Assembly: GCA_965205675.1 (NCBI GenBank) | Contig: OZ242186.1 | Location: 992,001 to 1,056,000, forward strand | DNA length: 64,000 nt | Direction of reading: 5' to 3' | Source: Nitrosopumilus sp. | Lineage (GTDB): Archaea; Thermoproteota; Nitrososphaeria; Nitrososphaerales; Nitrosopumilaceae | In this document: one piece after another, positions 1-64,000 of the stretch | How the letters are laid out: each line of letters starts with the position of its first letter | Numbering within the stretch: position 1 is the first letter of the stretch | Position numbers and translations under genes: made by a program | Notes under the pieces: model-generated | The model's database searches: none | The model's input: only the letters and a program-made list of their open reading frames with translations | What the model was told of the DNA's origin: nothing

Positions 1-994
1 TTCCTGCAAAAGCAGTTGTGACAAAATATACGATAGTTAGACGATACTGCACAAACTGCAAAAAACAAATCTCGGGTAACATTCACACTGTACTGTCAAA
101 TGAAAGGTTTGGAATTAGGCTCATGGTGCTAATCACATCACTAAAAACTATCGGATTATCGTATGGTAAAATATCTCATCTTTTGCAGATGCTCTTCTCA
201 CTGCACATTACAGAATCTGCAATTAATCATGCAGTATCAATAGTATCAAAAGCATTTGGGAGCAGATATGATACAATGATTGTGGAGTTAAAAGAAGATC
301 TAAACATACATGGTGATGAGACAAGTTGGAGGGTAGATGGCCAGAACCACTGGTTGTGGGCATTTGTGAGTAAATGGACTGTAATTTACGAGATTGACAA
401 ATCACGTTCAATGGATGTTCCCAAGAGAATTCTCAAGGGATATGATGGCAACATTACAAGTGATTCGTACCCTGCATGGAACCATGTTGGAAGCACTCAC
501 CAGAAATGTCACATCCATTATCTCAGAGAGGTTAATGATACCATTAATCACAAGAATCCCGGACCAGAATTTGCACCATTTGCCAAGAATCTCAAGAAAA
601 TAATTTATGACTCTCATGGTGTGGCAAAAATAAAATCAGAATCAGAAAGAATCCATGCAAAAAAGAATCTTGAAAGGAGAATTAATCACATCATATCAAA
701 AAAATACACAGAGAAAAACTGTATCAGGTTTGTAAAAAGATTGAAACGTGAGAGAAAAATGCTTTTTACATTCCTAATTACTGGAACTGATTCACACAAT
801 AACACAGCAGAGAGGGCAATCAGACCAAATGTGATAATTCGTAAAATTACAAACGGTCATAGAACCATTCATGGTGCTGATTCTCATAAGATACTGATGA
901 GTATAAAGGAGACATGCAGATTACGAGGATTAAACTTTCATGATTATTCTTTAGAATATCTTGGAGATTTTACTTCAAAACTCTAGACAGTTAC
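1..994 (+). mobile_element. IS66-family single-ORF (ISBst12-like) element, copy 1, 5' part outside the window
   Basis: Transposase near-identical to the copies at 2475, 20920 and 40359 (HGDETSW, SDSY, NNTAERAIR); ends in the IR ...CAAAACTCTAGACAGTTAC at 994. Confidence 0.92.
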
Positions 995-1074
995 CAAAAA
1001 TAATTATTTCCTAGAATGTGTAACTTGAGTTACTTTCCCATCTACTGGTTATTGAGAGTAGTGATAAAGGTGAT

Positions 1075-1196
1075 TTGTATGGAATTGTCAACTTTAAGAC
1101 AAGATAGAAACAAGAGTTTGTTGTGGTATCTCAGAAATTATTTGAAATTAAATTCAATGAAAGATAAGATTTTGTTTGTAATTACGCAAGACGTCT
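1075..1196 (+). mobile_element. Right-end remnant of the IS5-family (ISL2-like) element
   Basis: Matches the reverse complement of 39234-39360 and ends in TAATTACGCAAGACGTCT; left boundary approximate. Confidence 0.8.
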
Positions 1197-2047
1197 AGTG
1201 TTACCAATTGCTTTGCAGTCATACTGTAGGTGTCCATGATATGCTCCATCAAGGAAAGTATCTACAGAATCTTCATTATGATATTTCTGTACACCATAGA
1301 TATTGTAGACGGTTTCATCAGAACTGACCTCAAAATAGACATTTCCATGTTGAACTGTATTGGTTAAACATATTTTGGATTCAAAAAGCATGTCTCCATT
1401 CACAGGTACAAACCATACTTCTACATGAGATGTTCCAGGACCATATGTAAGATGCCCAACAGGACAACGTATAGGAACGTCAAATGGACTTGGAACGCAT
1501 GGAAATAATTTCCAGCTTGGTTTGATAAACTGATGTCGTCTGTATGAACATCAGTTATTGAAACTGGGTGTCCTTGTTCCTCAAAATGCTTTATTGATTG
1601 ATGATATTTGTTAAAATAATATCCAGAATCTTCAAAGGTTTTATCTTGTGGTCCTACACCAAATTCTTCTAATTGACTTAGAATCTCGTCATATTGTATT
1701 TTGAGTTCTTCCAATTGTTGCTCATCAGTAGTTAATTTGATTTGTATTGTTAGTTGACTTGCTTCAATTAGCAGTTGGTTTCTGGCCAATTCGTATGCGT
1801 TTTGAGCAGTGATAAACTCATTTGTATTTTGGATGTATGTTTCCTGTTCAGTAGATGTCATGTTTTGGTAACTAGATTCTAGTTTTAACAAGTCGATATA
1901 TGCATCATTATTGCCTACTGCACCTATTTCACCATTAAATTCTTCTTCACCTGGTATTTGTGCAAATACCGATCCTCCTGGAATCAATAAGACTGCCATC
2001 AGGACAGGTATTGCGTATTGAATTTTTTGCATAGTTCTCGTGATCAC
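1197..2047 (-). pseudogene. Secreted PGEE-GPVG-leader family protein (member C), frameshifted near 1505 and cut at the 3' end by an IS end
   Basis: Signal peptide then AQIPGEEEFNGEIGAVG; adding one base near 1505 joins ORF 1421-2047 to ORF 1182-1403 (FPCVPSPFDVPIRC...KICLTNTVQH), colinear with 61564-62508. Confidence 0.8.
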
Positions 2048-2474
2048 GATCTTAGGCTTTGTTAATAAATCGGATCATGATTTTGTGATCAAAAAATTAA
2101 TCTCTTTTTGGCACGGATGTGGTAAATTCTAGTGATCTGTGTAACATAACGTGAAATATGGATCTTCTCCAAATTGGACTTGATAATTTCTATAGATAAT
2201 TTGGAAGAAATTATCTAAATAGAACCCTGCTGGTAAATTTTGGTGATCCTTGGAATAAGTTGAATCTGAAAAATAATTTGCTTATACTTTTTTCAAAAAA
2301 TCTTCTTTCTTGATTTCTGCAAGTGATTAAATACCAAAAATGGTTCCAATCTTCACATCTTTGTGCAACGGAATTACTGTAACTATTTTTCTACCGTTTA
2401 GAAATCTATGCAGAACAACATGACTTCCTCTCTGACGAGAGACTTGAAAATCAAAGTTGTCGACAAGAATTTTT

Positions 2475-3885
2475 GTAACTGTCTAGAGTTTTGAAGTACT
2501 TTCTTTAATATTTTTTATCTATATCTTTTCTGATCAGTGACAAATTACAATATACAATTGTCAGTATATGATGAGCTGGAATATTATCGTAACAGATGTC
2601 ACTCGCTGGAGCAAGAAAACCGTCAGTTACGCAAAGATATTGAATCACTACACAGAGAAATTGCAGAACTAAAACAAACAGTGTCTACACTTGTTGCAAG
2701 AAATATCAAAGCAAAACCAAACAAGACTGAAACTGCAAAAAAGAAGAAAACATCAAGACATCCTAGAAAAAGCAGAAGCAGACGGGCACACATTGATGAT
2801 GCCATTACAGTTGACCAAAAAGAGTGCAACACATGTGGCAAATCACTCTCAGAACCAACTGATTCATACACCAGAATAGTAGAAGACATCATTCCTGCAA
2901 AAGCAGTTGTGACAAAATATACGATAGTTAGACGATACTGCACAAACTGCAAAAAACAAATCTCGGGTAACATTCACACTGTACTGTCAAATGAAAGGTT
3001 TGGAATTAGGCTCATGGTGCTAATCACATCACTAAAAACTATCGGATTATCGTATGGTAAAATATCTCATCTTTTGCAGATGCTCTTCTCACTGCACATT
3101 ACAGAATCTGCAATTAATCATGCAGTATCAATAGTATCAAAAGCATTTGGGAGCAGATATGATACAATGATTGTGGAGTTAAAAGAAGATCTAAACATAC
3201 ATGGTGATGAGACAAGTTGGAGGGTAGATGGCCAGAACCACTGGTTGTGGGCATTTGTGAGTAAATGGACTGTAATTTACGAGATTGACAAATTACGTTC
3301 AATGGATGTTCCCAAGAGAATTCTCAAGGGATATGATGGCAACATTACAAGTGATTCGTACCCTGCATGGAACCATGTTGGAAGCACTCACCAGAAATGT
3401 CACATCCATTATCTCAGAGAGGTTAATGATACCATTAATCACAAGAATCCCGGACCAGAATTTGCACCATTTGCCAAGAATCTCAAGAAAATAATTTATG
3501 ACTCTCATGGTGTGGCAAAAATAAAATCAGAATCAGAAAGAATCCATGCAAAAAAGAATCTTGAAAGGAGAATTAATCACATCATATCAAAAAAATACAC
3601 AGAGAAAAACTGTATCAGGTTTGTAAAAAGATTGAAACGTGAGAGAAAAATGCTTTTTACATTCCTAATTACTGGAACTGATTCACACAATAACACAGCA
3701 GAGAGGGCAATCAGACCAAATGTGATAATTCGTAAAATTACAAACGGTCATAGAACCATTCATGGTGCTGATTCTCATAAGATACTGATGAGTATAAAGG
3801 AGACATGCAGATTACGAGGATTAAACTTTCATGATTATTCTTTAGAATATCTTGGAGATTTTACTTCAAAACTCTAGACAGTTAC
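2475..3885 (+). mobile_element. IS66-family element copy 2, complete (1411 bp)
   Basis: 24-bp terminal IRs GTAACTGTCTAGAGTTTTGAAGTA; 8-bp target duplication GAATTTTT on both sides. Confidence 0.96.
2537..3877 (+). CDS. IS66-family transposase
   Basis: Coiled coil, Zn finger (CNTC...CTNC), DDE core. Confidence 0.93.
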   Translation: MTNYNIQLSVYDELEYYRNRCHSLEQENRQLRKDIESLHREIAELKQTVSTLVARNIKAKPNKTETAKKKKTSRHPRKSRSRRAHIDDAITVDQKECNTCGKSLSEPTDSYTRIVEDIIPAKAVVTKYTIVRRYCTNCKKQISGNIHTVLSNERFGIRLMVLITSLKTIGLSYGKISHLLQMLFSLHITESAINHAVSIVSKAFGSRYDTMIVELKEDLNIHGDETSWRVDGQNHWLWAFVSKWTVIYEIDKLRSMDVPKRILKGYDGNITSDSYPAWNHVGSTHQKCHIHYLREVNDTINHKNPGPEFAPFAKNLKKIIYDSHGVAKIKSESERIHAKKNLERRINHIISKKYTEKNCIRFVKRLKRERKMLFTFLITGTDSHNNTAERAIRPNVIIRKITNGHRTIHGADSHKILMSIKETCRLRGLNFHDYSLEYLGDFTSKL

Positions 3886-3914
3886 GAATTTTTACTATTT
3901 TATTTCCTGCAAGT

Positions 3915-4124
3915 CTAGGGAATTTCGACACTGGACATCCCAACCATATCCATATTTTGTATGGTATTTTTTACATCTGGCATTTCTTCAAGATAAAGGC
4001 CTACTGCCTCTTTGATGTTTGTTAATGCTTCTTCTATGGTGGAACCCTGTGTAGTCACTCCTGTGGACGCTTCCTTTATCACGTACGTGTCATCTTCTCT
4101 CCAAAATATTGTCTGTAATTTCAT
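3915..4124 (-). CDS. hicB: HicB-family antitoxin
   Basis: GVTTQGSTIEEALTNIKEAVGLYLE signature; upstream of hicA. Confidence 0.88.
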   Translation of the reverse strand: MKLQTIFWREDDTYVIKEASTGVTTQGSTIEEALTNIKEAVGLYLEEMPDVKNTIQNMDMVGMSSVEIP

Positions 4125-4261
4125 ATCTTTTTTTAGAAGTCAAATGATTTTAATCTTTTTGGTTTGATTGTTCATGCTCTATTATCCTCAAATTAGTTCA
4201 CCCCATCATTTCCAGACTAAAGTCAAGATACGTTTGGAAAAGAGGAAAGAATCACAAGATT

Positions 4262-4441
4262 ATGCAAAAGTTAGATCCAATCCAGATATCCTGGATAATC
4301 AAGTCAAAAGAGGATGGTGCCAAGAACGCAGACGTAGCCTCATCCATGAAGATATCTGTTCGGTGGGTGCAGAAACTCTACTCACGGTATCGCCGTACTG
4401 GTGCAATTCCGATTCTAGGCAAGCCTGGAAGGCCAAAGGGA
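4262..4441 (+). pseudogene. IS481-like transposase N-terminal HTH fragment, interrupted by IS110
   Basis: ISWIIKSK...ISVRWVQKLYSRYRRTGAIP..GRPK resembles the fragment at 52217-52450. Confidence 0.6.
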
Positions 4442-4457
4442 ATAACTATAACCATAT

Positions 4458-5550
4458 GTGCCAAAATCAGCTAGGAAATTAGATGGTACTTGCATTCGTA
4501 TCAAGAAAGTAAGAAATGCAAACAAACACACTACCCTTCCTGAAAAAAAATATTTGATGTTTGTAGGATTGGATGTTCACAAGAACTCTGTACAGGTGGC
4601 AGCAGTAGATGAGATTGGCAAATTATTATTTAACAAAAAGATTTCCAGTGATTTTTCTGCTATTAGCAAAATTACATCCAAAATTCCAAAGAACGCAAAA
4701 TATGTTTTAGAGTCATCATCTGTCTGGTATGGCCTTTATAGACACATGACAGACAAATTACATCTTGATGTTATACTATCTAATCCATACAACACAAAGA
4801 TAATAGCATCATCACTCAAAAAGACTGATAAAATTGATGCGTACCATCTTGCAAATTTGCTACGAGGAGGGATACATTGCAGAATCATTTGTGCCAGATC
4901 ACACAATTGTGCAATACAGACAGCTTGTAAGACATCGACACAAGATTGTGCGCATCATTGTAAAGATGAAGAATTCCATACATGGTATTACACTACAGGA
5001 GGGAATCCATATCAAAGCAACACCATTTTCCTCAGAACACATACGTGCACTTGGAAAATTGGAGAGTTATAGAATAGATTCGTACCTACAAAGCATAAAA
5101 TTTCACAAAAAGGAGGTTGCAAAGATAGATTCCATGATACGTCGCATGGTAAATGATAATTCTGATGTGTGTATTTTGACATCAATACCTGGAGTTGGAC
5201 CATACACTGCATTGAGCATATTCTCAGAAATTGCAGAGATTAGTAGATTTTCAAATTCTCACAAGTTATGTGCATATGCAGGGATTGTTCCATCGGTGAG
5301 AAATTCTGCAGATACAATACATCACGGAAGAATTACAAAGAGAGGAAGCACCATGCTAAGATGGTTGCTAGTGGAGGCAATTCATGCACATGTTAGATAC
5401 GCACCAGATAGCGACATTACAAAATTTTATAATCGCATTAAGAAAAAGAGAGGGACCTCAAAGGCAGCAGTTGCTGCTGCATCAAAGTTATTGCGTGTCA
5501 TATATTGGATGCTAAAAGAGAGGAGAGAATTTGTTCAATGTCATCAATAA
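4458..5550 (+). pseudogene. IS110 recombinase A, frameshifted near 4868
   Basis: FVGLDVHK, LESS and KTDKIDA in the first ORF; SIPGVG, AYAGIVPSVRNS and ITKRG in the second. Confidence 0.88.
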
Positions 5551-5564
5551 TTTGTAAAACATTA

Positions 5565-5780
5565 CAGTTAGGAGTTTGGCCGCGTTTTCACATTGAGGAT
5601 GCATAATACCTCGAAACTATAACCGCGGTTTCACCTAATAAATGGATGAAGATGGTACTGGGGGAGAACCCCGAATGGATATGTGTCTGGTTTCATCTGT
5701 GATTGAAAGTATGAGTGTATTAGCGTAAGCTGTAATTAATATGGCAAAAATACCGACAATAGTTAAAAGGGATTCACATG
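5565..5780 (+). ncRNA. Putative bridge/seek RNA of IS110 element A
   Basis: Two stem-loops with internal loops; scaffold shared with 6895-7100 while loop sequences differ; ATGGAT matches the element's right end. Confidence 0.6.
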
Positions 5781-5785
5781 GATAT

Positions 5786-6899
5786 GTGAATAAGAAAGCA
5801 AGGAAATCAGATAGCATAAAAAATGAATCTAGTTCCAAGGTTCGTAAATACTCGGCTCCAAAAAAGATTACAAACAAACAGATTAGAAAAAATCCAAAGA
5901 AAGGCATGTTTGTGGGCATTGACCTGCACAAGAAGTTTCTTCAAGTAATAAATGGATGATGCAGGCAAAGTATTACAAAATGACAAAGTGGATAACACGC
6001 ATGAATCCATAAAAAAGCATTTTGCAAAAATACCAATTTCTGCAAATATTGTAATGGAATCCTCATCAGTCTGGTATGACACGTATCGATTTCTCACAGA
6101 TACTTTGGGATACAAAAACGTCACACTCTCAAACCCATATTTGACAAAGGCAATTGCTACATCAAAAAAGAAAACAGACAAGATTGATGCCAAGATATTG
6201 GCAGATCTTTTACGAGGAGGATACATTGCCACATGTTATGTTCCAGACAAAAAGATTGTACAACAAAGACAGCTTGTAAGATATAGGAAAAAACTAATCC
6301 AATGGAGAACATCTGTCAAGAATTCAGTTCATGGAATATTGTTACAAGAAGGAATCAAGATTCCAGGAGTTACATTCACTGAAACATACAACAGAAGACT
6401 CAAGGCACTAGGAGATTACAGAATAGACGGATTCTTGCAACAAATCAGCCACCTTAATTTACAGATTGCAGAGATTAATTCCAAAGTGTATGCTGCTGTA
6501 AAAGTTAATCCTGATGCAATTTTGATAAACTCGATTCCAAGAATTGGGCATTATTCTTCGCTTGTCATTGCATCAGAGATTGCAGATATTGAAAGATTCA
6601 ATGATTCCCACAAACTGTGTGCATATGCAGGAGTTGTACCATCAGTTAGAAACTCTGCAGATACAATACACCATGGCAGAATAACAAAAAGGGGAAGCAT
6701 GACATTGAGATGGGTTCTAACAGAATGCATACACACTCATGCAATTCATGCCAAAGACAGTGACATTACAAAATTTTACAATCGCATTAAAAAGAAAAGA
6801 GGATCATCCAAAGCTGCAGTAGCTGGTGCATCAAAGATCCTGAGGGTGATTTATTGGATGTTAAAGGAGAGGAGAGAATTTGTACAAAATTATAGTTAG
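5786..6899 (+). pseudogene. IS110 recombinase B, frameshifted near 5947
   Basis: MFVGIDLHKKFLQV is out of frame with MDDAGK; the fragment at 32701-32891 shows the intact reading QVAIMDDAG. Confidence 0.88.
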
Positions 6900-7100
6900 G
6901 ACTGCAAGTCGCGTTGTAATTATTGAGGGACAAGGCCTCGTCTAATAACTGCGAACAATCCTAACTAGGATGAAGATAGCATTGAGAGAATAGTCTCGTA
7001 TGGATACATGTCTGCCATCTTTTGATTGAAACCATTCTCTAGCGAAAGCCATGCCCTGATGTATGGAAAGAAAGGAAATGTATAAAAACAATTCACATGG
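6895..7100 (+). ncRNA. Putative bridge/seek RNA of IS110 element B
   Basis: GTTAGGA/TCCTAAC, GAGG/CCTC and GAGA/TCTC stems; loop TGTAATTAT is the reverse complement of the right junction ATAATTACA. Confidence 0.62.
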
Positions 7101-7124
7101 ATAATTACATAAAATTAGTTTGGG

Positions 7125-7148
7125 GGTAATAGGTTTACAATCACCTAA
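7125..7148 (-). repeat. Orphan IS-end-like repeat TTAGGTGATTGTAAACCTATTACC (second copy 47153-47176, + strand)
   Basis: 24-bp match between the two loci in opposite orientations. Confidence 0.6.
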
Positions 7149-7483
7149 AATAAAACTCTAAATTTTATGCGCCAGTTCTGTACAAAGTTACCATACAATA
7201 TGCTATTTCTTCAACAAAACGTTCATCTTCACTAACTGAAGCATATTTTGTAGCATTATTCCAAAAAGATGGTTTTTTAGTATGATTTTCTATGAATAGT
7301 TCGCTCAATACTTTTCATCATACTTTGATCGGATAATCATTCACCTCAATCAAAATTAACCTATTGCTAAAACAGATACACTTTACTTTGTTTTCAGCAT
7401 TGTTTATTTGAGATACAGGCAGAATGATTCACAAAGATGAAGGTTTGGATTATAATTTCCAGGACGCCCAAAAATTAGGATTA

Positions 7484-7500
7484 ATTATGCCCAAGTCTCA
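7484..7500 (-). repeat. Terminal-IR-like repeat TGAGACTTGGGCATAAT
   Basis: Also at 47231, 48867, 50904 (+) and 62819-62835 (-). Confidence 0.7.
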
Positions 7501-7537
7501 ATTATTTACGAAAAATCCAACATTGCATCATTTTATT

Positions 7538-8722
7538 CTAGTCGTATTTGTTCAGATAATTTTGTACTTCTTCAATGTCTTTATCTCCTCGCCCTGAAAG
7601 AGTTACAACTATGTTTTCTGATCTTTTACTCTTTCTTGCAACTTTAATTGCTTCTGCAATTGCATGTGATGATTCTAAAGCTGGAATGATTCCTTCTGTC
7701 TTTGTTAATATTAAAAATGCATCAATCACTTCTGCATCTGTTGCTGCATGATATTTTACTCGTTTAGTATCTTTATAGTATGAATGCTCTGGACCGACTC
7801 CGGGATAATCTAATCCTGCTGAAATACTATGCGTCTCTGTAACTTGTCCTTCTTTATCTTGAAGTAGATATGTCATCATGCCGTGTAATACCCCTTTACT
7901 TCCAGATGACAGTGTAGCTGAATGCATCTTGGATTTTAATCCATGACCTGCAGCTTCTACGCCAATAATTTCAGAATTTGAATCAATTAATGGATAAAAC
8001 GTGCCGATCGCATTTGACCCTCCGCCAACACATGCAATTACTGTATCTGGTGTTTTATTGTTAATTTGTTTCATCTGTATCTTTATCTCATTTCCAATTA
8101 CACTCTGGAAATCTCTGACCATTACTGGATATGGATGAGGGCCTACTGCTGATCCTAACAAATAGTATGTATTCTCCACATTTGTTATCCAATCTCGAAT
8201 TGCCTCATTAATTGCATCTTTGAGTGTTTTTGAGCCGGATTTTACTGGATGTACCTTACACCCAAGCACATTCATTCGAAATACATTTTGTTTTTGTCTT
8301 ACTGTGTCTCTATATCCCATGTATACTTCGGCCTTTAGACCTAATGCGGCACAGGCCATGGCAGTTGCAACACCATGTTGCCCCGCACCTGTTTCTGCAA
8401 TGATTCTTTTTTTGTTCATTTTTTTTGCAAGTAATGCTTGACCTAGGGTATTGTTAATTTTATGAGCTCCTCCGTGTAGCAGATCTTCTCGTTTAAGGTA
8501 AATTTTAGCACCGCCTAATTTCTTAGAAAGATTTTCTGCATAGTATAATGGTGTTGGTCTTCCTGCATAGATTTTAAGATAATACTCTAACTCTTTTTTG
8601 AATTTCTCATTGTTTTTAATCTTGAGATAATTTTCTTCTAATTCTTCAATTGCTGGCATTAGTGTTTCAGGAATGTATCTTCCGCCAAATTCTCCAAATC
8701 TGCCATTTTTAGGATATTTCAA
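7538..8722 (-). CDS. trpB: Tryptophan synthase beta subunit
   Basis: [39 protein letters not shown]. Confidence 0.98.
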
Positions 8723-9498
8723 TACGCATTCACCATTTTTTTTACTTGTTCTTCAATGTTGTCACTTTGCATTATACTTGAACCTATCAAAAAAGCATCA
8801 GCTCCGCATTTTTTTAAATATTGTATGTCTTCTGGCGTATTAATTCCACTTTCGGATATTATGGGTCTTGATTTAGTTGTTTTAGAAAGTATGGCTTTTG
8901 TGGTTTTAAGATCAATCTCTAACGTGTCCAGATCTCTATTATTTATCCCAATCAAATCGGCTTTTGTTTCTAATGCATTTTTTAATTCTTGTTTTGTATG
9001 TACTTCAAGTAAAATCCGTAACCCTTGTTTGTGACCATATTCTATGAATTCATCAATATCTGCAAGAAATTTCTGATCATACAATGACTGAATCACTAGC
9101 ATATAGTCTGCGCCCATTTTTTTTGCAGCGTCAATTTGGATTTTATCAATCATGATGTCTTTCATTAACATTGGAATATCGACTGCCATCCTTACCTTCA
9201 TAAAATACTCTGGCGAGCCATAAAATAGATGGGGTTGAGTCAAAACTGAGAGTGCTTTTGAACCTCCCAGAATCATCTGATTTGCAATGCTAACTGGATC
9301 TGTTAATGTTCTAATCTTGCCTAGTGATGGGGATGCAAATTTTATTTCTGTAAGTAGTGTTGCATGAGGATTTGTTTTAATGATATGAAGAAAGTCTCTG
9401 CTTGATTTTTGTAGATTTGCTTTAATTTCATACACTCCGTCGTCTATTGCTATTTGTGAATTGTTTACAAGTTTTCGTAGAATATTTTCAGCCATCAT
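8719..9498 (-). CDS. trpC: Indole-3-glycerol-phosphate synthase
   Basis: [27 protein letters not shown]; trp operon context. Confidence 0.96.
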
Positions 9499-10534
9499 TG
9501 ATCTCCTTTAACTTTGAAATGTTTCCTGTGTCTTGTATGAATTTTTCCAACAATGAAAATGCCTTACCGCTTTTTATTGTCTCTAGTGCAAGTTCAACTG
9601 CCTCTTCAAAGTTTTTAGAGATATTTGCAACAATTAATCCTCCTGCTGCATTTAATGCAGTCGTTTCAATCATTGCTCTATTTGCAGTATTATTTAGTAC
9701 TCTTACAAATGATTTTACTGCTTCTTCTTTTGTCTTTATTTGAATTTCTTGCAGTGTTGATTTGTGTAATCCTATCACTTCTGGATCAATTGCGTTTGTC
9801 AATACTTTGTCTTTTTTTAAGATACATACGCGATTAACTGCGCTGGTAGAGAATTCATCCATTCCATTATCAGAACGAACTGTCATGATATTTTCAGCAC
9901 CTCTTCTTTTTAGAATTTGTGGCAATCTATCTAAATATTCAACTGAAAATACACCCACTAGTTGGTTTTTTACATTTGCGGGATTTGATAGTGGTCCTAG
10001 TAGATTAAATGCAGTTCTCTTTCCTAATTGTTTTCTTGCATTTGATACGTGTTTCATTGCCGGATGAAACTTTTGTGCAAACATGAAACAAATGTTGTGT
10101 TTTTGCAGAATTTCTGAAATTCTTACAGGCTCTGAATTCAAATCATATCCAAAATATTCAAAGATATCTGAACTGCCTGAAACCCCTGAACTTGAACGAT
10201 TTCCATGTTTTGCCACAGTTCCTCCTGCTGCTGCTACTACAAATGAGGCAGTAGTGGATATGTTAAATGTCTGAAGTCCGTCTCCTCCTGTACCACACAT
10301 GTCAATTATCATTCCTTGATTTTCAGCCTCAATTTTGAGTGAAAGATCTTGCATTTTATTTAGCATTCCTAGTAATTCATCGTCAGTTTCTCCTTTGTTT
10401 GCAAGATTTGCCAGAAAATCGGCATTTTCTACATCATTTGTTTTGCCAGATAATATCTCTATCATAACTTTATTCATCTCATCATATGTCAGGTCTGTCT
10501 TTTCTTGTAATTTTGAGATAACTTTTGAAATCAT
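9488..10534 (-). CDS. trpD: Anthranilate phosphoribosyltransferase
   Basis: DMCGTGGDG, FNIST, KHGNRSSSG, FNLLGPL. Confidence 0.97.
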   Translation of the reverse strand: MISKVISKLQEKTDLTYDEMNKVMIEILSGKTNDVENADFLANLANKGETDDELLGMLNKMQDLSLKIEAENQGMIIDMCGTGGDGLQTFNISTTASFVVAAAGGTVAKHGNRSSSGVSGSSDIFEYFGYDLNSEPVRISEILQKHNICFMFAQKFHPAMKHVSNARKQLGKRTAFNLLGPLSNPANVKNQLVGVFSVEYLDRLPQILKRRGAENIMTVRSDNGMDEFSTSAVNRVCILKKDKVLTNAIDPEVIGLHKSTLQEIQIKTKEEAVKSFVRVLNNTANRAMIETTALNAAGGLIVANISKNFEEAVELALETIKSGKAFSLLEKFIQDTGNISKLKEINDG

Positions 10535-11127
10535 TGCCTCTTCTCCTTGACTTGATTGATGAAATTGCCTAGAATTTTTTTTCCATCTTCTGTCATTATT
10601 GATTCAGGGTGAAATTGTACTCCTTGAATCAGATATTCTTTATGTTCAATTGCCATAATTTCCCCATCATCAGATGCAGTAGCTGTAACTTGGAGCATAT
10701 CTGGAATTATTGTCTTGTCCCCTACCAAACTATGATATCTTGTAGCTCTGAATGGGTTTTTTACATTTGTAAATAATTTTGATTCTGCATGATCAACAAG
10801 ACTTGTTTTTCCATGCCTTACACATCCTGCGTTAGTTACTTTGCCTCCAAATGCATCAATGATTCCCTGATGTCCCAGACAGACTCCTAAAATAGGAGTC
10901 TCAAACCCCATGTCTTTGATGACGTTTGAACATATTCCAAAGTATTTTTTATCTTCTGGAGTTCCCGGACCTGGTGAAATTATTATAGCATCATAGTTTT
11001 TTTCTTTGATTTGAGATATTGTAATTTTGTTATTTCTGATAACATCGCAATCTACTCCTAATTCTCCAAGATACTGTGCGATATTATACACAAATGAGTC
11101 ATAATTATCAATGATTAGAAATTTCAT
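10531..11127 (-). CDS. trpG: Anthranilate synthase component II
   Basis: IDNYDSF, SPGPG, GVCLGHQ, QFHPES. Confidence 0.97.
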   Translation of the reverse strand: MKFLIIDNYDSFVYNIAQYLGELGVDCDVIRNNKITISQIKEKNYDAIIISPGPGTPEDKKYFGICSNVIKDMGFETPILGVCLGHQGIIDAFGGKVTNAGCVRHGKTSLVDHAESKLFTNVKNPFRATRYHSLVGDKTIIPDMLQVTATASDDGEIMAIEHKEYLIQGVQFHPESIMTEDGKKILGNFINQVKEKRQ

Positions 11128-12473
11128 TTTGATGTCTCTTTTAATGCTTGAAGCATAGCTCTTGCCTTGTGTTCTGTCTCTTTGAATTCATTTTTTGCAA
11201 TGGAATCTGACACTATGCCTGCCCCTGACTGCACAAATCCTTTATTGTTTTCTATGAATATGCTTCTAATTGCAATTGCAAAATCACAGCATCCATTATA
11301 TGAGAAATATCCCACTGCCCCCGCATATGGTCCTCTGGACTCTGTTTCTAATTCGTCAATAATCTCCATTGCTCTGACTTTTGGTGCGCCAGATACTGTT
11401 CCTGCAGGAAATACTGCCTGAAACGCATCAAACATATCTTTTTCAGGCGCTAAATTGCCTACAATATGGCTTACTATGTGCTGTACATGACTAAACTGCT
11501 TTATCCGCATCAGAGATTCGGGATGAACTGATCCATATCTGCACACCCTTCCAATATCATTTCTGCCTAAATCTACAAGCATTGTGTGTTCAGCTAGTTC
11601 TTTCTCGTCCTGGATTAGTTCTTTAGATAAGGCCTTGTTCTTTTCCTCATCATCTGTGATCTTTCTTGTTCCTGCAATGGGAAATGTTTCTACCTTGTCC
11701 CCTGTAATTCTAACCAACATTTCAGGCGATGCCCCAATAATTGTTTTGTTTTCTTGTTTTAAATGATACATGTAAGGGGATGGATTTAATTTTCTTAATG
11801 TTTTGTAAAGTGTAAGATTATCTCCTTTTGTATCAAAAGTAAATTTTCTTGATAATACTGCTTGAAAAATATCTCCATCACAAATGTATTTTTTTGCTTT
11901 ATTTACAATTTCAGAATATTTTGTTTCATTCATGTTTGGCGTAACACTACTTGCGTAAAATTCTCCAAATGAATCTTCCCCCATTATGAGTTTATCAAAT
12001 CTATTCTCACCATGATAAAAATAAAATAACTTTTCATGTATTTTATCATATAAAATCCCGTCATCATAAATTCCAAATTCTATTAATGGCTGTGTGGAAT
12101 TGTGTGAATCGTTGATATTTTCCATTATCCTTATTGCATCATAGTTGACTACCCCTACTGCACCTCCGAGATATCTATAACTTTGATCATCTGATTTCCT
12201 TAGTAGTTTTTTTAATTCTTCAAACGGATTTGTAGTTTGGATTGTTGTAATTTTTTTATTTTCAATAATATCTACTTTGTCTGAATATCCTTTGAGGATT
12301 ATTTTTGGATCAAAACCCATAACGGATGTTTCAGCTAGAACTTCAGGTCCAGTTAGAGATTCAAATAGAAATGAATGTGAATAGTTTCTAGAGATTCTAT
12401 TATAAATTTGAAATTGATTTTCAGATAAATCTAGTGGCATTACTTTTGCTTGTGTTCTTCCAAATGTGTCCAC
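11124..12473 (-). CDS. trpE: Anthranilate synthase component I (likely GTG start at 12473)
   Basis: ASPE, PIAGT, AEHTMLVDLGRND, PAGTVSGAPK. Confidence 0.96.
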   Translation of the reverse strand: MDTFGRTQAKVMPLDLSENQFQIYNRISRNYSHSFLFESLTGPEVLAETSVMGFDPKIILKGYSDKVDIIENKKITTIQTTNPFEELKKLLRKSDDQSYRYLGGAVGVVNYDAIRIMENINDSHNSTQPLIEFGIYDDGILYDKIHEKLFYFYHGENRFDKLIMGEDSFGEFYASSVTPNMNETKYSEIVNKAKKYICDGDIFQAVLSRKFTFDTKGDNLTLYKTLRKLNPSPYMYHLKQENKTIIGASPEMLVRITGDKVETFPIAGTRKITDDEEKNKALSKELIQDEKELAEHTMLVDLGRNDIGRVCRYGSVHPESLMRIKQFSHVQHIVSHIVGNLAPEKDMFDAFQAVFPAGTVSGAPKVRAMEIIDELETESRGPYAGAVGYFSYNGCCDFAIAIRSIFIENNKGFVQSGAGIVSDSIAKNEFKETEHKARAMLQALKETSK

Positions 12474-12618
12474 CCATAAACAAGATTTTGATGGTTTATT
12501 ATTTAAATTGATAAGATGGCACTGTCTTGATTTGGTTAAAATAATTGATTTGTTAGGCACACAGTATTACGGTATAGTACGGTACCTTTATAATCTAATT
12601 GGTAATAGTATTCTCATC

Positions 12619-12804
12619 ATGCAAAAGGCAAATCAAACAGTAATGCAAGAAGCACATGTCAAGTCACAGACGCTCTCTACGACTGTAAGTAAAGTAGAGT
12701 GCTATATTTGTGGAAAAGGACTATCTGATGGTCATTCTATTACTGCAAAAACACTGCCTAATGGCATCGTGCTATTTTGCGATGTTCATTATCCCTTACA
12801 GTAA
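12619..12804 (+). CDS. Small zinc-finger-like protein
   Basis: CYIC...FCDVH; TTTATA box about 30 nt upstream of ATG 12619. Confidence 0.65.
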   Translation: MQKANQTVMQEAHVKSQTLSTTVSKVECYICGKGLSDGHSITAKTLPNGIVLFCDVHYPLQ

Positions 12805-12990
12805 TTCTACGATTTAAGATTCTATTTTGAAATATTAATTTTATTTTAAATTCTATCTTCATTTACTATTTTCTTTTATTGCATATTTAGGATATGATAC
12901 ATCCCTCATTGTAAAATCTAGTTGTGTAACAATGGATTTCCAAGTCGTCATGGTAAAACAATACATGCATCTAAGAGACCAATCTCAGCA

Positions 12991-15624
12991 TTACCATAAT
13001 TGAAATGCAGAAAAGAATTCTTTTGCACCTTTTTTAGATAATTCTTTGTTTTTTGTTTGACAATAGTTGGTAGTAAATGTACATTTTGGACACCCTCCGA
13101 AATCTTCTTTTCTTTGATCCTTATCTGTTGTACAATCACAATTATTTACCATAGAAGATCCTATGGCAAGCATCTTTTCAAATTCATCATAGATGATTTT
13201 ACTACATCCATTAAATCCATCTGATGTATTATCGTAAATGTAAATCACACCTTTTTCATAATACACATCAATATCACTTGATTCTGATTTTGTCAAAATC
13301 TTACTTGCATTAACTAGAACATGGGAAATTGTATGGACTTTGGGATCATTAGCTATGGGGCTTTTTGAATCTGAAATATGTTTTGAGATAAATTCCACAG
13401 GAAGTGTTATGCTAACTGCTGAGTGTTTTGACTTCCAATGAAAGTTTCGCCATAATGAGGTTTGAGCTCCATTGTGTAGCTGATACTTGTCTGCAGATTC
13501 GTTATAGTTTCCTTTCATGTATCCTGTAATTGTTCTATCTAGTGAAATTATCCCATAACGCAAGGCCATCTTCTTTTCTTTGATCTTGACATCTCTGTGA
13601 ATTGCTTTTCCTTCTGATGTTGGGATAATTGTTGTTTTTACAATTGGGATTGTTCTTTTTTGTTTTTCATACGATCTTATCAGATATGCTCTAGCACCAT
13701 TTGGGGATTTAATTAAAGCGTTTACTTCATAGTTTTGCTTGTTAAAATGATAGAGAGCCTTTTGATGTAATTGATAGTACCCTACAGGTACTCCCCTGGT
13801 TCCTATTTTTCTTGAGTTATAGTATATTGAAATTTCTTCTGATGCCCCTCGTAAATTTACACTGTTTGCAAAATCAAAGAACTGTGCCTTGTTTGAATCG
13901 TCTGCGGCTTGGTCCTCGATTTCTACTGATTCTTCATGTTTCTTAGATATGATTTGATTTTCTTTGTTAATTGAAATGATGTGGTTCTGTGAAAGATATT
14001 CATCAATGTGACGTGCAAAATAATGACACGCCGCATCTTCTGGATCAAATACGCAAATGGCATATGATTTCTGCCCTCTTCTGCCGGCCCTGCCGATTCT
14101 TTGAATAAAAGAATCAAACTCATTTTTGAATGCAGAAATGACTACATCTACGTGCCCAATATCAATGCCTAGTTCTAGTGTCGGGGTACATGATAAGACA
14201 TCTAGTTCTCCTGCCTTCATTTGAGATTCATACAATTTCCTATCATTTTGATCTAATCCTCCTCTGTGAATCTGTATTCTAATTCCATCATTTGCATCCT
14301 CCACATTGGATGCAAAAAATTCTGCATCATTATGGGAGTTGCTAAAGACTAGTTGTGTTGACTTGTTCTTGTAACAAATTGAGGATAACATTTCCATTGT
14401 TGTTCTTTGTTTGAATTTCCTTGGCATGATAAAAAACATGTGCATGTTTTGTTTTCGTCCAAGTTTACTCTTGATATATGCAAATGAATTTTCTGGCAAA
14501 TCAAACATGTTTGAAAAAAACTCTTTTGAATTATCTAATGTTGCAGAAGAACCTACAAATTGAACCTTGCCCATATATCGTTTCATCCTTTTTAATACAT
14601 GATACACGTTGGATCCATGAAAGCTAGTGTAGGAATGTGCTTCATCCATCACTATGATTTTTGCATTTTTGAATAATTCATTCCATTTCTTATCTTGTAA
14701 AATTAAATGATAGTTAATAAAATCAAAATTAGTTGCAATGATTAAAGACTTTTGACTGGAATCTGAAATTATCATATCTTTGTAATCTGGACTTTGTCCT
14801 CCGTGAATGGAGTATGCTGTTATTTTGTCATTTAACTTGCATTTTTGAACCAGATCTGAAATTTTGGCTACTTGGTCATCAATTAGTGCATTTAGTGGAT
14901 ACACAAGCAATGCAAAAACTCCAGGAGTTTGATGCTTTGAAATTTTCTCCAAAATTGGAATTGTAAATGCTTCGGTTTTTCCAGACCCTGTTGGTGCTGA
15001 AATTATAGTGTTTTCTCCTTTTAGAATTGCTCGGACGGATTCTTCTTGAAATGGTAACAGTCCTATAACTCCATATTTTTCTAATCCTTTGATGATGTTC
15101 TCAGATAGTACATCTTTTAGAGTTTGAATTGGGATTTTTTCAGCTTCTGGTACGATTAATCTTTCATAATGAACTAGTGCAAGGGATTCTTCTTTATGTC
15201 CTTGAATTATTTCTCTAATCACAGAATCATTTTCAATTAGTGATTTTGGAATTTTAGAAATATCATACAGTATGCTTTGTGGTAGTGAGATCTTATTTTC
15301 TGGGCTTTTTGGTTTTAGATATTTTTTGATTTCATCTGGATAATAAGATATACCTGATTCTGTTGGTTCTTTACATCTGTGTGGTTCATCTGTTCTTGAA
15401 TCAATGGGTATGAATTTTCCACTATCGGACTTGAATCTTTCATCCCAGTAAATATCCACACCGCATCCTTTGGAGCATCGCTTTGTTTTTCCTGAATAGT
15501 TCACACCATATGTTGTTGTTTTTATCATGACCTTCTCTGGATTACACTTGGGGCAAACCTGCGGGCCTCCTACATCATCATAGCTTTGGACCATCCTAGA
15601 ATCACAATTAGGGCAAAATTTCAT
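12991..15624 (-). CDS. DEAH-box SF2 helicase of the Hrq1/MrfA/SftH type, with N-terminal Zn ribbons and a C-terminal Cys cluster (DUF1998-like)
   Basis: APTGSGKT, YPLNAL, DEAH, SAT, QRIGRAGR, CDC...GCPKC. Confidence 0.88.
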   Translation of the reverse strand: MKFCPNCDSRMVQSYDDVGGPQVCPKCNPEKVMIKTTTYGVNYSGKTKRCSKGCGVDIYWDERFKSDSGKFIPIDSRTDEPHRCKEPTESGISYYPDEIKKYLKPKSPENKISLPQSILYDISKIPKSLIENDSVIREIIQGHKEESLALVHYERLIVPEAEKIPIQTLKDVLSENIIKGLEKYGVIGLLPFQEESVRAILKGENTIISAPTGSGKTEAFTIPILEKISKHQTPGVFALLVYPLNALIDDQVAKISDLVQKCKLNDKITAYSIHGGQSPDYKDMIISDSSQKSLIIATNFDFINYHLILQDKKWNELFKNAKIIVMDEAHSYTSFHGSNVYHVLKRMKRYMGKVQFVGSSATLDNSKEFFSNMFDLPENSFAYIKSKLGRKQNMHMFFIMPRKFKQRTTMEMLSSICYKNKSTQLVFSNSHNDAEFFASNVEDANDGIRIQIHRGGLDQNDRKLYESQMKAGELDVLSCTPTLELGIDIGHVDVVISAFKNEFDSFIQRIGRAGRRGQKSYAICVFDPEDAACHYFARHIDEYLSQNHIISINKENQIISKKHEESVEIEDQAADDSNKAQFFDFANSVNLRGASEEISIYYNSRKIGTRGVPVGYYQLHQKALYHFNKQNYEVNALIKSPNGARAYLIRSYEKQKRTIPIVKTTIIPTSEGKAIHRDVKIKEKKMALRYGIISLDRTITGYMKGNYNESADKYQLHNGAQTSLWRNFHWKSKHSAVSITLPVEFISKHISDSKSPIANDPKVHTISHVLVNASKILTKSESSDIDVYYEKGVIYIYDNTSDGFNGCSKIIYDEFEKMLAIGSSMVNNCDCTTDKDQRKEDFGGCPKCTFTTNYCQTKNKELSKKGAKEFFSAFQLW

Positions 15625-15729
15625 GAATGAATTTCAAGACTAAATTACTATTAATGAACCGATAAGAATGAAAAATTTTATATTAATTTTAAAATTTGAC
15701 AGATTTTTCATATTCCCAAAGATACACAA

Positions 15730-15866
15730 ACATAAGAAGACATTGCAGCAAAAAGACGATTCGTTTTGGATATTTGACTGGGAATGAACCACACAAACAT
15801 CCGGAGAATTATCTGGGACTTGTTTATCTTGCATCAATTCTGATGTATTGGAGAGTATTGAAATGA
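15730..15866 (+). pseudogene. Decayed IS5-family transposase C-terminus
   Basis: ...KHPENYLGLVYLASILMYWRVLK* resembles IS5 C-termini. Confidence 0.4.
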
Positions 15867-15885
15867 ATTGAATATGATACTGATT

Positions 15886-16025
15886 AGACGTCTTGCGTAA
15901 TTATTTCTAGGCGTGAATTTTGCTGCAGGATTTTTCAAATTGGTTGAGAAATTTGAATTTTCAGGTATGAATTCTGTTAAAATACAAAATTTGAGAAAAA
16001 ATCTCTATAATTACGCAAGAGGTCT
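15886..16025. mobile_element. 140-bp MITE with ISL2-like termini
   Basis: AGACGTCTTGCGTAATTA...TAATTACGCAAGAGGTCT; ATT duplicated on both sides; second copy at 42359. Confidence 0.9.
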
Positions 16026-16029
16026 ATTA

Positions 16030-16221
16030 TTAGTCAGGATTAATGAAAACTTTTGAATTTGATGTTGTTATCGTTTTTACCATATTAATTGATATTTTTT
16101 CTTTTTTTGATATCTCTAAAATTTCTGTTTGGTGTTTTTCATCTAGATGTTTTAAAAATTCCTTCTCTTCAATGTTATTATGTTTAAAATCACAAGATGT
16201 GAAAATGCAGTTAAAATTCAT
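16030..16221 (-). CDS. Small hypothetical protein (C2H2-like)
   Basis: CIFTSC...HLDEKH spacing. Confidence 0.65.
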   Translation of the reverse strand: MNFNCIFTSCDFKHNNIEEKEFLKHLDEKHQTEILEISKKEKISINMVKTITTSNSKVFINPD

Positions 16222-16250
16222 TGTTGTTATTTTAATTCCCTGCTACAAAA

Positions 16251-16267
16251 ATCAATACGCTTAAGTT
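16251..16267 (+). promoter_or_regulatory. Repeated promoter motif ATCAATACGCTTAAGTT (also 16417-16433; variant at 16675)
   Basis: Each copy starts exactly 38 nt before an ATG. Confidence 0.65.
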
Positions 16268-16288
16268 CATCATTTTCATAAAAAATCT

Positions 16289-16396
16289 ATGAGTGTTAGA
16301 ACAGGCGTCTTTTCAACAAAAGAACTGGCAATAATTATAGGGATTTCCGTTGTTGTATCCATAGCATTGTACGTCATTTATGTTATAGGTAGATGA
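16289..16396 (+). CDS. 35-aa single-TM microprotein
   Basis: MSVRTGVFSTKELAIIIGISVVVSIALYVIYVIGR; has its own promoter motif. Confidence 0.55.
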   Translation: MSVRTGVFSTKELAIIIGISVVVSIALYVIYVIGR

Positions 16397-16454
16397 TAGA
16401 ATTCCATCCTCAAGTTATCAATACGCTTAAGTTATTAGATTTTCAATTATAAAT

Positions 16455-16652
16455 ATGGCTAATTTGGATAATGCAAAACATGATCATCAAAAAAATAAAT
16501 CAAATATTGTAAATTTAGTAAAACAAATGTTTTCTTTGGATAAATGGGGTGATGAGGAATATCGTAGAGAATTACAGGAACTGGTAAAAAAAGATGAGGA
16601 TTTAGTTAGAGAAATTACTAGAATTATCAAACTAAAACACAATGCAAAATAA
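16455..16652 (+). CDS. Hypothetical protein
   Basis: 65-aa helical ORF with the repeated promoter motif. Confidence 0.6.
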   Translation: MANLDNAKHDHQKNKSNIVNLVKQMFSLDKWGDEEYRRELQELVKKDEDLVREITRIIKLKHNAK

Positions 16653-16712
16653 AGTTTGCATGGTCATTTTGATAATCTAAACGTATAAGACTATGTTTTT
16701 TATATCATAATT

Positions 16713-16793
16713 ATGGGATGGAAAAAAACCTTGGGAAAATTTTGTATTATGAAAAAGGTGCGAGACAAAGCAAACGAACCTGAAGAAGATTAG
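16713..16793 (+). CDS. Possible 26-aa microprotein
   Basis: MGWKKTLGKFCIMKKVRDKANEPEED; promoter variant at the same spacing. Confidence 0.35.
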   Translation: MGWKKTLGKFCIMKKVRDKANEPEED

Positions 16794-16843
16794 TTTTACA
16801 ATTTATTTAAAAAGTTATTAATCAAATTATTTGAATTTTACAC

Positions 16844-17248
16844 ATGCCTTTAGATAAGATGCTTGATCCTGACGAATTTATTCTCACACATAATTCCAAA
16901 GTATTACACGTAAAGGGAACTCCTGCAGCGTGCATTATTGACACTCAAAATGATCTGCAACATGCCTTACATGATGATCCTTCGTTGAGGGCCAGTTTAG
17001 TCGGATTCTTAAACAAGCATGATGATCTAGGCTTGTTGTTTGGTTTCAAATTAAAAATCCAGACCAATAGTGAATTTTTTGAATACACCGCATATCCTGA
17101 TGAAGAGTTTATCGATACTGTGATATTTGATGAAACGATTCATATCATAAATGATTCTATGGAAAATATGCTCTCATTACGAAAAATTGTAACAGACCAG
17201 TTTGTAAAAACAAGATCAGAGTTTGAAAAATTCAAAAAAATGATATAA
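16844..17248 (+). CDS. Hypothetical protein
   Basis: 134-aa ORF with protein-like composition. Confidence 0.75.
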   Translation: MPLDKMLDPDEFILTHNSKVLHVKGTPAACIIDTQNDLQHALHDDPSLRASLVGFLNKHDDLGLLFGFKLKIQTNSEFFEYTAYPDEEFIDTVIFDETIHIINDSMENMLSLRKIVTDQFVKTRSEFEKFKKMI

Positions 17249-17289
17249 TATCCAAATCATTCAATAGTTGTCATTGTAGGAAATTTTTA

Positions 17290-17955
17290 ATGGCAAGTTT
17301 TACACAAATGATAAAGGCTCGAGAACCAGTATTGTTGGATCAAGAAGACGGGCATTGGTATCAAACCAAATTTGGTAAAACATATCCTTCAATTAGCACC
17401 ATATTGTCTGCCACTGCTTCAGAAGACAAGAAAAAGAGCCTAATATCTTGGAAAGAAAATGAACCTGCTCACAAATACATTACAAAACAAGCTCAAGATA
17501 CCGGTACTCAATCTCACAAGATTATTGAGGATTATTTGAGTAATAATTTAGAATTCAGTGAATTTGACTTGCTACCGATTGCACATTTTAATAATTTGAA
17601 ACCGTTTCTTGAAAATATTTCAAATGTCATATGTGTAGAACAACGGATGTATTCAGATAAACTTCGGGTTGCAGGTACCAGTGACTTGATTGCAGAATAT
17701 AATGGGGAATTATCCATTATAGATTACAAAACAAAAAGAAAACCTCAAATTGATGAATATATGTATGAGTATTATCTTCAAACTACATGTTATGCTCACA
17801 TGTTTGAGGAGACAACTGGTCACAAAATTAACCAAATAGTAATACTAGTTAGCAGTGAAAAAAATACACGACAAGAATTTATCAAAACATGCAGTGATTA
17901 TGCAGACCCCATGATCAAAAGAGTTGAAAAATACTATCTTGATAATTTAAAATAA
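17290..17955 (+). CDS. PD-(D/E)XK exonuclease, MGME1/phage-exonuclease-like
   Basis: YPSISTIL, GTQSH, AGTSD, IIDYKT, LQTTCY. Confidence 0.85.
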   Translation: MASFTQMIKAREPVLLDQEDGHWYQTKFGKTYPSISTILSATASEDKKKSLISWKENEPAHKYITKQAQDTGTQSHKIIEDYLSNNLEFSEFDLLPIAHFNNLKPFLENISNVICVEQRMYSDKLRVAGTSDLIAEYNGELSIIDYKTKRKPQIDEYMYEYYLQTTCYAHMFEETTGHKINQIVILVSSEKNTRQEFIKTCSDYADPMIKRVEKYYLDNLK

Positions 17956-18230
17956 GACAATTTTTACTCTTTTGAAACATATTTTACAAACATTTTTGTC
18001 AATATTTCAAAGACATTCTCATCTCGGTTGTCGAATCAAAACTCTACACTTTTTAGCAGGATTTTATTATCTCTCATTCTAATTTTATTAAAGATAATTA
18101 ACTGTACATTTTTCTTATTTTGATTTATTAAAATCATCTTATTTTGTCCTCAATCTTCTCTTAAGATAATCCGATGATGTGACATGTCTGGCCAGGATCC
18201 AGCTAGGGATTCATTTTGAATATTACTTTT

Positions 18231-18716
18231 TTAATTCTGAGAGTTTGCTGTTTTTTCATAATAGTATTCTTGTTTCTTTAACTCTTTTTCAGACACTATT
18301 CTACATTTTCTCATTGGTACTAGGCGCGAGATTTGTTCATATGTGTTCATATCTCTAACGTCTGCGGCATATGCAATTTGTAATAACGGGGATTTTTCTT
18401 TAATCATGGGTTTTGCTTGATCATACCCCCCGCTTTGTCTCATTCCTGTTCGGAATAATCCCAAATGATTGTTTTTCTTTGCAATCTGAGGGTCCTGATA
18501 ACAGCAAATTGCAAACTCGTCATTTTCTTTTTCAATTATAGTCAATCTTGTAAATTTATCACTCCAATCTTCAATTTCTCTGGCAATGGTAATTGCTTCT
18601 TTTTTATCCTCAAATACTGTAGATACTACCAATCGGTCTTTTTCATAAGCCCAGGATATTCCATAAAAATTATTTTTCCAGTTTATATCCAAAGACATGA
18701 TTTTATTTAGATGCAA
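18231..18716 (-). CDS. Hypothetical protein
   Basis: 161-aa ORF; true start may be the second Met. Confidence 0.65.
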   Translation of the reverse strand: MHLNKIMSLDINWKNNFYGISWAYEKDRLVVSTVFEDKKEAITIAREIEDWSDKFTRLTIIEKENDEFAICCYQDPQIAKKNNHLGLFRTGMRQSGGYDQAKPMIKEKSPLLQIAYAADVRDMNTYEQISRLVPMRKCRIVSEKELKKQEYYYEKTANSQN

Positions 18717-19157
18717 TCAAATTAATGCTTTCTAATTCCCAATATGCCTCTGCACTCTGTGTCATGATTTCTTCTATGATACATTTCTAAATCCCATTTA
18801 CAGTTGTTTTTTAGGCTACATGAAAATCATCAATATTTTACCTGATGACTCATTAAACTACTCATTCGTCAATTATCAGATATTCATCATTTTATGAAAA
18901 ACAGATACCACTGTATGATTTCTCTCATGCTACAAATTTTAAAGAAAATAAATGTTCCGCGGGTTTTTCATTTCAAATCAAAACATACATTTTCAATACA
19001 CCAACACATCATACTGCTAGTTTAAACAGTACGAGTCAAAAAATTATGAGAGTTTTGCTGTATGGTTAAAAGTTACAACAGAAATTGTCATCCAGTTACA
19101 ACTCAAGACCATTTTACAACATTTCAAAGGGTAGCAGCTAGATTAAGTGACGTTTTA

Positions 19158-19222
19158 CTGGATGTTGCAAATTATATCTTTAGAAATCCTGCAAAGATGT
19201 TCACAAACTTTTGATCGTTGCC
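19158..19222 (+). mobile_element. Right-end remnant of IS630 type A
   Basis: Similar to the reverse complement of 57344-57408. Confidence 0.6.
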
Positions 19223-19290
19223 ATGTGATGATTTTAACAAGTAAAAATGCCAGAAACAAATAATTAAATCTAGATTTAATTTAATTTAGC

Positions 19291-19446
19291 ATGCATTGTG
19301 ATGATAAACGAACATTATTTGTATTAAAAGAAGAGATTGAGAAAAAATGGTTAGAATTAAAAGAATCAAATTTTGATGAAAAAAAATTAAAAAAATTTAG
19401 CGATGCATTGACTGAGTATTTTGAGTTAAAACAATCATCAGAATAA
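19291..19446 (+). CDS. 51-aa hypothetical protein (below the ORF-track cutoff)
   Basis: MHCDDKRTLFVLKEEIEKKWLELKESNFDEKKLKKFSDALTEYFELKQSSE. Confidence 0.6.
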   Translation: MHCDDKRTLFVLKEEIEKKWLELKESNFDEKKLKKFSDALTEYFELKQSSE

Positions 19447-19467
19447 CAAGTAACATAAAAATTATCA

Positions 19468-19599
19468 ATGTCAGACATGGAACACACCAAAGAATGTAAA
19501 TATCGCATGAATAATGATATGCCTCATATGAACTGCTATTGTCCATGTCACAAAATTATAGTGTTTGAATCCATGAAATTAGAGTCAAGGACTTTTTGA
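19468..19599 (+). CDS. Possible His/Cys microprotein
   Basis: HTKEC...NCYCPCH, 43 aa. Confidence 0.4.
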   Translation: MSDMEHTKECKYRMNNDMPHMNCYCPCHKIIVFESMKLESRTF

Positions 19600-19815
19600 T
19601 TCAGGCTCAAAATTATCTATAATTTCAGTGATATTTGCAAGCAGGGTCTCTTTGATTCGCACAGAAGACATTCCGGATTTGTGCATCAATTTCATTTGAT
19701 CCATAAGAGCAAAATGAACCCGACCTTGTAAATAATCAACAATTCCAAATCCTTTTTTTGGAAAGTCTGTTACAAACACATTATGTTCTGAAAAATCCTC
19801 AGAATCTTCACTCAT
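19585..19815 (-). CDS. Hypothetical protein
   Basis: 76-aa ORF. Confidence 0.6.
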   Translation of the reverse strand: MSEDSEDFSEHNVFVTDFPKKGFGIVDYLQGRVHFALMDQMKLMHKSGMSSVRIKETLLANITEIIDNFEPESKSP

Positions 19816-19886
19816 AACTCAGGCTTGGAAAAAACCCATTATAAAATTTCCAAAATATTTTTTAAACCAAACACGAGATAAAAGTT

Positions 19887-20237
19887 ATGACTGAATTTGT
19901 TTACAAACCATATGATAAAATATATGTTCGAGATATGATAAAGTTGAATTTAGATGATCTTATTGGCATGATGTCATCTTTAGAAGCTGCTAATGCATAT
20001 TGGGTAGATGGGGTATTATTTGCTAGTTTTGCAATGACAGAGTCCGAAGAGTTGGCAAAAAAAGAAATGCAAAATGAAATGTTTCTAGATAAAATAATTT
20101 TCGCAGTATATGAAAAGTATACAAAGACGGTAAAATCATCCACCAATCTAGAAATAGGAGTATTAAACATGCAAAAAAGTAAGCTTTGCAAAGATTTGAT
20201 CACTTGGCTTAAAACTCAAGCCACGTGGACTGAATGA
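19887..20237 (+). CDS. Hypothetical protein
   Basis: 116-aa ORF, divergent from the previous gene. Confidence 0.75.
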   Translation: MTEFVYKPYDKIYVRDMIKLNLDDLIGMMSSLEAANAYWVDGVLFASFAMTESEELAKKEMQNEMFLDKIIFAVYEKYTKTVKSSTNLEIGVLNMQKSKLCKDLITWLKTQATWTE

Positions 20238-20269
20238 AAAGTAAATCCATAGACAGAATTAATTTACAA

Positions 20270-20680
20270 AGGGATTTGAAGAGTCGACAGAATTAGACAC
20301 AGAAGAGTGGAAAGGATTTATTGATATTTTAGCTAATTGTGGCAGAAAAACTCTATTGTTTGTTATTGAGGCAAAAAGAGACCGAGTAAAGATTGCTCAA
20401 AGATATAAGAACCAAGCTATCGACTATGGAAAAAGCTAAAAGTGTCTTTTTGCGGCCATTACTAACGGAAAACAATTTGAGATTCTCAACACAACAACTG
20501 AAAGACCAATTAAATTAAACGGTAACGCATACAACAAAATACCAAACAAAAGGGATTTGATGAAAATTTTTATTCCTCAAATAAAAAGAGAATCCAAACT
20601 AGAAAACATCTCTACTCTTGACTATAAGCAAATCCCTTTTTGGTGTCTGGGTTGTCGGCAAGCTAAATCATCTTTTTAAA
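20270..20680 (+). pseudogene. HsdR N-terminal-like restriction endonuclease domain remnant
   Basis: GFIDILA..LFVIEAKR..QAIDYG..(frameshift)..AITNGKQF. Confidence 0.65.
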
Positions 20681-20919
20681 AAAATCCAAGTATCATACAT
20701 GTCAGCACCTAATGATTTTACCAGCATGCAGTCTATTCCAAGAGTCATATATGCTCAAATTCAATTTTATGGGGATTGTACCGGATATTCCTCAACGCAG
20801 ACAAATTTTCCAATATCTGCATCATCTGTTTTGATGTAAATTACCACATCAGATAACTGGAACAAACAGTCATTGTATATTTCCAGATGGTGCAATTACT
20901 TATCATAAAATCTTGGATG

Positions 20920-22309
20920 GTAACTGTCTAGAGTTTTGAAGTAAAATCTCCAAGATATTCTAAAGAATAATCATGAAAGTTTAATCCTCGTAATCTGCAT
21001 GTCACCTTTATACTCATCAGTATCTTATGAGAATCAGCACCATGAATGGTTCTATGACCGTTTGTAATTTTACGAATTATCACATTTGGTCTGATTGCCC
21101 TCTCTGCTGTGTTATTGTGTGAATCAGTTCCAGTAATTAGGAATATAAAAAGCATTTTTCTCTCACGTTTCAATCTTTTTACAAACCTGATACAGTTTTT
21201 CTCTGTGTATTTTTTTGATATGATGTGATTAATTCTCCTTTCAAGATTCTTTTTTGCATGGATTCTTTCTGATTCTGATTTTATTTTTGCCACACCATGA
21301 GAGTCATAAATTATTTTCTTGAGATTCTTGGCAAATGGTGCAAATTCTGGTCCGGGATTCTTGTGATTAATGGTATCATTAACCTCTCTGAGATAATGGA
21401 TGTGACATTTCTGGTGAGTGCTTCCAACATGGTTCCATGCAGGGTACGAATCACTTGTAATGTTGCCATCATATCCCTTGAGAATTCTCTTGGGAACATC
21501 CATTGAACGTGATTTGTCAATCTCGTAAATTACAGTCCATTTACTCACAAATGCCCACAACCAGTGGTTCTGGCCATCTATCCTCCAACTTGTCTCATCA
21601 CCATGTATGTTTAGATCTTCTTTTAACTCTACAATCATTGTATCATATCTGCTCCCAAATGCTTTTGATACTATTGATACTGCATGATTAATTGCAGATT
21701 CTGTAATGTGCAGTGAGAAGAGCATCTGCAAAAGATGAGATATTTTACCATACGATAATCCGATAGTTTTCAGTGATATGATTAGCACCATGAGCCTAAT
21801 CCCAAATCTCTCATTGGGTAGCGCAGTGTGAATGTTACCCGAGATTTGTTTTTTGCAGTTTGTGCAGTATCGTCTAACTATCGTATATTTTGTCACAACT
21901 GCTTTTGCAGGAATGATGTCTTCTACTATTCTGGTGTATGAATCAGTTGGTTCTGAGAGTGATTTGCCACATGTGTTGCACTCTTTTTGGTCAACTGTAA
22001 TGGCATCATCAATGTGTGCCCGTCTGCTTCTGCTTTTTCTAGGATGTCTTGATGTTTTCTTCTTTTTTGCAGTTTCAGTCTTGTTTGGTTTTGCTTTGAT
22101 ATTTCTTGCAACAAGTGTAGACACTGTTTGTTTTAGTTCTGCAATTTCTCTGTGTAACTGACGGTTTTCTTGCTCCAGCGAGCGACATCTGTTACGATAA
22201 TATTCCAGCTCATCATATACTGACAATTGTATATTGTAATTTGTCACTGATCAGAAAAGATATAGATAAAAAATATTAAAGAAAGTACTTCAAAACTCTA
22301 GACAGTTAC
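20920..22309 (-). mobile_element. IS66-family element copy 3, complete (1390 bp; CDS 20928-22247)
   Basis: Terminal IRs and 8-bp target duplication CTTGGATG. Confidence 0.96.
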
Positions 22310-22725
22310 CTTGGATGAGGATTCCAAGCAACAATACGTTTCATTATTTTCTTTTGACTAAGGGTACCGATGATAAATTATTCAAGGTTTACAGACTAAC
22401 TCGGAATTCCAAACAGAAGAACCATTGACAGACGATTTCAAGTTCTGCCAATTGGCGATATCGTTAGGACAATGGAAAGTTGGTTTGTATTAGAGAAACT
22501 AGTCGATGACGTATCTGCATCAGTGGATAGTTCCATGCTAAAAGCTGCAGGATTCAGTATGGCACAAATCAGATATGAAAAAGAATAAAATTCCAATCTC
22601 AGGAATTGACACTGATTGTTCAATGGGGTTTTTCAAAATCAAAGGGTCAGATATTTGGGTACAAACTATACATGAGTTGTAGTACTGGCAAACTAGTTGT
22701 TCCTTTATCTGTTGATGTCTCAACT
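22310..22725 (+). pseudogene. Decayed DDE (IS4/IS5 superfamily) transposase, target of the IS66 and ISL2-like insertions
   Basis: Multi-frame IPNRRTIDRRF..SVDSSMLKA..VWHKSD..GIDTD..WGFSKSKG.IFGYKL. Confidence 0.65.
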
Positions 22726-23639
22726 AGACCTCTTGCGTAATTAGACATATTTTACCATATTACACAAATTCCTTCACAGCAAGATCCAAAGCTAAGAACA
22801 ACTTAACACATTTCATGTTAACATACAAGCAACTCTCAAAAAAGCCAAAATCCCTTCTCTCTTTTACTGGAGTGACCAGGCAGCACTTTGATGTGATTCT
22901 AAAGGATGTCAGAAAGAATCACCGTATAGAAGAAAAGAAGAGACTATCCAAAGCAAAGAGAAAAAGAAGTATCGGAGCTGGGCGAAAGTTTGATTTGAGT
23001 CTTGAAGACCAGCTTGTAATGTTGTTTGTTTACTATCGGATGTACCTGACATGTGAATTGACAGGATATATGTTTGGATTAGACCAGAGCAACGTCTACA
23101 GAAACATCAGATATTTAGAGCCTGCAGTAAGAAAAACAGTTCCTATTCCTGCAAAACTATACTCTGATTCTAAAAAGATAAATGATGTACAGCAACTCCA
23201 ACTGTTCTTTCCTGAATTAATTGCAATGACTGATGGTACTGAACAACCAATCCCAAGACCCCAGAACAAAAAGAAAAGAAAGACTCACTATTCAGGCAAA
23301 AAGAAAAAACACACAATAAAAAACCAAATCACCATAAACCAGAAAGGTGAGATAATCCACAAACCCCCACATTCTCCAGGTAAAAAACATGATTATGCCA
23401 TACTGAAAATCAGACATCCAGAACTGCCCGAAGATGTGATGATATCTTATGACCTTGGGTATTTGGGAGTGGAAAAAGATTTCCCAGAACAGACAAGCAT
23501 TCTACCATACAAGAAAAAGAAAGGAAAAAAACTGACCATACATCAAAAGGAATGGAACAAGATACAGTCAAGAATCCGAATAAAAGTAGAACATATTATC
23601 TCTCAAATCAAAAAGTTTAGGATTAATTCTGAGACATTT
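22726..23639 (+). mobile_element. IS5-family (ISL2-like) element, 3' end cut by IS3; transposase starts at 22815
   Basis: Left IR AGACCTCTTGCGTAATTA; TDGTE, YSGKKKKHT, YDLGYLG, RIKVEH; near-identical to 39234-40309. Confidence 0.9.
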
Positions 23640-24360
23640 TGGTCTGGTCCCCTCTAGAGTAGGACCGGTAGCATACATACACTTTTCAGATAACTTGGGA
23701 GGCTTACCCTCATGGTAAAGAGCAAATTCACATCAGCAGAAAAGTCAAGAGTGGTTTTAGAGTCACTAAACACAAACATTGCAACTGCAGAGTTGTGCAG
23801 AAAGTACAATATTCATCCACAGACATTCTACCAATGGAGGGAACGATTTGTAGAAGGTGGCAAGGCATCATTAAATGGCACACCAAACGGAGATGTCTGC
23901 AAGAATCTGCAAAAGGAAAATGATTCCCCCAAAAAACTAATCGGCGAGATCACAATTGCCAATGACATTTTAAAAAAAACGTTGGAGAACCAGAAAAGAT
24001 GACTGCAGTGAATCAACTGAACAAACACATCAGTTTGAACAAGTCATTGTTATTAATTGGAGTCTCAAAATCCAAATGGTATTACTCAAAGTCACCAAGA
24101 AGGATTCAGACAGATCCTGCAGTAACTGATGTAGTTCAAAAGATTGGAAAACAAAGGCCAACTTATGGAACCAGACGCATGGCATCCCAAGTCTCAAGGG
24201 AACTGAACAAGCCTGTAAACAGAAAACAAATCAGAAGAATATTTCACAAATTGGGCTGGATTGAGCCTAAAAAGACCAAAAATGACATCATCAAATCTGC
24301 CAGAACATTATTCAAGCCTGATGCACCAAACCAGTTGTGGCAGACAGACATCACATATGT
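23640..24360 (+). mobile_element. IS3-family element (orfA 23712-24002, orfB fragment), cut by a second IS3 end
   Basis: TG terminus, HTH orfA, A8 slippery run near 23972, YGTRRM and WQTDITY. Confidence 0.88.
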
Positions 24361-24612
24361 TGGTCTGGACCCCTCTAGAGTAGGACCGGTAGCATACATA
24401 CACTTTTCAGATAACTTGGGAGGTTTACTTTCAGGGTAAAGAGCAAGTTTACATCAGCAGAGAAATCAAGAATTGTATTAGAATCCCTCAACACCAACAT
24501 CAGTACTGCAGAATTATGCAGAAAGTACAACATCCATCCACAGACATTTTACCAGTGGAAAGAACGATTTGTAGAAGGCATCATTAAATGGCACACCAAA
24601 TGATGATGTTTG
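24361..24612 (+). mobile_element. IS3 left-end remnant with degenerate orfA
   Basis: Repeat of 23640-23900 with a mutated start and a deletion. Confidence 0.8.
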
Positions 24613-24970
24613 TAATTTTGAAAGAGGTAATTCATATACACTCTCAGCAACTTCCATACGTTTGATTTTCTAGTTGTATATTTAATATTTTTTTGTTCTA
24701 TATTTTTTATAGTAAAAAATCATACACTGAAATTCTGTCCAATCAGGATTATTGTTTTGTAGAGTTTTACCGTTGTCAACCTAGGTTGTTTATTTCAGAG
24801 AAGAGGATAGTTATTGATTGAAATTAGTGAGGGTTTAGAACTTCGAGTTTACAAAAAATGGAATCAGAAGATTCATCATAAACCATACGTAAAAGTTTGT
24901 TTTTAGGTTTAATTGGAAATATTCTTTCTTGTGATGGCACATGACCTGAATTAGTTGCTTTTCTCTGAAT

Positions 24971-26120
24971 TATAGTTAAGGCATTAAATATTTGAACACT
25001 TTAACAACTCGAACCGCTCCATTGTCTAGTCTCTTCTGCATGTGTTTTCTCATTTCAGTTCCATTTGCAAAGAATGTATTGGCATTACCATTTTTCTCTT
25101 CTCTCCACTGTATCTCAATTGGATTGAGTTCTGGAGTGTATGCAGGAAAATATCTAATTATTACTTTATTTTTTGGTGCTTTGAGAAATTCTTTTACTCG
25201 GACACTTTTGTGGTATGATGCATTATCTGCAAACAGTAACAATTTCTTACCAAATTGTTTTTGCAGTGATTCTAAAAAATCAAGAAATGAGTCTGTGTTT
25301 GATTTATCATAGAACCTGCAAAAAAATACACCGTTATTGCCCAATGCACCAAATGATTGAAATTTTTCTCGAGTGTAATTAATTGGTGTGGTAATGTTAT
25401 TGCCTGCAAGATACCATCCGCGCTTTATGTTGGGTGCTACTTTATTTGTTGACTCGTCCAGACATAGTGTGGTGTATCCCAATTTGGAATATTTTTTGAT
25501 ACTCCTTTTTGCGTTTTTTTAAAACGGGTTTGTTCCTCTTTTGAGGCTGATTTGTGATGAGTCTGTCTTGGTTTTTTAGATGAGAATCCGATTCTGTGCA
25601 GCAATTCACGCATTCCTCTTGCAGAGTATAGCGTGTTGTATTTTTTATTCACATGTGTAATTACCATTCTTGTACTCCACATGAATTGATTGAATCCAAA
25701 CTTTTCTGGACCTGAAATTAGATCACCTCTTAATGACACTAGTTGTTTTTTATTTAAGAAACATCTAGAGCCAGAATATTTCTTGCGGCGTGATGCAGTT
25801 ATTCCCTCTTTATCCATTCGATTTAGCCAGTAGGACAGAGTTGATGGTATGACATCCAAACTGGCACATATCACAGAATACGGAATATCTTGTTTTCTTA
25901 GTATTGCAGCCTTTAATCTTATCTTCGCTTTTGCATTTTTTTCATTCTGGCATGTTTTTCTTAAAAAATTAATGCTTGTTCCTTTCATGAAATGGCTTCC
26001 TGAAGATACCATTAATGCTTTAGTTTGTTTTGACATGATTCTGTAAGTATAAACTATGATCTAGATCTTTTGGGTTAAAATAGTTGATAATTCGTTCAAA
26101 ATTTATATGCCTAAACTATA
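24971..26120 (-). mobile_element. IS630-family element type C, apparently intact (ORFs 26036-25437 and 25482-24976 joined by a -1 frameshift)
   Basis: IRs TATAGTT(A/T)AGGCAT with TA; TTTTAAAAAAA slippery site near 25515; LDES, DNASYH, PELNPIE. Confidence 0.9.
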
Positions 26121-26384
26121 TGTGTTGCCAAAAAGAATCCATTTGAACATGAGCAGAATAATAAAGTAAAGTGCCTATTTTTTGTAAGGCACGTTCATCT
26201 GATGCACTAATTGATATGCTTGTCAACGTTATCTAATAAATCTGAAAAACAATCTCCCTTTATTAGATCTTCTTGCTTTACAAATTGCTCCTTTAGTTTT
26301 TCTACTTCTTCTTGTGATAACAGTTTGGTTTGTGATAGAATATCATCCATATGATTTACACAAAATATTTAGTTATTAAATCTA

Positions 26385-26595
26385 TGGTCTAGACCACTCT
26401 AGAGTAGGACCAGTCCCACACATACACTTTTCAGATAACTTGGGAGGTTTACTTTCATGGTAAAGAGCAAGTTTACATCAGCAGAAAAGTCAGGAGGGGT
26501 TTTAGAGTCACTAAACACCAACATCAGTATTGCAGAATTATGCAGAAAGTACAACATCCATCCACAGACATTTTACCAATGGAAAGAACGATTTG
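26385..26595 (+). mobile_element. Third IS3 left-end remnant
   Basis: TGGTCTAGACCACTCTAGAGTAGGACC plus the start of orfA. Confidence 0.8.
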
Positions 26596-26745
26596 TATAG
26601 CGACGATCAAAAGTTCGTGAACATTTTTGCAGGATTTCCAAAGATATAATTTGTAACATCAAGCTTGAATCTTGCTACTCTAAAATATTTTGACACTGCA
26701 TCATTTATCGTAAACATTGCATAATATTCTGATACCAACAACGCA
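26596..26745 (-). mobile_element. Right-end fragment of IS630 type A
   Basis: TATAGCGACGATCAAAAGTTCGTGAAC, as at 42229 and 57340. Confidence 0.8.
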
Positions 26746-26878
26746 TATAGCGAAAAGACAAGTTCGTGAACTAAATAATTTCAAAAACTAGAAATTAGTT
26801 GATCTTACCTATAGGTAAATACGAATAAACAAATTGAAACACCTAAAAACAACTCATGAACTCATGCTTCTCGCTATA
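26746..26878. mobile_element. About 130-bp MITE with IS630 type A termini
   Basis: TATAGCGAAAAG...CTTCTCGCTATA; inserted at the TA of ACGCATAC. Confidence 0.7.
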
Positions 26879-27154
26879 TATGCTAGATGAGTGCGTAATA
26901 ATATCTAGGCACAGATTTTATAGTTGGTTTTTTAAAATATTCCTAATAATTTAGATTTTCAAGCATGAATTTTGATAAAATCAAAAATATTGCAAAAAAT
27001 ATCTAATTCCACAACTTGTCTGCTCTCTAGTAAAATTAATGTCGAAATCAGTTTCATCTGTTTTGTAACATATTATTTTCGCAAGAACTGTGTATTTGAA
27101 ACAATACTATTTTGTTTTGTCAATCTAAATAAATGGGTCAGATTAATCTACAAT

Positions 27155-28207
27155 ATGAAGAAAGTTTTTGTTAATGGCTATGGCTCTATTGGAAGTAGAA
27201 TTGTTTCATTTCTAAAAGACGATCCTGAAATTACAATTATTGGAATTGGCAAATATTCTCCAGACGAGAAAGTCAGTGAAGCAATCTCTAAAAAACTAGA
27301 CGTATATGTTCCAGAATCAAAACTAAATGCTTTTTCAGATTATAAAATTGCAGGATCTATTGAATTTGCATTAGACAGTTCAGATTTAGTCATTGATGCT
27401 TCTCCTGGAGGATGTGGTTACAAAAATAAAAAAAATCTTTATGAACCAAAAAACATTCCTGCAATTTACCAGGGTGGAGAATCTATAACGGACTCTAAAT
27501 CAGTTTCTGACTTGTTGTTTAATTCTAGAGCAAATTATGATCAGGCATTAGGAAAACATCATGTCATGCAAGGCAGCTGTAATGTAACAGGCATGGGTAG
27601 AATTTTAGAGCCGTTACGTGATCATTTCGGCGATCAACTAGCTAGATTTGATGTAACTCTAGTAAGGCGTTGGGCAGATATTGACCAAACAGAAAAAAAA
27701 CTTTCAGACACTATCGAAATGACTGAAAAACCTCATCATGGTGATGATGTCAAACTATACTTTGGAAAAGATGTGCCCCTTTATGTACGTGCAATCAAAG
27801 TTCCTACAAGACAAATGCATTTACACATTATGGATATAAGATTCAAAGATATTGCTCCAAAACCTTCAGAAATTCACGACATCTTTACAAATGAATTCGG
27901 TGTTGCAACTCTGTGGACTTGTAAAGGAACCAAAGATGTGAGAGATTATGCTCAAAATATGGGATTTAATTTTACTGATACTAACATGATCCACATTCAT
28001 GCAAACATGACTACATCCATCGGAGATACTGTCCAGATGATGTATTCTGATGATCAGACAGGAATTGTGATTCCTGAAAATCACATGCTAATGCAAGCAA
28101 TGCTGTTTAAAAAATCTTACAAAGATGCATTTACTCATACTGAATCAATATTTCACATGATTGAGAAAAAACAAAAAATACAAGAGCACTTTGCCAGATC
28201 TAATTAA
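27155..28207 (+). CDS. gap: Archaeal type II glyceraldehyde-3-phosphate dehydrogenase
   Basis: VFVNGYGSIG, YQGGE, catalytic GSCNVT, LVRR, VIPEN; start moved to ATG 27155. Confidence 0.92.
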   Translation: MKKVFVNGYGSIGSRIVSFLKDDPEITIIGIGKYSPDEKVSEAISKKLDVYVPESKLNAFSDYKIAGSIEFALDSSDLVIDASPGGCGYKNKKNLYEPKNIPAIYQGGESITDSKSVSDLLFNSRANYDQALGKHHVMQGSCNVTGMGRILEPLRDHFGDQLARFDVTLVRRWADIDQTEKKLSDTIEMTEKPHHGDDVKLYFGKDVPLYVRAIKVPTRQMHLHIMDIRFKDIAPKPSEIHDIFTNEFGVATLWTCKGTKDVRDYAQNMGFNFTDTNMIHIHANMTTSIGDTVQMMYSDDQTGIVIPENHMLMQAMLFKKSYKDAFTHTESIFHMIEKKQKIQEHFARSN

Positions 28208-29457
28208 TTTTTTATTTTTTCAATTCTAATTTTTCTTGGGATGTTTTTTATAACTTTTTCCACAATTATTCGTAATTCATCCACTTCTACTTTATCTCCT
28301 TCCTGCGGTATGTCTTGTAATCTCTCATGTAACAATCCATTTAGTGATGCATAATCATCCCCTTCTGGAACTCTTGTTTTAAAAATTTCATTGATTTTAT
28401 CTATCTCGATATCGCCATTTGTGATGATTGTGTTCTGATCAATTTTTTCATATCCTGCATGTCTTGTCAAATCTGTTTCATCTTCAATCTCTCCAACTAT
28501 TTCTTCTAAAAGATCTTCTAATGTCACTAATCCTTCTACTCCCCCATGTTCATCTACCACTATGGCCATGTGTGTTTTTCTTCCTTTCATTTCTTTTAAC
28601 AGTGCACTGACCATTTTCTCTTGAGATGCAAAGACGGGGTTTCTTGCAATTTTCTCAAGACTGGTCATTTTGTTGTCTTTTTCTAATTCTTTGAGAACGT
28701 CTCGGACATGAATAAATCCAACAATATCGTCACTAGTTTGTCCATAAATTGGAATTCTTGAATGTCCGCTTTGATTGATTTGAGGCAGTGCCTCAAAAAG
28801 TAACATTTTGGAATTTAATGAGAACATTTTTGTTCTTGGAGTCATGACTGAACGAATTACTGTGTCATCAAATTTTAAAGCACCATGGACTAACTCCATC
28901 TCATCTTTTTCTAACGCTTTTTCCTCTAATCCTTGATCAATAACTCCTTTGATCTCTTCTTCTGTAATTGGCGGTGGTGTAGAACTGCTTCCAGTTATTT
29001 TGACGACGCCTTTGGTAATAATTTCAAAAAATTTCACTACTGGATAAAATGCATAACTAAACCCAAGTAATACTGGAGCATATCTTAATGCAATTTTTGT
29101 TGAATTTGCATTACAGTATGTTTTTGGAGTAATTTCACCAAACACTAGAATCAAAAATGTCATGATTCCTATTGCAATCCCTAATCCATCATCACCAAAT
29201 AATCTGATTGCTAAACTTGTTGCAAGAGCTGATGCGCCAACATTTACCAAGTTATTGCCCAGATTTACACTTGACATCATCCAACTTGGATTCATTTTTA
29301 ATTTGTGTAATGCCTTAGAACCTTTTTTACCATCATTAAATAGCTGAACGACTTTAGATTTTCTTACTCCTACTAGTGCAACTTCTAATCCACTGAAAAA
29401 TCCAGATAATCCAATAAGTACAGATAAAGAGGCAATCTCAATCCATAAATCTACCAT
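28204..29457 (-). CDS. CNNM/CBS/CorC (hemolysin-family) transporter
   Basis: FSGLE, FGEITPK, VMTPR, HSRIP, VDEHGGVEGLVTLED. Confidence 0.93.
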   Translation of the reverse strand: MVDLWIEIASLSVLIGLSGFFSGLEVALVGVRKSKVVQLFNDGKKGSKALHKLKMNPSWMMSSVNLGNNLVNVGASALATSLAIRLFGDDGLGIAIGIMTFLILVFGEITPKTYCNANSTKIALRYAPVLLGFSYAFYPVVKFFEIITKGVVKITGSSSTPPPITEEEIKGVIDQGLEEKALEKDEMELVHGALKFDDTVIRSVMTPRTKMFSLNSKMLLFEALPQINQSGHSRIPIYGQTSDDIVGFIHVRDVLKELEKDNKMTSLEKIARNPVFASQEKMVSALLKEMKGRKTHMAIVVDEHGGVEGLVTLEDLLEEIVGEIEDETDLTRHAGYEKIDQNTIITNGDIEIDKINEIFKTRVPEGDDYASLNGLLHERLQDIPQEGDKVEVDELRIIVEKVIKNIPRKIRIEKIKN

Positions 29458-29597
29458 GATTTTCTCCCAGAAAATTTCTTAGAACAACTGTAACAATTAC
29501 TCATTTAGCTTTTTTGCACCATCTTTTGGTTGCATTTGTTTTGCAAAACATGGATTTAACTCTTAAGATAGAAAATCCCCAAGAGCCTAAATTAAGG

Positions 29598-30935
29598 CTA
29601 ATTTTTAGGTGGAATTGCAAATTTATTCTCAGAATTTCGATGATAATCTACGGGTATCATTGCATCTTTTTGTCTACCTGTAAGTATTCCTACAACAACA
29701 TCATCTTTTTTGATAATACCTTCACTTACTAATTTTTTAATACCCACAACTGATGCGCCTGATGCCATTTCACAGTCAAATCCATTTAGGCCTACAACAG
29801 ACATTCCATCTAACATTTCAGAATCAGACACTGTTGTTGCCACTCCATTTGTAAATTCTAATGCACGTAAACCTTTTAAAATATTTGCAGGCCTGCCAAT
29901 CTGTATTGCAGTAGCTTTAGTTTTTGGTCTTAATCTTTCTTTGTCTAAATGATCATAATATCTAGAAATTAATTCGGTGTTTGGATTACCTTTATTCCAT
30001 CGCAATTCCTCATTTTCAAATTCGCCATTATACAAATCAGATAACGTACTTGCTCCTTCTGAATTAATTACTGCAATTCTTGGAATTTTTTTAATCCATC
30101 CCCATTCATACAATTCCATTAATGCTTTACCGCAGCTTGATGTATTTCCTAAAGCTCCTCCAGGATAGACAATCCAGTCGGGCACTTCCCAATCCAAATA
30201 TTCTAATGCCCTAAACGGAATTGTTTTTTGTCCTTCAATTCGGAATGGATTAACAGAGTTTACGGTATATCCATCATGATTTTGTGCATCATCTAATGAT
30301 TGTTCTAATGCATCATCAAAATTACCGTCCACTTCTATAATTTGTGCACCAAATTGATATGCTTGACTAAGTTTTCCGGGAGCTATCTGACCTGCTGGAA
30401 TATACACATCACAATTAATTCCATCATTTGCTGCAAACATACCTGCTGATGCAGATGTATTTCCAGTTGATGCACAAACAATTTTTTTTGCACCTACCAT
30501 CTTTGCATGAGTTACAGCAGTTGCCATCCCATTATCTTTGAATGAACCACTAGGATTGTATCCTTCTGGTTGTAACCACAAATTATTATTTGAAATATTG
30601 ATAAATTCTGCAACCTTTGACATTTGATATGGTTTTGATTGTCTTCCTTCTGCGCCATCCAAAGAAACTAAATTCTTCGAACACTCTTCAAGATTTTCAG
30701 TATCTATTTGACAGAAATTTAACAATTCCCTAAATCGCCATACCCCACTTTCATTGAATATGCTGCCTTCAGAATTTCGTCTTTTGTAAAAGACGTCTTT
30801 AAGCGATGTTGATGGTTTATTCTTATATTTTACATCTAATAGATGGCCTCTCTTGCATTGTACAATTGTCTTCTCAATTGGGTATTCTAATCCACATTGT
30901 GAATCAACACATTTGAGATAAGCATCTCCTTGCAT
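29598..30935 (-). CDS. thrC: Threonine synthase
   Basis: NPSGSFKD, CASTGNTSAS, RIEGQKT. Confidence 0.9.
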   Translation of the reverse strand: MQGDAYLKCVDSQCGLEYPIEKTIVQCKRGHLLDVKYKNKPSTSLKDVFYKRRNSEGSIFNESGVWRFRELLNFCQIDTENLEECSKNLVSLDGAEGRQSKPYQMSKVAEFINISNNNLWLQPEGYNPSGSFKDNGMATAVTHAKMVGAKKIVCASTGNTSASAGMFAANDGINCDVYIPAGQIAPGKLSQAYQFGAQIIEVDGNFDDALEQSLDDAQNHDGYTVNSVNPFRIEGQKTIPFRALEYLDWEVPDWIVYPGGALGNTSSCGKALMELYEWGWIKKIPRIAVINSEGASTLSDLYNGEFENEELRWNKGNPNTELISRYYDHLDKERLRPKTKATAIQIGRPANILKGLRALEFTNGVATTVSDSEMLDGMSVVGLNGFDCEMASGASVVGIKKLVSEGIIKKDDVVVGILTGRQKDAMIPVDYHRNSENKFAIPPKN

Positions 30936-31040
30936 CGTAATTACAGATAATTGGTGATAATTTAAAGGAAATACTGTAAAAATTGTTCGAGTTTAGATGT
31001 TTTTGCTAAACTTTAGATTAGATGTATGTAAATTGTATCT

Positions 31041-31415
31041 GTGGTCACATATAATGAACATCTACAGAAAATTCTTTCCCAAACTCTTGATTCATACAAC
31101 AATCTTAAAGAAATTCAAGGTAAGCCCGAAGATCTTAATACAATCAAGTTAGAAATGCTGAAAATTAATGGCTTTCTTAAAGTAATCACTAACAATATTG
31201 ATGAATACAAAATTACATTGTCGGACTTTAAAAAATTAAAATCTAAATTTAATCATTATTTAGAAAATTATTTTTTTGAAAAAGAGATTGAGACGATGGC
31301 TCCATTGTATGCAAATGATATGCACCGAATAAAAAATATAAAATTTAAAATTATTGAGGCCCTAGAAGATAAAAAAATGATTGAGGATATTGAGGATTTA
31401 ATAGAAAAACTATGA
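31041..31415 (+). CDS. Hypothetical protein
   Basis: 124-aa helical ORF. Confidence 0.75.
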   Translation: MVTYNEHLQKILSQTLDSYNNLKEIQGKPEDLNTIKLEMLKINGFLKVITNNIDEYKITLSDFKKLKSKFNHYLENYFFEKEIETMAPLYANDMHRIKNIKFKIIEALEDKKMIEDIEDLIEKL

Positions 31416-31527
31416 CGGATAAAAAATGTATTATTTGTGGATGTCATGATCATAAATTTTTTGGCTGTAATCGACACATGTCAAAAAAATGTAGTTGTTA
31501 TGACAATGATAATTAATTTTAAAAATA

Positions 31528-31644
31528 TTATTTGCGCTTAGGCCCTGATCTTTCGTGGAAATTTAAACAACATTTGCATTCTTTTTCTCGACATTCTGTT
31601 TCACTATGGTGTCCGCATATACCACATTCGCAGCTGTTTGACAT
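31528..31644 (-). CDS. 38-aa Cys/His-rich metallothionein-like microprotein
   Basis: MSNSCECGICGHHSETECREKECKCCLNFHERSGPKRK (7 Cys, 3 His). Confidence 0.6.
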   Translation of the reverse strand: MSNSCECGICGHHSETECREKECKCCLNFHERSGPKRK

Positions 31645-31713
31645 GATATTGATTAATTGATTCAGAATATAATTTATTCACCAATTTTTTATGAGTTTAA
31701 GGTCAAAATGGAA

Positions 31714-32025
31714 TTATTTTTTAGATTTTGATTTTTTTACAGGTTTTTCTTCTAATTCTTTTTTGATTTCATCTGCCTTGTTATCTACTGCTTTGATGAT
31801 CTCTTGAATAAGTCCATCCAAATCACTATCTTCGGCGTTTGGCTCTATGGTACTTGCAATTTCAGTAATTGTTGATGATATTTCAGAACTTACATCTTCA
31901 AAACTTTCAGGATCTTCATATGCTGCGTCATAGAGGTTTTTTAGATTATTGACATGGCCTATTACTTGTTCTGTTAGTACAATTCTATAATCAGTTCCAT
32001 TAACTTCGAATTCTTTTGAACTCAT
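31714..32025 (-). CDS. Hypothetical protein
   Basis: 103-aa acidic ORF. Confidence 0.75.
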   Translation of the reverse strand: MSSKEFEVNGTDYRIVLTEQVIGHVNNLKNLYDAAYEDPESFEDVSSEISSTITEIASTIEPNAEDSDLDGLIQEIIKAVDNKADEIKKELEEKPVKKSKSKK

Positions 32026-32096
32026 ATTATTTTTTCAATATCTTTTGTTTATAATGTTTTCAGCTAAAAATTAATTATGTATAATGTGATTAATGA

Positions 32097-32546
32097 TCAA
32101 AATTCTATATAGTCTAGTGCCGAAGCATCACTGATTAATCTTGTATGTTTTGAACCTACAACATATCCATTTTTAATATCTTCTACAGGGATCCATCGGT
32201 TTGTAGACGTATAGTGTCTTTTTTCAGCCATCTCTCTTTCTATGGCCTCTATGTCAAATTCAGCTTCTTCCACTTGTTGAGTAGTGAGATGTTTTACAGT
32301 TATCATTATTTTTGTAACTTTTACACGATCTCCGAATTTCCATTTAAGGACGGGATTCTCATCGGATACTTCAAGTACTTTGATCTTCATCTGTTTTTTG
32401 CCAAACGCATCATGACTGATGAGTATTCTCTCATCGGTAAATTCTTCAAAGCTGATTCGGGAATTCACTTCTGCATCTGAGACTGTTTCAAGTAACGATT
32501 CAGTAATTTTATCAGCTGATTCGTCATTAACCTTTTTTTCAGACAT
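32097..32546 (-). CDS. Hypothetical protein
   Basis: 149-aa ORF. Confidence 0.75.
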   Translation of the reverse strand: MSEKKVNDESADKITESLLETVSDAEVNSRISFEEFTDERILISHDAFGKKQMKIKVLEVSDENPVLKWKFGDRVKVTKIMITVKHLTTQQVEEAEFDIEAIEREMAEKRHYTSTNRWIPVEDIKNGYVVGSKHTRLISDASALDYIEF

Positions 32547-32700
32547 ATCCTTGCTTGCATCTTATCCTTAAAAAATGATTTGAGAACTATTTTGTATTAG
32601 GCACCAGTTTCCTGTTCATGGAATAATACAGAATATTCTGATCTAAAGCTTGGGTGATGAAATTAATTGGATCAACTAGTCATGTTGGGAAACACAGCAT

Positions 32701-32899
32701 AATATTTTGCCTGCATCATCCATTATTGCTACTTGAAGAAACTTCTTGTGCAGGTCAATACCCACAAACATGCCTTTCTTTGGTTTCTTCCTAATCTGTT
32801 TGTTTGTAATCTTTTTTGGAGAAGAGTATTTACGAACCTTGGAACTAGATTCATTTTTTATGCTATCTGATTTCCTTGCTTTCTTATTCACATATAGTT
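32701..32899 (-). mobile_element. Left-end fragment of IS110 element B type, inserted in an IS66 left end
   Basis: Near-identical to 5784-5970; junction GATCAGTG-AT-AACTATATGTGAAT. Confidence 0.85.
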
Positions 32900-32900
32900 A

Positions 32901-32966
32901 TCACTGATCAGAAAAGATATAGATAAAAAATATTAAAGAAAGTACTTCAAAACTCTAGACAGTTAC
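32901..32966 (-). mobile_element. IS66 left-end remnant
   Basis: Identical to 2475-2540 in reverse complement. Confidence 0.9.
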
Positions 32967-33019
32967 CAAAAATAATTATTTTCTAGAATGTGTAACTTGA
33001 GTTACTTTCCCATCTACTG
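32967..33019 (+). repeat. 53-bp repeat, also at 995-1047
   Basis: One mismatch; both copies abut an IS66 IR. Confidence 0.85.
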
Positions 33020-33189
33020 AATATCCAAATTGTAATTTTTTTATCTCTTAACATTATTTATTTTCAGTCAGATAATAATGAAGCTCTGTATAACAATCAA
33101 CACAATATTCCTCAAAATCAGTATGATCACAATCATATACTTTCTTTACGTCACTTTCACACTTTACACAAGTTGGCATGGTATGTTAA

Positions 33190-33597
33190 TTAGGATTTTG
33201 CGATTTTGGTGCCACCTAAAGCTAATTGGATTACTGCGGGAACAAACATCATCGCCATCGACGTTATTGGATCTTTATCTGAAGATTCTACGGTAGGACT
33301 GTTTACTAAAACCACAATTCCGCCAATAATGATTAAGATGCCTGAAATAATTATCAGAGCTCCTAATTTTTTTGAAGGTTCTTTTCTAGATATGAAAAAT
33401 GCAATTATTGGCAATATCAATGCAGGTCCGCCAAGACCCATGCCTCTCTGTATATGGTCAAGTGGTAAAAATCCATGATCTTCATTTAAAGACATTGCAA
33501 CTGCTACATCAGCAGCATAAAGTACCAGCAATCCTATTGAAATTCCTGCAAGTATTAGTGAAACAGTTAATGCCATACAGTATTTTTTCCTCCACAA
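33190..33597 (-). CDS. Four-TM membrane protein
   Basis: Four hydrophobic segments; follows purK. Confidence 0.75.
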   Translation of the reverse strand: MWRKKYCMALTVSLILAGISIGLLVLYAADVAVAMSLNEDHGFLPLDHIQRGMGLGGPALILPIIAFFISRKEPSKKLGALIIISGILIIIGGIVVLVNSPTVESSDKDPITSMAMMFVPAVIQLALGGTKIAKS

Positions 33598-33610
33598 TTA
33601 ATAAACCTAG

Positions 33611-34753
33611 TCAGATAGATTGCACTATTGCCTTGTCTTTGAGGGTGTCAAGTTTTTTGATCAACTGATCAATTGATTCATCATTATTTCCAACTAAATT
33701 GAAATGGCCTAGTTTCCTTAGTGGTTTTGAAATTTTCTTACCATACATTTTCAAAAATAAATTATCTTCTGAGATTTCAAGAGGTTTGTATTCGCCTTGA
33801 AATTCTTTTGAACCAAGTATATTGTACATGATTGTGTTATGGATTAGTTTAGTACTTCCCAACTCTAATCCCAAAATTGCTCTTAGATGTTGTTCAAACT
33901 GAGACGTTTCACTTGATTGCAAGGAATGGTGCCCAGAATTATGGACTCGTGGTGCTATCTCATTAATTACTATGGAATCATCTTGTGTAACAAACATTTC
34001 TATTCCAAATGTACCTGCTCCCTTTAGAACCGTCATTGTTTTTTTAGCAATAATTTCTGCTTTTTTGGCCACTTTTTCTGAAACTCTTGCAGGAGCTATT
34101 GTTTCACGAAGAATATTCTCCTCATGAATATTTTCTACTAGAGGATATGTTTTGATCTGACCCCCAGTATTTCTTGATGCAATTACTGAAACCTCCATAT
34201 CAAATGGTACAAATTTTTCTAAAAGAAGGGATTGTCCTTTAAAATAATCGTATGCTTTTTGAATTTCGTCCTCAGAATTTATTTTATAATTTCCTCTTCC
34301 ATCATATGCATCTTTACGTGCTTTTAGCATTGCAGGAATACCGAACTGTTTCAAGCCTTTTTTTACATCTTCTACGTTCTCTATTTTTATAAATTTTGGA
34401 ATTGGAATACTATTTTCATCTAAAAATGATTTTTGTAAAAATTTATCTTGAATAATTTTTAATGTGTCTGGTGATGGATTGATTTCGGCTTTATCTTCCA
34501 CTGATTTTAAAACATCACTATCTCCAGATTCAATTTCGTAGGTGATAATGTCGGATTTGTTTGCCAAATCAATTATGGCATGTTTATCTTTAAAATCCGC
34601 AACAATCTGTGTAGCTCCCACCTGAGATGCAGGACAATTTTCTGTAGGGTCTAAGACGATAATTTCAGATATTTCATCAGGTATTTTTTTAGCAGCTTCT
34701 GCAATCATCATGCCCAATTGTCCCCCTCCAATAATTCCCAGAATCCTTCCCAT
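33611..34753 (-). CDS. purK: N5-carboxyaminoimidazole ribonucleotide synthase
   Basis: GGGQLGMM, YDGRGN, NEIAPRVHNSGH, RKLGH. Confidence 0.97.
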   Translation of the reverse strand: MGRILGIIGGGQLGMMIAEAAKKIPDEISEIIVLDPTENCPASQVGATQIVADFKDKHAIIDLANKSDIITYEIESGDSDVLKSVEDKAEINPSPDTLKIIQDKFLQKSFLDENSIPIPKFIKIENVEDVKKGLKQFGIPAMLKARKDAYDGRGNYKINSEDEIQKAYDYFKGQSLLLEKFVPFDMEVSVIASRNTGGQIKTYPLVENIHEENILRETIAPARVSEKVAKKAEIIAKKTMTVLKGAGTFGIEMFVTQDDSIVINEIAPRVHNSGHHSLQSSETSQFEQHLRAILGLELGSTKLIHNTIMYNILGSKEFQGEYKPLEISEDNLFLKMYGKKISKPLRKLGHFNLVGNNDESIDQLIKKLDTLKDKAIVQSI

Positions 34754-34860
34754 TAGCGAATCGTGTGTTTTTGGATTAAAAATATCTAATGTTACTCTGA
34801 ATAACTTATACCTTCTTTTGTAATAGAATTGTTAATTACTCTCTAGTTTTTTCTATTATT

Positions 34861-35436
34861 ATGGCATATGCTAAAAAACCTCTAGTTGGAATCATTATGG
34901 GATCAAGTTCAGATAGTAGAATTATGCAAGGGGCGGCTGAAATTTTAGATGAATATAAAATCAAACATGAAGATCAGATAGTATCTGCTCACAGAACTCC
35001 TGCAAGATTAGTAGAATATGCAAAACATGCTGAGAAGATGGGATTTAAAATCATAATAGCTGGTGCAGGCGGTGCTGCACATCTGCCTGGTATGATTGCA
35101 TCACATACAACAATCCCTGTAATTGGAGTGCCGATACTAGTATACAATGACAAACATCCAAAAAAGTCCCACACTACAAAATTTTCGGCATTTGGGGGGT
35201 TGGATTCGTTATTATCCATCACCGAAATGCCTTCTGGTTCTCCTGTTGTGGCAGTTGGTGTAAACAAAGCTGAAAATGCAGGAATTTATGCAATAAAGAT
35301 TCTTGCTAGTGAATTTCCAGATTTGAAAGAGGTGCTAAGACAACACAAATCAAGCCAATACAACTCTGTTATGAAAGAATCCGATCAACTCAAAAAAGAA
35401 GGTCTTGCAAAATTTGCCAAAAAAAAATTCAAATAA
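34861..35436 (+). CDS. purE: N5-CAIR mutase
   Basis: IMGSSSD, SAHRTP, AGGAAHLPGM. Confidence 0.97.
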   Translation: MAYAKKPLVGIIMGSSSDSRIMQGAAEILDEYKIKHEDQIVSAHRTPARLVEYAKHAEKMGFKIIIAGAGGAAHLPGMIASHTTIPVIGVPILVYNDKHPKKSHTTKFSAFGGLDSLLSITEMPSGSPVVAVGVNKAENAGIYAIKILASEFPDLKEVLRQHKSSQYNSVMKESDQLKKEGLAKFAKKKFK

Positions 35437-35437
35437 T

Positions 35438-36649
35438 TTATGTTAATAATGTAAATTGAATGTTTTTCTTCTTTAATGAACTGATGAGTAACTCTGTTTG
35501 TTCTTTTCCTTGGGTTTCAAGACTTAGAGTGACTTTTGCAAAACCTGCATTAATTTCAGAACTCAATCTATCATGTACTACTTCTACGATATTTGCATTA
35601 GCTAGCGTTATTTCATCAACAATCTCTTTAAAAGTTCCCGGTCTGTCTGGCAATAGAATCAATAATTTTAATAATCTTCCCATTGCTGCAAGACCTTTGT
35701 CTACTATTTGTCCTAATAGATACATGTCTACATTGCCTCCTGCTAAAACGGCTACTACTTTTTTCCTAGGTGAGGGTTTTTTTGAAATCAAATAAGCTAA
35801 ACTTGATGCACCTGCAGGCTCTACGACAAATTTCATTCTCTCCATTAGTAAAAACACTGCTTTTGTAATTTCTGCATCATCGACTAAAACTATATCATCT
35901 ATCAACTCTTTAATTATTTCAAATGTTAATTTTCCTGGAACTTTGACTGAAATACCATCGGCTATAGTGTGTCCTCCTCCGCCACTTGTAATGATGTGCT
36001 CTTGTTTTATTGAATCATGCATGGATGGAAATGATTTTGATTGAACTCCTATGACTTTGATTTTGGGGTTTTTTTCTTTAATTGCAATTAATGTTCCAGC
36101 TGCTAAACCTCCCCCTCCTATTGGAAGATAAATTTCATCCACATCTGGCAAATCCTCTAATATTTCTAATCCTATGACTCCTTGTGCCGCAATTATTTGT
36201 GGATCATCAAATGCATGAATCATGATAGCTCCAGTACTTTGGGCAATCTCTTTAGCTTTGGCAGATGATTCATCATAATTGATGCCTTCCAAAACTACTT
36301 TTGCACCATAGCCTCGTGTAGCTGCAACCTTTGCAGGTGATGCATTTTTTGGCATAACAATAGTGCATGGTATTTTTTCTAAAGAGGATGCAAATGCAAC
36401 CCCTTGTGCATGATTGCCTGCAGATGCTGCAACTACGCCATGTTTTTTTCCTTCATCTGATAATGTTTTTATTTTAAAATATGCTCCTCTGATTTTAAAT
36501 GATCCTGTCTTTTGTCGAAATTCAGCTTTGAGGTAAACCTGAGATCCTGTCAAATCACTAAATGTGGGCGAATGTATCAGAGGTGTCTTTTTAATTTCAT
36601 CCCCTCTTGATGCGTTTGCTTTTTCTATTTCAGCATATGTCGGATTCAT
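35438..36649 (-). CDS. ilvA: Threonine ammonia-lyase with C-terminal ACT domain
   Basis: TGSFKIRGA, SAGNHAQG, GGGGL, LPDRPG. Confidence 0.93.
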   Translation of the reverse strand: MNPTYAEIEKANASRGDEIKKTPLIHSPTFSDLTGSQVYLKAEFRQKTGSFKIRGAYFKIKTLSDEGKKHGVVAASAGNHAQGVAFASSLEKIPCTIVMPKNASPAKVAATRGYGAKVVLEGINYDESSAKAKEIAQSTGAIMIHAFDDPQIIAAQGVIGLEILEDLPDVDEIYLPIGGGGLAAGTLIAIKEKNPKIKVIGVQSKSFPSMHDSIKQEHIITSGGGGHTIADGISVKVPGKLTFEIIKELIDDIVLVDDAEITKAVFLLMERMKFVVEPAGASSLAYLISKKPSPRKKVVAVLAGGNVDMYLLGQIVDKGLAAMGRLLKLLILLPDRPGTFKEIVDEITLANANIVEVVHDRLSSEINAGFAKVTLSLETQGKEQTELLISSLKKKNIQFTLLT

Positions 36650-36712
36650 TGGAAATGATGCTATTAGTTTAGTGTATTTTACTGCTTCGACAGAAAAGTT
36701 GTATCTCTAGTC

Positions 36713-36732
36713 AAATTTCATGCATGAAATTT
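36713..36732. promoter_or_regulatory. Perfect 20-bp palindrome upstream of ilvA
   Basis: AAATTTCATGCATGAAATTT. Confidence 0.4.
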
Positions 36733-36830
36733 AAAGAATACCCAAATAGTAAAAAATTCTTGTTCAATGTGTGTTTAGAAGGCTGTCTCTTCCTTTTGAG
36801 ACGTTGTCTCATTTTCCAACTCCTTAGGTT

Positions 36831-37673
36831 TTATTCTATTGTGATAATTGTTTCAAGTTTTGATAGTTGTTTTAAAATATTTTCTTTAACTTGATCAGAC
36901 ATTTTTCTAGGATCAAATACGCCTTCACGATTATTATTTTTAATAAATTCTAAATCCAATGTAAGCAAACATCCTTCTTCACCCCCAACTATTTTTGGGT
37001 CATCAATTAGTACAGATGATGTTTGATATGTTTCAACTAAAAGTGAATCTAACTCTGAAAATAATTTGGTCTTTTTTTCAGACAACTCTTGAAAGTCTAC
37101 TCCTGTATCTTTTTGAATTTCTGTAAATATCTTTTCTCTAAATTCATCATTTTCATAAAACACTTCAAATAATTTCTGATGATCAAAATCTTTGTATCCC
37201 ATATCTTTTAATTTTTTTAAAACAATTTGATCACTATTATCAGAAAGCTGTTCTTGTTTACTTTTAGTTACGTCCACTACTTTTGCTAATTCTTTTTGAC
37301 AATCAATTACTCTTTGATCAGGTTTGTAATATAACAAAACATGAAATTGTAAAGACAGATGACCGGATATCCGATAGTTTCCTTCTTGAATTTCAAATTT
37401 TGTAAAAATTCTTCTAATGTCCTGATTGTTTGTAATAGACACTTTGTGTGTGGACCATTCTTTTAGTGCGCCATTAATTTTTTGAAAATAATCTAAAACT
37501 TGTTTTGGATCAAATGTTTTTTGTTCTGTAATTGTGGAATCACCCATCATTACTTTAACATCGATCATTTGTGTTAAATCAGTCATTTTTGAAAGATATG
37601 TTTTTTGAATTAACTGATTTTTTTCATTTAAAATCTGAATAAAATCATTAGATGATCTGGACCCTAATCTCAC
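36831..37673 (-). CDS. Hypothetical protein
   Basis: 280-aa ORF. Confidence 0.8.
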   Translation of the reverse strand: MRLGSRSSNDFIQILNEKNQLIQKTYLSKMTDLTQMIDVKVMMGDSTITEQKTFDPKQVLDYFQKINGALKEWSTHKVSITNNQDIRRIFTKFEIQEGNYRISGHLSLQFHVLLYYKPDQRVIDCQKELAKVVDVTKSKQEQLSDNSDQIVLKKLKDMGYKDFDHQKLFEVFYENDEFREKIFTEIQKDTGVDFQELSEKKTKLFSELDSLLVETYQTSSVLIDDPKIVGGEEGCLLTLDLEFIKNNNREGVFDPRKMSDQVKENILKQLSKLETIITIE

Positions 37674-37731
37674 AGGAAATATTTAACAAATCCTCTCCTT
37701 AAACCTTCATCCTTAAATCCGCATAGTCCAT

Positions 37732-37869
37732 ATGAGCATCATAGGCATGAACTCTTTTACCATAATATGTGAACATTGTAATACAAATATTTCAGAATAT
37801 TATCATAAAGGTTACAAGGGGAGACGAGGCAAATGCCCTAAATGTGGAGTAGATTTTCCCTTAGAATGA
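37732..37869 (+). CDS. Small Zn-ribbon protein upstream of the cyclase
   Basis: CEHC...CPKCG; ends 10 nt before the cyclase ATG. Confidence 0.65.
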   Translation: MSIIGMNSFTIICEHCNTNISEYYHKGYKGRRGKCPKCGVDFPLE

Positions 37870-37879
37870 GGTAATTTAG

Positions 37880-38683
37880 ATGAGTGAAAAAGATACTAAA
37901 ACAAATCAGGATTCAGAAAATACAGATCACACTAACAATGTAGTGGATATGCTGCTAAGTAGAAACCAACAAAAGACATTAGATTCTGAGACCATGATTT
38001 TAGAAACCCAAAAACGTGTTTGGGGCGCATTGAAAAAGGGTTATCAATATTCCGGAGTGATTGATGATTCAGATAAATTTTTGCGAAAAAATGTTTTTTT
38101 AAAATTAGACATGGTTGTATTGTATGTAGATTTAGTGGGTTCTACTACTATGACATTAGAAATGCCTGAAGAAAAAATTGCAATAATTGTAAGTTCATTT
38201 TCACAAGAAATGGCATCCGTGATTAGACAACATCATGGGTATGTACTCAAATTTGTAGGAGATGCTGTAATTGGTTATTTTATTGCAGAAGGGAACGGAT
38301 TACTTGCAGTAGACAATGCAGTTAATTGTGCAAAATCTATGATTTCCATAATCCAAAAAGGTATCAATCCAATTCTTAACCAATACGACTATCCAGATTT
38401 GATGGTAAAAATTGGTGTTGATTTTGGACAAAATATTGTAGTAAGATATGGTGCAGATGTTGAAAATTCTCATGTAGATTTAATGGGACCTGCAATGAAT
38501 ATTGCATCAAAAATTCAAAACATGGCAAAGCCTGATCAAATTTTAATTGGCAACGATGTATTCCAAAGATTACACCCAAGTTCTCAAAAAGACTTTACAC
38601 AAATAGTGTGGAAAAACGGCGAATGGAAATATCGTTCTAGAGCAACGGGTGAAATTTACAATGTGTTTGAATACAAGGAATAA
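37880..38683 (+). CDS. Class III adenylate/guanylate cyclase
   Basis: LYVDLVGST, KFVGDA, IGVDFG, GPAMNIASK. Confidence 0.92.
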   Translation: MSEKDTKTNQDSENTDHTNNVVDMLLSRNQQKTLDSETMILETQKRVWGALKKGYQYSGVIDDSDKFLRKNVFLKLDMVVLYVDLVGSTTMTLEMPEEKIAIIVSSFSQEMASVIRQHHGYVLKFVGDAVIGYFIAEGNGLLAVDNAVNCAKSMISIIQKGINPILNQYDYPDLMVKIGVDFGQNIVVRYGADVENSHVDLMGPAMNIASKIQNMAKPDQILIGNDVFQRLHPSSQKDFTQIVWKNGEWKYRSRATGEIYNVFEYKE

Positions 38684-38697
38684 ATTTTATTTTAAGA

Positions 38698-38850
38698 CTA
38701 TACTGTAAAATTATCTGGGCATTCTACATGTTCATAATGATGTTCTGTGAATTTTTCTTGAACAACATAAATTACAATTTTGTGAAGATCCTTTTCTTGA
38801 ATGTCTTTTTTACATTTCAGACATGACTTTTTCAATTGTTCCATGTGCAT
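38698..38850 (-). CDS. 50-aa Zn-finger-like protein
   Basis: SCLKC...HVEC. Confidence 0.55.
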   Translation of the reverse strand: MHMEQLKKSCLKCKKDIQEKDLHKIVIYVVQEKFTEHHYEHVECPDNFTV

Positions 38851-39233
38851 CAACGATCAAAATTACGAATCTATAAGGATCTGCGATCAACTCAAATTGA
38901 GCTATAATGCCTCAAATTTAACTAAAGAGTATATCAAATGACTGGTTTTACTGCACTAAGATCTAGAGTTCTTTTATTTCTGGTTCAAACCCCTCCCTTC
39001 ATGACCAAACAACCAAAGGTAAGATGCATTGTGGGGATTTTTCTTCAGGTTTAACTATCGGATCCTCAACAGGTGGTTTTCTAAGAGGTACTGTTGGTAG
39101 TTGTAATATCAGATTGCAGCAGATCTTTTACAATCTTTAATTTCACTATTACAATAAATTCTAAATTCATTTGTTCATTATGTATTTCTGCTTGAAATTA
39201 CAGTAGCAATCAAGTATTATTTTAGAATACAAT

Positions 39234-40309
39234 AGACCTCTTGCGTAATTACAAACAAAATCTTATCTTTCATTGAATTTAATTTCAAATAATTTCTAAT
39301 CTTATGGAATCACAACAAACTCTTGCTTCCATCTTGTCTTGAAATTTACAATTCCACATACGATGTCACTTATTGCATCATATCTGCACAATCTATTCCT
39401 AAATGTCTCAGAATTAATCCTAAACTTTTTGATTTGAGAGATAATATGTTCTACTTTTATTCGGATTCTTGACTGCATCTTGTTCCATTCCTTTTGATGT
39501 ATGGTCAGTTTTTTTCCTTTCTTTTTCTTGTATGGCAGAATGCTTGTCTGTTCTGGAAAATCTTTTTCCACTCCCAAATACCCAAGGTCATAAAATATCA
39601 TCACATCTTCGGGCAGTTCTGGATGTCTGATTTTCAGTATGGCATAATCATGTTTTTTACCTGGAGAATGTGGGGGTTTGTGGATTATCTCACCTTTCTG
39701 GTTTATGGTGATTTGGTTTTTTATTGTGTGTTTTTTTGCCTGAATAGTGAGTCTTTCTTTTCTTTTTGTTCTGGGGTCTTGGGATTTGCTGCTCTGTCCC
39801 ATCAGTCATTGCAATTAATTCAGGAAAGAACAGTTGGAGTTGCTGTACATCATTTATCTTTTTAGAATCAGAGTATAGTTTTGCAGGAATAGGAACTGTT
39901 TTTCTTACTGCAGGCTCTAAATATCTGATGTTTCTGTAGACGTTGCTCTGGTCTAATCCAAACAGATATCCTGTCAATTCACATGTCAGGTACATCCGAT
40001 AGTAAACAAACAACATTACAAGCTGGTCTTCAAGACTCAAATCAAACTTTCGCCCAGCTCCGATACTTCTTTTTCTCTTTGCTTTGGATAGTCTCTTCTT
40101 TTCTTCTATACGGTGATTCTTTCTGACATCCTTTAGAATCACATCAAACTGTTGCCTAGTCACTCCAGTAAAAGAGAGAAGGGATTTTGGCTTTTTTGAG
40201 AGTTGCTTGTATGTTAACATGAAATGTGTTAAGTTGTTCTTAGCTTTGGATCTTGCTGTGAAGGAATTTGTGTAATATGGTAAAATATGTCTAATTACGC
40301 AAGAGGTCT
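39234..40309 (-). mobile_element. IS5-family (ISL2-like) element, full length, transposase frameshifted near 39733
   Basis: Both IRs AGACCTCTTGCGTAATTA; A-run shortened relative to the copy at 22726; flanks AAT/ACT do not match. Confidence 0.92.
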
Positions 40310-40358
40310 ACTAATCTAGGGCATTAAGGTATGTAAAAGATCTGAACAAAGAACAATG

Positions 40359-41748
40359 GTAACTGTCTAGAGTTTTGAAGTACTTTCTTTAATATTTTTT
40401 ATCTATATCTTTTCTGATCAGTGACAAATTACAATATACAATTGTCAGTATATGATGAGCTGGAATATTATCGTAACAGATGTCGCTCGCTGGAGCAAGA
40501 AAACCGTCAGTTACACAGAGAAATTGCAGAACTAAAACAAACAGTGTCTACACTTGTTGCAAGAAATATCAAAGCAAAACCAAACAAGACTGAAACTGCA
40601 AAAAAGAAGAAAACATCAAGACATCCTAGAAAAAGCAGAAGCAGACGGGCACACATTGATGATGCCATTACAGTTGACCAAAAAGAGTGCAACACATGTG
40701 GCAAATCACTCTCAGAACCAACTGATTCATACACCAGAATAGTAGAAGACATCATTCCTGCAAAAGCAGTTGTGACAAAATATACGATAGTTAGACGATA
40801 CTGCACAAACTGCAAAAAACAAATCTCGGGTAACATTCACACTGTACTGTCAAATGAAAGGTTTGGAATTAGGCTCATGGTGCTAATCACATCACTAAAA
40901 ACTATCGGATTATCGTATGGTAAAATATCTCATCTTTTGCAGATGCTCTTCTCACTGCACATTACAGAATCTGCAATTAATCATGCAGTATCAATAGTAT
41001 CAAAAGCATTTGGGAGCAGATATGATACAATGATTGTGGAGTTAAAAGAAGATCTAAACATACATGGTGATGAGACAAGTTGGAGGGTAGATGGCCAGAA
41101 CCACTGGTTGTGGGCATTTGTGAGTAAATGGACTGTAATTTACGAGATTGACAAATCACGTTCAATGGATGTTCCCAAGAGAATTCTCAAGGGATATGAT
41201 GGCAACATTACAAGTGATTCGTACCCTGCATGGAACCATGTTGGAAGCACTCACCAGAAATGTCACATCCATTATCTCAGAGAGGTTAATGATACCATTA
41301 ATCACAAGAATCCCGGACCAGAATTTGCACCATTTGCCAAGAATCTCAAGAAAATAATTTATGACTCTCATGGTGTGGCAAAAATAAAATCAGAATCAGA
41401 AAGAATCCATGCAAAAAAGAATCTTGAAAGGAGAATTAATCACATCATATCAAAAAAATACACAGAGAAAAACTGTATCAGGTTTGTAAAAAGATTGAAA
41501 CGTGAGAGAAAAATGCTTTTTACATTCCTAATTACTGGAACTGATTCACACAATAACACAGCAGAGAGGGCAATCAGACCAAATGTGATAATTCGTAAAA
41601 TTACAAACGGTCATAGAACCATTCATGGTGCTGATTCTCATAAGATACTGATGAGTATAAAGGAGACATGCAGATTACGAGGATTAAACTTTCATGATTA
41701 TTCTTTAGAATATCTTGGAGATTTTACTTCAAAACTCTAGACAGTTAC
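40359..41748 (+). mobile_element. IS66-family element copy 4 (CDS 40421-41740), no target duplication
   Basis: IRs intact; flanks GAACAATG and GTTTTCTT differ. Confidence 0.95.
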
Positions 41749-42079
41749 GTTTTCTTCCTTTTGGAGTAATTGTGAATTTAGTGGTAGCATTTCCAGATTG
41801 AGTATGCTGTTCTTGCATTGTTAGAAAATTATCATCTGCGAGGGAGCGGATAAATGTATCAAATCTATCCCAATATGGCCCATAATGATGAGATTTCCAA
41901 TCAATCTCCAATTCATTTTTTGGAAAAATGTTAGTCTGAGATACTAAAAAGAGATATTTTACAAATCTAGTAAATCCGATAATTCCATTTTGAACTCCAA
42001 GTATGAGCATAACAACATCTTTGGGATTCACATTTCCCTCATATGCGTGTAGAGCCATACAGAATATTGTCTTTTTCAA
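41749..42079 (-). pseudogene. Winged-helix YwgA/Panacea (DUF4065)-like protein, truncated by IS66
   Basis: GFTRFVKYLFL...HHYGPY...ITPKG pattern. Confidence 0.5.
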
Positions 42080-42228
42080 AATTAAAAGATATCTATTACA
42101 GAATTATTGATTCCAGACCAAATACTCATAATTTGAAATCCAAAATATTCAGAGTTATCCTATAGTAAAATTTACGATCATTTCGTTGAGTAATTATGAA
42201 GAAAAATGCAACAGGCATATCCATAAGC

Positions 42229-43345
42229 TATAGCGACGATCAAAAGTTCGTGAACATTTTTGCAGGATTTCTAAAGATATAATTTGCAACATCAAGCTTG
42301 AATCTTGTTACTCTAAAATATTTTGACACTGCATCATTCATCGTAAACATTGCATAATAGACGTCTTGCGTAATTATTTCTAGGCGTGAATTTTGCTGCA
42401 GGATTTTTCAAATTGGTTGAGTAATTATTTCTAGGCGTGAATTTTGCTGCAGGATTTTTCAAATTGGTTGAGAAATTTGAATTTTCAGGTATGAATTCTG
42501 TTAAAATACAAAATTTGAGAAAAAATCTCTATAATTACGCAAGAGGTCTAATATTCTGAAACCAACAACGCATACTTGTTTATCTTCCAGCATTGTTCTA
42601 TTATGTTCAAGTACGGTGATCCTTTTGACAACCATATTGGTTTGATATCTCTATTGTTTGCAAGATATTCTTTCACTTTTTTTGATTTGTGAACTGATGC
42701 TCAGTATAGCATGATTGCAATCTTGCCATATTTCCAGTGTAACTCTTTTAGATATTCTACAAATGTTACAGCATTGAATTTATCATGTACTCTAAACAGT
42801 TGACTGTTATTTTCCGTAATTGTTCCATATACTGTCAAACTTTCATGATTCCCCGTAGCTTTTCACAGCAGATACGCTTGCATGATTGATATGATATTTT
42901 TGTGCAGTTTTTGCAGATATCATACTAGTGCATTACCTTTCGGATGTAAGTGATGTGAAATTTTACTCCAGTGGAATAAAAGATACTTTGTTGTAACATC
43001 ACAGGTGTAAACAAAGTTAGCATTGCCTTTGACATTATACAATCCATTTTCTTCTTTGGAATTGTTCTTGGTCTTCCCCTCCTTGGGTGGTCGTAGAGGC
43101 CATCAATTTCAAAACGACTCACCCATTTTCGTACCCAGTTTGTGCAGTGTCTTTGCAGTGTGTTCTATTTCCTTACCATCTTTTAGAATCATCAGAGACT
43201 GCCAAGCATTCTTACTGCAATTTTTGAATTTTTTGATGCTGCTTTCAAGGGATTCTAACTTGTTCATGTATTTTGTTGGGTTAACTGATCAAAAAGTTTT
43301 TTGTTTTGGAATTATTTAGTTTGCGAACTTTGTCTTTTCACTATA
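42229..43345 (-). mobile_element. Degenerate IS630 type A element carrying a MITE
   Basis: Ends TATAGCGACGATC and TATAGTGAAAAGAC; fragments GLYDHPRRGRP and GSPYLNIIE. Confidence 0.85.
42359..42549. mobile_element. Second ISL2-type MITE with a 51-bp internal tandem duplication
   Basis: Same as 15886-16025; AAT duplicated; empty site visible at 26718-26732. Confidence 0.92.
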
Positions 43346-43504
43346 CTAGACGGATGAGGATTCCATGACAATGTTTGCAGAAATTGGAATTTTTGTAAAG
43401 TATGATTTGTTCATCAAGGTTAAATAGAAATTTTCTCAAATGACTATTATGAATGATACAAACTATACCGAAATTACAGGATTGAGTTTTCTATTTTTTG
43501 AGGA

Positions 43505-43678
43505 CTAGTAGAATTTAGAATCCCAGCATTGCTTGTGATATGCCACATAGTATTTTTTTGTAGATGTGGTATGCACAATGTCATTTAGCTTGAAATGTTT
43601 TTTACATTTATCACAGGAAAGATATGCATATCTTGTTTCCAATGAAGGATTGTTAATTATTACATCTCTGTGAGTCAT
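43505..43678 (-). CDS. 57-aa Zn-finger protein (tandem paralog 2)
   Basis: CDKC...YHKQCWDS; start moved to MTHRD. Confidence 0.65.
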   Translation of the reverse strand: MTHRDVIINNPSLETRYAYLSCDKCKKHFKLNDIVHTTSTKKYYVAYHKQCWDSKFY

Positions 43679-43682
43679 AGTG

Positions 43683-64000: not shown

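Follow-up and report, generated by a model that had tools for sequence, protein, structure and literature searches.

Two nested insertion sequences, here called A and B, lie near the beginning of the window, by which we mean the whole 64,000-nt stretch of DNA that was analysed. Both are IS1111-type members of the IS110 family, and their host is a Nitrosopumilus-like archaeon. The recombinase gene of A (4557–5550, plus strand, from its Pfam matches) is split by an extra G near 4869 into a DEDD_Tnp_IS110 part (4458–5072) and a Transposase_20 part (4834–5550). This +1 frameshift is common to all nine A copies in the genome, which are 98.7–100% identical, so that A is unable to move itself here unaided and present-day autonomous activity is excluded; an intact A-type recombinase of 365 aa is found in locus L053. 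The B recombinase starts at a GTG at 5786 and is frameshifted in its window copy (5786–5959 and 5952–6899), with intact 371-aa copies being present elsewhere in the genome. The N-terminal, RuvC-like DEDD domain (PF01548) is matched at 88.9 bits by an intact B copy, at 69.5 bits by the B copy of the window, and at 53.4 bits by the N-terminal part of A, and the C-terminal Transposase_20 domain (PF02371) at 81.8 bits by A and at 71.3 and 76.7 bits by B. The translations contain the G--P----S(G/A) motif, as GVVPSVRNSA and GIVPSVRNSA, which the accessible part of one study gives for the IS1111 group (PMC11187229). Each gene is followed by a non-coding region, spanning 5551–5782 (232 nt) in A and 6900–7101 (202 nt) in B.

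Boundaries of the nested elements

The outermost feature of the nest is a TA at 4443–4444 (plus strand), which represents the left core copy of the insertion of the host element B, as seen from empty paralogous sites of the form CCAA-TA-ATTACA. It is directly preceded by B's left target GGGAA, within an IS630-like helix-turn-helix reading frame (4262–4474) whose HTH_23 match (E 4.7e-05, 23.5 bits) falls under the Pfam cutoff of 24.6 bits. The next four nucleotides, ACTA (4445–4448, plus strand), form what we call the stub: comparison with uninterrupted B left ends, TA-ACTATATGTGAAT, identifies them as the first 4 nt of B, severed from the remainder of that element by A. The left copy of A's core, TA, follows at 4449–4450 (plus strand) and consists of nucleotides common to the target AACT-ATA-TGTG and the donor ATGG-ATA-ACCA, the crossover being ambiguous inside ATA (4448–4450). 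The body of A (4451–5782, plus strand; junctions from nine copies) then runs from ACCATATGTGCC to GATTCACATGGA and is the rotation-equivalent of the interval 4450–5783 proposed in the first-pass annotation. It terminates in the right end GGGATTCACATGGA (5769–5782, plus strand), made up of the sub-terminal repeat and the 3-nt extension GGA, and is followed by the right core copy TA (5783–5784, plus strand), both assigned by junction comparison. The remainder of B, from TGTGAATAAG to TTCACATGGA, occupies 5785–7101 (plus strand), and the nest closes with the right copy of the B core, TA, and ATTACAT, the right half of B's target (7102–7110, plus strand).

Elsewhere in the window, a second B copy (32700–32899, minus strand) is cut off after its first ~192 nt and has the uninterrupted left end AACTATATGTGAAT, which makes it an unoccupied target of A, and a paralogue of the B-type target site, TTTTTTCCAATAATTAC, is itself unoccupied at 47192–47208 (minus strand). 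Deletion of 4450–5783 leaves ATAACTATATGTGAAT, identical to the string at 32886–32901 (minus strand), just as had been claimed at first pass. The earlier reading of AACT-AT as the left flank does not survive, however, and neither does that of AATAACT-AT as a flank of B, because the empty paralogous sites read CCAATAATTACA: ACTAT is part of B's own left end, which moves the start of B to the left by 6 nt and places A within B. A thus sits 4 nt into the left end of B and not at the junction of flank and end. That the target is a sibling's end was correctly recognised, whereas its description as half flank and half end was not, since it lies wholly in the true left end, as core TA plus ACTA-TA-TGTGAAT. 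Another placement, with ATGTGCC as the beginning of A and AACCAT as its target, was likewise rejected; it needs four extra bases, AACC, which are absent from uninterrupted B-type and D-type ends.

With these boundaries, B has the sub-terminal inverted repeats TAACTAT + ATGTGAAT ... ATTCACAT + GGA, that is, an 8-bp repeat with extensions of 7 nt and 3 nt, of which A retains only ATGTG/CACAT. B is inserted in CCAA-TA-ATTACA, a site with empty paralogues, and has TA at either end; only the core is repeated, with no true target duplication. At 10 copies the target reads (T)CCAA-TA-ATTACA(A). A occupies AAC(T/C)A-TA-TGTGAA, always in the orientation of its host.

The predicted guide RNA and its two loops

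The non-coding region of A holds a predicted seek/bridge RNA with two internal-loop modules (5575–5706, plus strand; covariance model R1, 63.1 bits, E 7e-10), and the same model places the predicted RNA of B at 6904–7029 (plus strand). Relatives were drawn from 151 Nitrosopumilaceae genomes, and the 77 related loci come from records of Nitrosopumilus, Nitrosopumilaceae, or Cenarchaeum, save L015 and L017 ("bacterium") and L012 (a Nitrososphaerota archaeon). R1 yields 74 matches in 78 sources, which start less than ~150 nt past the end of the recombinase wherever the recombinase match is complete; some belong to neighbouring element copies (L018:5029–5154, L032:1035–1162, L039/L043:2288–2420, and L042:4679–4771). 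Because two MAFFT alignments (A1 and A2) both misplaced loop 1 of A, the model was built without A, which was aligned afterwards. On the alignment fitted to R1, from which all pair counts are taken, 97.7% of cells are paired and both-sided, compensatory changes occur in 8 of 19 pairs, distributed over three of the four helices; none of 500 shuffles reached the observed pairing value, and in controls with the partner slid by 1–3 columns pairing was only 37–65%. Single-sequence folding recovers both modules for A, with minimum-free-energy z-scores of the 3′ regions that are unremarkable and no better than shuffles (0.12 for A, 0.35 for B). A scan of 4300–7300 against Rfam at E ≤10 found no family match, the five chance hits lying far under their gathering scores and belonging to unrelated families. 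Of 6 sequencing runs from 4 studies listed for the stretch, none is recorded as an RNA run.

Within a conserved scaffold, loop 1 is hypervariable in its 5′ strand and in the opening 5–6 nt of its 3′ strand. Flank comparison identifies the 5′ strand of A as UUUUCACAU (DNA TTTTCACAT, 5585–5593, plus strand), whose complement is the top-strand sequence of the right half-target, A-TGTGAA-x-A, which is the sub-terminal repeat of the siblings. This strand is 9 nt long, compared with 10 nt in most relatives, and has one target mismatch (A opposite T); the variant of locus L071, TATTCACAT, matches its own flank at 9/9 positions. The 3′ strand, AAACUA-UA-AC (5614–5623, plus strand), reads in the register common to 20 guide variants as the left target AACTA, the core TA, and the 2 nt with which A's left end opens. 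In the usual register of the family, in which the reverse complement of the 5′ strand begins at the A of the core TA, loop 1 of A thus spells AACTA-TA-TGTGAA, the left end that is conserved among its siblings. The strings AAACTAT (5614–5620), TTTTCACAT (5585–5593), and ATGGAT (5675–5680) all lie where the first-pass annotation had put them, and the 2-nt offset it reported for TTTTCACAT is real; it is not unusual, being the register of most relatives, among which B is the outlier. Loop 1 of B (6914–6949, plus strand) fits B's own target both where it is occupied, at 10 copies, and where it is empty, with the 5′ strand UUGUAAUUAU (6914–6923; reverse complement AT-AATTACAA) and the 3′ strand UCUAA-UA-AC (6941–6949). 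Every loop-1 3′ strand ends in TA-AC, which favours TA over AT as the core; of the earlier proposal of an archaeal AT-core system, the archaeal attribution is probable, as judged from the 77 related loci, whereas the crossover lies in ATA and the core is better read as TA.

The correspondence between guides and flanks extends across the family. Among 30 distinct 5′-strand guides, the mean longest run is 5.6 nt against the own right flank and 2.0 nt against those of other families; a run of at least 6 nt is reached by 19 of the 30, the best being 10/10, and 11 have a run of 5 nt or less against the present flank. For 20 distinct 3′-strand guides, the identity of the last five positions is 3.27 with the own left flank and 1.40 with those of other families; several matches are weak, among them GTCAA (0/5) and the D family (2.3/5). 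Scored as misses within the 11 of 30 are A60285 and v1720, whose guide TAAATTCTAA mismatches the flanks TAATCATATG and TAAATCATGT, as well as L069 and L041 (guide AGCATTTTAA) and L085, L040, and L061, for all five of which no guide–flank match was found.

Loop 2 appears to face the element itself. Its 5′ strand in A, AAGAUGGUACU (5649–5659, plus strand), contains AUGGU, complementary to ACCAT at the start of A's left end, and its 3′ strand (5673–5693, plus strand) contains AUGGA-UA-UGUGU, equal to A's right junction, that is, the right end, the core, and the first nucleotides of the right target; the ATGGAT mentioned above is part of this strand. Where ATGG/ATAG is compared with an ACCAT/ACTAT left end, 38 of 43 distinct rows agree, and for ATxGATA and the right end CACATxGA 48 of 49 do, although this covariation amounts in essence to two states that follow two clades and is weak as independent support.

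From these data, the following mechanism can be proposed. Each element comprises a DEDD/Transposase_20 recombinase gene followed by a predicted structured RNA of ~130 nt with two internal-loop modules. Loop 1 would pick the target, its 5′ strand pairing with the top strand of the right half-site and its 3′ strand carrying the left half-site in the sense orientation, the core TA, and the two bases that open the element at its left end, while loop 2 would read the element's own right and left ends, the joined ends of a circular intermediate. Loop 1 of A spells AACTA-TA-TGTGAA(T)A, the junction of the 7-nt left extension with the sub-terminal repeat common to all siblings, and such a guide would direct integration 4 nt inside B-type and D-type left ends. 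An insertion of this kind spares the left target of the host as well as the 6 nt with which the host begins (ACTATA) and the right end of the host, leaving a composite of A and host that could still be recognised by the host RNA and moved into host targets. Transcription of the RNA, its binding by the recombinase, and the circular intermediate are presumed in this scheme, whereas the anatomy, the compensatory changes in the RNA structure, the way in which guides vary with their flanks, and the exclusive occupancy of sibling ends are observed.

Occupancy of sibling left ends and its explanation

All nine A copies that keep their right end are followed by ATGTGAATAA, a sibling left end (eight B-type, one D-type), and the stub TAAC(T/C)A-TA stands in front of each of the genome's 16 A-type left ends. 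The exact target, AAC[TC]ATATGTGAA, occurs unoccupied ten times in the genome, in each case in a sibling left end (10/10), and at no other genome site. In two other genomes, the copies with A-type loop 1 are followed by TA-TGTGAATAA in four of four cases, one of them having a guide that fits its flank at 9/9 positions. Chance falls far short of producing such a pattern. Every copy therefore lies a few bases inside a sibling end, and its guide spells that end, which points to a natural RNA-guided element aimed at its siblings. The proposal that a two-loop bridge/seek RNA in the 3′ region of A is programmed for a sibling's end, first made from the letters of this window, is in this way borne out by family-wide covariation together with the occupancy counts; the covariance model (74 matches, 8 of 19 pairs compensatory), the other copies of A (9/9 right junctions, 16/16 left ends), and the 30 5′-strand and 20 3′-strand guide variants that follow their own flanks all bear on it in the same sense.

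Three other explanations have to be weighed. A might have entered a B-type end only once, long ago, the composite having since been spread or duplicated passively and the loop-1 matches being a relic or a coincidence. The frameshift in 9/9 A copies, the identical 150-nt flanks around two composites, and the single lineage formed by the five full B copies adjoining A, which share a 2-nt deletion as well as six diagnostic bases absent from five B-alone copies, would all fit such a history. We nevertheless hold it to be quite unlikely, since four kinds of host are occupied, including a D-type only ~68% identical to B whose A copy is just a few bases off those within B hosts; since A-types with another right end and loop 2 (the ATAGA type) are likewise nested in two other genomes; since the two composites with identical flanks differ at 14 positions in their A parts but at 2 in their B parts; and since the guide–flank rule extends across 30 + 20 guide variants.

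A very unlikely alternative, in our estimation, is that a circle of A recombines with the A-like left ends of siblings through loop 2 alone, without the participation of loop 1. For IS621, the accessible part of a preprint (bioRxiv 10.64898/2026.08.31.748434) reports recombination with a substrate that fits just one half of the bridge RNA, the left end of A, ACCATATGTG, is homologous to that of its siblings, ACTATATGTG, and the 3′ strand of loop 2 holds UA-UGUGU, which also fits the target. Donor-like pairing, however, would put the crossover at the sibling's own core and produce no stub, whereas the crossover is seen 6 nt further in, at the TA after AACTA, where the 3′ strand of loop 1 predicts it in the register of 20 variants; moreover, the target is matched by both strands of loop 1, and siblings with a like loop 2 but a different loop 1 do not lie in sibling ends. 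The unremarkable folding energy and the missing Rfam match would suit a 3′ region that has no RNA function, being a protein-binding DNA site or a terminator with flank matches that arise from mis-assigned ends. The compensatory changes in three of four helices, the element ends fixed by empty sites independently of the loops, and the hypervariable strands, which match sequence outside the element to its left and right and follow the published strand order of IS1111 seekRNAs, render this highly improbable. We therefore regard it as probable that A is an RNA-guided element programmed by loop 1 for sibling left ends.

Since the common frameshift coexists with four occupied host types, A is probably mobilised in trans, and we infer that its frameshifted copies are driven by a sibling recombinase. 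In the A–B composite the ends by which B is recognised are retained, and the two elements seem to move together; the six diagnostic bases confined to the B copies that carry A speak for this. So does a hybrid element, H (genome 755684–754381), with the flanks TCTAA-TA and TA-ATTTCA, which fit its own B-type guides once the stub is assigned to the element. Chimeras of an A front with a B guide RNA are found at genome 755684 and at six loci of another genome (L041, L042, L047, L051, L069, and L073). A broader reading, to which we give somewhat less than an even chance, is that A-type elements are hyperparasites of their own family, with a target loop re-aimed at the indispensable left end of siblings. 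On this reading the host's recognisable ends, left intact, would let the pair be carried onward by the host guide RNA, and a sibling recombinase would accept A's RNA, given that new hosts were reached after A's own recombinase was lost. A's own left end, which has TGTGCC where the target has TGTGAA, would spare it from self-insertion, and homologous recombination within nested arrays would yield the chimeras.

Wider meaning and relation to known systems

RNA-guided recombinases of the IS110 family are under development as programmable genome-writing tools, and to our knowledge their natural choice of targets is largely uncharted and their archaeal members essentially undescribed. The A/B family constitutes a natural library, in which a single small RNA scaffold, itself conserved, bears ~30 variants of reprogrammed guides. 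Their code can be read: one strand gives the left half-site, TA, and the element's own first 2 nt and the other the complement of the right half-site. One member of the family has probably turned this programmability against the invariant end of its siblings. We propose that a guide RNA may work with a sibling's recombinase, that nested pairs may move as units, and that chimeras may shuffle recombinase and guide modules, for which hyperparasite nesting, if true, would be a natural route. Should trans-mobilisation and hitch-hiking prove true, these elements would offer a compact model of how RNA-guided mobile elements parasitise and compete with one another, and would account in part for the heavy load of insertion sequences in these ammonia-oxidising archaea. 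Among literature titles and abstracts, we found neither an IS110/IS1111 element that targets the end of a sibling nor one reported from Nitrosopumilus; the supplements of Durrant 2024 and Siddiquee 2024 may list IS1111-type elements of archaea or targets situated in insertion-sequence ends.

The closest known relatives are the seekRNA-carrying IS1111 elements ISEc11, ISKpn4, ISPst6, and ISPa11, as far as they are described in the accessible part of Siddiquee et al. 2024 (PMC11187229). A and B share with them the DEDD plus Transposase_20 recombinase, the long non-coding region downstream of the gene, the sub-terminal inverted repeats extended by 7 nt and 3 nt (in the IS1111 group, by 7 or 6 nt on the left and 3 nt on the right), and the order of the RNA, in which the top-strand match lies ahead of the bottom-strand match; in both, the two matches abut or overlap at the insertion point, and natural reprogramming occurs among relatives. 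They differ in their archaeal (Nitrosopumilaceae) host, in a repeat of 8 bp compared with the usual 11–13 bp, in the conserved serine motif G--P----SA, and in that A, known from sequence alone, targets the left end of its own family.

With the bridge RNA of IS621 and the IS110 group, according to the accessible parts of Durrant et al. 2024 (PMC11208160) and Hiraizumi et al. 2024 (PMC11208158), the family shares two internal loops, for target and donor, one guide per DNA strand, and a 2-nt core common to donor and target. There are also guide-adjoining bases that match the other partner, like the handshake guides of IS621 (Hiraizumi et al. 2026, PMC13626964, in its accessible part): in the present family, the last bases of the loop-1 3′ strand are the opening 2 nt of the element itself, and the loop-2 3′ strand of A and D continues into the right target. 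The same sources indicate that the RNA of IS621 lies in the left end, whereas that of A and B lies at the 3′ end of the element, and that the guide order is reversed in A and B, the core is CT in IS621 and TA (or AT) here, and the handshake-like bases of A and B stand on the bottom-strand guides.

Some known IS1111-family elements, like A, are aimed specifically at other mobile elements, at an end or a recombination site, a choice of targets that leads to their accumulation inside other mobile DNA. Their targets, however, belong to unrelated element classes, whereas that of A is the homologous left end of a sibling, and the nested pair of A and its host differs from them further in keeping ends that would be readable by the host's own RNA.

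Organization of the nest and element boundaries

The mobile-element nest spans positions 4262–7110 of the window (992001–1056000 of one 2.01-Mb contig; G+C 33.7%), and in it an IS630-like HTH reading frame with an HTH_23 match (4262–4474) is interrupted by element B, which is itself interrupted close to its left tip by its sibling, element A. Both encode IS110-family recombinases, that of B with domains PF01548 and PF02371 and that of A with PF01548 in 4557–5072 and PF02371 in 4834–5547, and each gene is followed by a non-coding stretch of 200–230 nt that reaches the right end of the element. Directly upstream of the nest lies an intact-looking IS66-family transposase gene (2537–3877; 446 aa; DDE_Tnp_IS66 and zf-IS66). 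We infer an archaeal host on good grounds, because the 77 other loci with a B-related recombinase come from assemblies of Nitrosopumilus, Nitrosopumilaceae, or Cenarchaeum, save three that are otherwise titled (L015 and L017 only "bacterium", L012 Nitrososphaerota archaeon).

BLAST against the whole genome returned nine copies of A that retain its right end (98.7–100% identity), one of them split by a 1.1-kb IS630-like element. The other matches were ten full copies of B, four relatives of D type (~68% identical), and numerous fragments. A D-type copy at genome 1410092–1402206 is split by a ~6.5-kb insertion between its left end and the remainder.

The ends of B are fixed by paralogous sites that lack it, of which one site family supplied two and another four or more (one of these sites lies at window 47192–47208): they read ...CCAATAATTACA..., whereas occupied sites read CCAATAACTAT-ATGTG...CATGGAT-AATTACA. 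The first-pass annotation had taken AACT-AT as the left flank of A; its nested position stands, but ACTAT is not flanking DNA and must be assigned to B, since the B-free sites define where B begins. Element B is thus TA + ACTATATGTGAAT...TTCACATGGA + TA, inserted in the target (T)CCAA-TA-ATTACA(A), with a sub-terminal repeat of 8 bp, a left extension of 7 nt (TAACTAT, one TA counted), and a right extension of 3 nt (GGA), an arrangement as described for the IS1111 family (PMC11187229). Element A (body 4451–5782) is TA + ACCATATGTGCC...CACATGGA + TA, has a left end homologous to B's, and sits 4 nt within that end: TA-ACTA-TA-[A]-TA-TGTGAAT. A start of A at ATGTGCC was rejected, as it demands four extra bases in uninterrupted B-type and D-type ends alike.

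A predicted guide RNA and its code

A covariance model of the 3' regions, as proposed in the first-pass annotation, was trained on six family members other than A from this genome, and describes four helices arranged as two stem/internal-loop/stem-loop modules. It found 74 matches in the window and the 77 related loci (A at 63 bits), which start no more than ~150 nt past the recombinase end where the recombinase match is complete, a few belonging to neighbouring element copies. Among 56 distinct sequences, in an alignment fitted to the model and hence favouring the structure, 97.7% of cells are paired and 8 of the 19 pairs are changed on both sides; none of 500 shuffles reached the observed pair values, and slid controls were only 37–65% paired. 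Folding energies of single sequences are unremarkable, and no Rfam family matched the RNA. Of 151 same-family genomes sampled, 12 have a match, and these represent 7 of 27 genera.

The scaffold hardly varies, and differences between lineages fall in the 5' strand of loop 1, the predicted target-reading loop, and in the first 5–6 nt of its 3' strand. Reverse-complemented, the 5' strand equals the right flank, with 10/10 matches for ACATACAAAA against GGAT-ACATACAAAAATA and also for ACAATCATAA, and with further matching guides in ATGTGTTTAA, AGTTGTCTGA, ACGCATAAAA, and TGATTCATAA. The 3' strand always closes with TAAC (in rare cases TAAT or TAAA), composed of the core TA and the two bases with which the element's own left end begins. 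The bases ahead of this tetranucleotide equal the left flank (e.g., TCTGG, GGAAG, GTTGA, ACGCA). The first-pass annotation had allowed that loops and flanks might fail to covary; in both strands the own flank is on average the better match, with a longest 5'-strand run that averages 5.6 nt for the own flank and 2.0 nt for unrelated ones (30 distinct guides, 19 with runs of at least 6 nt and 11 shorter) and a last-five identity in the 3' strand of 3.27 against 1.40 (20 variants). This strand order, top-strand complement first, is the one published for IS1111-type seekRNAs (PMC11187229). Loop 2, predicted to read the element's own ends, tracks them as well: AT(G/A)GATA follows the right end CACAT(G/A)GA in 48 of 49 distinct rows, and ATAG/ATGG follows the left end ACTAT/ACCAT in 38 of 43, the five exceptions being chimeras.

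Element A and the left ends of its siblings

In A, the loop-1 3' strand AAACUA-UA-AC comprises the left half-site AACTA, the core TA, and A's own start AC, and the 5' strand UUUUCACAU complements A-TGTGAA-x-A; as predicted guides, the two jointly specify AACTA-TA-TGTGAA(T)A, which is the exact site of A. The 2-nt offset noted in the first-pass annotation is real but no anomaly, being the majority register, in which the complement of most relatives starts at the core A; the exception is B, whose guide takes in two more core-side bases (AT).

That annotation had proposed from the sequence that A's bridge RNA targets the end of a sibling element, and on re-reading all its strings and coordinates are correct: removal of 4450–5783 restores a B left end identical to the uninterrupted one at 32886–32901 (minus strand). 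The other copies behave alike. All nine A right ends abut ATGTGAATAA, followed by B-type sequence in eight and D-type in one; TAAC(T/C)A-TA precedes all 16 A-type left ends in the genome, fragments included; and each of the ten genome occurrences of the exact uninterrupted target AAC[TC]ATATGTGAA is a sibling left end. An A-type loop 1 occurs in three copies in one other genome (G001) and one in another (G002), and in none of two further genomes searched; far from occupying unrelated targets, all four copies precede TA-TGTGAATAA. The guide variant TATTCACAT matches its own flank at 9/9, and TTTTCATAT carries a C-to-U change that would preserve a G-U pair. Three of these four copies have an ATAGA-type right end and loop 2, and loop 1 has therefore been retained while loop 2 differs.

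An extra G near 4869 splits the recombinase gene in 9/9 A copies, and the frameshifted A is present in several host types; the frame is intact (365 aa) in a 94% identical copy, L053, from another genome. Either sibling recombinases mobilized frameshifted A in trans, candidates being those of two B copies with an intact gene and of D copies without a break in the tblastn alignment, or the frameshift spread via gene conversion. Use of a sibling enzyme is plausible, because a single seekRNA type has been found with transposases only 46% identical (PMC11187229). The GGAGGG run at the frameshift is also the exact insertion point, in the A copy at genome 444222–441790, of the 1100-bp IS630-like element with HTH_32/HTH_33 and DDE_3 ORFs (L090; 443801–442702). 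In all relatives aligned, an outward-facing A/T-rich box (B TATAAAAA; A TTAAAAG; D TTTTTAAAG) lies ~15–20 nt before the right end (window 7070–7101 and 5755–5782), and could be an archaeal TATA-like promoter reading across joined circle ends or into downstream DNA; downstream of A's box is the host's recombinase gene.

Composites, chimeras, and alternative explanations

The five B copies that carry A are marked by six common bases and a 2-nt deletion, all absent from the five copies of B alone, which points to movement of the A-B composite as one unit. Its anatomy would permit this, as it retains B's left target, right end, and first six bases ACTATA, in which the CTAT that B's loop 2 reads is still present; excision substrates are reported to bind across both loops (PMC13626964). 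A hybrid at genome 755684–754381 has an A front, whereas its rear and RNA are of B type; its flanks (TCTAA-TA / TA-ATTTCA) fit the guides it carries only when the stub, the host's left-end bases cut off by A, is counted inside the element. Six elements in another Nitrosopumilus assembly (L073, L069, L041, L047, L051, L042) are built in the same way, their left end and front being of A type and their RNA and right end of B type, and chimeras are therefore recurrent. Some A-type left ends (left flanks at genome 63657 and 566149; L041 and L047) have a double stub, TA-ACTA-TA-ACCA-TA-, in front of them, implying three-deep nesting, or nesting and then recombination between nested copies.

The HTH frame that holds the window composite provides the same left flank to two other composites (genome 444372 and 930145), whose right flank ATTACAGAGCAG carries on the frame. 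The window composite looks like a recombination product of two B copies, because its right flank, TTTTTTCCAA-TA-ATTACATAAAATTAG, comes from a different repeat family. Three A copies (genome 40581–39134, 63657–62073, and 571881–570374) have only 113, 245, and 175 nt of B-type element beyond them; the truncated B at 39134 directly adjoins TTACATATTT, the right half of a B target (empty paralogues at ~1789590 and ~497604), and has therefore lost bases ~114 to the right end in one precise-looking deletion.

A single ancient insertion of A followed by passive copying is very improbable, as it accounts neither for the four host types nor for the other genomes nor for the family-wide code. Repeated insertion of A is clear from its four host kinds (B', an AGC-insertion variant, an ACC-type B, and D), from the near identity of the A copy within D to those within B', and from two composites with the same 150-nt flanks whose B parts differ at 2 positions and whose A parts differ at 14. 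Donor-arm ("half-match") recombination, as set out in bioRxiv 10.64898/2026.08.31.748434, is a highly improbable source of the nesting, as it predicts a crossover at the host's own core, whereas the observed one lies 6 nt further in, as loop 1 predicts. That the 3' region serves a non-RNA function we regard as improbable in the extreme, given the compensatory base pairs and the flank matches beyond independently fixed element ends. By every sequence-level criterion, A and B are IS1111-group elements with a predicted seek/bridge RNA.

Among the titles and abstracts searched, we found no prior report of an IS110/IS1111 element that targets a sibling's end or comes from Nitrosopumilus. Programmable targets in IS110/IS1111 elements are already known, as are ends of other mobile elements as targets, namely for IS4321/IS5075 on Tn21-family repeats and for the attC-targeting group. 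Three things appear to be new: a natural library of readable guides in an archaeal family, the apparent aiming of one member at the left end that its own family conserves, and nested pairs and chimeras seemingly carried along by the guide of their host.
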